DNA of 64,000 nt, taken from positions 6,411-70,410 of the forward strand of contig JAUVLW010000001.1 of NCBI GenBank assembly GCA_030600555.1. Direction: 5' to 3'. Position 1 is the stretch's first letter. Every line of letters begins with the position of its first letter. The stretch comes from Candidatus Aenigmatarchaeota archaeon (GTDB lineage Archaea > Aenigmatarchaeota > Aenigmatarchaeia > QMZS01). The translations under genes and the position numbers were made by a program. Below, one piece after another: positions 1 through 64,000 of this stretch. The notes under the pieces are model-generated. The model was not told where the DNA came from. It worked only from the letters and a program-made list of their open reading frames with translations, and made no database searches.

Positions 1-12
1 TCCCGAACATAA

Positions 13-324
13 TTATCTAAACAGAAAATAAGAGAATATAGAATATCCTATCTTAATTAGGAAATAGATAAATATCAGGTTTACGCCTGGGTTGCTGAAT
101 CCATAAGAGAACAATATAAGGAAAGGTATTGCTAAATCAACCAGTGAATATATTTTTAACAAAATTGTCAGAGGAGGCAATATCTGAATAAATGTAGTAA
201 TTCCTCTCAAAAGGATGATTGAAATTATTATAACTGCAAACAGGTTGTTTGAATAACTCATCATAAGCAGAACACCTATTATTATGTCTATAAGCCCCAT
301 CAGGTAAATTAATATCATGAACAT
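13..324 (-). CDS. hypothetical small membrane protein
   Basis: 103 aa ORF, almost entirely hydrophobic with 2-3 predicted TM helices. No recognisable motif. Confidence 0.3.
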   Translation of the reverse strand: MFMILIYLMGLIDIIIGVLLMMSYSNNLFAVIIISIILLRGITTFIQILPPLTILLKIYSLVDLAIPFLILFSYGFSNPGVNLIFIYFLIKIGYSIFSYFLFR

Positions 325-386
325 AATTATTAGACAGGTAAATATTATTATTTGGATAATTTATAAATTTAATGATATTCAGTTAT

Positions 387-574
387 GCTTCAGTAGCTCA
401 GCAGGTAGAGCATCTGGCTGTTAACCAGGAGGTCGAAGGTTCGAGGCAACCCTTTTCAAGGTAATTGTTGAAAAAGGTCTGCACCCCAAAAATGCTCATC
501 TTTAGATGGCACCCCTTTTTGCATCGCAAAAAGAAGGACTTAATTGGGGTGAAATGAAAATCCTTCCTGAAGCG
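387..574 (+). tRNA. tRNA-Asn (anticodon GTT) with ~115 nt intron inside the T-loop
   Basis: Read directly from sequence: acceptor GCTTCAG / CTGAAGC plus discriminator G; D-arm GCTC-AGCAGGTA-GAGC; anticodon arm TCTGG-CTGTTAA-CCAGG; variable loop AGGTC; T-stem GAAGG (435-439) / CCTTC (562-566). The T-loop TTCGA|..|AT is interrupted by 445..559. The region is GC-rich in an AT-rich background. Exons: 387..444 and 560..574. Confidence 0.75.
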
Positions 575-622
575 TATTTTTTTAAAATAAAAATATAAAA
601 TTCCCAAAAAATAAAATCAAAC

Positions 623-877
623 TTATTTTTTCTTTGATTTTTTATCCCCGTCAATTTCTTTCTTTAATTTTACGTCTTTGAGTTCTTCTAGTTCCACCCA
701 CATTATCAACAATCCTGTTAAAATCAGAACTATTCCAACAGAGCCTGAGAGAAGCACTTTTAGACTAAATAAAGAGTCCACTAATCCAGCCATTTCAAAA
801 GAACTATGGAATACATACCAGGCAATCCCCGACAGGGTAATTAATACCCCAATTATTAGTTTTACTATCGTGTTCAT
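623..877 (-). CDS. hypothetical small membrane protein with Lys-rich C-terminus
   Basis: 84 aa ORF with two predicted TM helices and a charged KKEIDGDKKSKKK tail. Confidence 0.35.
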   Translation of the reverse strand: MNTIVKLIIGVLITLSGIAWYVFHSSFEMAGLVDSLFSLKVLLSGSVGIVLILTGLLIMWVELEELKDVKLKKEIDGDKKSKKK

Positions 878-916
878 ATATAATATAGGTATTAAATTAT
901 TTTGATTAGTTTTATA

Positions 917-1489
917 ATGGGATTTAGTAAATATTTGAGAGAAATCTGGAAAGCACCCAAGAAAAATGAGGTTTATAAAGAGAGATTAATAACTTATAGA
1001 AGAGAAAATGTTGTTGTTAAAATAGACAAACCAACCCGATTAGATCGGGCTAAAGCGTTAGGATATAAGGCAAAACAGGGATTTGTAGTTACAAGAGCGA
1101 AAATTAAGAAAGGAACCAGAGTGAGAACCAGAATAACAAAAGGAAGGAAACCATCAAATTTAGGTACAAGAATACCGGCAAAAAAGAGCAAACAAGTCAT
1201 AATTGAAGAAAGGGTTGCGAGAAAATTCCCAAATCTTGAGGTTTTAAATTCTTATTGGATTGGCGAAGACGGTAAAAGCACTTGGTTTGAAGTAATCTTA
1301 GTGGATAAAACTCATCCTCAAATAAGGAATGATAAAGATGTTAACTGGATGCTCGAAAGACAGCATAAAGGCAGAGTTTTCAGAGGTATGACTTCAGCTG
1401 CCAAAAAATCAAGAGGTTTAAGCCGTAAAGGAAATGGTGCTGAAAAGATAAGACCAAGTATCAGGTCAAATAAAACCCAGGGGAAATAA
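917..1489 (+). CDS. rpl15e: 50S ribosomal protein L15e
   Basis: [16 protein letters not shown].. N-terminus and the basic profile along the whole length are typical of archaeal L15e (~190 aa). The ORF-track start at 902 adds 5 residues, so the internal Met is preferred. Confidence 0.88.
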
Positions 1490-1553
1490 TTAATTTTTTA
1501 AAAAATAATTGGATTTTAGGTTATTTGCTGCGGTTTTATTCCAGAGAAATAAA

Positions 1554-2000
1554 CTATTTTTTATCAGTGCTTCCAAAACCCCCCCGACTATTTTCATCAA
1601 GCAAATCTTTATCATGAATTATATTTAAATCAGGCTTTTCAAATCTCAGGAACACAATTTGCCCTATTCTCTCGCCTTTTTCAATAATAGCTTCAGTTTC
1701 CCCAAAATTGTATAAATTTAGTTTTATTGAGTCTTCTTTTCCGCAGTAATCAAGGTCAATAATCCCCACAGAATTTAACATCATCAGGTTTTTCTTCACA
1801 GGGAGAGAACTTCTTACAAATAGAGAGACAAATATATTTTTATTGTTGAGTTTAACTATCATTCCCGTATCTACCACTTTGCTTGTCTTTGGGGAAATTT
1901 TTAGAGTTTCATTTGAGCATATATCATAACCCACAGAATTCGGTGTTTTGTAGCCAATATCATCAATTCCTTCAGGTACGTAAATTGTTCCTTCTTCCAT
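1554..2000 (-). CDS. dut: dUTPase / dCTP deaminase family protein
   Basis: GIIDLDYCGKEDSIKLNLYNFGETEAIIEKGERIGQIVF matches the dUTPase/dCTP deaminase beta-barrel motifs. The ORF-track N-terminus (to 2075) overlaps tRNA-Glu exons, so the start is moved to an internal Met (MEEGTIYV at 2000, or MLLIMEEG at 2012). Confidence 0.75.
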   Translation of the reverse strand: MEEGTIYVPEGIDDIGYKTPNSVGYDICSNETLKISPKTSKVVDTGMIVKLNNKNIFVSLFVRSSLPVKKNLMMLNSVGIIDLDYCGKEDSIKLNLYNFGETEAIIEKGERIGQIVFLRFEKPDLNIIHDKDLLDENSRGGFGSTDKK

Positions 2001-2011
2001 AATTAAAAGCA

Positions 2012-2244
2012 TGCTCCCGCCGGGATTCTCATATACCCTAAAATTACTTTTTGGGGTGCAGACCTTTTTCAACAATCACGCTGAAAAGGGTTGCTTTGAA
2101 CCCGGGTCACCGGCTGTCTCCATGTCATAGACTTTGCGTCTCATACCTTTCTTTATTAACCAATTTCTTGGTTCGGGTGTCGGCCTTTTTTTAAAGGCTG
2201 ACTTCGAAAGGCCGGGATCCTGGACCGAGCTAGACTACAGGAGC
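2012..2244 (-). tRNA. tRNA-Glu (anticodon TTC) with two introns: canonical 37/38 position (~89 nt) and T-loop (~69 nt)
   Basis: Minus-strand read: GCTCCTG-TA-GTCT-AGCTCGGTCCA-GGAT (classic tRNA-Glu D-arm); anticodon stem CCGGC/GCCGG with loop CTTTCG|A; variable TGAC; T-stem CCGGG/CCCGG; acceptor 3' CGGGAGC + A. Exons: 2244..2205, 2115..2096, 2026..2012. Introns: 2204..2116 and 2095..2027. Confidence 0.7.
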
Positions 2245-2360
2245 ATAAATATTTAATTATTAATTTTTTAAAAGGTGGGTAAACAGCTTTATTGAGTATA
2301 TTCAAATAATTTTATAGATTGCCAGACCTCTATATATTTTATCTGGCTGAGATACAGAAA

Positions 2361-3083
2361 TTAATCTATTAGAGAATCCAAATATTCTTTTTCAAGGAAA
2401 TGTAGTTTACCGGGGATTATAATAACACAGAGAAAGCAATCCTGATTGAGCAGGTTTTTTATTTTATCATATCTTAAAATTTGTTCACTGCTTCCTGCTT
2501 TGCAAAAAACAACAACTTCAGTTTCTTCTGAAAGAAGATTTTTTTTGAATTTATTTTCCAGCTCAAGCAATATTTTTAACCCTTCACCACAGGTCATAAG
2601 TTTTTCTTTTGTGATATCCAGAAGGAATAATGTGTGCGCATCCTGTTTAAGATTATCTTCAAGTAGATTATAAGGCGCTTCAGAATAATAATAGGATATT
2701 GTTGAGACTTTCCCAAATTTATAAATTTGCAATCCTGTTTCTCCGATTGCGGAAAATATAGAACTTGAATGTATTATTTTTGTTTCAACTCCGGATTTTT
2801 TTGCGTCAAGCAGAATTGAATTATGAGTTGTCGCAATCAGAGAATCTCCGGGAACCAACAAAGCAACATCTTTTTCTTTTGCGGTGTCCAGAATATTATT
2901 GATATTATTTTCTAAATCTTCCCTCTCCACCGTTTCTGCATCAATACCCAGACTTTCTAAATCCCCTTTCCATAAACTTGTGTATCTTTCGATGAGAACT
3001 TTATCGCACTTTTTTGCGGCTTCCAAACCTTTAATAGAAATATCTTTTTCATCCCAGAGACCAATACCAATTAAATATAACAT
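2361..3083 (-). CDS. dph5: diphthine synthase (Dph5)
   Basis: MLYLIGIGLWDEKDISIKGLEAAKKCDKVLIERYTS.. is a tetrapyrrole-methylase-fold diphthine synthase signature, ~240 aa. The start is moved to an internal Met to avoid overlap with the upstream gene. Confidence 0.85.
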   Translation of the reverse strand: MLYLIGIGLWDEKDISIKGLEAAKKCDKVLIERYTSLWKGDLESLGIDAETVEREDLENNINNILDTAKEKDVALLVPGDSLIATTHNSILLDAKKSGVETKIIHSSSIFSAIGETGLQIYKFGKVSTISYYYSEAPYNLLEDNLKQDAHTLFLLDITKEKLMTCGEGLKILLELENKFKKNLLSEETEVVVFCKAGSSEQILRYDKIKNLLNQDCFLCVIIIPGKLHFLEKEYLDSLID

Positions 3084-3084
3084 A

Positions 3085-4209
3085 TCAACACAAAATTTCA
3101 CCTTCTCCGATTACTATTTTAGGATGGGCTCCTAATGAAAAAGGGTCTTCTTTCCACACAATTAAAGACGCGAGTTTATTTTCTTTTATTTCTCCGATTT
3201 CTTTTGCACCAATAATTTCAGCATTCTGTTTGGTTATTATTGAGATGCATTCTGCTTTGCTGAGACCAAAGTATTTGAAGAATCTTAATTGCAAAAATAA
3301 ATTTCTTTGAAGGACTACAGGATGGTCGCTTATCAAACCATATTTTAAATTAGATTTTGCAAGAAGTCCTATATTTTTCCAACTTTCATTTTTTAATTCA
3401 ACTTTAGGCGGGAAGGAATCCACAGGACCATATACCACAGGGAATCCTGAATCTTTGATTATTTTAAATCCTCTTTCTGTGTTTATGTCGCATGCGTGAT
3501 TTATCACAATGTTTTTTAGTTTGAATTCTTTTGCTATTCTAATTATTGCAATTATATCATCTTCTTTATGAACATGAATCATTAATCTTTCTTTGTTTTC
3601 AATTATCCTAATTAAATGTTCAGTTAAATAACCAATTTCTTCGGGTTTCTTTTTTTTCTTTTCAATGAGTTTTTTTGCTTTTACCGCTTCCGATAATTTG
3701 CTTCTCAAAAGATATGCTGCCCCCATTCTTGTATAAGGTCTTGAGCCTTTCCATTCAGTTGTGCTTCTTGGGTTGTAACCAAAAGCCATCTTGATTCCAG
3801 TGTATTTCATAAATGCTTCTTCGGCGTTTTTTGCGTAATTTTTTATTAAGACGCATCGCCCTCCAATTATATTTCCGCTTCCAGGCATTATATTTGAGTA
3901 TAAAATTCCATGCTCAACAGATTCTGAAAATGCTTTGTCTTCAAGATAAATTGAATCCAAAGGGTCTGCAAAAAGGAAAGGTCCCATAGGGTCGTTAGCT
4001 TCATCTTCCTGATAAGGTTCGCCGCTTCTGCATAATCCAATATGGCAATGAGAATCCACAAATGCTGGTGTAACAATTCCTTCACCAATAATTTCGCATT
4101 TTGGTTTTGTTGCGGTAATTTTTTTAATCTTTTTATCAAATATAATATAAACATTTTCTTTTGTGTTTTTTGAACCATCATACAATAATTTCGCTTTTAC
4201 CGCTTTCAT
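3085..4209 (-). CDS. amidohydrolase-family metal-dependent hydrolase
   Basis: PAFVDSHCHIG (an HxH metal-binding motif) near the N-terminus, and a C-terminal Asp-containing segment of the TIM-barrel amidohydrolase superfamily. 374 aa. Confidence 0.65.
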   Translation of the reverse strand: MKAVKAKLLYDGSKNTKENVYIIFDKKIKKITATKPKCEIIGEGIVTPAFVDSHCHIGLCRSGEPYQEDEANDPMGPFLFADPLDSIYLEDKAFSESVEHGILYSNIMPGSGNIIGGRCVLIKNYAKNAEEAFMKYTGIKMAFGYNPRSTTEWKGSRPYTRMGAAYLLRSKLSEAVKAKKLIEKKKKKPEEIGYLTEHLIRIIENKERLMIHVHKEDDIIAIIRIAKEFKLKNIVINHACDINTERGFKIIKDSGFPVVYGPVDSFPPKVELKNESWKNIGLLAKSNLKYGLISDHPVVLQRNLFLQLRFFKYFGLSKAECISIITKQNAEIIGAKEIGEIKENKLASLIVWKEDPFSLGAHPKIVIGEGEILC

Positions 4210-4231
4210 AAGTAATATTGAAATTTAATAG

Positions 4232-4570
4232 TTATAATAATTTGAGGTCTTTAATTAATTCATCAATTTTTTTGTCTTCTGCAGGACCAATCCCGAGGCA
4301 GGTAATTGTTGCGCTTGGAAGTTGGGTTAACCCGGCATCAATTACTAGATAATTTGGCAGGTTTTTTTCAAATACTCTTTTTTGTAATTCTATCAGTTCC
4401 ATTTCATCTTTAACTTTCAGAACAATTTTTTTGGCTCCTTCTTTTTCCCAGATTTCTCTCAATTGTTTATCCGCTCTTTTATAGGAACCTATGCTTGCAT
4501 GAGCAACCTGAGCCGCAATTTTTCCTTTACCCATTTTTAGATTAGTTCTAACAATAATTACTTGTTTCAT
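4232..4570 (-). CDS. pth2: peptidyl-tRNA hydrolase, archaeal type (Pth2)
   Basis: MKQVIIVRTNLKMGKGKIAAQVAHASIGSY.. is a diagnostic Pth2 N-terminus. ~113 aa after trimming a 16 aa ORF-track extension. Confidence 0.85.
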   Translation of the reverse strand: MKQVIIVRTNLKMGKGKIAAQVAHASIGSYKRADKQLREIWEKEGAKKIVLKVKDEMELIELQKRVFEKNLPNYLVIDAGLTQLPSATITCLGIGPAEDKKIDELIKDLKLL

Positions 4571-5170
4571 ATATACATTCAAATTATAATTATGCTTAAG
4601 AAAACTAATGAAATGCATGAAATTTCAAACAAAAAACTCCCTAGATTTTTAGTTTATCTAATTTCATTTGTCGCATTTTTTGTTTCTTCACTCCTGTTAC
4701 TTTTCACATTGCCTTATATGATATTTGTTTCAGATTTATTAGGTTATGCAGCAATAATTATTTTTTCTGTAATACTTGGTTTATTGTTTAAGTTTCTTTT
4801 AGATAAAAGTGAATGTAAGAATCTGGATTATATTCTATTGCCTGTTATTCTTTCAACAATAAGCACTATTGTTTTTGGTTTTCTAAAATATATGGAATTG
4901 ATGTTTCAATTTATTAGCAATGCAGATCGGGTTTTTTCAGGATTGCCAAATTCATATTCTTCATTAGTAAATTTTCCAAGTACTGATTTGTTATTTTTCT
5001 TGTTAATGGTGTTGTTTAACTTAAGTTTTGTCTACAAATATCTACAGAATTCCGGTGATAAAAGATATATCTTTTTGTATATAATTCCCATAGTCTGTTA
5101 TTTTTTAATATCTTTTGCAGTTGGGGTCTTGTTTGGCTCTTCAATGAGTATGGGTTTAGCTCCAATATAA
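4562..5170 (+). CDS. hypothetical polytopic membrane protein
   Basis: 202 aa with 5-6 hydrophobic helices. No recognisable motif. Confidence 0.4.
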   Translation: MFHIYIQIIIMLKKTNEMHEISNKKLPRFLVYLISFVAFFVSSLLLLFTLPYMIFVSDLLGYAAIIIFSVILGLLFKFLLDKSECKNLDYILLPVILSTISTIVFGFLKYMELMFQFISNADRVFSGLPNSYSSLVNFPSTDLLFFLLMVLFNLSFVYKYLQNSGDKRYIFLYIIPIVCYFLISFAVGVLFGSSMSMGLAPI

Positions 5171-5203
5171 AATCTATTTGCCAGATTACAAAAAATATTC
5201 AGC

Positions 5204-5644
5204 TTATTTCTTAGGTGTTGCTATAATTCCGCCTAAACCCGCAGAGGCAATCTGATGGATAACCCCGGAAGTCATGTTTGCGACATCTTGTATTTCTCCA
5301 GCTGAGATATTTAAGGTATTTGGTTTTAGAATTTCAATTGAACTTGGACCATAAGAAATAGTTATAACCATAAGGGTTTTCAAATCCTGAACCATTGCTT
5401 CGGTTTCAACAATCTGCGAGTATGCAAATTCAATGCCTTTCATTGGTTTTTCAACCTTTTCTATTTTGCTGAAGTCTTTTTTATAGACTAAAGATGTTTT
5501 TATTTTCTCTAGTTTATCAATATGTTCTTTCAGGCTTTTCTCCACAATTTCTTTATTCATCCCAAGAACTTCAAATATAAGGTTAACTTTCATCCATTTT
5601 TTAGCTTCAAGCTCTTTCATTTTGCATTTTAGTTCTGCGTCCAT
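5204..5644 (-). CDS. hypothetical protein (N-terminal coiled coil)
   Basis: 146 aa ORF with clean codon structure. Family not recognised. Confidence 0.4.
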   Translation of the reverse strand: MDAELKCKMKELEAKKWMKVNLIFEVLGMNKEIVEKSLKEHIDKLEKIKTSLVYKKDFSKIEKVEKPMKGIEFAYSQIVETEAMVQDLKTLMVITISYGPSSIEILKPNTLNISAGEIQDVANMTSGVIHQIASAGLGGIIATPKK

Positions 5645-5729
5645 AATTAATTAAAAAATTTAAATGGGGTTAAAAATGTTCTTCAATTTGATTATATCCT
5701 TTTCTTGAGAATTCAGCTGTGGATATAGT

Positions 5730-6038
5730 CTATTTGTAAGGGTTTCTGTAGCTTATTTCCAGTCCTCCGCCAATAGTTCTTCTGGCTTTGGTGTAATAGT
5801 TTAATTCTGTGTACTCGCCTAATAATTGGTTTATTATCGCAGTTTTCAGCTTAAATTCCGGAACTTTTTCAAGGTCCTCAAGATTGATAAAATAAGGGCG
5901 TACCCCTGAGTGGTCTTCGGTTTCATCCCATCCATATCCAATATGAGGTTTTTTACCATGAACTCTTATTTCTTCTTCATCAGGGATAAATAAGATATTT
6001 TCTCCTATATGTATAATTCGGTTTTCAGGTGATTCCAT
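5730..6038 (-). CDS. hypothetical protein
   Basis: The ORF-track version (to 6167) runs through the 3' exon and intron of tRNA-Leu, so it is trimmed to the internal Met (MESPENRIIHIG..). Confidence 0.4.
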   Translation of the reverse strand: MESPENRIIHIGENILFIPDEEEIRVHGKKPHIGYGWDETEDHSGVRPYFINLEDLEKVPEFKLKTAIINQLLGEYTELNYYTKARRTIGGGLEISYRNPYK

Positions 6039-6061
6039 AAAAATACCTAAAAGTTTAAAAA

Positions 6062-6251
6062 TGCAGGAGGGGAGACTTCCGGTAAGATGTAATTTTAGTT
6101 TCTTTTGCTTAAGGTGTTTCTTTTCTAAAGACATTCGTCCTTTGGACGATGCATCGTTGCGAAGCAACTAATGAAATCTTATTCGAACTCCCGAACCGAC
6201 TAACAGACAGAGTCCTTAGCCCTGCGCCTTTGACCACTTGGCTACCCCTGC
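6062..6251 (-). tRNA. tRNA-Leu (class II; anticodon reads AAG) with ~110 nt intron in the T-loop
   Basis: Minus-strand read: GCAGGGG-TA-GCC-AAGTGGTCAAA-GGC-G-CAGGG-CTAAGGA-CTCTG, long variable arm TCTGTTAGTCGGTTC, T-stem GGGAG ... CTCCC, acceptor 3' CTCCTGC + A73. The T-loop TTCGA.. is interrupted by ~6077..6186. The A34 anticodon is unusual for archaea. Confidence 0.65.
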
Positions 6252-6402
6252 ATAATATTAAATAAAGTAAATTCTTAAGTGAATGTTATGGTTGATTATT
6301 TGTATAGTTTTGAAAATAATGAAATTAGGGTTTTTGATGAAAATACCCGTGTAAAATTAGTTAAAGAGTTCTGCGTTTGATAATCTGAATAAGTTCAGCT
6401 AA

Positions 6403-7593
6403 TTAACAAAAATCAAATATTCTTCTTTGGGTTAATAGTTTGCTTTTTTTATTGTATTCTTCAATAGGAAGTCTTAATTTTGCGTTTAAGAAATTGAACA
6501 GTTCATTTAAATTTGTAAATTTATCATAGTTTAGTTTGAAAGCATTTCTTATCCCTTCCCTGACTTCCCACACCCCAACAGGAATTTCATATCCTTCGTG
6601 AATTTCTCTTATCACAATTGCTCTTGCTTGCTTTTTCATTCTTAACAAACCCTCGGCAACAGCGAACCTTGCGGCGTAATAACCCCCGCTCTGTGAAATT
6701 GCGTATTTTTTCCTTCCTCCGCATCCTTCATGTTCTATAGTTACACTCGGTTCTTTTCCCTGAAGGTTCCATAAAGTACCCGGGAACCAGGATTCAAATT
6801 GTTCAAATTCCCAGTTTCCCGGAATCAGGATAATGTAATAATAGTTATCAAGATAATTGTTTGTGAATAAAAAATATTCATTAACAGAATCAAAGTCATT
6901 TATTTGTTTTATAAAATGTTTCCCTAACAAATCATCCATTGCTGTGATGCTCCATCTTGTTGGCACAATTTTCTTTTTTACCCCGAGAACCCCTGAACTC
7001 AGAATTTTTGAAATCTGTGAAACTTCAAATTTTGAGTTGTAGAATTCTATTGCGGCGTCATTTGCTTTCATTTCCCCGTCAATCAGACCATAAACTTTTT
7101 TTGTGATTTTAGGATTATCCACCAGTTTTATTTTATTTACTTCCCCGCTCGCTCCCATTGGCTGAGTGATTGTTGAGAATGATTGCAAGAATGAAGGTTT
7201 CTTTGAGAAATTGATTTCCAGGTCCACAGGTTTTATTGAAAGAGTTATGTCCTGCAACTCCTGAATATATCTGTCTTTTGTGAAAATATTTTTTTTCAAT
7301 TTACCCCTTACAAGAGAATATCTGTCTTTGACAATGCTGTTAAGATCCATACCGTACATTTTTTCAGGTGTATCTTGTCTTTCAAGATTGGACTCATTCA
7401 GTGAAATCATAGGTCCGACTAATAAATTAGGATATCCTTCATGACCAACAAAAACAGATTTTGGGGAAGGTCCAAACAAAGTTTCCTTGATTTTTGGGGT
7501 TGAGATTTTTTGGTAATATATTTTTGTCAGCAATGGGCATTTATCCCTCCCACACAATTTTCTTACTCCTTTGCAGATTAAACATAAGTTCAT
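6403..7593 (-). CDS. hypothetical protein with N-terminal Cys4 zinc-ribbon motif (possibly Nre-family DNA-repair-associated protein)
   Basis: N-terminus CLICKGVRKLCGRDKCP is a CxxC..C..C motif. ~396 aa. The Nre assignment is from memory only. Confidence 0.35.
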   Translation of the reverse strand: MNLCLICKGVRKLCGRDKCPLLTKIYYQKISTPKIKETLFGPSPKSVFVGHEGYPNLLVGPMISLNESNLERQDTPEKMYGMDLNSIVKDRYSLVRGKLKKNIFTKDRYIQELQDITLSIKPVDLEINFSKKPSFLQSFSTITQPMGASGEVNKIKLVDNPKITKKVYGLIDGEMKANDAAIEFYNSKFEVSQISKILSSGVLGVKKKIVPTRWSITAMDDLLGKHFIKQINDFDSVNEYFLFTNNYLDNYYYIILIPGNWEFEQFESWFPGTLWNLQGKEPSVTIEHEGCGGRKKYAISQSGGYYAARFAVAEGLLRMKKQARAIVIREIHEGYEIPVGVWEVREGIRNAFKLNYDKFTNLNELFNFLNAKLRLPIEEYNKKSKLLTQRRIFDFC

Positions 7594-7655
7594 AAATTTT
7601 TACTGATATAAATTAAACAAATGGTATTTGTTTTTAGGTTATAAGAGAAATTTAT

Positions 7656-8678
7656 TTAAGCATAACCCGTATAATCATTTTTAGGAACATTTATTTTTTG
7701 AGGTAAAAGGTTATTTTCATTTAAATATAAATCCGGGTCATTTAGAAAACCCAATCCAATACCATAATAATCTGAACCAGGTAAGATTTTTATCTTGTCG
7801 CCTTTTTTCAGAAATATCGCAACTTTGTAGGGATTAACTACAAGGGTAGATTCATCTAAAGGCTGGGTTGGTTGCACATCAAAATACACAGCTTCTGATT
7901 GATAACCTTTGTTCTTAAGAATATGTTCTGCTATTTCTAAAGAATCATATTGGACTTCTGCAATGGATTTATTGATTTCAGGCAATTCAGTTTCATTATT
8001 TTTAAGTTCCGCAATTTTATTTATTATTTGTGTGTCTTTTGGAGCGACGAAAGCGTATTTTAATTTATTATTGGGATTAGTTTCGTTAGTTGTATACACA
8101 AGGAATTTTTCAACACCTATAGGTATTGGAACTGGTATTGTTGGATGCAATGCCATCTTTTGACTTTCTATTATATTGGAAAATTCAAGTTTATTATAAT
8201 CTTCTTTATTAATTGAAATTTTGTCTAAAACTTTTATTTTTCTTAAAGAGTCAATATCTTTAAAATCAATATATTTCAGATATTCGCGTGTTTTTTTATC
8301 GGTTTTAAACAAACCTTTGTCTGCGTTTATTTCACTTTCTCCAACTAAAGCATATATGAGTCCCGCCACATTTTTTACAGGACTTAAAGAATTTTCTGAT
8401 AAATACAATGATGAAATAACATCATCTTTATATTTTGCCACTTCAAGTTTATTTATTTCTTCTCCAGCAGTCTCAAGAAAGGTTTTAATGCAACTATTGT
8501 TTTTGTTTGATTTATTGTATATTATTGAACCTAATTGCTGTAATTCGGTTTCTGTTCCAGGAATAATTGAGCTATAAACCGTTTTTTTTGTTAATAATGA
8601 TTTTGCGTTTCCGCTTAAAAAAATTGCATTATTTTCGGGGTCAAATCCAATTCTATCTATTTTTATTCTCTTTGACAT
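7656..8678 (-). CDS. hypothetical protein
   Basis: Long ORF with good coding structure. The start is trimmed to the Met after the upstream gene's stop (the ORF track extends to 8840, overlapping 8707..9930). Confidence 0.45.
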   Translation of the reverse strand: MSKRIKIDRIGFDPENNAIFLSGNAKSLLTKKTVYSSIIPGTETELQQLGSIIYNKSNKNNSCIKTFLETAGEEINKLEVAKYKDDVISSLYLSENSLSPVKNVAGLIYALVGESEINADKGLFKTDKKTREYLKYIDFKDIDSLRKIKVLDKISINKEDYNKLEFSNIIESQKMALHPTIPVPIPIGVEKFLVYTTNETNPNNKLKYAFVAPKDTQIINKIAELKNNETELPEINKSIAEVQYDSLEIAEHILKNKGYQSEAVYFDVQPTQPLDESTLVVNPYKVAIFLKKGDKIKILPGSDYYGIGLGFLNDPDLYLNENNLLPQKINVPKNDYTGYA

Positions 8679-8706
8679 AATTAATAAGTAGCAAAATTTT
8701 AAATAA

Positions 8707-9930
8707 TCAAAATTCTCCGAGATTTTTCTGTTTATACTTGAAAAATTCAATTTCTTCGTTTTCCCCCAAAGGAAGGAGTTTTCCATATTCTCCGGCTCCT
8801 CCTGGAATCTGTTTAATTTCTTCTTTCCTGAAAGCCTCAATATATTCTCCGACTTTTAAATCAACTTTTTTTAATTCTTCTATCGGAGCGTCAATTAAAA
8901 CATTAATTTCATTTCCGAATTGCTGGACAAATTTATTCCATACTCCTGAAACTGTTTTTGAAGAGAATGTTTTAATGTTATAGACCGTTGCGATTATTTC
9001 TGTTAATGGATAGATGTGAACATATTTTACCCTGTCGGGATTTCCATCGCTGTCAGAGATTTCAAGTATTTTATCAACCACTCCTTTATTTATTATTCCC
9101 CCACATTCGCCGCATTTCCAATTTAGTTTTTTCGCGTCTTCAAGTTTGTAAAATCTTAGACAATTTTTGCATCTTGACAAATGATATTTTCCGTGTTCAG
9201 GATAAAACCCGCAGTTCATGGTTACTTTTCTCCCGTCTTTCTGGTGCAGGGCTTTTTTAAGTTCGTCGTAGGTAAGGTCTTTAATTTTGAGCCTGTTGAA
9301 TTCTCTTGCAATCCTTAATGGATAAGGCGAGTGAGCATCTGAGTTTGAAAGGAAAGTTAATTTGTGCAGTTCGGAAATTCTGTCCGCCATTTTCGAATCC
9401 GCGGAAAGACCAAGTTCAAGAAAAGAAACTTTGTCAGCGTATTTTCCGTAACATTCTTTTAGTGTGTTGAAATGCGCATACATCCCAAAGTAGGGAGTGA
9501 AAGCGTGGGCAGGTCCGAACATTCCGTCGCATTCAAGAACTTTCTCCGCAATTTCTTCACCCATTATTTTCAGCCACGGTCTGCCGTCAGCGTCAAGATT
9601 GTTTGAGTATTTTGAAAGTTTCTCTCTGAGTTCATCCGCCTTTGAGAAAGAAGGCAGCAAGATTACATGATGAACTCTTCCAAGAGCCTGCACCTCAGTC
9701 TGCAAGACAAATTTTGTCTCGCTGTTTTTGTAAGTGTAAATTCCGTCTCCTTTGAGTGTTTCTTTTAAGTGGGCAAGCCATTTGTTGTGTAAGCAGTCTC
9801 CGGTTCCAAGCAACTGAACCCCTTTCAGTTTTGCCTGTTCCGCAAGAATTGGAATTTCCATTTTTTCGGAAACAGCTCTTGCGTATTTTGAATGAATGTG
9901 CAAATCCGCGTTTATTTCAAAGAAGTCCAT
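8707..9930 (-). CDS. PHP-domain phosphoesterase with C-terminal zinc ribbon (endonuclease Q-like)
   Basis: N-terminal DLHIHSKYARAVS is the PHP His motif. The C-terminal CKNCLRFYKLEDAKKLNWKCGECGG zinc finger and the ~400 aa size fit the EndoQ architecture. Confidence 0.5.
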   Translation of the reverse strand: MDFFEINADLHIHSKYARAVSEKMEIPILAEQAKLKGVQLLGTGDCLHNKWLAHLKETLKGDGIYTYKNSETKFVLQTEVQALGRVHHVILLPSFSKADELREKLSKYSNNLDADGRPWLKIMGEEIAEKVLECDGMFGPAHAFTPYFGMYAHFNTLKECYGKYADKVSFLELGLSADSKMADRISELHKLTFLSNSDAHSPYPLRIAREFNRLKIKDLTYDELKKALHQKDGRKVTMNCGFYPEHGKYHLSRCKNCLRFYKLEDAKKLNWKCGECGGIINKGVVDKILEISDSDGNPDRVKYVHIYPLTEIIATVYNIKTFSSKTVSGVWNKFVQQFGNEINVLIDAPIEELKKVDLKVGEYIEAFRKEEIKQIPGGAGEYGKLLPLGENEEIEFFKYKQKNLGEF

Positions 9931-10102
9931 ATAAGGCTTTTCTTTTTAAAAAAGAAAAACCCTTAAGCCAAAAGAAAACAATTTTTTAATACAACAACAA
10001 TGAATTTGGTATAAGTTAATAAATATGTATATATATTATATTCTCCCCGGTATGGTTTCGGCAATGCCGGGATATTATTATTGTGTATTATTAAGTAATC
10101 TT

Positions 10103-10636
10103 ATGTCAGAGAGAGTAGTTATTTTTATAGATGGGAGTAATTTTTATCACGGGCTTAAAACCAATATTGGGGTTAAAGACATTAATTTCCTGAAGTTTGC
10201 GAGAAAACTTGCGCGAAAAAGGAAACTGGTAAGGGTATATTATTACAATGCCCCTCTTGATATAAACTGCGATAAAGAAAATTATTGGAAACAGCAGGAA
10301 TTTTTTGATAAACTAAGAAAACTTCCAAACTTTAAATTGGTGTTGGTGAGATTGCAGAAAAGAATTGTAAATGAAAAACCAATTTATACAATAAAAGGAG
10401 ATGATGTATATCTGGCAACCCACCTAATTGTTCTCGCCTACAATGATGCCTATGACACAGCGATTCTGGTTTCAGGTGATGCGGATTTTATCCCCGCAAT
10501 AAAAGCAGTCCAGGCAAAAGGAAAACAGGTGGATAATTATTATTTTAACAAAGGAGGTTCTTGGCATCTAAGACACGAATGCGATAATTCAGTGTTGATG
10601 GATGAGAAGTTCATGGAGGGATGTTTGGAAGTATGA
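10103..10636 (+). CDS. NYN-domain (LabA-like) ribonuclease
   Basis: VVIFIDGSNFYHGL ... ILVSGDADFIPAI is the NYN/LabA Asp motif pattern. The internal Met MSERVV is taken as the start. Confidence 0.65.
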   Translation: MSERVVIFIDGSNFYHGLKTNIGVKDINFLKFARKLARKRKLVRVYYYNAPLDINCDKENYWKQQEFFDKLRKLPNFKLVLVRLQKRIVNEKPIYTIKGDDVYLATHLIVLAYNDAYDTAILVSGDADFIPAIKAVQAKGKQVDNYYFNKGGSWHLRHECDNSVLMDEKFMEGCLEV

Positions 10637-10881
10637 AATCTAAAAAAGACAAAGTGGAAACTAAAAAATGTAGTTATGAATATATTCATTCAGGAATGTC
10701 ATGGAAGAAAATATTACATGATGTTTATATAAATGCACCACATTATCCTAATGAACCTAATAAGTTGAATTTTAGTGAGGATAAACATCCCATAGCAAAG
10801 AGATTAAAAATAAGTGGAGCTGAATTAGTGCAGGGGATTATTTTTTTTGGTAAAACAAAATTTAATAGAACAAACAAATAA
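10621..10881 (+). CDS. hypothetical protein
   Basis: 86 aa ORF with no recognisable motif. Confidence 0.3.
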   Translation: MFGSMKSKKDKVETKKCSYEYIHSGMSWKKILHDVYINAPHYPNEPNKLNFSEDKHPIAKRLKISGAELVQGIIFFGKTKFNRTNK

Positions 10882-11173
10882 GGGATTATTTGAATTAACA
10901 GAAAAAGGATTTGATGTTGCAAATAAAAATGAAAACCTTAAGGCAAATAAAGAATTTAATGGGTTGATAGTAATTGCAACAACCCTTATTGCTCTGATTA
11001 CTTTATTTAATTTTTTAGTTGAGGTTTTTTTAATGAGTCCTTCTGAGGACTTAAAAATAGTTCTTGTTATTATTCTAATTTTAGTTTCATTAATACTTAT
11101 TTCATTAATACTAAGACTTCTAACAAAATGGATTCCTTTATTATTTGGAAGAAAAAACGATTTATTTGATTAA
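10847..11173 (+). CDS. hypothetical membrane protein
   Basis: 108 aa: a soluble N-terminus followed by two TM helices. Confidence 0.35.
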   Translation: MVKQNLIEQTNKGLFELTEKGFDVANKNENLKANKEFNGLIVIATTLIALITLFNFLVEVFLMSPSEDLKIVLVIILILVSLILISLILRLLTKWIPLLFGRKNDLFD

Positions 11174-11198
11174 CTATTAAACCAACCAAACTATAATT

Positions 11199-11711
11199 AT
11201 GTGCCGAGGCTTCTACTGGATGTTAATTTTTATCCTAAGCATAATCACCACCAGTTTAGGAATTGGTATTTTCCTGGGTGGAACCGGAATTTATTTTGCT
11301 GGATTTACAATAACTATTTTCTTTCTATCTCTCGTTGCCATGAGTTACCTGAGTTATAGTTCAAGAATGATTCTCGAAGAGGGAAAGCAAAAAGTTAAAA
11401 ATCTCAGGGAAAATAAAAAAGACAACAAAGATGATCTTGAGCAACTTGAAATGAAATTGAAAGAACTGGAGAAATTGCCTCTTGCGGACAGAATCGCAAT
11501 GTTTTTCCCAGAGAGAACCGGGATGTTGGACAGGCACGAAATAAGAAGGGCTTTGATGATTACTTTCACTATTGTCTACTTGATTTTACTGTTCACGGAA
11601 AGCCCGATGATGGAATATATCAACTGGGTATATCTTTCAATGGTCTCATTCTACTTTGGTTCGCGGGGTATTGAGAAATATGCTGAAGCAAGAAACGCAG
11701 ATAAAAAATAA
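11199..11711 (+). CDS. hypothetical membrane protein with central coiled coil
   Basis: 170 aa: TM helices flanking a K/E-rich coiled-coil segment. Confidence 0.4.
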   Translation: MCRGFYWMLIFILSIITTSLGIGIFLGGTGIYFAGFTITIFFLSLVAMSYLSYSSRMILEEGKQKVKNLRENKKDNKDDLEQLEMKLKELEKLPLADRIAMFFPERTGMLDRHEIRRALMITFTIVYLILLFTESPMMEYINWVYLSMVSFYFGSRGIEKYAEARNADKK

Positions 11712-11799
11712 AAATCATATACTTTTTAAAATCTTCTATGAAAATATTATCTTGTTCTGGAAATCCCCGAGAATATTAATATAATTATTTAGTATTTTT

Positions 11800-12315
11800 A
11801 TGGCTCAATTTAATGAAAAATCCGGGACCGGATGTTGTCTAAGATTTAATCCAAGACCCTGGATGGATCAAAGAATTGTGTGGATGAATAAATTATTTAT
11901 TAAATACACTGTGAGAAGTCTGTTCCACATTCCGTGGAACTTAAAGAAAGTTTTGTCAGAGAAGAACGAGATAATTCAATTTGTAGGGGCTACTACACCG
12001 CAACCGCTAATACTTTCATATGAGAAGGCTTATCTAACTTCTGAAATTTACGTTGCTGTGAGTAGAGAAATTCTCGGGGAGGAAATGGTAAAATTATCAG
12101 GAACTTTTTTAACAAAAGTTTACGAAGGTTCTTCTAAAAATATGGGTGACTGGATTAAAGAGATGAAAAAATATGTAAAATCAAAAAATGAGGAGCTAGA
12201 AAGATTATATTTCTTTTTCACAACCTGTCCGGATTGCGCAAAAATATATGGCAAGAATTATGTTGTTTTCCTTGCTAAAATCAAGGAAGATCCAAACAAG
12301 AAAATTAAATTCTGA
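11800..12315 (+). CDS. hypothetical protein
   Basis: 171 aa ORF with clean codon structure. Confidence 0.4.
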   Translation: MAQFNEKSGTGCCLRFNPRPWMDQRIVWMNKLFIKYTVRSLFHIPWNLKKVLSEKNEIIQFVGATTPQPLILSYEKAYLTSEIYVAVSREILGEEMVKLSGTFLTKVYEGSSKNMGDWIKEMKKYVKSKNEELERLYFFFTTCPDCAKIYGKNYVVFLAKIKEDPNKKIKF

Positions 12316-12344
12316 TTAAGGATAATAACTTTCATTCCAAAAAT

Positions 12345-13094
12345 TTAATTAATCTTCCCGGTCTGCCAATCTCTTATAATTGTTTTTGCGGTTTTTGTAA
12401 TATCAGGTTCCCCACCTTTTCTTAGAATTCCTCTTTTTAACGCAATTTCCTTGATAGTTTCTTCTTTGTCTTTCTGAGTATCCACTCCGTAGAAATATTC
12501 AATCATGCCCGAGTATCGTTCCATTAATTTAATTACAACTATATCCGCTTCTCTTATCTGGTTGAAATCAATTGTTCCTATAAGCGCATGTTTTATATAA
12601 TCAGTTTCTGAATAAGGAATAACTCCGGGTGTGTCCATTAGCATTATCCTTTTGTGGATTCTTATCATCTGCAGATTCTTTGTGTACCCGCTGATTATGC
12701 TGGTCGGAGCTGATTTTTTCCCTTTCATTGCATTAATCAATGAAGATTTTCCAACATTTGGATAACCAAGAACCCCAACATTGATTGTATTGTAATTTTT
12801 TATTCCGGCTTTTTCGGCTTCGATTAAAATCCTGTCACGCAGAATTTTTGTTCCAAGATGTTTTTTTGCTGAGATAAAGACGCAGGGTTTTAGGTTTTTC
12901 TTGTATTTTTCAACAATATCTTTATCAACAAGGTCGCATTTGGTTATAACATAAATTAATGGTTTTTCGGAATCTTCTACTTTATCCTCCACTTCAGGAT
13001 TCATTGTTTCTTCCACAAGGCGGGCATCCAGCAATAATAGTAAAACATCTGACTCTTTTATTACTTTATCAACAAGTTTCCAGAATTTTCCCAT
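12345..13094 (-). CDS. circularly permuted GTPase (YlqF/RbgA/Nug1-like ribosome-biogenesis GTPase)
   Basis: G4 (ITKCDL) precedes G1 (GYPNVGKSSLIN) and G3 (DTPG), the cpGTPase order. 249 aa. Confidence 0.75.
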   Translation of the reverse strand: MGKFWKLVDKVIKESDVLLLLLDARLVEETMNPEVEDKVEDSEKPLIYVITKCDLVDKDIVEKYKKNLKPCVFISAKKHLGTKILRDRILIEAEKAGIKNYNTINVGVLGYPNVGKSSLINAMKGKKSAPTSIISGYTKNLQMIRIHKRIMLMDTPGVIPYSETDYIKHALIGTIDFNQIREADIVVIKLMERYSGMIEYFYGVDTQKDKEETIKEIALKRGILRKGGEPDITKTAKTIIRDWQTGKIN

Positions 13095-13114
13095 AATTAA
13101 ATTTAATTAAACTT

Positions 13115-13960
13115 TCAGTGTTTGTATTTATTAGAATACCACCTTAATATTGATGCATTTTGAATCCAGGTGTTTGGAAGGTCAACAATAAGGCAAATTA
13201 TCAGTACTGCAGCAAGTTGTCCGAATACAGATGAAAACCCGGTTATCAATAAAATCGAAATAAGCGCAACCATACTTGTTGCTGTCATTGTAAGTCCGGT
13301 TTTAAGGGCTTTTTTGTATTGTTCATCAAAACTCTTTCTTGATTTAAGGGTTCTTGTGGTAAGTAAAATATCTGTGTCAACTGAATAACCAAGGGACATT
13401 AAAAGAGCGGTAAAGGTGACTATGGATAAAGGTATTGAAAAAATATTCATAAAAAGCATTGTAATTACAATATCAGAGAATGCGCACAGGACAACTGCAA
13501 ATGATGGGATGACTGTTCTGAAAAGGAGAAATATTATAATAGCTATTGCGATGAAAGCAATAAATACAGCATAGAGTATTTCATTAAAAATCCCTGCGCT
13601 TAATTTAGGGTCTATTTTGCTGAGTTCATAACTGCTGATTTCCATGGTTGTGTTAATGTCTTTTATCAGCGCATCAACATTATCTTCAGAACATTCAACT
13701 GATAATTGGGTTTCAATTGCGCTTGTTGTTGTATAGGTATTAACATGATATTTGGTTTGAATTGTATCTCTCAAAGTGGATATTTCATTATAATTTGCGT
13801 CAGAGAATGAAAAAATAAGAAGGTTTCCACCTTCCAAATCGATACTCTTATCAATAAAACTACCCGTTGTCGCTTGTTTGTGCCCTAAAAAGGCAAGACT
13901 GATTAAAAGAAATGCCAGAGTAATATAGATAAGTTTGCTGTTCATAACCATTTTATTCAT
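13115..13960 (-). CDS. secF: protein-export membrane protein SecF-like
   Basis: N-terminal TM helix, an extracytoplasmic domain, then 5 TM helices with LMSLGYSVDTDILLTTR, a SecD/F-type segment. 281 aa. Confidence 0.55.
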   Translation of the reverse strand: MNKMVMNSKLIYITLAFLLISLAFLGHKQATTGSFIDKSIDLEGGNLLIFSFSDANYNEISTLRDTIQTKYHVNTYTTTSAIETQLSVECSEDNVDALIKDINTTMEISSYELSKIDPKLSAGIFNEILYAVFIAFIAIAIIIFLLFRTVIPSFAVVLCAFSDIVITMLFMNIFSIPLSIVTFTALLMSLGYSVDTDILLTTRTLKSRKSFDEQYKKALKTGLTMTATSMVALISILLITGFSSVFGQLAAVLIICLIVDLPNTWIQNASILRWYSNKYKH

Positions 13961-14059
13961 TAAATTAAATAAGGGGTTTTTATCCTTTATTCTGTAAAAG
14001 AAGGTTTTTAGTCTTTATTCTGTAAGATAAAGGTATTATTCTGAATTTTAGAAAAGAAG

Positions 14060-14539
14060 CTATGATTTAATAAATAGAGAAAATCCATTAACTCCGGCAA
14101 TAACCACAAAGGTCACAATCACCCCCGCAATTAACACACCAACAATATTTGCCTGAGAGAACTCTTTTCTTTTAAATCCGAGGAGGAAAGCCGCTAAAGC
14201 CCCGGTCCACACCCCTGAACCCGGGAGGGGAACTCCGATAAACAGGGCAAGACCAATTGTCCCGTATTTATCAACAGGTCCATGCATTTTTTTCTGAATC
14301 CTTTTTACGCATTTATTGTAGATTCTCTCAAGAATCTTTATTCTTAGTACATAAGGCAGAATTGTGTGAAGTGAATAAAAGATTATCTCGCCAAGAGCTA
14401 TATTTGCCAGAATAATAATAAAAAACGCAACTAAAGGATCCATTTCCAATACAACCAAAGCATAAGGGATTGAGGCTCTTAGTTCCAGTGTTGGCAAAAA
14501 GGTAAGCAAAATAACCCAGAATAAATTATAAGGTTCCAT
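14060..14539 (-). CDS. small membrane protein (putative small multidrug-export family)
   Basis: 159 aa with 4 TM helices. The pattern ELRASIPY...GVPLPGSGVWTGALAAFLLG resembles Pfam Sm_multidrug_ex. Confidence 0.45.
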   Translation of the reverse strand: MEPYNLFWVILLTFLPTLELRASIPYALVVLEMDPLVAFFIIILANIALGEIIFYSLHTILPYVLRIKILERIYNKCVKRIQKKMHGPVDKYGTIGLALFIGVPLPGSGVWTGALAAFLLGFKRKEFSQANIVGVLIAGVIVTFVVIAGVNGFSLFIKS

Positions 14540-14554
14540 TATTGTTAATTGAAA

Positions 14555-15599
14555 TTATAATGAATATTCCCAGATTCTTTTTTCTTTTGGAGTTCTTATG
14601 TTGGAGACTTCACCGCAAATATCTTTCAGAAATAATTTTTTTATCTTCTCCACATTATAATCAGGATAATTTCCCAAAATCCACATTAATTTAGTCATTG
14701 CGGTTTCGCTAATCATGTCATGACCTGGAATTGCTCCGGCATCCAAAGCCTTTTTGCCGCATTCATAAAGGTACATCCACGAGAAACCAATTGCGCACTG
14801 TGAAGACACAACAATTGGAATTCCTTTTTTCACAGCATTTTCTATTTCAGGCACAAGAGAATTTTCATCAATAGGAACATTACCCGCCCCAAAACCTTCC
14901 AAAATTATTCCTTTGTATCCAAGCTCTATTAAATTAGAGATTATTTTTGGATCGAATCCAGGCGTTATTTTTAGTACGCAGACTTTTTCCTCAAGTTTAT
15001 TAAAATATTTCAGTTCACTGTTTTCTTTTTTGAAATGTTCTCCTGTTAATCTAATATCATGTTCAATCACGCCCAATGGCAACATACCTATACTTTCAAA
15101 TGCTTCAAATTCCACTTCCCTGAATTTTTTGGTTCTGTTTCCTCTCAGAATCTTGCTGTTAAATACAATCATCACTTCGCATATATTTGTTTCTGTGGCA
15201 ATGCGAACTGAATCCAGAATATTTCTTTTTGAATCAGAACCCAGCATATGCGGAGGAACCTGTTAACACAATAGGTTTTGATAAATCCTGCAATAAGAAA
15301 GACAAGGCTGATGCGGTGTAATGCAGGGTATCAGTTCCATGAGTAATCACAAACCCATCATATTCAGAATAACTGTCTTTAATTGTTTTGGCGATTTCAA
15401 CCCAGTGTTTTGGCTGCATATTGGATGAGTCAATATTGAGTAAATCAATGGTATTAATATCCGCCAAATTCTTTATTTCAGGAATAAAATCCAGCAATTC
15501 AGTTTCATTGAATTCCCCGGGTCTCCAACTCCCGTTAACCATTTTGGCAGTAATTGTCCCTCCGGTTCCAATAAACAGAATTTTCTTCTTTTCCATCAT
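14555..15599 (-). pseudogene. ansA: L-asparaginase (type I) gene interrupted by a frameshift
   Basis: 15599..15234 encodes the N-domain (FIGTGGTITA, VITHGTDTL, PIVLTGS) and then hits a stop. The C-domain (SDSKRNILD..., GIILEGFGAGNVP) continues in a different frame from ~15247. Confidence 0.7.
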
Positions 15600-15735
15600 T
15601 AATATAGTTTATAAAATTTGATATTTTAATTTTGGTTTTATTCCCTTCAAAAAACCTATAATCTGCGAAATAACCTTTAATTATTAAATAACATCCAATC
15701 TCCGTGACTTTCAATAATAAATTATTAGGTAAATT

Positions 15736-16893
15736 ATGTACCCTGAATTAAATATCGGAATAGTCGGTCATGTTGACCATGGAAAAACAACTTTAGTGGA
15801 AGCCCTCACAGGAAAATGGGTGGATACTTTTTCAGAGGAAAAAAAGAGGGGGATAACCATCAGGTTAGGATACTCTGATTTTTCAATTTACAAATGCGAA
15901 AAATGCGGGAGATCCACAACAAACAAAAAGTGCGTTCATTGTTTTTCTGACTGCAAACATGAAAAAATATTTTCTTTAATTGATGCTCCTGGACACGAAA
16001 GTTTGATTCCAATTGTTCTTACCGGAGCCGCTTTATTTAATGCCGCAATTCTTGTGATTGCCGCAAATGAAAAATGTCCCCAGCCGCAAACTCTTGAACA
16101 TTTAAGAGCTCTGGAAATAGGAGAAATAAAAAATATTATAATTGTTCAGAATAAAGTTGACCTTGTGTCAAAGGAAGAATCCATAAAAAATTATAATGAG
16201 ATTAAAGAATTGATTAAAGGAACAATTGCTGAGAACTCAAAGATAATTCCAACTTCAGTGCAACAGGGAGTTGGGATAGAATATTTATTGGACGAACTTC
16301 TGAAACTAGAAAAACCAAATTATCCGGAAGGAGATTTTTTATTCCTTGTCGCAAGATCTTTTGACGCAAATAAACCCGGGATAAAACCCGAGAATCTGGT
16401 GGGCGGCGTAATCGGCGGAAGCGTAATAAGAGGCAAATTAAAAGAGGGAGAAGAACTAATAATAAAACCGGTTTCCATAAAAGGAAATTATGTTGAACTT
16501 GGAACAAAAATAAAAAAAATAATGCGGGATGAACTTGAAGTTGATGAAGCGACCTGCGGAGGTCTTGTTGCTTTACAGACAAGTTTTGATCCTTCAATGG
16601 CAAAGTCAGATAGACTTGCGGGATGTCTTGCAGGAACAAAAAACATGCCTGAAATTCTTTATGAAATTGAAACCGATTATAATTTATTCAAAGGCTATGA
16701 ACTTAAAACCGGAGATACTTTATTGGTTTATTGCAGGAACAGCAGAAGCACAGGAAGTATATCTTCAATAAATGATAAGAAACTAAAATTAAATTTAAAA
16801 CTGCCAATCTGCGCTGAGAAAAGAGCAAAGGTGAGTTATTCAAAACTTGTTGATGGGAAATGGCATCTGATAGGTTGGGGGAGGATAAATTAG
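15736..16893 (+). CDS. eif2g: translation initiation factor aIF2 gamma subunit
   Basis: GHVDHGKTTL G1 motif, the zinc-ribbon insertion CEKCGR...CVHC, and NKVDL G4. 385 aa. Confidence 0.9.
   Translation: MYPELNIGIVGHVDHGKTTLVEALTGKWVDTFSEEKKRGITIRLGYSDFSIYKCEKCGRSTTNKKCVHCFSDCKHEKIFSLIDAPGHESLIPIVLTGAALFNAAILVIAANEKCPQPQTLEHLRALEIGEIKNIIIVQNKVDLVSKEESIKNYNEIKELIKGTIAENSKIIPTSVQQGVGIEYLLDELLKLEKPNYPEGDFLFLVARSFDANKPGIKPENLVGGVIGGSVIRGKLKEGEELIIKPVSIKGNYVELGTKIKKIMRDELEVDEATCGGLVALQTSFDPSMAKSDRLAGCLAGTKNMPEILYEIETDYNLFKGYELKTGDTLLVYCRNSRSTGSISSINDKKLKLNLKLPICAEKRAKVSYSKLVDGKWHLIGWGRIN
16826..16893 (+). repeat. direct repeat copy A (3' end of aIF2-gamma gene)
   Basis: ~85% identical to 18839..18907 (attcaaaacttgttga.gggaaatggcatctgatag.tt.ggg..ag.at.aatta). 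Confidence 0.6.
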
Positions 16894-16959
16894 GTTGGGA
16901 CTTTTGTTGTATTTAATATAATTTCCATTGTTAGGAAGAATTGAATAATCTTATTGGTT

Positions 16960-17712
16960 TTAATTTACTTGTTCATGAGATTTCAAATATTCCTCTATTT
17001 GTTTATTCGTTTCTTTTAGATCATCTAATTTAAGCAATTCTATAATTATCTTTTTTATTTTATTTAAATCCAATTTATTTAAAACATTTTTCCAATCAAG
17101 CTTGCTTTTGTTCAACCCCAAATGTCCTTTTTCCCCATCATATCCGCTTGCATGAATATAAATAACTCTTTTTCTTACTTTTCTTAAAAATTCTTCTAAA
17201 TCCATATTCAATGTTTTATTCATTACAGCCATCCCCAAGTGGCACAAATCCAAGTTAACTTTTAATTGAGGAAGTTTCTCCAAATTATATAAAACATTCT
17301 TGCCATTGAAATTCTCATTTACTTCATAAAGAAATTCTACTTTGTTTTTTTTCGAATATTTCAATAGTCCGGAAAGGAGTTTTATTTCTTGGGCTGTTAA
17401 TTTATTTTGTTTTAGATGAACAATCAGTTCTTTGCAACCTAAATACTTGCATGCAAGAATTTCTGCCTTCAAAATATTTATTTCCATTTCCTGCAGGGTC
17501 TTTTCTTTGTAGGTGAAGACCATCGTTGTTTGGGTGTGCATACTCAAATTTTTTCCTTTCAACTTTTGTTTAATTATATCTAAATTCTTTTTTTTAAAAC
17601 CAAAATTCTTATCACTGCTAATAATTTCTGAAACATCCATATCAATTTTTTTAGGATCTTCATAAAAAATATCCCAGGTTTTAAGTCCAATTTTTGTTTT
17701 TACTTTTTTCAT
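16960..17712 (-). CDS. xylose-isomerase-like TIM-barrel protein (sugar phosphate isomerase/epimerase family)
   Basis: 250 aa with CKELIVHL and IHASGYDG...GHLGL segments resembling AP-endonuclease-2/xylose-isomerase TIM barrels. Confidence 0.4.
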   Translation of the reverse strand: MKKVKTKIGLKTWDIFYEDPKKIDMDVSEIISSDKNFGFKKKNLDIIKQKLKGKNLSMHTQTTMVFTYKEKTLQEMEINILKAEILACKYLGCKELIVHLKQNKLTAQEIKLLSGLLKYSKKNKVEFLYEVNENFNGKNVLYNLEKLPQLKVNLDLCHLGMAVMNKTLNMDLEEFLRKVRKRVIYIHASGYDGEKGHLGLNKSKLDWKNVLNKLDLNKIKKIIIELLKLDDLKETNKQIEEYLKSHEQVN

Positions 17713-17766
17713 AATTAGTATTGTTCCTGTTTTATATATTGTTTGTTGTATTTTTTCCTGAAAATG

Positions 17767-18687
17767 TTATGGAAGATTTTTCCCCGATTCTTTACGGGTT
17801 GTTGCTTCCTTTTTTTTATCAAGCAAAGAATTAAATAAGATATTCGCTACGTTTTTTCCAGAGAGTTCTTTATACAATAAGATATTTGGGTTTATACTAA
17901 TGTCAATAGCGTAATATTCTCCTTCTTTTTCTATGAAATCAACTTCACAACATAAAGATCCAACTTCTTTAGCAACCCGTTTCCCAATTTCACACAGTTC
18001 ATCTGAAGGTGTGAGAAATGTTCTTCTTTGAGCTACATTGCTTCTATCTTCTCCTTCTTTTGGAGTTTCTTCTATACCTATTACTTCTTTACCAATTACA
18101 AGAAGTTTAGTGACTTTACCTTCTATTACTTCTTGTATATAAAAAGGCTTCGATGCGCTATGCATGCTATCTATTATTGCATTTGCTGTAGACGAGTTTT
18201 TTATTACCATAATGCCATTTCCGCCATGAATATCAGAGAGTTTAAAAACAATTTTGTCAAGTTCGCTTACAATATTTTTGCTTACTTCTGGCGACAGGGT
18301 CAAATAAGTCTTTGGGTATTTTACTTTTGCTCTATCAAATACCTTTGCTAAAAGTGCTCTATTGGACGAATAAAGAGCAGCCTTTGGTTCATGAGTTAAA
18401 ATTACTTTTTTGTTTTGCAGAATATTTGATACTAAGTAACTAAATGGAAATTTATCGCAGGGAACATGCAGGATACAAAGATTATAGTTTGCGATATTTT
18501 TATCTTTATACATTACTTTTTCATTTCCTTCTATATAAAGTTTTGGAAGTGTTACTAAAACACTATTTGATATTCCTTTAAATTTTTTAGATTCTTCATA
18601 AAGATAGATGGCTGATTTATCATCCTTATTGCTAATTATGCAAAGTTCCACATCATCATTTTTTAACTTATCTATACCTTTTATCAT
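17767..18687 (-). CDS. ATP-grasp family ligase (RimK/glutamate-ligase-like)
   Basis: IMVIKNSS...PFYIQEVIEG...EVDFIEKEGEYYAIDISINPN is the ATP-grasp fold pattern. Confidence 0.55.
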   Translation of the reverse strand: MIKGIDKLKNDDVELCIISNKDDKSAIYLYEESKKFKGISNSVLVTLPKLYIEGNEKVMYKDKNIANYNLCILHVPCDKFPFSYLVSNILQNKKVILTHEPKAALYSSNRALLAKVFDRAKVKYPKTYLTLSPEVSKNIVSELDKIVFKLSDIHGGNGIMVIKNSSTANAIIDSMHSASKPFYIQEVIEGKVTKLLVIGKEVIGIEETPKEGEDRSNVAQRRTFLTPSDELCEIGKRVAKEVGSLCCEVDFIEKEGEYYAIDISINPNILLYKELSGKNVANILFNSLLDKKKEATTRKESGKNLP

Positions 18688-18838
18688 ATAAGTTATTGGA
18701 TTTAAATAAGATATTCACTTCATTTTATATATTTGTGTATATAAATAAACATATAAAGTTATTTTTTGTTAAATAGAAAATTATTGGTTTTTTGGAATAT
18801 AATATACAACGGCTAAAATTCAGAATAATAATAAGAAT

Positions 18839-18907
18839 GCGAAAGTGAATATTCAAAACTTGTTGAAGGGAAATGGCATCTGATAGATTAGGGAAGAATT
18901 AATTAAA
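18839..18907 (+). repeat. direct repeat copy B (degenerate duplicate of aIF2-gamma 3' end)
   Basis: Out-of-frame remnant (..AKVNIQNLLKGNGI*) of the aIF2-gamma C-terminal coding sequence, immediately upstream of 18921. Confidence 0.6.
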
Positions 18908-18920
18908 TAAGTTATCAATT

Positions 18921-20003
18921 ATGAGTACTCAGGAAAATTTTTATGATGTAATTGTTGTTGGTGCAGGACCTGGCGGAAGCGCAGCCGCCGAGAAATGCGC
19001 TGGACATGGACTAAAAACTCTGCTAATTGAAAAAGAAAAACTTCCGCGGGACAAACCATGCGGTGGTTTGTGTATTGATTATCTAAAAGAACTCATTGAA
19101 TTGTATGGTTCTGAAATTAATGATATCGTTGAGGGAAGGACGGAGATATTAAAAGTGTATCTTAACCAGAATATTGTATTTTCAAAAAATTATCCAATAG
19201 ATTCATTCTTGCGAAAGAAACTTGATTATTTTATTACAAACAAAGCAATTAAATCTGGGGCAAATGTGATTGACAATTGTGCAGTAAATAATATTGTAAT
19301 TGGTAGGAACAAAGTGCAGGTTTCTACGGAAAAAGGACTGTTTAATTCAAAAATAATTATCGGCGCAGACGGAGTAAATAGTATTGTTGCAAAGAAGACA
19401 GGATTAAATGAGGGTTGGAATAAAAATGATGTCTCGCTTGCAATGGAGTCTGAGATAAAAATGAGCAGCAAAGAAATTGAAAAAAGATTTGGAAATTGCA
19501 TTTTTATATATACTTATTCCAATTTCCTCGGATATGAATGGGTTATACCAAAAAAGGGATGCGTCAATATCGGGCTTGGAACTTCTGTATCCAGATCCCG
19601 TAATCTAAAAGAACGATTTGAGGATTTGGCTAAACGATTGAATATTAAAGTGAAACCAGCAGATATCAAAGCGCACATGATACCTTTGAATTTACTTAAA
19701 AAAACTTATAAAGAGAGAGTGCTTTTGTGCGGAGATGCAGGCGGATTCGTATATCCTCTTATGGGAGCTGGCATTGAAACGGCTATCAGAAGTGGCAGGG
19801 CTGCTGCTGACCTATGCAACGAAGCTGTAGAAAATAATGATTTTTCTTTAAAGAGATTTAAAAAATATGAAACCTATTGTGATTATTTTGTTAAAGAGAT
19901 AAAAAAGAGTAGATTGCAGTTAAGTATCTTTGAATTTTGCCTGAAATACAAATTGCTAAACCGTTTTTTGATAACCAGACTTTTTAGATCTATGGTGAGG
20001 TGA
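18921..20003 (+). CDS. geranylgeranyl reductase family FAD-dependent oxidoreductase
   Basis: YDVIVVGAGPGGSAAAEK is an FAD Rossmann motif, followed by PCGG. 360 aa. Confidence 0.8.
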   Translation: MSTQENFYDVIVVGAGPGGSAAAEKCAGHGLKTLLIEKEKLPRDKPCGGLCIDYLKELIELYGSEINDIVEGRTEILKVYLNQNIVFSKNYPIDSFLRKKLDYFITNKAIKSGANVIDNCAVNNIVIGRNKVQVSTEKGLFNSKIIIGADGVNSIVAKKTGLNEGWNKNDVSLAMESEIKMSSKEIEKRFGNCIFIYTYSNFLGYEWVIPKKGCVNIGLGTSVSRSRNLKERFEDLAKRLNIKVKPADIKAHMIPLNLLKKTYKERVLLCGDAGGFVYPLMGAGIETAIRSGRAAADLCNEAVENNDFSLKRFKKYETYCDYFVKEIKKSRLQLSIFEFCLKYKLLNRFLITRLFRSMVR

Positions 20004-20084
20004 ACTCCCTTTCCATTGTTTGAACTATTTTATAATTTCCCCTCAAAATTATTAACTTACTTAAAATTATAATTATAATAATTT

Positions 20085-20843
20085 ATGAAACTTGAATCAC
20101 CAGAATTAATAGCAGATCTTTTATCAAAAGACCGGAGAATAGATACCCGGAAACTGAATGAAACAAGGAAAATAGAATATAAAGTTAATTTTGTGAAAAA
20201 AGCAGAGGGGAGTTGTTATCTTTCTATGGGAAATACAAAAGTTGTTGTTGGAATTAAATTTGGCACAATGACCCCTTACCCGGACTCACCTGATAAGGGA
20301 GGTTTAATGGTTACTATTAATTATGCGCCAATTATCTGGAAGGAATTGTCAGCAAACTCAGATATTGAGATATCTCGGGTGCTTGACAGGAGCATAAGAG
20401 AGAGCAAAATGCTGGATTTAAAAGAATTCTGCGTGACAGAAGGAGAAAAAGCATTTCAGGTGTTTATAGACTGCTATGTGATGAATTATGATGGAAATCT
20501 TCTTGAAGCTCTTAATTTGGCAACCGTGAAAGCTTTAATGAACATGAATATGCCAAAACTTGAAGAAAATGACAAAATTGGGATTTCAGACAAAAAAATT
20601 GAGTTAAAATCAAAACCTGTGCTTGTAATGGTATCAGGACTTAATGACAAATACCTGTTTGATTTGAACCAATCTGAGGAAGGTGGTGTTGATTTTTCAA
20701 TTTCAATTTCATATCTTGATGAAAACACAATCTGCGCAATGCAGAAAACAGGGATTAAAGGAATTCCTGTGAGTAAAATGGATGAAATTTTCAAAATCGG
20801 AGCAGAGAAACAGAAGGAATTGAGGAAGATTTTAGATGAATAA
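20085..20843 (+). CDS. rrp42: exosome complex RNase PH-like subunit (Rrp42-like)
   Basis: DRRIDTRKLNETRKIEY...AEGSCYLSMGNTKVVVGIK is an RNase PH ring-subunit pattern. 252 aa. Confidence 0.6.
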   Translation: MKLESPELIADLLSKDRRIDTRKLNETRKIEYKVNFVKKAEGSCYLSMGNTKVVVGIKFGTMTPYPDSPDKGGLMVTINYAPIIWKELSANSDIEISRVLDRSIRESKMLDLKEFCVTEGEKAFQVFIDCYVMNYDGNLLEALNLATVKALMNMNMPKLEENDKIGISDKKIELKSKPVLVMVSGLNDKYLFDLNQSEEGGVDFSISISYLDENTICAMQKTGIKGIPVSKMDEIFKIGAEKQKELRKILDE

Positions 20844-20963
20844 TTTTTTATTTAATGAATTATTTTGTATATTGAGTTAAGTATTTAATAGGAATGTGTT
20901 TTGAAATACCTAATTAAAAATAAATGAAAATATTTTCCAATTAAAAATAATTCTAAAAAGTAA

Positions 20964-21662
20964 TTACAATCTTCTTCCTCTCCTACCCCCTTTCTTCCTC
21001 ATGTATCCATGAATCACTGGAGTTGAATCTTCAATTATGTTTATTTTTAAATCTGACCTTGAAATTGCTTTGATTGCTGATTGGGACCCTTTTCCAACTG
21101 ATGATGATTTATGTCCTCCTGGAGCCCTGATTCTTATATCAACCTCAGTAATTCCTCTTTCCAAAGTTTCTTTTACAACCCTTTGGGCCGCAAGCATTCC
21201 CTGAAATGAAGCGCTTTTTAATCTATCTGCTTTTGTAATCATACCCCCGGAAACTCTAGAGATTGTTTCTGCTCCAGTAATGTCAGTAACATGAAGTATT
21301 GTGTTATTTCCGCTTGAATAAATATGAATTACGCCTTTTTGACTTTCCTGTTTTTTTGGTTTGCTTTTAACTTCTTCAATAACCTCTTTTTTCTCTGATT
21401 TTTGGGTTTTTTTTACATTTTCTTCTGTTTTGACCTCATTTTTAATTTTAACTTTTTCTTCAACTTTAGAATCTTTTTTATATTCAGTTTTAATTTTTTC
21501 TTCTGTTTTGACCTTTTCTATCTCTTTAATTTTAACCTCTTTGGATTCGGTGTTTTCTTTTAAATCAGATTCCGGTTTAGTTTTAATTACTTCTTCTGTT
21601 TTCTCAGCTATTCCCGCTTTTTCATCCATTTTCACTTCGTTATTTTCTTTAGGCATAAACAT
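20964..21662 (-). CDS. rps11: 30S ribosomal protein uS11 with ~100 aa Lys/Glu-rich N-terminal extension
   Basis: C-terminal 130 aa (GVIHIYSSGNNTILHVTDITGAETISRVSGGM...RAPGGHKSS...GGRRGRRL) is canonical uS11. The N-terminal 100 aa are low-complexity K/E repeats. Confidence 0.85.
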   Translation of the reverse strand: MFMPKENNEVKMDEKAGIAEKTEEVIKTKPESDLKENTESKEVKIKEIEKVKTEEKIKTEYKKDSKVEEKVKIKNEVKTEENVKKTQKSEKKEVIEEVKSKPKKQESQKGVIHIYSSGNNTILHVTDITGAETISRVSGGMITKADRLKSASFQGMLAAQRVVKETLERGITEVDIRIRAPGGHKSSSVGKGSQSAIKAISRSDLKINIIEDSTPVIHGYMRKKGGRRGRRL

Positions 21663-21714
21663 AAAATAAAATTAAAAATAAAGGACTATAAAAGTTTAAT
21701 TAGAACTAATTATA

Positions 21715-21858
21715 ATGGACACAAGAAAGAAAGAATTGCCTGCGCAGTGCAGACGGTGCAAATCAACAAGCGGAGTGATAACAAAATATAACCTGTATTA
21801 TTGCAGACATTGTTTCAGGGAAATTGCAACCAGAATCGGATTTAAGAAATACGATTAA
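21715..21858 (+). CDS. rps14: 30S ribosomal protein uS14 (type Z / S29e)
   Basis: 47 aa: ..CRRC..GVITKYNLYYCRHCFREIATRIGFKKYD. Not in the ORF track because it is under 60 aa. Confidence 0.8.
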   Translation: MDTRKKELPAQCRRCKSTSGVITKYNLYYCRHCFREIATRIGFKKYD

Positions 21859-21900
21859 TTATTGCGAATTTTTAGATTATATATAAAAGGCTAGTATATT

Positions 21901-22305
21901 ATGCCCGAAGTAAATCAGAATGCTTTAGTTGTGCAGGAATTAGTAAGAAGAGCTAATTCACACACGCAAAGATTGAGAACTGTTGATGAACAGATGAGGC
22001 AGATTAATTCCAAACTTAGCAATGAAGAGCAACACAGATTGAAAATGAGTAAATTAAATACTGAAAAATTTGAGAAAATTATAGAAGATCTTGAGGGTAT
22101 TGATAATAAGATAAGCGACCTTAAAAATGAGCTTGTGAAAGTTCATGAAAAAGAAAAAGGTTTTGTAAAAGAAAAAGAAATAAATACAATTAAGAAGGAG
22201 ATGGAATTATTGTCTCCGATGAAACACGAGTTTGTGACCTGGAATGAATTAAACCGGGAAGTTAAAAAATTGAAAGATGAGTTTAAAATTGCCGTTCGGC
22301 CATAA
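21901..22305 (+). CDS. hypothetical coiled-coil protein
   Basis: 134 aa with heptad-rich, K/E-rich sequence. Confidence 0.4.
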   Translation: MPEVNQNALVVQELVRRANSHTQRLRTVDEQMRQINSKLSNEEQHRLKMSKLNTEKFEKIIEDLEGIDNKISDLKNELVKVHEKEKGFVKEKEINTIKKEMELLSPMKHEFVTWNELNREVKKLKDEFKIAVRP

Positions 22306-22315
22306 GGGGGAAGAA

Positions 22316-23053
22316 ATGGGAAGTATTCCGATTAAGGAAGTTACTTTGTTGAGAAAGCAGGGTAAATCTGATAGAGAAGTAATTACCAAATTAAAAGCGC
22401 AGGGATTTTCTTTTCAGGCAATTGAAAAAGCAATGTTGCATGTTTTAAAATCAGGTGTTGGGAATTCAAATGATCCTATCTCACAACCTGGAATGAGACC
22501 TCCTCAGAATTTTGGGCAACCACCTCAGGTAATTCCGCAGCAACCCCCAGGTATGCAACCTCCGCAACAAGGTTCCCCGCAGTTACCGCAAAGAGAGCAG
22601 GTAAATTTTGGAAGGCAGGCTCAGCCAGCCCAGGGAACTCAGGAATTAATGCCAGAACAGAAACTTGGATTTTCCGGCATGCAGGAACCAAGTCTTGAGA
22701 TGCAATCTGAACCAACTGATTTAATAGAAGAAATTGTTGAGGGTGTTGTTGAAGAAAAATTTGAGAAATTGGATACTAAATTTGAATTTATACAAAAAAA
22801 TCAGGAAAAACTAAAAGAAGAAATTGAGGCAATGAAAATTTTGTTGACAAATGAAGTTCAAAAAGTGGAGAAATTAGTTGAGGGGTCCAAAGAAGAAACC
22901 AATAAATTGGATGATGAAATAGAAACAATAGATATTAAATGCGCGGCTCTTGAAAGAGCATTCAAACAATTTTTGCCAGACCTTGCGGAGAAAGTTAGGT
23001 CAAAGACTTTGAAACAACAGGGGGTTGAGGTTGTTAATGAAGAGATGAAATAA
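22316..23053 (+). CDS. hypothetical protein: small N-terminal domain, Pro/Gln-rich linker, C-terminal coiled coil
   Basis: The PPQ/QPP low-complexity block (22480..22640) is followed by an acidic coiled coil. The start is set to the internal Met MGSIPIKE. Confidence 0.4.
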   Translation: MGSIPIKEVTLLRKQGKSDREVITKLKAQGFSFQAIEKAMLHVLKSGVGNSNDPISQPGMRPPQNFGQPPQVIPQQPPGMQPPQQGSPQLPQREQVNFGRQAQPAQGTQELMPEQKLGFSGMQEPSLEMQSEPTDLIEEIVEGVVEEKFEKLDTKFEFIQKNQEKLKEEIEAMKILLTNEVQKVEKLVEGSKEETNKLDDEIETIDIKCAALERAFKQFLPDLAEKVRSKTLKQQGVEVVNEEMK

Positions 23054-23142
23054 TCTTTTAATAAACAGATGAAATAATTATTTGAGGAATAAATATTAAA
23101 ATAAACTGGAATAAAAAATCCAACCAACAGCTATTGAAATAA

Positions 23143-23466
23143 TTAGTGCTCAATAAATTTCATTTTATATTTCCCTAACAGAATATCATTCCCGCTGTGA
23201 AGTTCAACAGGCCGATAAGAATCCAATTCTTCAGTCATAGAAAAATCCTTGCCATAACGCGTTAATTTAGTTCTGTTTTTAGAATCCAAATCTTCCAGAT
23301 AATAAATTTCATTTTCTGTAAAGATTTCTGCGTGTCTTCCTGAAACAGTTTTTAAAATTTCTTTATTTCCTTTTAGAATTATATCGCAGGTTCCATTTGT
23401 TCCTATAATAACTTTAGCGTAAACATCGTAGATTTTATTATCTTCTAAATCAAATAAGATTGCCAT
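23143..23466 (-). CDS. FHA-domain protein
   Basis: ..ILKGNKEILKTVSGRHAEIFTENEIYYLEDLDSKNRTKL.. matches the FHA core (GR/VSRxHAxI...YxLxDLxSxNGT). 107 aa. Confidence 0.65.
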   Translation of the reverse strand: MAILFDLEDNKIYDVYAKVIIGTNGTCDIILKGNKEILKTVSGRHAEIFTENEIYYLEDLDSKNRTKLTRYGKDFSMTEELDSYRPVELHSGNDILLGKYKMKFIEH

Positions 23467-23553
23467 ATATGATTATTATATAAAAGTAAATATTGCTTAA
23501 AAATAAAACATATCTTGAAAAAGTTTATTATATGAGAATTATCAGAATATATT

Positions 23554-25374
23554 ATGGATTCTATGACTTTAGATGAAGCTATAAATAAATTTAAGAAGTT
23601 TGATAATGATTTACCTGAAAAATTTAGAATCTCCAGGCAGGATATACTTAATGGGGATGTTAAAAAATTAATTAAAGCCTATCGAATATTGGCTATGAAA
23701 TATCACCCAGATAGGAATTCATTACCTGAAGCAGAAGAAAAATTTAAGGAAATGAAGTCAGTTTATGAATTTTTAATAGTGGAAGCTGAATATTACCAAG
23801 AGAAAAAAAAAGTAAGTGATCCAGAAGAAGCAAAAAGAGAAAAATCAAAAGAGAAAAAGACTTACGATGATCAGGATACTTTTGAAGAGAAAATTATTGA
23901 TTTGGAAAAACAACGAGAGCAGGGATCAGTCCAAAAGATAATTAATATGTTAACTGGAAAGTCAACACAAGGAGGCGCAATATCTAAAGGGGAACTCCAG
24001 AAAATAGTAAAAAGAATACGAAGAAAAAAAATCCCTTTGATTAAAGATGAAAAACAACGTTTTGAATATCAAAATAAATTATATTTAATAACAAAAATAT
24101 ATAAATTAATAAAAGGCGGCAGGTTTGATGAAAGTAAATCTTTGGAATGTTTTAATAGGTTAATGGATTTGGAAACCAGCATTGATAATGTTTTGATGGC
24201 TCAGGAATTGGAGGGGATAGAAAAATCACCAATGATAAGACCTGATTATGGAGTGACTTCCGTAATCAAAGAAAGAAAAACTGAAACAGAACCTTCGAAA
24301 GAACCGCTTCAACTTGGACCTGGACCAAAACCCGGAGAATATTCCCCAATTATAAGACCTGATTATACAGGAACTTCAAGACCAAAAGGTGAAGGACCTG
24401 TAATAACACCACCACCAAAAAAACCTCTCCAACTAGGTCCAGAAGTTTCTGAACCCGAACCAAACCCGGAACCCGAGCCAAAAACAAAAAAACAGAAAAC
24501 TAGAGGAACTGGAATTCCCAGAAATCTTTGGATACCTTTATTACAATTCTTCGCATTCATTCTCGGAATTTACCTGCTTTTATTTACTCCTTACTGGATT
24601 TTCGGTTTGCCTTTGGTGATTGCGGGTATTCTGCTTTTAATTGGGGTCCAAAGCGAGAGAGAAGGTTTAAGAGAACTTTTTGATTGGTTCCTGCATGATG
24701 ATACAGGGAATAAATGGGGGATGATTCTTGTGGTTGGAATAGGGAGTTTAATTGTATATTTTCAACTTGGTCCTATAATTGCTGCAATACCCCTTTTAGT
24801 AATATTTACCTATTTCGCGTTTGGAAAAAAAGTTGTTGGTGATGGACATTTTGTTGAATATGTTACTGGACTGAGCGGAGCAACGATTGTATTGTACTAT
24901 TTTTTTGGATATTATGTTGCTGCAATACCTCTTTTGTTGGTGATTATAGCCAAGATATTTGGGAGAACTGCGCTCGGTGAACATTTTACTGAATTTATAA
25001 TGACTGGGACAGGAATTGTTCTTTTCATTGGAGGCGCCCAGTATGCGGCATCTTATCTTTATGTTACTTTTTCATGGCCTTTATTGGTGGGATTTGGTCT
25101 TTTCAATGCAATGCTCTTGATAGCATTATGGTCGATGGAAGAAGGTGGTGGAAATGCAGAAAAAGATAAAGCCGAAACTGAAGAGGCTAGAGCAGCGACA
25201 AAATATTATGAAAGTAAGATGGATAGACAGGATAAAAATTTGGATGAATGGAAGGAAGGTGCTGAGAAAGAAAAATTAAAAACAGAGAAGGAAGTGGCTG
25301 AGGAGGAAAAAAAAGCCGCAAAAGCAAAGACAGATGCTGCAGAAGCGGAAGAAGAAGTTGCTAAAGAAAACTAA
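23554..25374 (+). CDS. membrane-anchored J-domain protein
   Basis: N-terminal J domain with LIKAYRILAMKYHPDRN (HPD motif). Then a K/E-rich segment, two ~38 aa Pro-rich tandem repeats, 8-9 TM helices and a K/E/A-rich C-tail. 606 aa. Confidence 0.65.
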   Translation: MDSMTLDEAINKFKKFDNDLPEKFRISRQDILNGDVKKLIKAYRILAMKYHPDRNSLPEAEEKFKEMKSVYEFLIVEAEYYQEKKKVSDPEEAKREKSKEKKTYDDQDTFEEKIIDLEKQREQGSVQKIINMLTGKSTQGGAISKGELQKIVKRIRRKKIPLIKDEKQRFEYQNKLYLITKIYKLIKGGRFDESKSLECFNRLMDLETSIDNVLMAQELEGIEKSPMIRPDYGVTSVIKERKTETEPSKEPLQLGPGPKPGEYSPIIRPDYTGTSRPKGEGPVITPPPKKPLQLGPEVSEPEPNPEPEPKTKKQKTRGTGIPRNLWIPLLQFFAFILGIYLLLFTPYWIFGLPLVIAGILLLIGVQSEREGLRELFDWFLHDDTGNKWGMILVVGIGSLIVYFQLGPIIAAIPLLVIFTYFAFGKKVVGDGHFVEYVTGLSGATIVLYYFFGYYVAAIPLLLVIIAKIFGRTALGEHFTEFIMTGTGIVLFIGGAQYAASYLYVTFSWPLLVGFGLFNAMLLIALWSMEEGGGNAEKDKAETEEARAATKYYESKMDRQDKNLDEWKEGAEKEKLKTEKEVAEEEKKAAKAKTDAAEAEEEVAKEN

Positions 25375-25524
25375 AATGACAAAAAATAATTCAATTGGGA
25401 AAATCCAAAAAAATGAAGAGATGATGAAAGAAAAAAATTTAGTTGGGAAAAAAACTTTTCAGACAAAATCTGAAAAAATGTTTTGTAAAGAGAAAAATAT
25501 TATATTTGAAAAACACGCGAAAAT

Positions 25525-27324
25525 ATGAAAGGTGGATTTAGACTTGAACCCGGGTATATAATGAAATCCGCGTTATGCGGTTTCCTTATTGCATTTAATA
25601 CAGTCCTGTTCATGAATTATTTCCTTGATATAAATATCTACGGCGGAAGTTTGTTGTGGTTTGGTTTAATAGATGCGGCTCTTATTTTATTAGTTGCTTA
25701 TCCATTTAGAGAAGGCGGCGTAATTGCAATAACAATAATATTTTTGGTTTTTGGGTATGCGCTTTATGGACCTTATGCTGAATATTTAGCCGGACCTGTT
25801 AGCGGAATTAAAGAGAGTATGTCGGATATGCCTGAATTGGCGGAGAAACAAATGCACTGTATGATGTTGATTTTCACAAACCCAATGGCTTACCAGCAGG
25901 AATGCGGACCTGATCAGGAAAAAGTAATTGAAGAGGACCCTGAAGATTTTGGTCTGGAGATTGTAGACTTTGAAGTGCTGCCGGATATTGAAATCTATGC
26001 GAAAATGCCAATACAAATACGAACTGTGCTTGAGAATATGGGTGATTATCCTGCGATTAATGTGATGATAAGCAGCGTTGGTGAAAAATTCAGGAACTGT
26101 GAGGTGGAAGTTCTTAATATCAGCAAGGTTTCCGGGGAATCTATTGATAATTTAAGATTAGGTCAGACGCATCATTATAATATGATGGGTAAAGTAAATG
26201 ATCCTTGGAAAGGAGATGGAGAATGCATTTATGCGCAAAACAAAATGGGGCTTGATGGAACAATAGAGACAACTTGTTCTTATGATTACCAGACCGAATC
26301 TTATCTTGAATTGGAAGCAGTTAGAAATATGAATGAAGTTAAGAAATTTGAAGTTGTTTCTGCAAGGGAAAAAGCCGCCCCAGCAAATGTATTAATGTTC
26401 ACTTTTATTCCTTTGATATGGAAACTTATTGAGGATGGTGAAGAAGGTTCAGTTGAAGGTTACAGGGAAGCAATAATACCAATAAGTTTCCAGAATGAGA
26501 GACAGAAAGATAAAATTGGTTTGAGAGGTGAAAATTTGTATTATACGGTGTATATGGATAATGATCATGAGGCATCTGTTTGGTGCAATGAAGTATGTTC
26601 AGAAGTAAATGAACCTGAATGCATGACGGATTGCCTTGCTAGTTATAGTAAAGAAGATTCTAAACCCCACCATTGCGAAGAGTATGCAACAGGAGAATTG
26701 TTAAAAGGAGTACCTATTGATACTTGCGGCAGTTATAGAGGAGCTCCTAGTTATAATAGTGAAGAATATGTTAGTTGCACAATGAGGGAAGAAATTGCTG
26801 CAAGCGGGGAAGATGATTGCAAGAATAAAACCGGAACTGCAATAACAAACCAAGACGGCAGTTATTGGTTCTGCGCAAATTCTAAAGATAAAAAAATAAG
26901 TATTAAATTTAGCGAGGAACTGGATTGTAAACTTGCCCGAGGCGTGGTAATTTATGAAGTGGAAGGCAATTATAAAAGAGGAAGTGGAGATAAAATCACT
27001 TTATCTATTGTGGGTGAGCAAGCGAAAGAATTTGTGGAATTAAGATGCGATGATTCAATAGAAGTTTCAGAAGATGATGTTGTTAGATGCGATGAGGTGG
27101 ATGGTGAGATTAATCTGGTCTGGTTAAATAATGATCTGGAATTAAAGAAAGGAGAGAAGAGGTTTGTGTATTCAGGTGTGATTATTTCTTTAAATGACTG
27201 GCCTGAAGAATCAACAAAAATGAATTTTGGTGTAAAATCCCACGCAACCTATAGGGTTACGATTACAAAAACAAATACTTTCAAAGTCAATAATCCTTAT
27301 TATACCAGTTCGCCTGTTGATTGA
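25525..27324 (+). CDS. hypothetical membrane protein with large Cys-rich extracytoplasmic domain
   Basis: 3 N-terminal TM helices, then a ~450 aa domain with more than 25 Cys. The stop overlaps the next gene's start (ATGA). Confidence 0.5.
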   Translation: MKGGFRLEPGYIMKSALCGFLIAFNTVLFMNYFLDINIYGGSLLWFGLIDAALILLVAYPFREGGVIAITIIFLVFGYALYGPYAEYLAGPVSGIKESMSDMPELAEKQMHCMMLIFTNPMAYQQECGPDQEKVIEEDPEDFGLEIVDFEVLPDIEIYAKMPIQIRTVLENMGDYPAINVMISSVGEKFRNCEVEVLNISKVSGESIDNLRLGQTHHYNMMGKVNDPWKGDGECIYAQNKMGLDGTIETTCSYDYQTESYLELEAVRNMNEVKKFEVVSAREKAAPANVLMFTFIPLIWKLIEDGEEGSVEGYREAIIPISFQNERQKDKIGLRGENLYYTVYMDNDHEASVWCNEVCSEVNEPECMTDCLASYSKEDSKPHHCEEYATGELLKGVPIDTCGSYRGAPSYNSEEYVSCTMREEIAASGEDDCKNKTGTAITNQDGSYWFCANSKDKKISIKFSEELDCKLARGVVIYEVEGNYKRGSGDKITLSIVGEQAKEFVELRCDDSIEVSEDDVVRCDEVDGEINLVWLNNDLELKKGEKRFVYSGVIISLNDWPEESTKMNFGVKSHATYRVTITKTNTFKVNNPYYTSSPVD

Positions 27325-27356
27325 TATGTTATTTATTATTTTGTAAAAATAAATTT

Positions 27357-27893
27357 ATGGTGACTCAGAAGGAAATTATTGATTTAGTCGAAGGTAATTA
27401 TTCTGCGAAAGTTTACCGAGAATATTCAAATCCACCAACATATATAGAAATGAATGGTGTGGATATATCGCTTTATCCTGAATTTCCATTAAATTTTGGA
27501 TTAAATATATTATATGAAAATTTAGTGGGCTGTCATCTTAAACACCCTAAAACAATAGAACCTGATACAAATTTTAAAGTAAAAGGGATTGATATTGAAG
27601 CGCCTGCAAACTATAGGGTTTTTGTTGAACAAGGAGATTGTTTAAAAGAATTTCTTGATTTAACGGCTGATAAAAGAAATTTATATCCTGTAAAGTATCT
27701 TGAGGGTGAAATAATTGATTTAAAAAAGGAAGAATTTGATGAAGAGAAATTCCTGAAAATTGTTAATTCTTTCCATGAAATAGGAGATATGGTACTTAAG
27801 ATGGACGAAAGAAAAGAAGCTGAAGAAAAAGAAGAACGCAAGTGGAGGCAGAAACATAATTTTGGAAAGTATGAATCTTGGCTAAAAGAGTAA
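27357..27893 (+). CDS. hypothetical protein
   Basis: About 180 aa. Translationally coupled to the upstream gene. The internal Met MVTQKEI is taken as the start. Confidence 0.4.
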   Translation: MVTQKEIIDLVEGNYSAKVYREYSNPPTYIEMNGVDISLYPEFPLNFGLNILYENLVGCHLKHPKTIEPDTNFKVKGIDIEAPANYRVFVEQGDCLKEFLDLTADKRNLYPVKYLEGEIIDLKKEEFDEEKFLKIVNSFHEIGDMVLKMDERKEAEEKEERKWRQKHNFGKYESWLKE

Positions 27894-27952
27894 ATTATTA
27901 CCCTAAATCCGAAAATTTCTTATATAAATATTAAATTAATTATATTATACTA

Positions 27953-28014
27953 TCCGTATTCTTAACGGTTTATTGCTGATTCTTTTATCAGATTTATGTT
28001 CTAAACCGTTTACG
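27953..28014 (+). other. nested inverted-repeat (stem-loop) element between the 27357 gene and aCPSF1
   Basis: CCGTAttcttAACGGTTTA ... TAAACCGTTTACGG, with an inner CTGATtcttttATCAG palindrome. Confidence 0.4.
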
Positions 28015-28028
28015 GCAGTTGTTTAAAT

Positions 28029-29885
28029 ATGGATTATCTGAAGACAGTTAAAGAACTTCTTCCTGAACTCCCGGATGCAAGAATTCATTACGAAGGCAGT
28101 AAAATTGTCATTTATACCCGTGATAAGGAATTCTTCTTGAGACAGGATGAAAAGGTAAGGGAAATAGTGGAGAAAATAAAAAAAAGAGTAGAGATAAGAA
28201 TCGAATCAGATACATTATCTTCCACAGAAGATACAATCAAAAAAATCAAGGAGATTGTGCCAATTGATGCTGAGATTTCAGATATATCTTTTGAGCCTGA
28301 TTTTTCAAAAGTAACAATTATAGTCAAATTTCCGCAGAAAGCTATTGGCGAGATGGGGGAAACTGTTAGAAGGATTAAACACGAAACTTTATGGATTCCA
28401 CTTGTGCAAAGAGTTGCTTCCCCAAAATCCCATCATGTTGAGGTAATTAGGAATGTTTTAGTTCAGAGTTCAAAATACAGGAAGAGATTTTTAAATAATG
28501 TTGGAAAAAATATTTATCAGGGAGAACCAAAAGAAACAAAATATGCCCGGGTTATTTCTTTAGGGAGTTGCAGGGAAGTTGGGAGAAGTTGTTTTATATT
28601 GCAAACTCCAAATTCAAATGTGATGCTTGATTGCGGACTTTCTACTGGAGCTTCCGGGGAAGATCAATATCCAATCTTTTCTTCTGATTTTAATATAGAC
28701 ACTTTGGATGCAATTGTGTTGAGCCACGCGCATCTTGACCACAGCGGATTTATACCTTATCTTTTCAAGATGGGTTATGATGGTCCGGTTTATTGCACAG
28801 AACCAACAAGAGAACTTTCCGCTCTTTTGCAATTAGATACCATACAATTGATGCAAAAAGAATATGGTAAGAGTGTGTATACCAGTTCAGATATAAAGAA
28901 AGCGATAAAGAATACAATACCTTTAAAATACAAGGAAGTTACTGATATTACTTCAGATATCAGGTTGATTTTTGAAAATGCAGGACACCTTCTTGGAAGC
29001 GCAATATCCCATTTTAATATAGCAAACGGTAAGGTAAATATAATTTATACGGGAGATATAAAATATTCAGTTTCTAATTTGCTCAACCCCGCATTCACGC
29101 AGTTTATGAGGTGCGAAGGTTTAATAATGGAAAGCACTTATGGAGCTCCAAATGATGTAACTCCCCGATTGGAGGATGCGGAAAAAGAATTAATCTCTAT
29201 AATTAAGGAGACCAGCAAAAGAGGTGGAAAAATATTAATGCCTTCTTTTGCAGTTGGAAGGGGACAGGAGATTATGGTAATTCTTGAAAAATACAAGGTA
29301 GATATACCTGTTTATGTTGACGGGATGATTTTTGATGCTTCCGCAATCCATTCAACTTATCCAAAATATCTTGCGCGGGATCTTCAAAAACAAATAATCA
29401 GCGGGAACAATCCTTTTGAATCTGACAGGTTTATCCATGTTGCCAGTTATGCTGAAAGGCAGCAGGTATTGAGTGATGAGAAACCTTATATAGTTATTGC
29501 AACTTCAGGTATGATGAATGGCGGTCCCATCCTGGAATACTTTAAGAAATTCGGGCCAGACCCAAAAAACACTTTGGTTAATGTTGGGTATCAGGCTCGC
29601 GGAACTATTGGAAGCAAGATACAAAAAGGAGATAAAGAAGTGGAGTTGCCGAGCGGGGAAAAAGTTGAGTCCAATATTGAAATAAGGACTTTAGATGGTC
29701 TTTCAGGGCACTCTGACAGGAAACAATTGCTTAATTTTATAGGTCACTTAAAAGAAAAACCAAAAAGAGTTTTAATTAATCATGGAGAATCTTCCAAAGC
29801 AATTGGACTTGCTGAAGCAATCCATAGTATATTCAATATTGAAAGTTATGCTCCGATGAATATGGAGGCTATGAGATTTCTTTAG
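28029..29885 (+). CDS. fttA: archaeal CPSF1 / FttA beta-CASP ribonuclease (KH + MBL + beta-CASP)
   Basis: N-terminal KH domains and the metallo-beta-lactamase motif LSHAHLDHSG. 618 aa. Confidence 0.9.
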   Translation: MDYLKTVKELLPELPDARIHYEGSKIVIYTRDKEFFLRQDEKVREIVEKIKKRVEIRIESDTLSSTEDTIKKIKEIVPIDAEISDISFEPDFSKVTIIVKFPQKAIGEMGETVRRIKHETLWIPLVQRVASPKSHHVEVIRNVLVQSSKYRKRFLNNVGKNIYQGEPKETKYARVISLGSCREVGRSCFILQTPNSNVMLDCGLSTGASGEDQYPIFSSDFNIDTLDAIVLSHAHLDHSGFIPYLFKMGYDGPVYCTEPTRELSALLQLDTIQLMQKEYGKSVYTSSDIKKAIKNTIPLKYKEVTDITSDIRLIFENAGHLLGSAISHFNIANGKVNIIYTGDIKYSVSNLLNPAFTQFMRCEGLIMESTYGAPNDVTPRLEDAEKELISIIKETSKRGGKILMPSFAVGRGQEIMVILEKYKVDIPVYVDGMIFDASAIHSTYPKYLARDLQKQIISGNNPFESDRFIHVASYAERQQVLSDEKPYIVIATSGMMNGGPILEYFKKFGPDPKNTLVNVGYQARGTIGSKIQKGDKEVELPSGEKVESNIEIRTLDGLSGHSDRKQLLNFIGHLKEKPKRVLINHGESSKAIGLAEAIHSIFNIESYAPMNMEAMRFL

Positions 29886-30030
29886 TTGTGTGGATTAGGA
29901 TATGCGATAATTTCTCTGAAATATAAACTATTTAAAATATATTAATGATATGAGTCTACTAAATAATTCAGTACATTTTAATTTTTTTAAAAACAAAGAA
30001 TTCAATTAATTTTACATATCAATATTTATT

Positions 30031-31097
30031 ATGAATTTTGGTGAATCTTTAATTAACATTTTCGTTCCCATCTATTTGTTTAATCAAGGTTATGAAATTT
30101 ATCATATTATAATCTTTTATTTTTTAGTTTCATTTTATTTTTTAGTGTTTTCTTATAGCGGCGCTAAATTAGTTGGAAAGATTGGAGAAAAACATTCCAT
30201 TCTTATTTCAACTATTTTCCTTATAACTTATTATTTATAAATAAATATGTTATTCTATTCTACATCTTACCTTTATTATTCTCTTTGAGGGCAATATTGT
30301 TTAACTATGGATATCATCTAAATTATATTAATCATTCTCAAAGAAAAAAGAGGGGAAAAGAATTGGCTTTTATAGGGATTATTATTTTATTATCCACAGC
30401 ATCTGCTCCGTTGATAGGGAGCGTAATTGCAAATATTAATTTTACAATTGTATTTATAATTAGTTCTTTATTGGTAATTATTGGGACGGTTCCACTTTTC
30501 TTTACAAAAGATTCATATGAAAAAGTAAATTTTACTTTTGATAATCTAGCAGAAAAATTATTCTCAAAGAAAGATAGGGGAAATTTTATTAGTTTTTCAG
30601 GTTATGCTATAGAATCAATAATTGGTAGAACTATCTGGACTATTTTTTTAATAATAATAATAGGATCAATTTTTAAAACTGGTTTAATAATTTCGTTAAC
30701 ACTCTTAATTTCTCTCGGGATATTTTATTTTATGGGTAGAATTACAGACAAATATGATAAGATAAAACTCATAAAAATAGGAACTATTTTATACTTTTTT
30801 GCATGGATTGGTCGTATTTTTGCGGATACCTATTATAAAATATTATTTATTGATTCTTATAAAAATTTGAGTGAAAAAATAGTGCATATCCCTTGGTCAT
30901 CGCATAGTTATGATTTGGCAGAAAAAGAAGATTATTTTTGTTTCATAGTGTCAAGAGAGATAATATTTAATTTTATTAGAGTTTTAATCTTACCTGTTTT
31001 ATCTTTCATTTTTTGGATAGATTACAATCCTTTTCTTATTAGTTTTTTTATTGCTGCTATATTTAGTCTCGGGTATGTATTTATTAAAAAAGAATAG
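30031..31097 (+). pseudogene. MFS-type transporter split by stop/frameshift (fragments 30031..30240 and 30285..31097)
   Basis: Fragment 1 has TM1-3 and an MFS motif-A-like GAKLVGKIGEKHSIL. Fragment 2 has ~8 TM helices and a second motif-A-like GRITDKYDKIKLIKIG. The fragments are in different frames and separated by TAA. Confidence 0.4.
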
Positions 31098-31151
31098 ACT
31101 GTTGTTGGATTTAGGTTTATAATTTGATTATTTCTTATTAGATATAAAAAT

Positions 31152-33737
31152 CTATTTTACAATAACCCCTTCCGCAGAACTTAAATTAATTTCTCTGTAG
31201 ATAACAGGTCTCTCAGTTGAACTTAATATTTCACCCCTCCATTTTTCATCTGTTAACCTGTCGTCCATAGGCCATGCGAATTCATAGTAACTAAAAATTG
31301 GACCTACTGCAATTCCAATCCTTCCATCTTTTGCTTTATGCGCAACAACAATCCAGTCAACTTTTCCGGTTCCAACCTCAAGGACTTTCTTTGTATTTGA
31401 TTCTGTGTGAACATCCGCAATCATGCTTGTTTTAAAAGCCTCATCTTTTCCTTCAAGAACTGTTTTTTTAGTGCATTGTTTTCCAACAGGGCATCCTCCT
31501 GATTGTATTTCCAAAGCGGACGCAAGATTTTCAAGTATTGAATCAAATCTTGAATTAATAGATTTTATATAATCATAATCTTCTTCTGTTAAATTTTCCG
31601 CTTTCAGTTCTTTCTCGGAAATTATTCTCAATTTTTCCATCATTTCAGAACTTTGCTCAAGGGAACTTCGGACTTCGTCAGTTATAATCTCTTGTTCACC
31701 TAGTCCTTGTTTAAGGAAATCAATGGCGTATTTTGCTCTTGCAAATAATTCGGGGTTTGGTTCAACATAACCATAATATTTTGCTTCAATTGGATCTGGC
31801 ATTGAAGTGATTCCAAGTGCGGTTGCCCAAGTATAACTTTGCTTTACATACAAAATTGTGTCATGTCTTAATTCAGCCCAGCTTGACAAACTTGTAATTA
31901 AATCCTTTAATTTCCAGGTTTCATTTCTCATCCAGTTTGGATATCCTTCAGGTTTCTCTTTCAGAACCGGTTGTAACATCCAGAGCCAGGTATTATATAA
32001 ATTCTTTGTCCACATTTCTTCGGAGTATGAATCTATAAGGGTTCTTAGTTCATACTGTTTTTTATCATAACCGCAGTATCCATTATTATAATATTCATTT
32101 AGTGTCTGTTCTGCTTTTTTAGAACCCAGAATATTTATAACATCCAATCCTGTTGGCATAAATCTGCACACAGAATATAATTGAGATTCATTTAATCCCC
32201 CGCAAAATCCGGCGGTATGCATTTCCAATGCTTTGCTGCAGACTTCATTCCAGTACTTTGTGCGGTCTTCATCCATATAAGTGCATGTGGTATAGAATCC
32301 TTTTGGTTTTGAAAGTTTTGAATAAGTTGATTCGCAGTCCAGAACTTTTTGGTAATACGGCGATTTTACATTAGGTCCAACATTTTTGTAAACCAAATCC
32401 CCAAGTATTTGAGAATCAATTGCGTATCTTTGCCCGATTAATCTTAAACCCTGCGTCAGTTCTTTTAGGTTTCCTGCAAGGTCGATTTCAAATCCCCCGA
32501 GAATTTTCGGACCTTCTGAGTTATTTAGTTCTTTCTGTATTTTTTTTGCGACATTTACTGTAAGAGTCATTTCTTCATCAAATTCATAACCATAAACTTT
32601 TTTTATAGCTTCGTCATAATCATAAAAAGTAAAGTCATCCGATACTCCGGCAAAGAAACTTGTTATTGAATATATCTTGTTGTAGATTTCTGAAGCCGGA
32701 TAAATTTTTCCTTCAAATTTAACTTCTGCTGATTTTACTGCATCGGTCAATAGAATTGCCTGTTTTGTCCAACCATCCCCTCTTGTTTTAAAAGTAATTC
32801 TTCCAAGCCACATCATTGATTTGAAATATTGTTTTAGTCCTTCTGAACTCGTGTAATGACCTCTTGGAACATATTGCGAATAATCTTCACAGTAACATTC
32901 TCTTGTGCAGATTTCACTGTAAAATTCAACAGAGTCCCATTCTTTTCCCTGATAAAATATTTTTCCGCCTTTTATCTCCTGGCTGCATTTTTCATTTTCC
33001 CATTTAGGAAAAGCGAGCCTTAAGCATTCATCTGGGCAGTCTTTACTCATGATTTCAGATTTGAAAAATCCTTCATGCTTTTCTATTCTATCAAGTTCTT
33101 TGTTCACATCATCTGCGACAAAATAAGTGACTACATAATTAGGGTCGAGCAGTTTCATTGCAACGCTCAGGTAAGCAATATTTCTTTTTGAAAGTTCTTT
33201 TAGTTCTCCATCTTCAAACCCATTGTATTGCCTCATGGATTCTTTTATCAAAGATTTTAAAAATTCTTTTAACATTGGGGATAATTTTTTAATTTCAAGA
33301 TTCTTGAGAATCTCATTAAATTCAAGGTGGAATAAATGCAATATTGAATCTGAGGTTATAAATACAGGTATGTCTTTTTGGTTGAGGTTTAAATAAGCAT
33401 GTTCAAATCGGTCATATTCAGTTCCAGATAAAATTATGGCTCCATTATTTAGTAAAGTCTGTATTTGTTCTTCGCTTAGATTATTTCCAAATCTTTCAAC
33501 TAAATCTCTTTGGTAATTTTCCGGCAATTCTGTTAAAGGCAATTCATATTCGGAATTGTTATAAGTTTCAGGCGTATATTCATAATCTGACAGGAACATT
33601 GAAAGTCTTGGTTGTGGGATTGCGCCTGAGGAATAAACCGATTCTTTTTCACCCAGCACCGTCGGAGGGTTTGTGTAATAAAAAACTGTATAAATCGCCA
33701 CCAGAATAACTAAGGTGATTATAATTAGTTTTTTCAT
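31152..33737 (-). CDS. large secreted/extracytoplasmic protein, Cys-rich, unknown function
   Basis: 861 aa with an N-terminal signal/anchor helix and many Cys. No catalytic motif recognised. Confidence 0.5.
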   Translation of the reverse strand: MKKLIIITLVILVAIYTVFYYTNPPTVLGEKESVYSSGAIPQPRLSMFLSDYEYTPETYNNSEYELPLTELPENYQRDLVERFGNNLSEEQIQTLLNNGAIILSGTEYDRFEHAYLNLNQKDIPVFITSDSILHLFHLEFNEILKNLEIKKLSPMLKEFLKSLIKESMRQYNGFEDGELKELSKRNIAYLSVAMKLLDPNYVVTYFVADDVNKELDRIEKHEGFFKSEIMSKDCPDECLRLAFPKWENEKCSQEIKGGKIFYQGKEWDSVEFYSEICTRECYCEDYSQYVPRGHYTSSEGLKQYFKSMMWLGRITFKTRGDGWTKQAILLTDAVKSAEVKFEGKIYPASEIYNKIYSITSFFAGVSDDFTFYDYDEAIKKVYGYEFDEEMTLTVNVAKKIQKELNNSEGPKILGGFEIDLAGNLKELTQGLRLIGQRYAIDSQILGDLVYKNVGPNVKSPYYQKVLDCESTYSKLSKPKGFYTTCTYMDEDRTKYWNEVCSKALEMHTAGFCGGLNESQLYSVCRFMPTGLDVINILGSKKAEQTLNEYYNNGYCGYDKKQYELRTLIDSYSEEMWTKNLYNTWLWMLQPVLKEKPEGYPNWMRNETWKLKDLITSLSSWAELRHDTILYVKQSYTWATALGITSMPDPIEAKYYGYVEPNPELFARAKYAIDFLKQGLGEQEIITDEVRSSLEQSSEMMEKLRIISEKELKAENLTEEDYDYIKSINSRFDSILENLASALEIQSGGCPVGKQCTKKTVLEGKDEAFKTSMIADVHTESNTKKVLEVGTGKVDWIVVAHKAKDGRIGIAVGPIFSYYEFAWPMDDRLTDEKWRGEILSSTERPVIYREINLSSAEGVIVK

Positions 33738-33868
33738 AATGATATTCGGAATTTTGATTATATAAGGAATTTGATAATTTCAATATTTGGTTTTGTTTCA
33801 GAAGATCTCCAGATTTCCTGTAAATTTGGGTATTTATAATTTAAATTACTATTAATTAGTGGAACAAA

Positions 33869-34438
33869 ATGGACAATAGAATTTATAGGAAAAGAGTTGA
33901 GCAAAGTTGGAGAAAAAATATAGGAAGAGATGTTGGAGGGAATCCTGAGCGAAAGGGAACTGGATCTGAGGTTGAACAAGATCAAGGGGATTATATTCAT
34001 TCAGGTCGCATGGATTTATTAAATGATACTTTTAAACATATTATTACAAGAATTAAAGAAGAACCTATAGGAAATAAATATATTGATATTTTGTTTGGTC
34101 ATGATGTCTGGGGTGTTTTTAAATATGATTGCCTTAAAATTGAAGAAACTGAACTTGGGTATGCGCCAACAAAATTCATCTATTATACTGAAAATTCTGA
34201 AAAGAAGGAAATAGATTTATTTTCAAAAATAGGCCTCGATTCAGAAGATCCTTATGAACCTGTTTTTGGACCTATTAGTAAATATTTTGAAAGAAGCGGT
34301 TCAGATATTAAATATGGCAATTTAGTTGAAAGATATATCAATGCGAAAGAACGATTAAGAGAGCATACAGAATTAACTGAAAATAATGTATTTTTTGTTG
34401 AACAACGTTCAGATTGGTATCTAAGTTATTCTAAATAA
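33869..34438 (+). CDS. hypothetical protein
   Basis: 189 aa ORF. Confidence 0.35.
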   Translation: MDNRIYRKRVEQSWRKNIGRDVGGNPERKGTGSEVEQDQGDYIHSGRMDLLNDTFKHIITRIKEEPIGNKYIDILFGHDVWGVFKYDCLKIEETELGYAPTKFIYYTENSEKKEIDLFSKIGLDSEDPYEPVFGPISKYFERSGSDIKYGNLVERYINAKERLREHTELTENNVFFVEQRSDWYLSYSK

Positions 34439-34452
34439 AATAAATAATAAGA

Positions 34453-34851
34453 TTATTTTATTTTAACAATTAATTCTCTGTTTCTGGGTTTATTGTCAAA
34501 GTCAATGAATATAATCTGCTGCCAGGTTCCTAAAACTAAATCACCATTTTCCACTGGAATGCACATTGATGGTTTTAGCAAAGCGCTTCTTATGTGGGCA
34601 TAACCATTGCCGTCGCCCCATCTTTTATTGTGCTCATAATTTTCGTTCATAGGAGCAATTTTTTCAAGAACATTTTTCAAATCAGAAATAGCTCCGCTTT
34701 CAAATTCAATTGTTGTGATTCCTCCAGTTGAACCAGGGCAGAAAACAAGGCAGATGCCCTCTTTGACTTTTGAGTCTTTTACAATTTCCCTGACTTTATT
34801 TGTGATGTCAATTATATCACTGAATCCTTTTGTCTGAATCGAGAAGTTCAT
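34453..34851 (-). CDS. YjbQ/UPF0047 family protein (secondary thiamine-phosphate synthase-like)
   Basis: 132 aa; ..GICLVFCPGSTGGITTIE...GDGNGYAHIRSAL...LVLGTWQQIIFIDFD.. matches the YjbQ pattern. Confidence 0.7.
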   Translation of the reverse strand: MNFSIQTKGFSDIIDITNKVREIVKDSKVKEGICLVFCPGSTGGITTIEFESGAISDLKNVLEKIAPMNENYEHNKRWGDGNGYAHIRSALLKPSMCIPVENGDLVLGTWQQIIFIDFDNKPRNRELIVKIK

Positions 34852-34869
34852 AATTTAAAAGAAATATTT

Positions 34870-36267
34870 CTAAAAATATGGCTGAAAGAGAATAATTATA
34901 ATAAGTAAGCTAATCAAAATCAGTAAACTGCTTATCCAAACCCATTTTTTTGAATTTTTATGCGCTGCGTAAAATCCAGCCAACAAACTAAGACCTTCAA
35001 TAAATATTAATTGTTTTGGCAGTTGCGTGGATAATATAATGCACCCCAGTAAAGATAGGAATAAAAGTGTATAATAAACATATTTGTTTTTTAGTTTAGT
35101 TAAACCCATTTTGGCAAAATAACCAACAATAAAAGGAAGACCTGCTATTATGAAACATATGCCTGAGAGTAAACTGAGGATTAAGGTAAATTCTAAAACA
35201 GGGAAAACCAAATTCCTAATTTTTTCGTTTAGGGAAATATAATTTGGGTCCAAATCTGAGTTGTATTTCGTTGATGCGAAATAAGAATCTTCTTTTAAGT
35301 CTTTCAAATCACCGTCATATGTTAATTGAGTAATATATTTTTCATTTGTTAAGTTATATTTATCTTTTAAGGAATTGGTTAAAGGGGTCATTTTTGCAGT
35401 AGATAAAACATTTCTTTCATCCTCTACAGGTGTTTCTGAAAAAACATACACTTTTACTTCAGTATCTCCGTCATTGATACTTGAAATTTTCATTGGATAA
35501 AAGGGTTTTTCTGGTTGGAAGGTGAATTTTAATGGTGTGGAAATTCCTTGTTTTAATTCGTAAAGAATTTTTATTGCAGAGCTCGATGCATTTTCACATT
35601 CAGTTTCATATTCTAACCAATATTTTATATATTCTTCCAAGTATTCATCTTCAATAAGATAATCCGGAATGGAAATTGCTTCAGCGCATATTCTATCCAT
35701 ATTTGTAATTTTCAAATTTTCATATTTATTTGTTAGATTAATTTTGTTTGCAATAAAATAAAAATCTCCTCTATCGCAATAATCCTGCAAAATAGGTATT
35801 GCGGTTTCAGGTGTATTGTATCCATTCTCATTCAACCAATCAACAAGAACTGAAGCATCGGTGGCTTTCAGAATTGTAATATCATAAATGTCAACTTTCT
35901 TGGTTTCTATAACCTGGATTCCCTGATTTCGCATTCCACCATCCATAACTCCGAGACCCCAACCTTTAGAAGTATCTATTGGATTAAATAAGTCCGTTAA
36001 TTCATAAAATATCTGTATATCTCCTTCATCAACTTCTGGTTTTACTTTGGAAGGAATTGGCACAACCCAAGCCAGATTAGTTAAGTTATCAACGCTTATT
36101 TTTGTGGATAAAATCATTGTTTCTGTTGTCCCGTCCCAGAAAATTGCCGCCTTTTGCGAGGGGGCATAGACTTCGCTGTAATCCGGAATAAATACGCAGC
36201 CATCAGCAATAGTTAAAGGCAATAAACAAATCGCAATTAATAAAAAGGTAAATAATTTTTCATTCAT
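34870..36267 (-). CDS. hypothetical extracytoplasmic protein with signal peptide and C-terminal TM anchors
   Basis: 465 aa: an N-terminal signal peptide and 2-3 C-terminal TM helices. Confidence 0.45.
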   Translation of the reverse strand: MNEKLFTFLLIAICLLPLTIADGCVFIPDYSEVYAPSQKAAIFWDGTTETMILSTKISVDNLTNLAWVVPIPSKVKPEVDEGDIQIFYELTDLFNPIDTSKGWGLGVMDGGMRNQGIQVIETKKVDIYDITILKATDASVLVDWLNENGYNTPETAIPILQDYCDRGDFYFIANKINLTNKYENLKITNMDRICAEAISIPDYLIEDEYLEEYIKYWLEYETECENASSSAIKILYELKQGISTPLKFTFQPEKPFYPMKISSINDGDTEVKVYVFSETPVEDERNVLSTAKMTPLTNSLKDKYNLTNEKYITQLTYDGDLKDLKEDSYFASTKYNSDLDPNYISLNEKIRNLVFPVLEFTLILSLLSGICFIIAGLPFIVGYFAKMGLTKLKNKYVYYTLLFLSLLGCIILSTQLPKQLIFIEGLSLLAGFYAAHKNSKKWVWISSLLILISLLIIIILFQPYF

Positions 36268-36298
36268 AAGGATATCTGTTTAGAATTATATTAAATAA

Positions 36299-36985
36299 TT
36301 AAAATCCATTTGGTACAACGAAAATCAAATCCCTCTTAAAGATTTTATCTTCTCCATTAATTTCAATCTCAGCTCTTTGACCCTGCAGGTCTTTGTTGAT
36401 AATTATTTTTTTGAGTTTTCCTTTCACTCCTTTATTTCTACCTCTTATAATTAAAACCTCAGAGCCTTCTTTGTAAGGCACAACTTCCAGAATTTTTTTG
36501 GATTTAATTGAAATTTTTATTGTGTCAGAAACCATATATTTGTCTTTGTCTTCTTTTGACAATAAGATATTTTTACCATTATGTAAGTTTAACTGAAGAC
36601 CTTTTTTTACCATGGTTTTGCCTATAATTTTGCAGTATTTTGAATCTGCGTCTTTATCGCTGATTTTTTTTAATTCAAAACTTTTCTTTGAAGGAAGCAC
36701 GAGATAATTCTCTTTGTTTCCCTTATTTGTTATAATATCCATCAATCCAACCGGAAACCTTCTTTCTGTAATTTCTTTACCATCCACCAAAATTTCTTTG
36801 TTATTTAGGATTTTCTTTGCGTCTCTGCTTGTTTTACCAAGTTTTAGGATATCCCTGATAACTATTGTAATAGGTATTGATGTTGCTTTTGGATGAGGTC
36901 CCGGGATAGGAACCACTGCAAATCTTTCCTCTTTTCTTGCCAAAGGCCAAAACCCAGGCATTTTTTGTCTTTTTAGGTGTGTCAT
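36299..36985 (-). CDS. rps4e: 30S ribosomal protein S4e
   Basis: MTHLKRQKMPGFWPLARKEERFAVVPIPGPH.. is the eS4 N-terminus. 228 aa. Confidence 0.9.
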   Translation of the reverse strand: MTHLKRQKMPGFWPLARKEERFAVVPIPGPHPKATSIPITIVIRDILKLGKTSRDAKKILNNKEILVDGKEITERRFPVGLMDIITNKGNKENYLVLPSKKSFELKKISDKDADSKYCKIIGKTMVKKGLQLNLHNGKNILLSKEDKDKYMVSDTIKISIKSKKILEVVPYKEGSEVLIIRGRNKGVKGKLKKIIINKDLQGQRAEIEINGEDKIFKRDLIFVVPNGF

Positions 36986-37167
36986 AAATTAGATAAAATT
37001 AAATAAATAAGCCTTGTTTGAATTATAAAACCCGTTATTTAATAAGATTATTTTTTATTATGACTGGAATTTGCGTTTACCTGCGAATTTTTGCAGAATA
37101 TAAATTATATATATCAAAAGTTATTCTATTATGGTAGTAAATATATTAGAATTAATTGGTGTGAATT

Positions 37168-37797
37168 ATGGTAAATAAAAGATGGATGTGTGGTGAAGAA
37201 ATGTATTTTAGATCAGTCCGACCAGAGAATTCTATAAAAATTACTGATATGGTAAAACCCACAAAAGAGGGTTTAAACGGTAACGGTGTTTATGCAACAA
37301 CCAGTTTACAGGATGCTGTCTTAGAATGGGGTAGAGTAAAATTTGGGGATAACTCGGAAGATGGGACTATAATGTTACTAAAACCTAAAGGAAAGTGGTA
37401 TAAACCAAGATATACTGGCAACATAACGCCAAAATATAGTAAGAAAGCCCACCATCTTGAAAAAACAGTTAGAGTTTATAAAGATAATGATTCATCCCTT
37501 CCCGATGTGGAAGGTATAGTGAATTATAGAATACTTATTAACTGTAATGATGGTGATGATTCCTTTGAAGTAGAGCAAAAATCCCAGAAAGTTGATGGCA
37601 GACAAATTGAAATATATGACATAACCTTAAAATCAAGTGATGCCAATTACAGTACGGTATTGGAAAAAGATATGGCTCATTACATCTCTTCATATCTCCA
37701 CAATGACAGAAAATTTAATGAAATGTGCAGTAATAATAGTATTTGGAGTTATACTCCAAAGGAAGAAGAATTAAAAGCTAATGTTATGTTTGGATAA
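37168..37797 (+). CDS. hypothetical protein
   Basis: 209 aa ORF. Confidence 0.35.
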   Translation: MVNKRWMCGEEMYFRSVRPENSIKITDMVKPTKEGLNGNGVYATTSLQDAVLEWGRVKFGDNSEDGTIMLLKPKGKWYKPRYTGNITPKYSKKAHHLEKTVRVYKDNDSSLPDVEGIVNYRILINCNDGDDSFEVEQKSQKVDGRQIEIYDITLKSSDANYSTVLEKDMAHYISSYLHNDRKFNEMCSNNSIWSYTPKEEELKANVMFG

Positions 37798-38161
37798 ATA
37801 TTATATAGCTCCAGATAATTTACTTAAGTGTAAAAAAGGAGACCCTAGATTTAAAATCAGATTAGATTCTTTTTTGGAGGAGTGCGGTTTAACTGAAAAA
37901 TATCGTGGATTGTTTTATGATTAGTTTGCAAGAGTTTCTTGTTTTTATAGGGTATTTTAAATTTGCAATTAAATAAAAATAAATAAGGTTTTTTAGTTTT
38001 TTTAATCCATATATTTTTTAGTTATTTGTTTTTCAACTAATTCATTCAAATCAATTCCTTTATAGGTTGTTCCATATCCAGGTCCTAAATAGGCACTGTT
38101 ATCCAGTCTATTGTCTTTGAGTTCCATATTATTAAATGATAATAAAGGGTTTAAATATTCA

Positions 38162-39343
38162 TTATTCTCCAAAAATCTTAGCCCAGAACCCTTTTTTCTT
38201 CTTTTTCTTAAGTTCTACTTCAAGTTTCTTGTTATAAGCATCAATTTTCTTTTCCGCAATCTCCGCGGCTTTTTTGTTGTTTCCTACTCCAACTGTAAGC
38301 CCAACACCAATGATTATAACTTTCTTTTTCACTTCTTTCATGCACCTCCATACTGCTTCATCAACAAAGGGCAGAGCTTCTTTAATCTCTTTTTTCATTG
38401 GCATTAATGCCTGTTCAGGTTTCATTTTAACTATAACCCCGTCAACAGGAATGTTTTTATCTGTGAGGAAAGTCTCTGCAAAGAATCTTTCTGCTCCTCT
38501 TGGACCCATTGCAAACCCAACTCCTTCCGCAACCAATCCTATCTTCTCGCTTTCAAGAGCCCCGCTCGCATCTATTGTGATTATTTTATCTATTTTGTTC
38601 TTTGCGACAATTTTCCTGATTGCTTCATCAATATTTCCAAGGTTTGCTCCAGGACCGTCAGCTTTTAAAATGAAAACATCTTTCCCATCAAGTTTTTTCT
38701 TTGCGACAATTGTTCCTTCAGATATTTTTTCGGTTTTTGTATCCCCGATTATATTTGCGGCGTAAAGCGGACCAATGCAATCTCCAACAGGAATGCTTTC
38801 AATTAAAGCAGGGATAGAGCTATACAATGCTTTCATCTGTTTGTCAATAAAAGGTAATTGCATTTGCAGTATCATCCCTATCTGGAAATTTTTTGTTTGT
38901 TTTATAAGTTCAATAAAATGTTTAATAATCTTTGTTATCTGGTATAAACCGATTGTGTGCGTTATGCTTGCGGCTAAGTTTCTTTGGTATTCTTTTGAAA
39001 ATCCTTCTGTGATATCTTCAACAAATAAATCTAATTTTTTGTCGTGCCTGTTTGTGATATATCTGACTTTCTTTGCAATCCCATTTGGATCTATGGAATC
39101 AGGCTCAACAACAAAAGTTTCCATTATCCGGTCAATACTAGCTTTTAGTTGTTTGTTTGTGAGTTTTGTTTTTTTATCTATTTTTTTAAGTATTAATTTC
39201 TGCGCTTTTGTAGTCATTTCCTCGTAACTTGCGGCTTTGGCATTCAATAATGTAAGAATCTGGTATAGCATTATTCTTGGAAACAAGAACATGAATGCAA
39301 TAAAAAGCACAAAACTAATTATCTCAAATACGCCTCCGAACAT
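38162..39343 (-). CDS. hypothetical membrane-anchored protein (possibly archaeal DUF1512-like)
   Basis: 393 aa with an N-terminal TM helix and a KKKKKK tail. The family assignment is tentative. Confidence 0.4.
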   Translation of the reverse strand: MFGGVFEIISFVLFIAFMFLFPRIMLYQILTLLNAKAASYEEMTTKAQKLILKKIDKKTKLTNKQLKASIDRIMETFVVEPDSIDPNGIAKKVRYITNRHDKKLDLFVEDITEGFSKEYQRNLAASITHTIGLYQITKIIKHFIELIKQTKNFQIGMILQMQLPFIDKQMKALYSSIPALIESIPVGDCIGPLYAANIIGDTKTEKISEGTIVAKKKLDGKDVFILKADGPGANLGNIDEAIRKIVAKNKIDKIITIDASGALESEKIGLVAEGVGFAMGPRGAERFFAETFLTDKNIPVDGVIVKMKPEQALMPMKKEIKEALPFVDEAVWRCMKEVKKKVIIIGVGLTVGVGNNKKAAEIAEKKIDAYNKKLEVELKKKKKKGFWAKIFGE

Positions 39344-39386
39344 TATACTATTAGATTAAATTAAATATAGTTCAAATTGGTTGTTT

Positions 39387-40130
39387 TTATTTTTTTATCT
39401 CAGGTTTTACTTCAGTTTCTTTTTTTGATTCTTCAGTTTTTTTTACTTCAACTTTTTCTTCAGATTTTGACTCAATCTTTTTCTCTTTTGATTCTTCTTT
39501 TTTGCTTTCGGTTTTCTCAACCTTTTTTTCTTCAGTTTTAGGTTTTTTAGCAATAGGTTTTGTTTCTATTTTTTCCTCAACTTTGGTTTTCTCTGCCACA
39601 GGAACTTTTGTCTCAGTCTTTTTTGCTTCTTCAATCTGGGTTTTCATTTTTGTTTCAAGTTCTTTGGTTATCTGTGTTTTTAAATCTTTTTTTATTTTGT
39701 CTTTAACTTCTGTTTCAATCTTTGTTTTGGATTCAACTACTTTTTTCCCGGTTTTTTCCTTAAGAATTATTTCAAGATGAGCTGCTTTTATCCTTGAACC
39801 TATATTCCTTTTGTGCCTTCTCCTGTGCATATGAGTTCCTTCCAAAGGCGCTATGTGCAGAATGTACATGTTTTCAGTATCAAGATTCTTAAACTCCGCA
39901 TTCTTTTCAGCGGATAAAATAATATTTAGGACTTCCTTGGTTGTTTTAGGATAATATCGACCCTCAATACTCCTTTTTGATTTCAAAACATCTTCAAGGA
40001 ACTGTTTTGCCACAGGCAAACCAAGACCTCTTACTGATTTGCACACTGGTTTAGCGTTTTTAACCGATATTCTCAGGTTATTTGAGTATGCTTTTGCCAC
40101 ATTATCCCCCTCAACTTTTCTACTATACAT
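39387..40130 (-). CDS. rpl22: 50S ribosomal protein uL22 with ~100 aa Lys/Glu-rich C-terminal extension
   Basis: The N-terminal 150 aa (..ENMYILHIAPLEGTHMHRRRHKRNIGSRIKAAHLEIILKEK) are canonical archaeal uL22. They are followed by a K/E/T low-complexity tail. Confidence 0.8.
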   Translation of the reverse strand: MYSRKVEGDNVAKAYSNNLRISVKNAKPVCKSVRGLGLPVAKQFLEDVLKSKRSIEGRYYPKTTKEVLNIILSAEKNAEFKNLDTENMYILHIAPLEGTHMHRRRHKRNIGSRIKAAHLEIILKEKTGKKVVESKTKIETEVKDKIKKDLKTQITKELETKMKTQIEEAKKTETKVPVAEKTKVEEKIETKPIAKKPKTEEKKVEKTESKKEESKEKKIESKSEEKVEVKKTEESKKETEVKPEIKK

Positions 40131-40132
40131 AA

Positions 40133-40519
40133 TTATTTCTTGGATGCGCTAAACTTTGTCCCCTTTGAAGCGCCTATACCAGCAGAACCATGATGAAGTG
40201 ATTTTCTTGTTAATGCGAATTCACCAAACCTGCGTCCCACAAGTTCTTCAGTAATATCAACTGCGACAAATTCTTTTCCATTATGAATCCCGATTTTGTG
40301 TCCTATCATTTCAGGTAAAATTATCATATCTCTACAATGGGTTTTAATAAATTTTCGCCCTTTCTGCTCTTTAAACTTGTCTATTGCGGCTAATACTCTA
40401 TTTTCTTCTTCTGTAAGCCCTCTCTTAAATTTCCTTCTTATTTCAGAGGGTAATAACTCTACAAATTCTTCTCTTGAGAGTTCTTTTGGCTTTTTCCCCT
40501 TGTAAATAAATTCTGCCAT
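40133..40519 (-). CDS. rps19: 30S ribosomal protein uS19
   Basis: ..[26 protein letters not shown].. is the uS19 signature. It sits immediately upstream of uL22, as in the S10 operon. Confidence 0.9.
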
Positions 40520-40585
40520 AATTAAGAATAAAAATTAAATAGTTATCTAATTACTGATATTTCAATATTATTTGGGGTATTATAT

Positions 40586-42373
40586 ATGAATCTAAAAAAA
40601 TTGCAGGAATTCCTCGGTTCTGGCAAGGATTTGGGTGAATTGCCCGATTATTTTTCAATAATTGTTGATGAGAGAAAATTTGAGTTTAAAAGAACCCCCA
40701 AAAAGCCCCAAAAACTGGTAAAATACCCAAGAGACAAATTAATGGAAGAAATAAAATGGCCTCAGAATGCGGGAACCTATGATATTGGGGATGTTGCAAA
40801 TCCGGTTATGTTAATCTGCCCTTCTCAGGACAGGGAATTGCAGGAACATGCAATTTATGCGGGAGTTTGCGCAACAGGACCTTGTTTAACCCCGAGAGGA
40901 GTTGAACTCCTGATAACAAACACAATCTCAAACCCAAACATAAGGTTTTTAATTCTTGCGGGAAGAGATTCCGGGCATTTAACCGGTGATTTAATTGAAA
41001 ATTTAATACTGAACGGGGTTGATGAAAACAGAAAGGTAATAGGCTCAAAGTGCCCTTCTTTCCCTTATCTCCCAAACCTGAGTCTGGAAGCAATAAATAG
41101 ATTTAGGGAACAGCTGGAAGTTATAGATTTGATTGGGGTTTTTGATTCCACCCTGATAACTTTAATAATTAGGCTTTGTTTGCAGGAACCGATTAATGCT
41201 TATGAATTGACCTATGAAGAAAAACCTTCATCTCTCTTTAAACAAATTGAGGACCCTAAGAAAATCACTCACATCTTATTTGATAAAGGTGCTGTGAGCA
41301 AAGAACCCATGGTCTTATCTTATTCTTTAGTGGATTTGCAGTCCCTTCCTTACGAAGCATTTTCAACAACAGGAACCACGGTTTACGCTTCCACTGTTGA
41401 GGAAGCCCACAAAATACTTGTTGACTTTTTAAAAAGAGCGGGGGTGTGGGTAAAACAGGAGAGCAATAGGATGGGTCTGGATGTAATCGCAACAACAATT
41501 GTTGTGGAAAATCTTGAGCAGGGTCTTTACCCAAAAAATTACAAACCTGTGGAATGGGTTGATTCTGATGAAAAAATGAAACAATATTTGAAAGCTTATG
41601 GTGTGTGGAATTACTTAGTTCCCTGGAGCAATGTTGTGTTTGATGAAAATCTTGAGAAGACAGTTCCTTCAATTCCGGACATGAAATATTTATCTTATTC
41701 TTACGGAACGAGGATTACCGCAAAGGGAATGGATTCCTGCAAAAAAGAAGAGAGGGGAGGAATTATTAAATTGGTGAAATCTTTCCAGGAAAAACATTAT
41801 GAAAAAGTTCCTAATTTTAAATCAATCCTAAATTTTTATCATGATTTGGAAAGTGTTCAAAAACAAAGTTTTAATCAGTTGCTGGCAATTACCAAAGCAT
41901 GTTCGATTATTGTTAAGGATAATATTACCGGGACTTACAGACCTTACCTGCAGTTGCACGTTGCGGATGATTTAAAACCAATTGACCCAAGAAAAATGCA
42001 TAATCCATGTTATTGCATGTTTGTTCCGTTTTTCAGGAAAACTTATTATAGGGAATATAATAAGGATGGAATTACTCGCAGGTTTTTAGTTCCTTCTTTG
42101 AGCGTGGAGAAAGAAACAGATTTGAAATATGATTGGTTGTTTATGCCATCGGCTTATTTGAGAGCCCATGACTGGTTTGCTTTTCCCGCAAATGTCCACG
42201 GGTCTTTAGCTATGGGGAATTTTATATTGCAGAATATTGAACAGGAGACCGGGAAGAAAATTCCCTGGGGTTGTTATTCACATCATGCTTCGTCATTGCA
42301 TCTTGTTGATTATTCTTTTGATAAAAATATGCTTGAAAAACTTAACCGAACTTTACCTTCAGACAAACATTGA
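40586..42373 (+). CDS. large fusion protein with thymidylate-synthase-like C-terminal domain
   Basis: C-terminal HNPCYCMFV (compare ThyA PCH), DWLFMPSAYLRAHDWFAFPANVHGSLAMGNF (compare DVFLGLPFNIASYALL) and CYSHHASSLHLVDY (compare GDTHLY). The N-terminal ~350 aa are of unknown family. Confidence 0.4.
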   Translation: MNLKKLQEFLGSGKDLGELPDYFSIIVDERKFEFKRTPKKPQKLVKYPRDKLMEEIKWPQNAGTYDIGDVANPVMLICPSQDRELQEHAIYAGVCATGPCLTPRGVELLITNTISNPNIRFLILAGRDSGHLTGDLIENLILNGVDENRKVIGSKCPSFPYLPNLSLEAINRFREQLEVIDLIGVFDSTLITLIIRLCLQEPINAYELTYEEKPSSLFKQIEDPKKITHILFDKGAVSKEPMVLSYSLVDLQSLPYEAFSTTGTTVYASTVEEAHKILVDFLKRAGVWVKQESNRMGLDVIATTIVVENLEQGLYPKNYKPVEWVDSDEKMKQYLKAYGVWNYLVPWSNVVFDENLEKTVPSIPDMKYLSYSYGTRITAKGMDSCKKEERGGIIKLVKSFQEKHYEKVPNFKSILNFYHDLESVQKQSFNQLLAITKACSIIVKDNITGTYRPYLQLHVADDLKPIDPRKMHNPCYCMFVPFFRKTYYREYNKDGITRRFLVPSLSVEKETDLKYDWLFMPSAYLRAHDWFAFPANVHGSLAMGNFILQNIEQETGKKIPWGCYSHHASSLHLVDYSFDKNMLEKLNRTLPSDKH

Positions 42374-42640
42374 GAAAAATAAGAAGAATATGAATAGCGT
42401 GAGCAGGGCAATTAATGCAATTCTTGCGCTTCCAACCGCAAACTTGCTGAGAAAATATACTAAAGGGGTTAATACAAGGAATGCAAGGATAACCCCGGAT
42501 GGACCTCCAACAGTAATTCCATAAATAAGGGAGTTGATGAGTTGTATGAATAATGAGAATACTGAGACAATTGTTGAGACTGTGTTTGATAAGATTACAT
42601 AAAAAATCTGGAATAAAATCGACAATGGCGAATCTACCAT
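42359..42640 (-). CDS. hypothetical small membrane protein
   Basis: 93 aa with 3 TM helices. Convergent with the upstream gene. Confidence 0.3.
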   Translation of the reverse strand: MVDSPLSILFQIFYVILSNTVSTIVSVFSLFIQLINSLIYGITVGGPSGVILAFLVLTPLVYFLSKFAVGSARIALIALLTLFIFFLFFSMFV

Positions 42641-42763
42641 ATACTATTTAGTTCTTAATGGATAATATGTAATTTTTGCATTATTCTTAATTGCAGGGAT
42701 TAGTTTTAGACAAACTTAAAAATGAATTAATTTTGGATAACTCCATTATAAATAATCTATTTT

Positions 42764-43639
42764 ATGGAGTGGTATGTATTTGCTTTTGCCTGCGCTTTTG
42801 TGGTTTCACTTGCCGCCATAACCGAAAAAAGAACATTAATCAAAGAGCATGCAATGGAATTCTCCACAGTTCTTGCAATATTCAACTTTATATTATCCAT
42901 CCCTTTATTGGTCTTTGCGGATTTTAGCATATTTTATAACTCAATAGATTTGCTTATTTTAATTTATTGCGCCTCGCTTCTTGGAAGTATTGCTTTTCTG
43001 TTAATTGCGAAAAGCATGAGACATATGGATATTTCAAGGGTATCCCCATTACTTAATTTCAGTCCTGCTGTAGTGGCTGTATTGGCATTTGTACTTTTAG
43101 GTGAAAAACTTACTTTGATTCAAATATTTGGTATTGTGATCCTCATGATTGGCGCTTATCTGTTAGAATCAAAAAATGGCATGAAAACTTTTTCAAAAAC
43201 AATGAAAGAGTTTACGACTTCAAAATATATTTTTTATATTGTTATTTCTTTTTTTCTCTATGGTTTAAGTTCAATAATTGATAAGTATTCCCTTGGGTTT
43301 ATGACTCCTGTTACTTATCTGGCAACCCTGCAATTTTTTATAGCAATAAATTTTATTGTGATGATAAGTCTATTTCATAATGGGGTCTCTGGAATAAAAA
43401 ACGGGATTAATAGAGCCGGGAAATGGATATTCCTTGTTGCTGTATTTACTGTATCTTATAGACTTCTGCAGTTGCAGGCAGTATCAATGGCATATGTAAG
43501 TCTGGTAATACCAATTAAAAAATTAGGAACTCTTTTTTCAACAATAATCGGAGGTAAAGTGTTCCATGAAAAAGATTTATTGAAAAAAGGTATTGCCTGT
43601 CTGGTTATGCTTATTGGGGTGTATTTGATAGTTATCTGA
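42764..43639 (+). CDS. EamA/DMT-superfamily transporter
   Basis: 10 TM helices. ..VLLGEKLTLIQIFGIVILMIGAYLL.. is typical of EamA domains. Confidence 0.7.
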   Translation: MEWYVFAFACAFVVSLAAITEKRTLIKEHAMEFSTVLAIFNFILSIPLLVFADFSIFYNSIDLLILIYCASLLGSIAFLLIAKSMRHMDISRVSPLLNFSPAVVAVLAFVLLGEKLTLIQIFGIVILMIGAYLLESKNGMKTFSKTMKEFTTSKYIFYIVISFFLYGLSSIIDKYSLGFMTPVTYLATLQFFIAINFIVMISLFHNGVSGIKNGINRAGKWIFLVAVFTVSYRLLQLQAVSMAYVSLVIPIKKLGTLFSTIIGGKVFHEKDLLKKGIACLVMLIGVYLIVI

Positions 43640-43686
43640 GTTGGAATTTCTTAAAAGTTGTATGAACTAAGAAATAATAGTTTGGT

Positions 43687-44202
43687 TTATAATTTCCCTA
43701 ATTTTTCAAGAATTTTGACACCTCTTTCAATATAAGCAGGTGTTTCACGCCTTTCCAGATCTTGTTTTATTATATCATCAATATTTCTTGGTTGGTAAGA
43801 ATAATAGCGTGTATTTCCTGAATCATCATTTGTTTTTTCTGTGCCCAATTCATAATCTTTTCTTCTCAAATTATTTGCAGAGATAAATGGATTTTCTTCA
43901 CTTATTTTTGTTGGGTTTTTGGAGGTCAATATTTCAGTAAAATAAGGGTCTCCAAGATATTGTAGGTGTTCTGTAAAATCTTTATAAGGTGCGGAATTTT
44001 CTGTATGGACCTGATGAAGAGCTACAGTAAAATCATCTTCTGTAACACCGTTTGTTTTATGGTAAAGTTCATACGCTTCAAGTATTTCTTCAGGTACTCC
44101 AAAACCCCTGTTTTGAAAATTGGAATAAATCTGTTCTGGTGATTTTCCTAGGTCAAACAAGCTACCAGCTAAATGTAATTCTTCCATAAAATTAAAACCC
44201 AT
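43687..44202 (-). CDS. hypothetical protein (paralog of 44244..44711)
   Basis: Shares NPF(I/M) and a C-terminal RG(V/I)(K/E)IL(E/T)(K/E)L motif with its neighbour. Confidence 0.4.
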   Translation of the reverse strand: MGFNFMEELHLAGSLFDLGKSPEQIYSNFQNRGFGVPEEILEAYELYHKTNGVTEDDFTVALHQVHTENSAPYKDFTEHLQYLGDPYFTEILTSKNPTKISEENPFISANNLRRKDYELGTEKTNDDSGNTRYYSYQPRNIDDIIKQDLERRETPAYIERGVKILEKLGKL

Positions 44203-44243
44203 AAGTTTTTAAAGGAACAACTGGTTTTTTGAATAAAATTCAA

Positions 44244-44711
44244 TTATATTCTTTCTAATTCTGTAAGAATTTCAATACCTCTTCGTACGTATTCATTATC
44301 TTCTGGTCCATCTATCAAATCTCCAAAGGCATATATATCCATAAAAGGATTATTGTCATTTATTTTGTTTGAATGATAAATAATTCTAAAATTATCATCT
44401 CCTGTGTAGAGTTCATATTCTTCAATATCTCTGAATACATTTGAATGTTTCTCAAAATCCTCCTGCATTTCAGCAGGTTCTTTATATCTTTTACTATTCT
44501 TATCAAACTCAGATTTACTTATAAATCTTCTTTTTATTTCAAGATGCTCGAGATAGGCGCCATAACTTGGAAATCCCCCATTATAAGCTCTGTGATAAGC
44601 TCTAATAGTATTTAGTGAACAGGATATATTTTTCTCTAAAAGTCTGTTATAAATTTCTCTGGGAATTAACCCTTCTGTGCAATATTCTTTCACTAATTTT
44701 TCTATACCCAT
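44244..44711 (-). CDS. hypothetical protein (paralog of 43687..44202)
   Basis: 155 aa. See the neighbouring paralog. Confidence 0.4.
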   Translation of the reverse strand: MGIEKLVKEYCTEGLIPREIYNRLLEKNISCSLNTIRAYHRAYNGGFPSYGAYLEHLEIKRRFISKSEFDKNSKRYKEPAEMQEDFEKHSNVFRDIEEYELYTGDDNFRIIYHSNKINDNNPFMDIYAFGDLIDGPEDNEYVRRGIEILTELERI

Positions 44712-44726
44712 AAAGTAATAAAATAA

Positions 44727-45419
44727 TCATTTATTAAGGTAATATTTTCTCTTAGTTTCATCAAATTTTTCAATTGAATACCGCAACATTGTCCTTGGCA
44801 TGGTTTTATGGTATTTTTCAAGGAAAGTTTCCTCTGTTTTTTGGTCTCTTTTTCCGATTTCTCTCAGCATCCACCCAACCGCTTTGTGGATTAAATCGTG
44901 GTTGTCGTTTAGGAGAATTTCTGATATTTTTAGGGTATCTTCAAATTCGTTGTTTTTTATGAATGTATGTGTTGAGATTATTGAAATTCTTTTTTCCCAC
45001 AGGTTTTTTGAGTTGGCGAGTTTGTATAGAATTTTTCTGTCTTTGTTTAGGAGGTAGTTTCCAATAATATGGGGGGCTGAGATATCAACCAAATCCCAGT
45101 TATTGATATTGGTTGTGTTCTTCAGGTAAAAGTCAAATATTTTTTTCTTTTCGGTTTCATCTGATTTCCTGTATTTGTCAATGAGTATAAATAAGGAACA
45201 TGCCCTGTATTCGTGGATGTTTGTTGATAATAATTCCTGCAATTCTTCAAGGGATAAGTTGATATATTTCTTTGCAATCTTTCTTTGCTCGGGAACAATG
45301 ATTCCAAGAAAAGTATCTCCTTCTCCATACTCGCCTTTTCCAGTTTTAAAAAATCTTAGATAAACTTTTGCTTTCTCCGGGTTTTTTAGGGATTGGAGTT
45401 CTTGTTTTAGTGTTGGCAT
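44727..45419 (-). CDS. DNA alkylation repair enzyme (AlkD/AlkC HEAT-like repeat family)
   Basis: ..NNWDLVDISAPHIIG...LWEKRISIIST...HDLIHKAVGWMLREIGK.. is the AlkD-family pattern. Confidence 0.75.
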   Translation of the reverse strand: MPTLKQELQSLKNPEKAKVYLRFFKTGKGEYGEGDTFLGIIVPEQRKIAKKYINLSLEELQELLSTNIHEYRACSLFILIDKYRKSDETEKKKIFDFYLKNTTNINNWDLVDISAPHIIGNYLLNKDRKILYKLANSKNLWEKRISIISTHTFIKNNEFEDTLKISEILLNDNHDLIHKAVGWMLREIGKRDQKTEETFLEKYHKTMPRTMLRYSIEKFDETKRKYYLNK

Positions 45420-45509
45420 AATATTTTTGACATATTAATTTAGTTGTGGGTTGATGAACCCACTTATTTTTCAAGCAGACAATTTTTACCTTCCAGCATA
45501 AAAAATAAA

Positions 45510-46463
45510 TTATGCGCGGGAAGATGGTTTAAGCAGTTGTTTGTAAAAGGATATGTTGATTGTTTCCCCCTCAATATCTTCAATATATCTTGTTATGTCA
45601 TCCAGATAATTTTGGATGGTTTTATTATTAATCTGCGAGATAAGATTATTTATTTTTTTGAAGTCACTATCTTTTGTCTTTTCAAAAATTTTAGATGTTT
45701 TATGGATGAGATGACTTATAGTTCCGTTAAGTTTATATTTAATAAATGTTAAAATTTCTTTTTTGTTTTCAAAACAGGTTTCATGTTTATTTAAATATTC
45801 TCCGAGTCTGTAAAGATCATCTCCAATATTCTCTAATTTCTTGCTTATCAAAAAATATGAAGGAATCAACGATGTATTTTTTATTTTTGATGAATGCAGA
45901 ATCTTTGAATCTGTAAGCGATAATGAAATAAGTTTTGTCCCCAGATGATATAATCTGTCAATTTCATTTTCATTTATTCTTATTTCTTCAATATCTATTT
46001 CATTTAAAATGTTTGAAAGAGATAATTCAAGTATGGTATTTATCCGGTAAAATATTTGGTAAATGGTGACTTTTGATTCGTCCAGCAGTATTTTTAGGGT
46101 AATCTTTTTATTGTCTTCATAGGTTATTTCAGTCCCGCTCATATGCGCCAGAGTTTTTCTGATTTTTGTTTTGACTTCTTTTGTCAACTCTTTTTTGGAA
46201 TATAGATTGATATTTTCAATTCCAAGGTAATATAATACAAATACAATCTGGTCGATATTATTGAGGTATTCATCAATATTCAGGGAAATCTCATCCATTT
46301 TTTTTCTTTTGATTAAATGAGAAGACAAGAGCAATGTTTGGTTATCTTTTTCATAAATCAATAGTTCATCTTTTTCTTTTAATTTATTCTTTTTAACCCA
46401 TTCCTTTGGCAATGAAATGGAATAAGTGCTGCCCGCAATCAATTGTATTTTTCTCCTGTGCAT
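45510..46463 (-). CDS. phoU: phosphate uptake regulator, AbrB/SpoVT N-terminal domain fused to PhoU-like domain
   Basis: The N-terminal RKIQLIAGSTYSISLPKEWVKKNKLKEKDEL is a swapped-hairpin AbrB/MazE-like domain. The rest is a helical PhoU-like repeat region. Divergent from pstS. Confidence 0.6.
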   Translation of the reverse strand: MHRRKIQLIAGSTYSISLPKEWVKKNKLKEKDELLIYEKDNQTLLLSSHLIKRKKMDEISLNIDEYLNNIDQIVFVLYYLGIENINLYSKKELTKEVKTKIRKTLAHMSGTEITYEDNKKITLKILLDESKVTIYQIFYRINTILELSLSNILNEIDIEEIRINENEIDRLYHLGTKLISLSLTDSKILHSSKIKNTSLIPSYFLISKKLENIGDDLYRLGEYLNKHETCFENKKEILTFIKYKLNGTISHLIHKTSKIFEKTKDSDFKKINNLISQINNKTIQNYLDDITRYIEDIEGETINISFYKQLLKPSSRA

Positions 46464-46478
46464 AATTGTAAAAGAAAA

Positions 46479-46531
46479 GTAACTATATAAATATTTATGT
46501 AACTATATAGTTTATATAGGATAACTATATA
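46479..46531. promoter_or_regulatory. three direct repeats (G)TAACTATATA spaced 20-22 bp in phoU/pstS divergent promoter region
   Basis: Copies at 46479-46489, 46499-46509 and 46522-46531. Confidence 0.5.
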
Positions 46532-46593
46532 TATTATCCTACCATATGAGTATATGGAAATTAAAGTTGCAGAAGCAATAGATTGGGTGAATT

Positions 46594-47535
46594 ATGGGAG
46601 ATAATAAAAAATTGAACGGTGTTTATTTAGCGGGCGCATTATTATTGATTATTTTAGTGTCCGGGTGCACCACTGAAAATAAGATTACGGGAGATCATGT
46701 AAAAATTGTTGAGAACATTGAGATAAAAGGTTCGGATACTTTATTGCAGTTGGTTTCAAATATGGCTGAAGCTTATATTGAAAATAAACCTGATGCAAAA
46801 ATATCTGTAACAGGCGGAGGTTCTGGAACAGGCATTGCCGCGTTGATTAATGGCGAAATTGATATTGCGGATGCTTCCAGAAAAATTAAAGAAGAAGAAT
46901 TGGAACAGGCAAAGGGAAGAGGAATAAATCCATGGGAGTTTATAATTGCAAGAGATATGTTGTCAGTAATTGTAAGCAAGAACAATCCTGTGTCGGAGTT
47001 GACTCTAGGACAGATAAGCAAAATTTACAAAGGAGAGATTACTAATTGGAATGAAGTTGGGGGAAATAATCAGAAAATTACTCTCTACGGAAGGCAGAGC
47101 ACTTCAGGAACATATTCATATTTTATGAAAAAAGTTGTGGAAGGAGATTATTCTCCTCATATGATGAATCTGGAAGGAAATCAGGCAATTGTGGATGCGG
47201 TTAAACAGGATAAAGAAGGGATAGGATATGTTGGGCTTGGTTATATTGCGGACGAGAATGGCAATCCTGTTGGAGGCATAAAAATAGTGGAAATAGCAAA
47301 GGATAAAAATTCCCAGTATGTTTCTCCTTTGGATGAATCAAAGCATTCCTTATATCCGATTTCCAGACCATTGCTTCAGTATCTGGCAGAAAAACCAATT
47401 AAAAATTCCGGGGTTTACAACTTTTTAAAATTTGAGTTGAATGCTGAAGGGCAGGAGATTGTAAAAAAAGCGGGATTTGTTCCAATAACTTCAGAAGACA
47501 GGAACCACAATAAAGAGTTGTGGAATAAGATTTAG
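46594..47535 (+). CDS. pstS: phosphate ABC transporter substrate-binding protein PstS
   Basis: Signal peptide plus Cys (LVSGC), then ..SVTGGGSGTGIAALINGEIDIADASR...TSGTYSYF.. PstS motifs. Confidence 0.85.
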   Translation: MGDNKKLNGVYLAGALLLIILVSGCTTENKITGDHVKIVENIEIKGSDTLLQLVSNMAEAYIENKPDAKISVTGGGSGTGIAALINGEIDIADASRKIKEEELEQAKGRGINPWEFIIARDMLSVIVSKNNPVSELTLGQISKIYKGEITNWNEVGGNNQKITLYGRQSTSGTYSYFMKKVVEGDYSPHMMNLEGNQAIVDAVKQDKEGIGYVGLGYIADENGNPVGGIKIVEIAKDKNSQYVSPLDESKHSLYPISRPLLQYLAEKPIKNSGVYNFLKFELNAEGQEIVKKAGFVPITSEDRNHNKELWNKI

Positions 47536-47547
47536 GTTGCAAATAAT

Positions 47548-48438
47548 ATGTTCAATTACAAGAATACAAAAGAAAAATTAATTGAACTGTTTTTTTCAAC
47601 AACGGGAATCCTGACCTTATTGATATTGATTGGAATCTTTGTTTTTCTTTTTGTTACGGGAATACATACTTTTGCAAAGATAACTCCAACAGACTTTTTT
47701 TTGGGTGAGCAATGGAACCCGGATGCATATGGAACACCAAAATGGGGCATTTTGAGTTTGATAATCGGAACTTTAATGATAGCGTTTGGCTCTTTGGTTA
47801 TGTCAATACCCTTGGGACTGGCGGGCGCTGTTTATTTATCTGAAATTGCGGGCTCAAGAACAAGAGAATTGTTAAAGCCGGCCATAGAAATGATTGCGGG
47901 CATCCCGTCGGTTGTGCTGGGTTTAATTGGCATATTATTTCTTTCGCCGTTGATTGCCAATGTTTTTGGGTTGAGCCATGGACTTAATGCGTTTACTTCT
48001 TCAGTTATAGTCGGGGTGATGGTGTTGCCCACAATAATCAGCATCTCAGAAGATGTTTTGACTTCACTGCCAAATGAATTTAGGGAAGCCAGTCTCGCAT
48101 TGGGGGCGACAAAATGGCAAATGATAAGGATGACTTTGCTCCCGGCTGCTTTGTCCGGAATTGTGGCAGCTGTAATGCTTGGGTTGGGAAGGGCGATTGG
48201 AGAAACAATGGTGGTCCTGATGGTGGCGGGCAATTCAATAGCAATGCCCACCTCATTTTTTAGTCCAGTAAGACCAATGACCGCCAATATTGCAATAGAA
48301 ATAAAAGAGGTTGTGACCGGAAGCCTTCATTATGATGCTCTTTTCGCTATCGGGCTTGTGTTATTTGTCATGACTTTTATTGTAAATTTCATTTCGGACA
48401 TTATTGTAGAAAAACATGTGAGGAAATACAGATGGTAA
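47548..48438 (+). CDS. pstC: phosphate ABC transporter permease PstC
   Basis: 6 TM helices and an EAA-like loop ..EASLALGATKWQMI.. Confidence 0.85.
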   Translation: MFNYKNTKEKLIELFFSTTGILTLLILIGIFVFLFVTGIHTFAKITPTDFFLGEQWNPDAYGTPKWGILSLIIGTLMIAFGSLVMSIPLGLAGAVYLSEIAGSRTRELLKPAIEMIAGIPSVVLGLIGILFLSPLIANVFGLSHGLNAFTSSVIVGVMVLPTIISISEDVLTSLPNEFREASLALGATKWQMIRMTLLPAALSGIVAAVMLGLGRAIGETMVVLMVAGNSIAMPTSFFSPVRPMTANIAIEIKEVVTGSLHYDALFAIGLVLFVMTFIVNFISDIIVEKHVRKYRW

Positions 48439-49286
48439 GTGAACAATCAAAACAGGCAATATATTTTACGCTTTTCAAGTCAGCCACAGTTTTATCAGTC
48501 GCAATTTTATTATTTGTGCTGCTGTTTATTTTTTGTGAGGGAGCGGGAGTTGTGGATATTAAATTTCTTACAAGTATGTGGTCTCACCGGGAGATTACTC
48601 AGGGAGGAATTCTCCCCGCAATTATGGGAACCTTTTTTCTGGCAATCGGAGTTTCTGTTGTATCAATACCCCTCGGTATTTGCACCGCTATTTATTTGAA
48701 TGAGTATGCGAAAGAAAATCTTCTTACGCGGACAATTAAACTCGCAATAAGAAATCTTGCGGGCGTGCCGTCAATAGTTTATGGAATTTTTGGTCTGGCT
48801 TTTTTTGCCCTGTTCCTGAAGCTCGGTGGCTCATTGATTGCCGCATCATTGACCCTCGGATGCATGACCCTGCCGTGGATAATAACCGCAAGCGAAGAGT
48901 CTCTTAAAGCAGTTCCTAATTCATTCAGAGAAGGAAGCTATGCATTGGGAGCCACAAAATGGCAGACTATAAAAACCAATGTTCTGCCCCATTCTTTTAG
49001 CGGAATAATGACCGGAGCAATACTGGGTTTATCCAGAGCTATGGGAGAAACCGCTCCAATTATCATGGTCGGAGCCACATTTTTCATAGCTCATTTGCCA
49101 AATTCTCCTTTTGATAAATTTATGGCAATGCCTTATCATTTATATATTCTGGCAACCCAGCATTCCAGTCCTTATGCGAGAGAATATGCTATGGGAACTG
49201 CTCTGGTATTGGTTGCTTTAATATTTATGCTGAACTTGGGGGTATTTGCATTAAGATATAATTTGAGGAAGAAAAAGGCGTGGTAA
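48432..49286 (+). CDS. pstA: phosphate ABC transporter permease PstA
   Basis: ..EGSYALGATKWQTI.. EAA loop. Overlaps the pstC stop. Confidence 0.85.
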   Translation: MVSEQSKQAIYFTLFKSATVLSVAILLFVLLFIFCEGAGVVDIKFLTSMWSHREITQGGILPAIMGTFFLAIGVSVVSIPLGICTAIYLNEYAKENLLTRTIKLAIRNLAGVPSIVYGIFGLAFFALFLKLGGSLIAASLTLGCMTLPWIITASEESLKAVPNSFREGSYALGATKWQTIKTNVLPHSFSGIMTGAILGLSRAMGETAPIIMVGATFFIAHLPNSPFDKFMAMPYHLYILATQHSSPYAREYAMGTALVLVALIFMLNLGVFALRYNLRKKKAW

Positions 49287-49287
49287 T

Positions 49288-50049
49288 ATGAAAGAGAAAG
49301 TAAAGATAGGGTTTAAAGATATGGGTTTTTGGTATGGCAGTAAACAGATTTTGTCTGAGGTTAATCTAAAGTTTTATTCAAAAAAGATTACCGCGTTGAT
49401 TGGTCCTTCGGGATGCGGAAAATCCACATTGATTCGGTGCATCAACAGGATGAATGATTTAGTTCCAACTGCGAAAATTGACGGCAGGATAATCTACAAT
49501 AATGAAGATATTTACGGAAAAAATGCGGATGTTATTGAACTAAGGAAAAAAATCGGGATGGTGTTTCAAAAGCCAAATCCTTTTCCCATGTCTATATTTG
49601 AGAATGTTGCGTATGGTTTGAGAATACAAAATATGAAGGATAAAAATGAGATTGCCCGGATTGTTAAAAAAAGTTTGGAGAAAGCGGATTTGTGGAATGA
49701 AGTCAAAGACTGTTTAAGTCGTTCAGCTTTTGGACTTTCCGGGGGTCAGCAACAAAGATTGTGCATTGCAAGGACTTTGGCAAATGACCCCGAGGTTGTT
49801 TTGCTTGATGAACCCTGCTCATCTTTGGATCCAATTGCCACAGCAAAAATAGAAGTTTTATTAAAAAAAATAAAACGCGAAAAAACCATTATTATTGTTA
49901 CGCACAATATGCAGCAGGCAAAAAGAATCTCGGATTATTCCTGCTATTTGCTGAATGGAAAAATTATTGAATATTCAAAAACAGAAAATATGTTTACTCA
50001 CCCGAAAAACAAATTAACAAAAGATTATCTTGATGGGCGGTTTGGTTGA
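49288..50049 (+). CDS. pstB: phosphate ABC transporter ATP-binding protein PstB
   Basis: Walker A GPSGCGKST, ABC signature LSGGQQQRL, and Walker B LLDEP. Confidence 0.9.
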   Translation: MKEKVKIGFKDMGFWYGSKQILSEVNLKFYSKKITALIGPSGCGKSTLIRCINRMNDLVPTAKIDGRIIYNNEDIYGKNADVIELRKKIGMVFQKPNPFPMSIFENVAYGLRIQNMKDKNEIARIVKKSLEKADLWNEVKDCLSRSAFGLSGGQQQRLCIARTLANDPEVVLLDEPCSSLDPIATAKIEVLLKKIKREKTIIIVTHNMQQAKRISDYSCYLLNGKIIEYSKTENMFTHPKNKLTKDYLDGRFG

Positions 50050-50672
50050 GTTTATTTTCTAAATATTCTGAGGCTCTGCTTCAATCGGGTATTATAAATT
50101 TATTTTTAGTGGTAAAGATTATGTCTGAATTAATTGTATTTTGCAATCCCCGGCAGGTTTATGCGGGGAAATTAGAACTGGATATTGCCAGAGAGTACAC
50201 TAAAATGGCTATTGATGACTATGATAAACTAATCTCTTTTGATGAAAAATACCTGCCTTTTGTTGAAACTCCTGATTATGAATTTTGCATTGGGAAAAAA
50301 GGCAGTAGAAATTTATTATTAAATTTGTTTGCGCAACAACCAATGACAAGGGTTGGGGATGTTTATGAGAATTTTAAATCATCAAGTTATCTTTTCAATC
50401 CGGAATCAAAAGAAGAATTGTGTTTGCCTGATTTGGATGTTGTTCAAATAGAAGGAGATTATCAGGTTCGGGATGCCGCAAAAACCATTAAACAATTTTA
50501 TGAAAGTTTTGGGTGGGAGGCTTACATTTTTGATGGTCAAATTGAGGAGAGGATTGTGGTAAATCCAATTTCTGATAGATATGATGGGCCTATTGAAATA
50601 ATACCCCCGGGAATTCTTCGAGAGATTGCGGAAGAAACTGTTGGATATGATGTTGAGGGGTTGTGTTTTTAA
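50046..50672 (+). CDS. hypothetical protein translationally coupled to pstB (not PhoU-like)
   Basis: ATGA overlap with the pstB stop. 208 aa with no recognisable family. Confidence 0.4.
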   Translation: MSLFSKYSEALLQSGIINLFLVVKIMSELIVFCNPRQVYAGKLELDIAREYTKMAIDDYDKLISFDEKYLPFVETPDYEFCIGKKGSRNLLLNLFAQQPMTRVGDVYENFKSSSYLFNPESKEELCLPDLDVVQIEGDYQVRDAAKTIKQFYESFGWEAYIFDGQIEERIVVNPISDRYDGPIEIIPPGILREIAEETVGYDVEGLCF

Positions 50673-50706
50673 TAACAAATGATGTTCGAAAGATATTGGA
50701 TGAAAA

Positions 50707-51540
50707 TTAGGAATTCGTAATATTTCCACTCGTCCAATTTTTTGGTTCTCTATTCTCTTGAGCAGTTAAACTAATAAAAAGTAATTTTTTAGTATTATCA
50801 AAAACGTGCTTTAGATTCTCATCTTCCAATTCTTTTTGTGGGACAAAGGCTTTCATAAATTCAAATATTTTAAGGAAAACTTCTAGTAGAATATTGTTAC
50901 TGAAACAAATAGTCCACATAAACTCCCGATAATTATATTCATTATAAGCTTTTGTCCATACAAATGTTTTTCCTTCAATATCAATCACATCTTCTTTATG
51001 GAAGTAAGGATGTACAAATTGACAAAGATATTTATAGTCATTGTAATCCTTTTTAATATGTTTAACTAAGTTGAATAGGGAATATCTTGCCAATTTCTTT
51101 TTATTACCATTACTACGTGCTTTGAGATAATCTTTTAATTTTTCAGGTTCACCTAAAAAATACTCGAGTTGTACCCCCCTCTCAAAATTAGACCTCAGTA
51201 AAGAATTTGCTTCTATATAACTACCTTGGATAATTAGGTCTTGTATAACTTTAGAAGTCTTTAACAGTCTATTGAAAAGAGACTGAATAAATAATACCAG
51301 ATTAGAATCCAGTTTTTTTGTCATATTTGGAATGTCGGCAACACAAACTAAAAACACCCAATTAATTAAATCTCTATTTTCCGTGGTAATCTCAAGTAAT
51401 TTGTAGTAATCTTTAAATGTGCTCTTTTTTACATCATACCCACAATTTTCATAGATAATATCCCAAGTCCTATTATTTAATTTCTTTTTCAATAAAAAAG
51501 GATTCTTTTTATTAAATTCGAGATTAAATCTCTTTGGCAT
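50707..51540 (-). CDS. hypothetical protein (cassette gene C)
   Basis: 277 aa ORF. Confidence 0.4.
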   Translation of the reverse strand: MPKRFNLEFNKKNPFLLKKKLNNRTWDIIYENCGYDVKKSTFKDYYKLLEITTENRDLINWVFLVCVADIPNMTKKLDSNLVLFIQSLFNRLLKTSKVIQDLIIQGSYIEANSLLRSNFERGVQLEYFLGEPEKLKDYLKARSNGNKKKLARYSLFNLVKHIKKDYNDYKYLCQFVHPYFHKEDVIDIEGKTFVWTKAYNEYNYREFMWTICFSNNILLEVFLKIFEFMKAFVPQKELEDENLKHVFDNTKKLLFISLTAQENREPKNWTSGNITNS

Positions 51541-51634
51541 GATAAATCTCTATTTGTTTTAATATAAATAAATCATACTACAATTTTAAATGTTGCAAAG
51601 GAGTTTCGGTTTTTAGATGTAGTATAAAAATCTC

Positions 51635-52615
51635 TTAAAAAACAGTATATTTATGTTCTTTGTAATTTAAATAACTCTTGATAATAGAAAGGATAAGAAG
51701 AATATAAGCCATGGTCGAATCTGTTTTGATGGTCCATCTTTCTTTTAATTTTGCATCAACTCCGTGTGCTTTTCCCATAGAACGAATATTTCCAAGTGCC
51801 GATGAAATATTATTTAATTTGGTTGGGAATTCTTCATATTTATTTAATTCATTTGAAATTTGGACTATTCCTGAGCATTTTTTTAGGTTTATATTATTTG
51901 CTAAATCAATTCTAAGGAAATCTTCTAAAGCTCTTCCTGCATCATTAATTGCTTCTTCATTTTTCTTATTTAATTTGGTTATTGCCGTTGCTAAATCATC
52001 CAAGACATCTTCAGAAATCTTACTGAATAATTCTCCAAACTCTTCTCTTAAAAATTTATTTGCGAGTAATTTATTATCTATAGATTTCTCAAGTGCATAT
52101 ACTGTTTCGTTCTTTGAAATTTTTTGTTTTATGTCTATTTTGAGATAAGTAATCCATTCATTAAAAATCTTAATAATTATTTTTTCGTTCTGATCTAAAT
52201 TATATATAGATTTTAGTATCTTTGCACTTTTGTCAGGATTTTGGCCAACAGAAATAAAATAAGAATATTCTATAAATTTTTTATCTTTAATCAAAAAACT
52301 TTTAATTATCTGTTCTGCACCACTGATTTGACCACTCAACTTTTGCATTAATTCTTTTTTTAAAATAAATCCTTCATTTTTGGATATAATAATTTCTTTT
52401 TCTTTTAAGAAATCCAAAGATTTGGTGATATAAGAATCTGTTTTGTTAACAAATAATCTAATTTCTTTTTCGTTACAAACCTTTTTTCTCTTTGTGCATT
52501 CATAGACATAAATTATAATTTCTGCTGTTAATTTAATTGGAGGATTTAGAATTTTTGTCATTTTATTCATCTTTTTTTGATAATTTTTTTTTGATAAGGC
52601 TGAGAGTTGCATCAA
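51635..52615 (-). CDS. hypothetical protein with N-terminal wHTH-like region and C-terminal candidate HEPN (Rx5H) motif (cassette gene B)
   Basis: ..ALGNIRSMGKAHGVD.. lies ~49 aa from the C-terminus (around 51782). The N-terminal ~70 aa resemble a winged helix. Confidence 0.35.
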   Translation of the reverse strand: MMQLSALSKKNYQKKMNKMTKILNPPIKLTAEIIIYVYECTKRKKVCNEKEIRLFVNKTDSYITKSLDFLKEKEIIISKNEGFILKKELMQKLSGQISGAEQIIKSFLIKDKKFIEYSYFISVGQNPDKSAKILKSIYNLDQNEKIIIKIFNEWITYLKIDIKQKISKNETVYALEKSIDNKLLANKFLREEFGELFSKISEDVLDDLATAITKLNKKNEEAINDAGRALEDFLRIDLANNINLKKCSGIVQISNELNKYEEFPTKLNNISSALGNIRSMGKAHGVDAKLKERWTIKTDSTMAYILLILSIIKSYLNYKEHKYTVF

Positions 52616-53267
52616 CTAAGGTTAAATGGTCTTTTTCCATAATTTCAATTGTTTGGTTGATATTTGGTCCTCTAATATGAATAAAATAATTCTCTGATGT
52701 TGTTTTTAGGTCTATTTTTGGAAGGGTTTGATCGGACTCTAAGTTTTTTTCTAGATTATTAATAAGTTTAGATTGTTCTTCTTTTGAACATTCTTTGGGT
52801 TCGTGGTTGAATGTGTTATCTTGATTAAGTATACCTATCATTTTTGCACCTTCGATAAAGAATTTCCCAACTCTAGACGCATATCTTTCATCTACCTCAA
52901 ATTCTTTGATTAAAACTTTATCTAGTATTTTAATAGGTAATTCTGAATTTTTATATTTATCAAATATCTCTTGAAACAAAGGTGCTTTGAAAAATGCTTT
53001 TTTCAATTGTATTTTTTTTTCTTGATCATTATATGCCAATTTATAATCTTTATATAATGGAGATATTGATAAAGTTCCTTTCTTGACATTAATTAAACCG
53101 AATTTTTTAGTAGCGGTAATCCTATCTACAAAACCTCCACTAAGTTTTTTCCCTAATTGTGAAGCACAGGTTTCTTTATTGCAATCTCCACCTAATTTAT
53201 CCACAACGACCGCTAGATCCATAGCAGACCTGAATGATGTTTTTGGATAGTTAACAATTCTTGGCAT
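52563..53267 (-). CDS. hypothetical protein (cassette gene A)
   Basis: 234 aa. The N-terminal ~70 aa may be helix-turn-helix-like. Confidence 0.4.
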   Translation of the reverse strand: MPRIVNYPKTSFRSAMDLAVVVDKLGGDCNKETCASQLGKKLSGGFVDRITATKKFGLINVKKGTLSISPLYKDYKLAYNDQEKKIQLKKAFFKAPLFQEIFDKYKNSELPIKILDKVLIKEFEVDERYASRVGKFFIEGAKMIGILNQDNTFNHEPKECSKEEQSKLINNLEKNLESDQTLPKIDLKTTSENYFIHIRGPNINQTIEIMEKDHLTLVDATLSLIKKKLSKKDE

Positions 53268-53685
53268 TCATATCACCTTATAATTTATTATACTAAAAAA
53301 CTTTATATACTTACTATATTTAGTTATGTATTTTAGTTCTTGAAGTCATAATAGGATTTTTTTCTATATATATTCTGTTTTGTAGATATTTATTATTTTA
53401 TCTCAAATCTAAAATTATGCGGACACAGACGTTTTCTTAAAATGTAAAAAATTGGTTAATAGGGATAAGAACCTTTTGTACTTTGAGTAATGAAAAAATA
53501 TGGACAAAAACGCACAAAATAGGCTGAAGTTACTTAGATTAACGGGATAATTAAGTTCAAAGAAGTATTTTCCTAATTAGACAATCCATTTTATCACAGA
53601 TCACATCATGATTACTTTGTATAAGATTATCTTATTTTAAATTCTAATCACAATCCCCAAATAAATCAAACCCTCTTGATTAATT

Positions 53686-54198
53686 ATGAACCAAGAACTG
53701 GAAATAAGAAGCTTCATCTCAAAGGAACAATATGAAAAACTCTTAAACTTTTTCAGAAAAAATACCAAACTGATTAAAGAGGATTATCAGGAAACATTTT
53801 ATTTTGATTCCAAAGAGGATTTGAGAATACAGAAAAACAATTTTTATTCAAAAATCTGGATGAAGAAAGGCAACTTCCATGATGAATGCAGGGATGAATT
53901 TGAAATAAAATTCAGCAGGGATGAATTTGAAAATCTTGAAAACCTGTTTGTTGGTTTGGGATATAATGTGGAAATAAAATGGTTCAGAAAAAGATATGAA
54001 TTTGAGTGGAATAAAACCAAAGTGTGTCTGGATTTCACAAAAGGATACGGTTATATAATTGAACTGGAGAAAATGTGTTCCACCGAAGAAAAACACACAA
54101 TGAAAATTCTTGAGGAATTAAAACAAAACCTAAAATCCCTCAACATCAACCCAAAAGAAGAATTCAAGAAGAAATTCGAGTATTATAAAGAAAATTGA
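53686..54198 (+). CDS. CYTH-domain protein (CyaB/thiamine-triphosphatase-like)
   Basis: N-terminal ELEIRSF (an ExExK/R-type motif), a ~170 aa size, and an acidic/basic alternating pattern. Confidence 0.55.
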   Translation: MNQELEIRSFISKEQYEKLLNFFRKNTKLIKEDYQETFYFDSKEDLRIQKNNFYSKIWMKKGNFHDECRDEFEIKFSRDEFENLENLFVGLGYNVEIKWFRKRYEFEWNKTKVCLDFTKGYGYIIELEKMCSTEEKHTMKILEELKQNLKSLNINPKEEFKKKFEYYKEN

Positions 54199-54372
54199 CC
54201 GAATAACCCAAAATTTATTTTCAATAGATACTGCAATTAAAGAGACAGAAAATAATTCAGGGAATTTACCTCCATAGAAACTTGTTTTCACTCCAAAAAC
54301 TTCTTTAAATTGCGGGTTAAATCCAATTCGTGAAAATAATCAGGTTATTAAAGGAGGAATTAATATAATCTT

Positions 54373-54720
54373 ATGAAAAATAGTTTAATTGTTGGAATTG
54401 TCGTTTTTGTTTCATTAATTGCTTTAGGAGTTTATTTTTATCCTCAACAAGAAGAATATTGTTATCTTAGAGAGAAAGAAGGATTGTCTATTCCTGAAGA
54501 TATGAATCAGGGATTATCTCTTTCTGAAGCTAAAGAAATAGCAGTCAATAGTGAATGCGGGGATAGACTTAAAGACACTTATATGTGCAATGAAGATACA
54601 GGGAGTTGGTGGATTGATTTGAATATTGAAAGAGAAGGATGTAACCCTGCATGTGTTGTTTATGTAGTATCAAAAGAAGCGGAAATAAACTGGAGATGCA
54701 CGGGTTTAATTGAACCCTGA
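54373..54720 (+). CDS. small secreted Cys-containing protein
   Basis: 115 aa with a signal/anchor helix and 6 Cys. Confidence 0.4.
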   Translation: MKNSLIVGIVVFVSLIALGVYFYPQQEEYCYLREKEGLSIPEDMNQGLSLSEAKEIAVNSECGDRLKDTYMCNEDTGSWWIDLNIEREGCNPACVVYVVSKEAEINWRCTGLIEP

Positions 54721-54925
54721 TTTTTTATAATGAGTTCGGCATAATTGCGTTTATAGGGCTATTCTTCCCAGATAAGGCAATCTATTTCATAATAGTTCCC
54801 GCAATCTTAATTGCCCTGTATACGGTAATCTACTCTTATCTTGAATTTCAAAACCAACTTAAAAAATAAACTATTTCAATTCTATTTGTCAAATTTAAAA
54901 CAAAGTTTTACTTACAAAATTAGAA

Positions 54926-55138
54926 TTATTCGGAAGTGTCCTTTTCTACATTTACTGCTTTTGGACCTTTATCTCCCTGTTCTATCTCGAACACAACTTT
55001 GTCTCCATCATTTATTTTTGTTCCTTCTTTAAGACCTGTGCTGTGCACAAAGTACTCTTTTCCATCTTCTCCAGCAATGAATCCAAAGCCTTTGAAGTCG
55101 TTGAAGAATTTTACTTCTCCTTTTATTTGATCTGTCAT
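54926..55138 (-). CDS. csp: cold-shock protein (CspA family)
   Basis: ..[30 protein letters not shown].. carries the RNP1/RNP2 motifs. 70 aa. Confidence 0.85.
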
Positions 55139-55243
55139 ATATAATTTACCTGAAAACCTTTAAGTATCATAAAATCCTTTAATTAAGCGGTTATTTTGCA
55201 AAAAGACGCATAATCCTTGAGAATAAATAAAAATAGGTAAATT

Positions 55244-56179
55244 ATGGAACTTATAGTAATAGGGCATAAAAACCCGGATACAGATTCAATTATCTCTCCA
55301 ATGATAGTATCCCATTACAGCGATTCCCTGTTTGGACGTCACGCAGTCGCAAAGAGGGCAGGAGAAGTGAATAATGAAACAAAATTTATCTTGAATTACT
55401 TAACAGACTCAACAATCAAGTTGCCTGATTTACTGGAAGAAATTAAGGAGGAAAAGGAGGTTGTTTTGGTTGACACCACAGAACAAACACAGCTTATTGA
55501 GGGGATAAATGAAAATAATCTTTTTGCGATTATAGACCACCACAATTTAGGTGGATTGAAATCTTCAAAACCAGTTTACGCAAGAATTGAGCCTCTCGGA
55601 TGCACATGCACAATATTGTATAAAATCCTGAAAGAGAAACATCTGGAAATAACCCAGGAAGTTGCTTGTTTAATGGCATCAGCAATTATCTCAGACACAT
55701 TATTTTTGAATTCCCCAACCACAACAGACGAAGACAGAACAATTCTTGAGGAATTAAATAAAATCGCGGAGCTGGATTTGGAATATTATTCAATGAAAAT
55801 GTTCAAAGCAAAATCCAGTCTTGAAGGAATAGAAACAAGTGAAATAATTGAAAAAGATTACAAGTTTTTTGAAATGGGGAGCTCAAAGGTTGGAATCGGA
55901 GTGTGGGAAACTGTGGCTCCGGAAACTGTTAATGAAAAGAAAGCGGAAATTCTCGAAGCATTAAAAATCAAAAAACAAAAAGATGGTTTGGATTATTTGT
56001 TTTTCGGTGTCGTGGATATTATCAAAGAAAATACTTATTTGTATCTGGTGGGAGATGAAGAAACTAATCTTGCAAAGGAAATATTTAAGGGCAGTCTGGA
56101 AGATAATGTGATGTTTGCGGAACATATAGTCTCAAGAAAAAAACAGATTGTGCCGCAATTAAAAGAAAAACTTGAATAA
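55244..56179 (+). CDS. ppaC: DHH-family phosphoesterase, likely Mn-dependent inorganic pyrophosphatase (family II)
   Basis: IVIGHKNPDTDSI, IIDHHNLGG, and the ~310 aa DHH+DHHA2 size. Confidence 0.7.
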   Translation: MELIVIGHKNPDTDSIISPMIVSHYSDSLFGRHAVAKRAGEVNNETKFILNYLTDSTIKLPDLLEEIKEEKEVVLVDTTEQTQLIEGINENNLFAIIDHHNLGGLKSSKPVYARIEPLGCTCTILYKILKEKHLEITQEVACLMASAIISDTLFLNSPTTTDEDRTILEELNKIAELDLEYYSMKMFKAKSSLEGIETSEIIEKDYKFFEMGSSKVGIGVWETVAPETVNEKKAEILEALKIKKQKDGLDYLFFGVVDIIKENTYLYLVGDEETNLAKEIFKGSLEDNVMFAEHIVSRKKQIVPQLKEKLE

Positions 56180-56282
56180 TGAAAATATTTGAAGAAGTCA
56201 TGAAATTAGACAAAAAACCAAAAGAGAAAGTTACTTCAGCGCTTTTAAAAATGAACGGGATTAGGGTAATTAGCGAAGAAGA

Positions 56283-56391
56283 TTATTAATCAATGTGAGA
56301 GTTAGAATAATAAATCAGGGATTTTATTAATCAATGTGAGAATCAAGATAAATAAAGGAAATTATTGACCCGAGAAAATTAATGTGAGTGA
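56283..56391. repeat. direct repeats TTATTAATCAATGTGAGA (x2, 41 bp apart) plus degenerate third copy TTAATGTGAGTGA
   Basis: Located at 56283-56300, 56324-56341 and ~56377-56391, between ppaC and the MazG-like gene. Confidence 0.5.
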
Positions 56392-56556
56392 TAAATAAAA
56401 TAACCCAAAAATGCTATTAACCTCGAATAATTACAATAATTCCAAAGAAATATTTGTTGTTATTGAGCAATGGGAATAATTGGAAAATATAATTAACAGG
56501 AGTTCCATCCACAAATATAATCTTTAAATAAAATACCTTTTAAATCCAAATAAATT

Positions 56557-56889
56557 ATGGAAATTCATCAGGCTCAACAGAAGATTAAGGAATTGCTCGG
56601 AGAAATAGAACACCCGAGACTGGCTTCATTTGTTGCTTTAACAGAAGAAGTTGGGGAAGTTGCAAATGAAGTTATGAAAAAAGAAATCTACGAGGAAACC
56701 GATGATATAAAAGAGTTGAAGGCAGAAATTGCGGATGTATTAATCTGCGTCTTAGAGCTTGCAAATGTGTATAATTTCGACCTGGATTCTGAATTTGAGA
56801 AGAAACTGGAGCACATTAAACCCAGAACAAAAAAATGGAAAGTAGATTTAAAAGACCTGCTGGAGAAGAAGAGAAATAAATTGAATTAA
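56557..56889 (+). CDS. MazG-like nucleotide pyrophosphohydrolase
   Basis: ..LTEEVGEVANEV...EIADVLICVLELA.. is the all-alpha NTP-PPase EExxE/D motif pattern. 110 aa. Confidence 0.65.
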   Translation: MEIHQAQQKIKELLGEIEHPRLASFVALTEEVGEVANEVMKKEIYEETDDIKELKAEIADVLICVLELANVYNFDLDSEFEKKLEHIKPRTKKWKVDLKDLLEKKRNKLN

Positions 56890-57789
56890 TTAAGGCAAAT
56901 CCCTTAAATTAACAACTGGTTTATCAAAAGGATTATCCAGAATTCTTGGGCATGCGGTATTCACATAAACATCAAAATCAAGCCCCATCAGTTTCTCATT
57001 TGTAATCATATCAAATATTAAAATCTTTGTTTTTTTGCCCTGTTCCCTCAGCCGGTCTTCAAATTGTTCGCAATCCTGGTAAAACTGCCCTGGTTTGGTT
57101 GACACAAGAATACCAACTTTTTTTGCGTCCTCAAATTTTGAAATTCTTGCTGCTTTTTTCATCTCTTCTTTCATAAGTTCCCTGCTTAAATCCTCAAGTT
57201 TATTTCTCTCAAGGTTCAAAAAATAAGTTTTTCCTTTCAACGCAAGAGGATGGAATTTCCCGGACCCAATGAACAGATTTAATTCCCCCGCAGGTTCAAA
57301 TTCCGAGCACCCAAGTATGATTTTCTTATCAACAACTTCTTTTCCAATATCCTCTAAATAATCTCCAAGATACTCAAGAAGTCTTCTGAAAGGTTCTGAG
57401 GAATAAATACCTATTTTTTTCTCTTCAATTTTTTCAATCTCTTTTTTCAGTTCTTCTGAAATCTCTGCTTTAATCTCAACAGGAACATAAATCACTGGAA
57501 TCTTTGTTTTAACCCCAAAATCGTAATGACCAAAATGAATAATTATGTCACATCCCAAAACTTCCGCTTCTTTAAGAGGCAAGTCGCAGGCTCCGTAACA
57601 AGGTTCAGCCGCTATAAAAACATCAACACAGCATTCTTTCTCAATTTTGGCTGAAATGCGGGAAACCTCTGTTTTTAGACCTTCAGGCACTTGAATCAGG
57701 ATTTTTTTATGGTCCTTACTTTTAATCTCTTTAATTGCTTCTGAAATATCCGCTAACATAATATTACTTGAAAATAATTGATAGTTCAA
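56890..57789 (-). CDS. dph2: diphthamide biosynthesis enzyme Dph2 (2-(3-amino-3-carboxypropyl)histidine synthase)
   Basis: Three conserved Cys segments (..CCVDVFIAAEPCYGACD.., ..ILGCSEF.., ..VNTACPR..) as in archaeal Dph2. Confidence 0.8.
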   Translation of the reverse strand: MNYQLFSSNIMLADISEAIKEIKSKDHKKILIQVPEGLKTEVSRISAKIEKECCVDVFIAAEPCYGACDLPLKEAEVLGCDIIIHFGHYDFGVKTKIPVIYVPVEIKAEISEELKKEIEKIEEKKIGIYSSEPFRRLLEYLGDYLEDIGKEVVDKKIILGCSEFEPAGELNLFIGSGKFHPLALKGKTYFLNLERNKLEDLSRELMKEEMKKAARISKFEDAKKVGILVSTKPGQFYQDCEQFEDRLREQGKKTKILIFDMITNEKLMGLDFDVYVNTACPRILDNPFDKPVVNLRDLP

Positions 57790-57824
57790 TATAAGGTAAT
57801 CTATTGGTTCTATTTGATAAAAAA

Positions 57825-58436
57825 TTAATTCAAGTTTAATTTCTTCTCAAAAACTCCGCCTCTCGGCTCAGTCTCCGAGAATATCTGCGCCTGAAATTTA
57901 TACAAACTCACGGGCTTCATAATCCATGCATCTTCATCAAGACTGGCTTTAAGACACAGTTCGCACAGATAAGTTTTTAAATCCCATTCCTGCTTAACAG
58001 GAACTTGGGGAAGGAAAATCCCCGAGTTGTATTTGTATTTAATAAACAGCCCATCTTCCCCAATTTTAATTTCATTCAGGTAATCCCTTGGATGGTAAAC
58101 AAGAATTTTCTGCATGTCGCTCAACACAGTTATTTCAATTACGATTTTATCCAGTTCTTCTACAGTTAAAGGCATAAATCTTGGGTCCTGGGTTGCGGAA
58201 CAACTTGTTTCTATAACCCCGTTAATCAGGCTTTTGTCAGATTCAATTAGTCCAATACAACCCTTTAAATCTCCTCCAGGATGTTTAAGAATTGTGCAGA
58301 AGACCCCTTTTTTTTCAAGCAGTTCAGGAAAATCGGGTTTTGGGGGTGTCATTGGGAGAAGACTTTCAAGATAATGCGCAATTGAATTTCTTGCAAGCTC
58401 CACAAGATACTCTCCTTCTTTTATATTGAGGTGCAT
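57825..58436 (-). CDS. AMMECR1-domain protein
   Basis: ..DLKGCIGLIE.. with a CxG motif. 203 aa. Confidence 0.8.
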   Translation of the reverse strand: MHLNIKEGEYLVELARNSIAHYLESLLPMTPPKPDFPELLEKKGVFCTILKHPGGDLKGCIGLIESDKSLINGVIETSCSATQDPRFMPLTVEELDKIVIEITVLSDMQKILVYHPRDYLNEIKIGEDGLFIKYKYNSGIFLPQVPVKQEWDLKTYLCELCLKASLDEDAWIMKPVSLYKFQAQIFSETEPRGGVFEKKLNLN

Positions 58437-58488
58437 AATATAATATTCTTTGAAAGCAATAATCTAAATATATATTGTTTTTGTTATT

Positions 58489-59079
58489 ATGGGTAAATGG
58501 TACAGAGGTTTTAAGGAAAGGTTGCTAGATGTTTGTGAACCGGGAAGAACATGGAAGGAATATAACTGGGACGAAGGTATTCAGGAACTGCACAATTTAG
58601 CACCAAAAAGCCGGAGGAGTATTTTTGGCATAAAAACAGATGAATTTTTAGATGAACTCTTGACTGGTAAAACACGAGAAGTTTTAAAGGACAATTATAA
58701 TAATTATTATTCCAGAAGCAAGAAATTTCCTTTTTTGCCATCATCCGCAAACATTTTAGGGGCATCATATGTGCCTTCAAACATTTTTTTATTTGATAAT
58801 AAAGAATTGCCCGAACCTCATAGGGAAGAATTAAAAGAACTGAGAAAAGATATTCCCCCTTCATATTTTTTGATAAAAAAAGGAGATTCCTATATTTTAG
58901 ATGGATTTGAATCCTGCGGTGTTGGCACAGATTTTGCTATTTTTGAATATTTAGGTTTTGATAGAAATAATATTTGGTATAAGGATCCAGAGACAAATAA
59001 GGTCTTAGTTGTAAAAAATGACAATCTTTTTAGAGACAAATTGGTGTATAATACAGTATCAGAGTTTTATGATATTTAG
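58489..59079 (+). CDS. hypothetical protein
   Basis: 196 aa ORF. Confidence 0.4.
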   Translation: MGKWYRGFKERLLDVCEPGRTWKEYNWDEGIQELHNLAPKSRRSIFGIKTDEFLDELLTGKTREVLKDNYNNYYSRSKKFPFLPSSANILGASYVPSNIFLFDNKELPEPHREELKELRKDIPPSYFLIKKGDSYILDGFESCGVGTDFAIFEYLGFDRNNIWYKDPETNKVLVVKNDNLFRDKLVYNTVSEFYDI

Positions 59080-59154
59080 TTTTTTTCTTATTTTTTAATT
59101 TATCCTTTCTAATTTGTCTGAATTTCTTCTTATCTTTTTAATTTCTGATAAATT

Positions 59155-60717
59155 ATGGTTTTTGGAAAAGAAGAGCTAATTGTGCCAGATACTTCAGTAT
59201 TAATATCAAAGAAACTTACTGAATTAATTGACAACGGACAACTGAAAAAAGTAAAAGTTCTTGTTCCTGAATTTGTTATTGATGAACTTCAGGCTCAGGC
59301 AAACAAAGGCAAAGAAATCGGTTTTCTGGGTTTGGAAGAAATTAAGGAATTAAGGAAACGAAATGTAAAACTTGAATTTGTGGGAAGGAAGCCGACAATA
59401 GACGAAATAAAACTCGCAAAGAAAGGAAGAATTGACGCATTAATAAGAGAACTCGCTCAGAAACACAAAGCAACTTTATACACAAGGGATTTTGTGCAGG
59501 CGCTTGTTGCGGAAGTTTTTGGCGTAAAAGTAAAATTCATTAAAACCCCGCATAAAAAAGCGGATCTTAAATTTTTAAAATTGCTCACAAAAGATACAAT
59601 GTCCCTGCATTTTAAAGTGAATTGCGTCCCTCTGGCAAAAAGGGGACACCCTGGAAAATGGGACTTAAAAAAAGTCGGGAAAGAAAAACTTTCAAAGTCA
59701 AAATTTGAGCAACTTGCATCCAGCATACTCAAAGAGATTAGAGGAAAGAATTTTGCTTTTGTTGAGTTTGAAGAATATGGGGCTATGGTTTTGCAGATAA
59801 GGGATATGAGAATCTCAATTACAAGACCCCCATTTTCAGACGCGGAGGAGATAACAATTGTGCGACCAATAGCGAAATTGGGCATTGATGATTATGAACT
59901 TTCAGAGAAACTTAAAAAGAGAATAACTGACGAAGCCGGAGGAATTCTTATTTCTGGGCCTCCTGGAAGCGGCAAATCAACTCTGGCCGCGAGTCTTGCT
60001 GAATTTTATCAGAAGCAGGATAAGATTGTAAAGACAATGGAACAGCCGAGGGATTTGCAGGTAAATGAAAAAATAACCCAGTACGCTCCGTTGGCAAAAT
60101 CATTCGCAAAGACCGCGGAAATATTATTATTGGTCAGACCTGATTACACAATTTTCGATGAGATAAGAACCTCTTTTGACTTTAAGATTTTTAGTGATTT
60201 AAGGCTTGCAGGCGTTGGGATGGTTGGGGTGATTCATGCTTCCAAACCAATTGATTCAATCCAGAGATTTGTTAACAAAGTTGAACTTGGGATGCTCCAT
60301 AATATCGTGGATACAATAATTTTTGTGAAGGACGGTAAAATAGAAGAAGTTTATTCCACGGATTTAATAGTGAGGGTTCCCACAGGAATGAGGGATTCTG
60401 ATCTTGCAAGACCTTTAATGGAAATCAGGTCATTTGAAACCGGAAAACTTGAGTATGAAATTTATTCTTTCGGAGACGAAACCATTGTTATTCCAATTGA
60501 AGAGTTTGATGAAAAAGAAGTGGAAAAAAAAATCAAGCAAATAAAAAAAGAAATCAGCAAGTATGATAAAAATGCTGTAATAGAACATACTTCAGGAACT
60601 GATTTCAGGGTTTATGTTAATAAAAAAATAATTGCTAAATTAATCGGTCGCGGGGGGAAAGGTATTGATAAGCTGGAAACTAAACTTAAGGCTCATCTTG
60701 ATATTCTTGAACGGTAA
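59155..60717 (+). CDS. PIN domain + PhoH/PilT-like ATPase + KH domain protein (COG1855-type)
   Basis: N-terminal LIVPDTSVLIS (PIN), Walker A ISGPPGSGKSTLA, and C-terminal IIAKLIGRGGKGIDKL (KH GXXG). Confidence 0.65.
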   Translation: MVFGKEELIVPDTSVLISKKLTELIDNGQLKKVKVLVPEFVIDELQAQANKGKEIGFLGLEEIKELRKRNVKLEFVGRKPTIDEIKLAKKGRIDALIRELAQKHKATLYTRDFVQALVAEVFGVKVKFIKTPHKKADLKFLKLLTKDTMSLHFKVNCVPLAKRGHPGKWDLKKVGKEKLSKSKFEQLASSILKEIRGKNFAFVEFEEYGAMVLQIRDMRISITRPPFSDAEEITIVRPIAKLGIDDYELSEKLKKRITDEAGGILISGPPGSGKSTLAASLAEFYQKQDKIVKTMEQPRDLQVNEKITQYAPLAKSFAKTAEILLLVRPDYTIFDEIRTSFDFKIFSDLRLAGVGMVGVIHASKPIDSIQRFVNKVELGMLHNIVDTIIFVKDGKIEEVYSTDLIVRVPTGMRDSDLARPLMEIRSFETGKLEYEIYSFGDETIVIPIEEFDEKEVEKKIKQIKKEISKYDKNAVIEHTSGTDFRVYVNKKIIAKLIGRGGKGIDKLETKLKAHLDILER

Positions 60718-60734
60718 ATCTTAAGGCTTATAAT

Positions 60735-61715
60735 ATGAATAAATCTGAATTTGTTGGGTTGCTGAACGACCTCGAATGGGAAGATTTTGAAGTCAGGGAA
60801 ACAAAAAAAGATAGTTTAAAAAACAGCATGGAATCATTAAGCGCTTTTTCAAATACTGCGGGAGGCTGGATTGTTTTTGGGGTTAAAAAAACCCCGGGAA
60901 ATTATGAAATTATTGGAGTTTCTGAACCACAGGAACTTAAACAGGACGTCTCCTTATTGTTGAAAGAAGCTGAGTTCAATCAAAAAATAAAAATAAAATG
61001 CGTGAGCTACAGGCTGAACCGAAAAATTCTTTTGGCATTTTATATCCCGCCTTCGGAAAACAAACCAGTTTATTTTAATTCCATGGAAAATACTTTTGTA
61101 AGAACTTTCAGAGGCAACAGAATCGCAACGCACGAGGAAATTGATATTATGATTACAAACACTTCTTTAGGGAAAGAAGACACTTATTCTTTGAACAGTG
61201 CAAGCGTTTTCTCTGAAAACGATGGAATTGAACCCAGAGAGTTTACAATTGATGATGTGGATTTGGAGAAAGTTAAAAATCAGGAATTGCAGTTTAGGAA
61301 TATTGCTCCGAAACGCAAACAGGAAAATATCCTTCAGGAAAAATGCAAGGAACTAAAACCAGTAGCAGATTATCCAACAGAATTAATTAAGAAAACTTCT
61401 GATTATTCCGGAGAAGTTGAATCTGTTGAATCTAAAAATAATTCTGAGGTTCCCCCAGGAAATAACAAATATGAGGGTGATTATTCAAATGGAGCCCAGA
61501 ATAATTATTCCGGCGAATCCTCAGAAGAAAAAAACAATAAAGAGTATTCAGAAAATATTAAACCTGTGAAAGACCTGCGATTAGAAAATTTTAATCATAA
61601 AGACACTTTAAAAGGTCATATAGAAGGATACACAAAGGAACAGATTATAGAATACAAAAAAGACCCAAAAAAGGATTACAAGCAGGATTACCCGAAAAAA
61701 TCAGAGGATTCTTAG
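60735..61715 (+). CDS. protein with N-terminal AlbA_2/Schlafen-like putative DNA-binding domain and low-complexity C-terminal half
   Basis: ..ESLSAFSNTAGGWIVFGVKK.. matches the AlbA_2 (PF04326) core. The C-terminal 150 aa are N/S/E/K-rich. Confidence 0.5.
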   Translation: MNKSEFVGLLNDLEWEDFEVRETKKDSLKNSMESLSAFSNTAGGWIVFGVKKTPGNYEIIGVSEPQELKQDVSLLLKEAEFNQKIKIKCVSYRLNRKILLAFYIPPSENKPVYFNSMENTFVRTFRGNRIATHEEIDIMITNTSLGKEDTYSLNSASVFSENDGIEPREFTIDDVDLEKVKNQELQFRNIAPKRKQENILQEKCKELKPVADYPTELIKKTSDYSGEVESVESKNNSEVPPGNNKYEGDYSNGAQNNYSGESSEEKNNKEYSENIKPVKDLRLENFNHKDTLKGHIEGYTKEQIIEYKKDPKKDYKQDYPKKSEDS

Positions 61716-61760
61716 AAAATTGCGGATAATTTTAAATTTTATTAAAAAAATATTTAAATT

Positions 61761-61973
61761 ATGGGATACGCTTTTAATAGAGGGATTGAAATTATTAGTA
61801 TAGGTGGTTTAGGATTAAGCGCAGATTTTATTGCAGGGCAATTTCCCGGTCCAGCAACTGTTTTGGCTGGCGGAGTATTGGCATATTCAGCATTTGTGGA
61901 TACTTTTGAATATAAACAAGGATTATCGGATGATCTGAAATGTGGACGGGATAAACTTAAAAATTATTTATAA
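61761..61973 (+). CDS. hypothetical small Gly-rich hydrophobic protein
   Basis: 70 aa. Confidence 0.3.
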   Translation: MGYAFNRGIEIISIGGLGLSADFIAGQFPGPATVLAGGVLAYSAFVDTFEYKQGLSDDLKCGRDKLKNYL

Positions 61974-62015
61974 ACTCTTTTTGATGGATATTTAAAATAA
62001 TTTACTTACTAAATT

Positions 62016-62330
62016 ATGGTAAATAATTTAGGAGAATACAAAGAAAAAATATTGGATAGATTCAGCACTAATTATCGAGACCAAGATATATCAATTGAAG
62101 GTATATTGTTTGAGGATGATGGGAGATTGTATGTGGTTGCGGGACCAACAGGCGCAGAGATTACGAATTATCATTCTTTGGATAAGACTTATAAAGATAT
62201 GTTAAACACATCCTGCGAGAAAGGAACAAACTTGGTTTTTAAGGGAAAAGAAGTAATTCTCGGGAGACCTGAGATAATATTTGGTGAGTTTGGGATTAAC
62301 TTATATTCTGTGGACTCAAATTATCCTTAG
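62016..62330 (+). CDS. hypothetical protein
   Basis: 104 aa. Confidence 0.35.
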   Translation: MVNNLGEYKEKILDRFSTNYRDQDISIEGILFEDDGRLYVVAGPTGAEITNYHSLDKTYKDMLNTSCEKGTNLVFKGKEVILGRPEIIFGEFGINLYSVDSNYP

Positions 62331-62334
62331 ATAT

Positions 62335-62952
62335 ATGAAACACGATAAAGCTGTGAGGTGGAGGAAAGATTTATATAATTCATGGAAACATTTTGGAATC
62401 AAGAGAAAAGATGTGGAATTATTTGGAGACCCCTGGCATATTGCGAGAGCAGAACAGTTTCTTAAAAATAATGAAATCGAAGTTAAATGGGTTGGGGGAG
62501 ACTGCGAAAACGGGAGCACTTTGGATATTGTACTGAGAGTTCCTTCAGAGAGCGGAAGATTTATGGGTTATGATGTGATGTTTAAACTGGAAAGAATTGA
62601 TAAGCCAGACCAAACAGGAAATCTCTTAAGACCAATAAATAATTCTCATGGTTGTAAACATACACTTTATAGCAAGGATGTTTGCAGGATTCCGGGAAAT
62701 TGCAAACACGAGATTGCAGCGAGGGAATTTATTGAAAGAAATTTTGGCAAAATTATTGAAGAATATGCCCCCAATCTCGAAGGTTATGATATTTGCAGAA
62801 TTTATGTTGATTCAGATACGCCTTATTTTGTAAGAGAAAAATATGATAAACAGGATATGGATTTATATGAGAAGTTAACAGAAAAGAAATTATTTGATAC
62901 ACTTGTTGGGAGGGATGTACTGTACGAGCATTTAAAGAGGAAGTATAATTAA
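62335..62952 (+). CDS. hypothetical protein
   Basis: The ORF track starts at 62281, but the internal Met MKHDKAVRW avoids overlap with the previous gene. Confidence 0.4.
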   Translation: MKHDKAVRWRKDLYNSWKHFGIKRKDVELFGDPWHIARAEQFLKNNEIEVKWVGGDCENGSTLDIVLRVPSESGRFMGYDVMFKLERIDKPDQTGNLLRPINNSHGCKHTLYSKDVCRIPGNCKHEIAAREFIERNFGKIIEEYAPNLEGYDICRIYVDSDTPYFVREKYDKQDMDLYEKLTEKKLFDTLVGRDVLYEHLKRKYN

Positions 62953-63038
62953 TTGTAAGTGAGTTTTATCTGAATTTCTTTGGATTATATTAAGTTAACC
63001 CTCAAATTTTTATAAATCATTTTTAAAATCAATTAATT

Positions 63039-64000
63039 ATGTTGAACATTAAATTATTTAGGGAAACTCCGGAAATAATAAAGAAAAGCGAAAAAAATAG
63101 ATTTAAGGACGTTTCTTATGTGGATAAAGTAATTGACTTTGATAAGAGATGGAGAGAAAAATTGGATGAAATCCAGAAACTGAAACACGAAAAAAACAAG
63201 ATTTCAGAAGAAATTGGAAAATTAAAAAGAGAAAAAAAAGATACAGAAGATTTAATAGTTAAGGCGAGCAAAACAGATGATGAAATTTCCAAACTGGAGC
63301 GAGAGGTTCAGTTTTTAAAAGAGGAAAGGGAAATTCATAGATACAAAATAGGAAATATTCTTGATAAAAGCGTTCCTGTTGCTTTAACAGAAGAGGATAA
63401 TGTAACCGTCAGAACTTTTGGGGACCATACTGAATTTGAGTTTACTCCGAAAGGGCACGCTGAACTTGTTGAAAGATTTGCGGAACTTGAAAGAGCTGCA
63501 AGAATTTCAGGAGCGAGAACTTATTTTCTTAAAGGAGATTTGGTTCTGTTAAATCTTGCCCTAATTGAGTTTGGGATTAAAAGTCTTATTAAAAAAGGAT
63601 TCACCCCAATATTAACGCCTTTTTTCATAAACAAAAAACACATGAAAGCCGCTGCTGAACTTGCGGATTTTGAGGAAACTCTTTATAAACTTGAGGGCGA
63701 GGATTCATATTTAATTGCGACAAGCGAGCAGTCAATTGCATCGCTTCATTCAGGAGAAGTTCTGGAAGAAGAAACGTTACCATTAAAATATGCGGGATAT
63801 TCAACTTGTTTCAGGAAAGAAGCGGGCAGTCATGGGAAAGATACAAAAGGAATTTTCAGAGTTCATCAATTTGATAAAATTGAACAGTTTATTTTTTCCA
63901 ACCCAAAAGACAGCTGGGAACTTTTTGAAGAATTGATAAAAAACACAGAAGAAATTTATCAGGCTTTGGAATTGCCTTACAGAGTTGTGAATATTGCGAG
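63039..64000 (+). CDS. serS: seryl-tRNA synthetase (5' partial; continues beyond window)
   Basis: N-terminal coiled-coil arm (MLNIKLFRETPEIIKK...), then class II motifs ..YAGYSTCFRKEAGSHGKDTKGIFRVHQFDKIEQF.. Confidence 0.85.
   Translation, partial: MLNIKLFRETPEIIKKSEKNRFKDVSYVDKVIDFDKRWREKLDEIQKLKHEKNKISEEIGKLKREKKDTEDLIVKASKTDDEISKLEREVQFLKEEREIHRYKIGNILDKSVPVALTEEDNVTVRTFGDHTEFEFTPKGHAELVERFAELERAARISGARTYFLKGDLVLLNLALIEFGIKSLIKKGFTPILTPFFINKKHMKAAAELADFEETLYKLEGEDSYLIATSEQSIASLHSGEVLEEETLPLKYAGYSTCFRKEAGSHGKDTKGIFRVHQFDKIEQFIFSNPKDSWELFEELIKNTEEIYQALELPYRVVNIA

Follow-up and report, generated by a model that had tools for sequence, protein, structure and literature searches.

A conserved, mobile wHTH-HEPN gene pair, putatively of the toxin-antitoxin or abortive-infection type, in DPANN archaea, haloarchaea, and CPR bacteria

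Many toxin-antitoxin (TA), abortive infection (Abi), and CRISPR-associated systems use HEPN RNases as their effectors. The hallmarks of the HEPN domain are an Rx4-6H motif and an Ex3[KR] motif (PMC3710099). In the DUF4145 (PF13643) and AbiJ/Abi_C (PF14355) proteins, a C-terminal all-alpha HEPN domain carries the Ex3[KR] motif in its first helix and an Rx4-6H motif of the R[NS]x3-4HG type (PMC3710099), and this domain is joined to variable N-terminal fusions, with HTH listed for DUF4145, in mobile or defense contexts (Anantharaman et al. 2013, PMC3710099). In the generally known layout of type II TA systems, the antitoxin is encoded upstream and consists of an N-terminal DNA-binding domain and a C-terminal neutralizing part (PMC3710099). 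DPANN archaea and CPR bacteria have few recognized defense systems and seem to prefer compact modules, and AbiEi-AbiEii is favored in the small-genome DPANN and Patescibacteria lineages (PMC12988326). Here, we describe a gene pair, A-B, which we read, with a probability of roughly 60%, as a conserved, horizontally mobile, and previously uncharacterized two-gene module of the TA or Abi type.

The pair is located in a 64,000-nt stretch of a Candidatus Aenigmatarchaeota genome (contig JAUVLW010000001.1), hereafter the window. ORFs A, B, and C all lie on the minus strand and are convergent with the plus-strand pstS/C/A/B genes and a 208-aa ORF (Table 1). The coordinates and the shared orientation of the three ORFs, as well as their convergence with pst, had been given in a preliminary description of the locus and are borne out by the ORF list. 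The GC content of A and B is 25-29% as compared to 33% for the window, and C also falls within the 25-29% range. A search for direct or inverted repeats delimiting the A-B-C region found none flanking it. Both A and B are far larger than classical type II TA proteins.

Table 1 Features of the A-B locus and its surroundings, in window coordinates
Feature	Position	Strand	Remarks
Gene A	52563-53267	-	234 aa (ORF list); partner, putative antitoxin/regulator
A C-terminal mini-domain (NYFIHIRGPNINQTIEIMEKDHLTLVDATLSLIKKKLSK)	52575-52691	-	candidate HEPN-neutralizing or oligomerization element
Gene B, longest ORF	51635-52615	-	326 aa from TTG at 52615
Gene B, probable extent	51635-52570	-	start M16 (52570) or M19 (52561); predicted RNase effector
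B N-terminal winged helix-turn-helix	52352-52561	-	residues 1-70, numbered from M19
B HEPN domain	51638-52114	-	C-terminal, residues about 150-308
EDFLR (Ex3[KR] motif of HEPN)	51911-51925	-	conserved in alignments
RSMGKAH (Rx5H catalytic motif of HEPN)	51764-51784	-	conserved in alignments
Gene C	50707-51540	-	277 aa, DUF5677; adjacent to and independent of A-B
418-bp spacer	53268-53685	.	divergent promoter spacer, gene A / CYTH gene

The homologs of B begin at the equivalent of M19, and the true start of B is most likely M16 or M19, giving a protein of about 308 to 311 aa. At gATGAATAAaATG, the M16 ATG of B overlies the stop codon of A with an 8-nt overlap (ATGAATAA), and M19 is found 1 nt past this stop codon. 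The protein begins with a winged helix and ends in a HEPN domain, with a helical domain in between, and the AlphaFold2 model of the whole of B has a mean pLDDT of 92.4. In this model, the N terminus folds into three successive helices followed by a beta hairpin. Its Foldseek matches in the PDB are the MarR, DtxR, and MntR wHTH regulators (probability 0.9-0.99, E about 0.2), and the HrcA_DNA-bdg model is matched by 5 of 32 B homologs (best E 1.4e-7). The model and both sets of matches support the HTH or winged-helix start that had been proposed for B. Foldseek searches with the whole of B returned wHTH regulators only from the PDB and local wHTH matches only from the BFVD viral structures. Because the PDB search with the whole protein gave only wHTH regulators, the C-terminal domain was modeled separately.

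The model of the HEPN domain alone (pLDDT 93, pTM 0.90) is an all-alpha up-down helical bundle like those of solved HEPN domains. Its first 27 Foldseek matches in the PDB are all HEPN proteins, and the matches include HepT/MNT-HEPN toxins, sacsin HEPN, TT1696, LsoA, RnlA (TMq 0.60-0.63), and Csm6. The E-values are all weak (0.3-2), and we therefore base the fold assignment on the agreement among these matches and on the motifs. The peptide ALGNIRSMGKAHG, which includes RSMGKAH, had been reported at the end of B; it is present, about 40 residues ahead of the C terminus. Across 54 close homologs, residues R260, G263, A265, H266, and G267 of B are invariant, as are E213, D214, L216, and R217. Among 111 distant relatives, whose consensus is RNxAxHG, H266 never varies, and the conservation of R260, E213, and L216 is 90% or higher. 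The residue that follows the motif arginine is S or N, the polar residue expected of a HEPN Rx4-6H motif, and EDFLR supplies the second acidic residue expected within Ex3[KR]. Absence of the motif from homologs of B had been named beforehand as grounds for giving up the proposed reading of the locus; with the motif kept in the 54 close and the 111 distant relatives, it is a genuine, family-wide Rx5H that is accompanied by Ex3R and a HEPN fold. With its Rx5H and Ex3R active site intact, the C terminus of B is predicted to be a metal-independent endoribonuclease, and B can be annotated as a 'wHTH-HEPN domain protein'.

Scans of A and B against Pfam, NCBIfam, PADLOC, and PHROGs gave nothing significant. 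PADLOC-DB v2.0.0 had no match for B or C and only a chance-level match to REase_II for A (E 0.029). The Pfam DUF4145 model (PF13643) is matched by 9 of the 111 distant relatives of B (best E 1.1e-4), and a Pfam scan of B and 31 close homologs found no match to it. As the match is limited to these nine distant relatives, B is therefore related to DUF4145 and is not a member of the Pfam family. Abi_C (PF14355) is matched by 1 of 32 B homologs at an E of 0.093 and, weakly, in the precomputed annotation of P0088; B itself had no match in the Pfam scan and falls outside the Abi_C/AbiJ HEPN family. Profile searches of B, A, and C against PDB sequences gave nothing informative, and for A no match was found.

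In protein A, an N-terminal wHTH-like and helical region is followed by a variable, low-complexity linker, and the C terminus is a conserved mini-domain of 40 aa. Profile comparisons indicate that its N terminus is paralogous to the N-terminal half of B. A wide HMM of the B family aligns with A from about position 7 to about position 175 of the model (E-values down to 8e-10) and had no matches among 300 shuffles, and hhalign of alignment A5 against A2 gave an E of 1.4e-3 for the A/B relationship. The HTH-like start noted earlier for A can thus be recognized as a domain homologous to the N-terminal half of B. The close homologs of A number six, and AAA_assoc_C is weakly matched by 5 of 15 A members. 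Within the mini-domain, Y194, I198, G200, P201, V218, and K228 show little or no variation in alignment A5, in which the preceding linker is unalignable. Judged by eye from their C termini, distant A-like partners also end in a hydrophobic pattern followed by a basic tail. The function of A as a putative antitoxin or regulator is deduced from two properties, its position and its paralogy to B.

Wherever a related locus extends at least about 700 nt upstream, a homolog of A overlaps or abuts the homolog of B, which amounts to more than 15 distinct loci once duplicates are removed. Overlaps of 14-26 nt are seen between gene calls of related loci as compared to 8 nt here, and in the window's own clade A is always 5' of B. 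A and B are coupled in translation and inherited together, and the co-transcription that had been suspected from their overlap is borne out by the overlapping start and stop codons and by adjacency in all informative loci. As in type II TA systems, the two genes of the module are adjacent, share a transcript, and are inherited and mobilized as a pair. Distant clades, too, have A-like partners, which in some cases lie downstream of B, and a wHTH-helicase instead of an A-like gene precedes one distant B-like gene, which is located on a Haladaptatus plasmid. Both arrangements, the first of which is atypical of antitoxin-first operons, favor a reading of A-B as an Abi-like nucleic-acid sensor-effector, in which A would be a co-sensor or adaptor that activates B, for example by sensing invading DNA through the two wHTH modules. 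It would also be in keeping with the HEPN Abi proteins, in which the RNase is commonly fused to variable sensor domains at the N terminus (PMC3710099). Nevertheless, the constant upstream position and translational coupling of A in the window's clade correspond to the antitoxin-first layout, and we regard the sensor-effector reading as unlikely.

The A-B loci are found in DPANN archaea, haloarchaea, CPR bacteria, and one caudovirus contig, with a patchy spread over Woesearchaeota, Nanohaloarchaea, Aenigmarchaeota, Halobacteriota, CPR bacteria, and a Gammaproteobacteria MAG. The closest B homologs are those of Woesearchaeota, which, along with Dph2, AMMECR1, and MtrA-like genes, supports an archaeal origin of the window. 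The B family is rare: 5.8 billion proteins yielded 58 clusters, and 1.84 billion yielded 289 representatives. Searches by tblastn with B and C found no match in cultured phage genomes, and the search of plasmids returned one distant haloarchaeal B-like match. The flanking genes are different in each locus. One copy of A-B is a moron in the structural operon (head-tail module) of a caudovirus, one adjoins T4SS and methyltransferase genes, one is close to a tyrosine integrase, and many DPANN and CPR copies lie amid housekeeping genes. The varied flanks and the caudovirus, T4SS/methyltransferase, and integrase contexts support that A-B behaves as a mobile conflict module, as would befit the TA- or Abi-like architecture attributed to the locus in the preliminary description. 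Another HEPN module is unusually conserved in DPANN housekeeping contexts (Makarova et al., PMC6393860).

The copies amid housekeeping genes, along with the wHTH-type N-terminal domains of both proteins, could also be explained if A and B were paralogous wHTH transcription regulators of host genes, with the HEPN domain of B serving as a noncatalytic ligand or RNA sensor like the noncatalytic HEPN domain known in the mannitol repressor MtlR (PMC3710099). However, noncatalytic HEPN domains typically lose the Rx4-6H motif (PMC3710099), whereas in alignments of about 160 relatives the R, the H, and the Ex3R glutamate either never vary or reach at least 90% conservation. Moreover, there is no conserved regulon beside A-B because the neighbors differ in every locus, and insertion into a phage head-tail module does not fit a host regulator. 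We therefore consider this regulatory reading improbable.

Gene C matches Pfam DUF5677 (PF18928) with 34.3 bits against a cutoff of 27.1 and belongs to this family, the alignment covering only residues 85-153, which correspond to profile positions 4-74 of 166. Its homologs P0065-P0067 bear the same precomputed DUF5677 annotation. The preliminary description had joined A, B, and C in a three-gene cassette, and a defense cassette with the DUF5677 protein as its third component draws some support from the adjacency, common orientation, and low GC of the three genes and from the statistical enrichment of DUF5677 beside serine recombinases within defense-rich Bacillota contigs (bioRxiv 10.1101/2025.10.07.681051). 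Against this grouping, C adjoins A-B only in the window's genome (L023 is the same locus), and a homolog of C was sought in all other A-B loci and was absent. P0066 (70% identity to C) and P0067 are solitary and lie amid housekeeping genes, with NurA, EamA, SRP54, and Metallophos genes as neighbors and neither A nor B. The 94-nt gap between B and C is AT-rich and contains a TATA-like element before the ATG of C, C has no profile similarity to the HEPN domain of B, and the study that tested a DUF5677 gene in E. faecalis did not report it as one of the genes giving defense (bioRxiv 10.1101/2025.10.07.681051). A three-gene defense cassette is hence highly improbable. C is an independent DUF5677 gene outside the A-B module, and the DUF5677 annotation here should not be tied to the pair. 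C was also considered as a cryptic HEPN protein, a candidate that was rejected at an hhalign probability of 0.06% against the C-terminal domain of B.

The spacer upstream of A had been singled out as unusually long and AT-rich. Of 75 gaps in the window, with a median length of 54 bp, it is the longest, closely followed by others of 399, 377, and 364 bp. Its GC content is 24.2%, and gaps of 100 bp or more average 25.1%, so that its AT content is not unusual. The spacer contains an AGGTGA Shine-Dalgarno-like sequence 7 nt ahead of the ATG of A, and a TATA-like 'tatataaa' about 40 nt upstream. Scans for sigma-70 promoters and terminators gave nothing informative, as would be expected in an archaeon. 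It is a normal divergent promoter region and not a special element. Other candidates for this stretch, namely an ncRNA, a repeat, or a mobile-element boundary, were ruled out: an Rfam scan gave no match, its predicted folding is no more stable than that of shuffled sequences (z = +1.55), and no meaningful repeats or ORFs were found.

For the TA or Abi-type module that we favor, B would be the effector, and HEPN-HEPN dimerization would be needed for activity, as in other HEPN RNases. The winged helix and the helical domain of B would supply nucleic-acid binding or oligomerization. A, the HEPN-less paralog of the N-terminal half of B, would be translated first from the same transcript and would bind B, most likely via the paralogous N-terminal domains, the C-terminal mini-domain, or both. 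The RNase would thereby be held inactive, with the wHTH of A perhaps also serving to repress the operon. Upon infection or the loss of A, B would then be released, cleave RNA, and stop growth. Whereas the domain make-up, conserved motifs, coupling, joint inheritance, and mobility of the pair are demonstrated by the analyses above, we infer the RNase activity and toxicity of B, its neutralization by A, and a role of the pair in defense. As a tentative extension, for which we would give rather less than even odds, A could be a 'decoy-paralogue' antitoxin, in which the wHTH/helical dimerization module has been duplicated, A-B heteromers block HEPN pairing, and the mini-domain caps the HEPN face.

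The likeness of B to the DUF4145 and AbiJ/Abi_C proteins extends to the domain, motif, and context features described at the outset. In contrast to these, B and its close relatives match neither Pfam model, the spacing in B's clade is Rx5H, and neither the combination of a wHTH with a helical module nor an obligatory paralogous partner such as A is described there. With HepT-MntA (type II/VII; PDB 5yep, 7bxo, 7ae6), which provides the top structural matches to the C-terminal domain of B at weak E-values, A-B shares a two-gene operon with an upstream presumed neutralizer and a downstream HEPN RNase toxin. It differs in that B has 150 extra residues of wHTH and helical domain, and AMPylation-type neutralization is not expected because the partner A is not a nucleotidyltransferase.

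The best TM-scores to the C-terminal domain of B are those of RnlA and LsoA (PDB 6y2p, 4i8o, 5hy3; TMq 0.58-0.63, rmsd 4-5 Å). RnlA-RnlB and LsoA-LsoB, which act in anti-phage defense, resemble the module proposed here in combining a multi-domain toxin of 300-360 aa, ending in a C-terminal HEPN RNase, with a protein antitoxin that holds it inactive. Their N-terminal domains, however, are not wHTH, the antitoxin gene is downstream and unrelated to A, and no sequence similarity of A-B to these systems is detectable. AbiEi-AbiEii (type IV TA/Abi) is likewise a compact two-gene module, whose upstream gene encodes a protein with a wHTH at its N terminus and a neutralizing domain at its C terminus, and it is favored in lineages in which A-B is also found. 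The toxin AbiEii is a nucleotidyltransferase and not a HEPN RNase, and A had no significant match to the AbiEi models. A-B, which has no Pfam, NCBIfam, or PADLOC model and is common to DPANN, CPR, haloarchaea, and a tailed virus, would be a new family among the compact immune or addiction modules known, and a partner paralogous to the N-terminal half of the toxin points to a possibly new way of restraining a HEPN RNase. If A does act as a decoy, HEPN control in A-B would differ from that by AMPylation (MntA), by RnlB/Dmd-type binding, and by cOA-CARF activation, in a compact immune or addiction module common to episymbiotic DPANN, CPR, haloarchaea, and their viruses.

The three co-oriented genes of the preliminary description, A, B, and C, were confirmed as minus-strand ORFs convergent with the plus-strand genes pstS-pstC-pstA-pstB and a 208-aa ORF. 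The window has a GC content of 33%, a coding share of ∼90%, and an archaeal gene content that includes Dph2, AMMECR1, an MtrA-like protein, and a PIN-ATPase; the GC content of A, B, and C is 25 to 29%, as compared to 35 to 41% for the pst genes. The 208-aa ORF overlaps the pstB stop codon by 4 nt, stands in the slot usually occupied by phoU, and has no match in Pfam, NCBIfam, PADLOC, or PHROGs. The product of a gene divergent from pstS combines an N-terminal domain of AbrB/MazE type with a PhoU domain and probably regulates phosphate uptake in this archaeon. The PIN-ATPase has 520 aa and joins a PIN nuclease domain, at its N-terminus, to a T2SSE/AAA-type ATPase. Also encoded in this low-GC archaeal genome are a DUF3160 protein of 861 aa and a 595-aa protein that carries an MtrA (methyltransferase subunit A) domain; the closest B homologues are from Woesearchaeota. 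An Rfam tRNA match (38.7 bits) covers model positions 8 to 63 only, and ARAGORN found no tRNA anywhere in the window; the match may represent a fragment or an archaeal tRNA that is atypical, split, or interrupted by an intron.

Positions of the features discussed, in the window or within each homologous locus (L-handles)
Feature	Sequence	Positions	Strand
Gene A ORF	window	52563-53267	minus
Gene B ORF	window	51635-52615	minus
Gene C ORF	window	50707-51540	minus
208-aa ORF	window	50046-50672	plus
AbrB/MazE-PhoU fusion	window	45510-46463	minus
tRNA match	window	394-455	plus
PIN-ATPase fusion	window	59155-60717	plus
MtrA-domain protein	window	40586-42373	plus
DUF3160 protein	window	31152-33737	minus
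18-nt direct repeat	window	53888-53905 and 53915-53932	
A-B pair, viral contig (same locus as L036)	L024	4202-5921	
Truncated B homologue	L019	1-1485	
B-like gene behind a helicase gene	L046	4009-6942	
DUF6615-like gene	L047	2447-3310	
A-like partner downstream of B	L048	1973-2701	
A-like partner downstream of B	L043	3632-4863	
A-like partner downstream of B	L050	5073-5777	

B has no match in Pfam, NCBIfam, PADLOC, or PHROGs. A word-seeded search gathered 58 homologues of about 306 to 313 aa, the named ones from Woesearchaeota, Aenigmarchaeota, and one Daviesbacteria (CPR) genome. HEPN domains are defined by an Rx4-6H motif, in which a polar residue usually follows the Arg, and by an Ex3[KR] motif that contains a second acidic residue (Anantharaman et al., PMC3710099). 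Both are present in B, as RSMGKAH and EDFLR. The Rx4-6H-type motif that had been spotted from the sequence is the most conserved part of the protein: in 54 aligned homologues, R260, G263, A265, H266, and G267 are invariant (numbered from M19), as is the upstream G-x-A-x-E-D-x-L-R block. The AlphaFold2 model of full-length B (pLDDT 92.4) begins with a wHTH domain (residues 1-70), followed by two helical domains, one in the middle and one at the C-terminus. The proposed N-terminal winged helix is borne out by this model and by HrcA_DNA-bdg matches in five homologues (best E 1.4e-7). Because the whole model retrieved only MarR/DtxR/MntR wHTH regulators in Foldseek, residues 148 to 308 were modeled alone (pLDDT 93, pTM 0.90). 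The first 27 PDB matches were then all HEPN proteins, including HepT toxins, sacsin HEPN, TT1696, Csm6, and LsoA and RnlA (TMq 0.58-0.63 at 4-5 Å). The E-values are weak (0.3-2), so the fold call rests on the uniform match list together with the two motifs. B is a predicted wHTH-HEPN protein.

A profile of this C-terminal domain found 289 representatives at E ≤ 1e-3 among 1.84 billion proteins, almost all of 300 to 350 aa with the domain at the C-terminus. In 111 more distant relatives the consensus is RNxAxHG, with H266 invariant and R260, E213, and L216 at least 90% conserved; nine of them reach Pfam DUF4145, a recognized HEPN family, and Abi_C appears as a weak precomputed annotation in one. 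The invariance of the catalytic motifs in the B family, and the lack of a conserved regulon beside A-B, argue against the pair being a non-catalytic regulator, a reading we consider quite unlikely.

The suggestion that A and B overlap or abut also held. A ends in GAT GAA TAA and the overlapping start of B reads ATG AAT AAA ATG, so B starts at either M16 (8-nt overlap) or M19 (1 nt past the A stop codon); its homologues align to a start at M19. Either start gives a classic translational-coupling junction. The word-seeded search returned only six A homologues. In loci drawn from JGI, ENA, and NCBI contigs, an A homologue lies directly upstream of the B homologue wherever enough upstream sequence is available, overlapping it by 14 to 26 nt; the pattern fails only at contig ends and in one apparently chimeric contig. 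In that contig (L019), an N-terminally truncated B homologue follows a high-GC tape-measure-like ORF, which is probably a chimeric metagenome assembly rather than a genuine A-less locus. The hosts are Woesearchaeota, a Methanomicrobia MAG, Nanohaloarchaea, Natronoarchaeum, Daviesbacteria, Shapirobacteria, and a Gammaproteobacteria MAG. A was said to begin with an HTH/winged-helix-like segment; what the HMM match establishes is homology of its N-terminal region to the N-terminal half of B (wide B-family positions about 7-175, E down to 8e-10, 0 of 300 shuffled controls matching). Both families also weakly match Pfam AAA_assoc_C. Beyond this region, A has a low-complexity linker that cannot be aligned, followed by a C-terminal segment of 40 residues that is conserved (Y194, I198, G200, P201, V218, and K228 invariant or nearly so). 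Distant clades keep an A-like partner of the same layout, sometimes downstream of B; one such partner scores 28.6 bits against Pfam DUF5343 (cut-off 27), a family on which the literature search found nothing. By gene neighborhood, A appears to be the obligate partner of B, and by sequence it is a paralogue of the N-terminal half of B.

The pair recurs, and the proposed trio does not: a C homologue is absent from all other A-B loci. Neither A nor B is found near the two C homologues (70% and 40% identity), which stand as single genes amid NurA/EamA or SRP54/Metallophos genes. C exceeds the Pfam threshold for DUF5677 and has no profile similarity to the HEPN domain of B; the 94 nt between B and C are AT-rich and include a TATA-like element. 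In the literature, DUF5677 appears only as a family enriched near serine recombinases in Bacillota, and the DUF5677 gene tested is absent from those reported to protect against phage (bioRxiv 10.1101/2025.10.07.681051). C is outside the A-B module and may be a second, independent accessory gene; a three-gene cassette was rejected as highly improbable. Nor did the 418-bp spacer upstream of A prove unusual in composition. It is the longest of 75 gaps in the window, three others of which exceed 360 bp, yet its GC content (24.2%) is near the intergenic mean (25.1%), and searches found no Rfam match at gathering or relaxed thresholds, no excess of RNA structure (z = +1.55), and no notable repeats or ORFs. 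It is the divergent promoter region common to A and a CYTH-domain gene. The latter contains two identical 18-nt copies of a direct repeat, at a spacing of 27 nt, so that the peptide RDEFE is encoded twice.

The context of A-B fits a mobile conflict module. The genes on either side of the pair differ from locus to locus and are unrelated (DapB and ThrRS; PolD and eIF2β; amylase and acetyltransferase; GluRS). In an IMG/VR viral contig, the pair lies between HK97-gp10-like and gp17 tail-completion genes, downstream of prohead protease, major capsid, connector, and head-completion genes; the insertion is moron-like and its position typical of morons. In a Woesearchaeota contig, A-B is followed by an N6/N4 DNA methyltransferase and then TrbC and VirB4/TraC-like T4SS genes, and the Natronoarchaeum pair has a tyrosine integrase gene at a distance of 2 kb. 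Downstream of a distant A-B pair (L047) are a DUF6615-like gene (E 4e-4) and then an HTH_3 and Peptidase_M78 (ImmA/IrrE-type) pair, another accessory or mobile-element context. On the Haladaptatus sp. QDMS2 megaplasmid NZ_CP119793.1, a distant B-like gene (23% identity) is preceded, in place of an A-like gene, by a 630-aa wHTH-ResIII/XPB-type helicase, with ArdC and Orc1/Cdc6 nearby; the same effector family may use the helicase as an alternative partner.

The best-supported reading is that A-B is a two-gene toxin-antitoxin or Abi-like module. B would act as a predicted HEPN endoRNase and A, upstream and translationally coupled, would hold it inactive and may autoregulate the operon via its wHTH. 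In HEPN proteins the active site is shared between the two subunits of a dimer. As A duplicates the N-terminal half of B, it is attractive to speculate that A-B heteromers block productive HEPN pairing. An Abi model with A as a co-sensor is unlikely, if less so than a regulator pair.

The wHTH-HEPN family of B and its paralogous partner are uncatalogued in the four libraries, and our literature search found no paper describing them. By sequence, B is nearest to the DUF4145 and AbiJ-type HEPN families, although it fails their Pfam thresholds. By partner architecture and lineage preference, A-B is nearest to AbiEi/AbiEii, which are enriched in DPANN (PMC12988326), and by fold and logic to HepT-MntA and RnlA-RnlB/LsoA. 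The kind of system, a HEPN toxin module, is already known.
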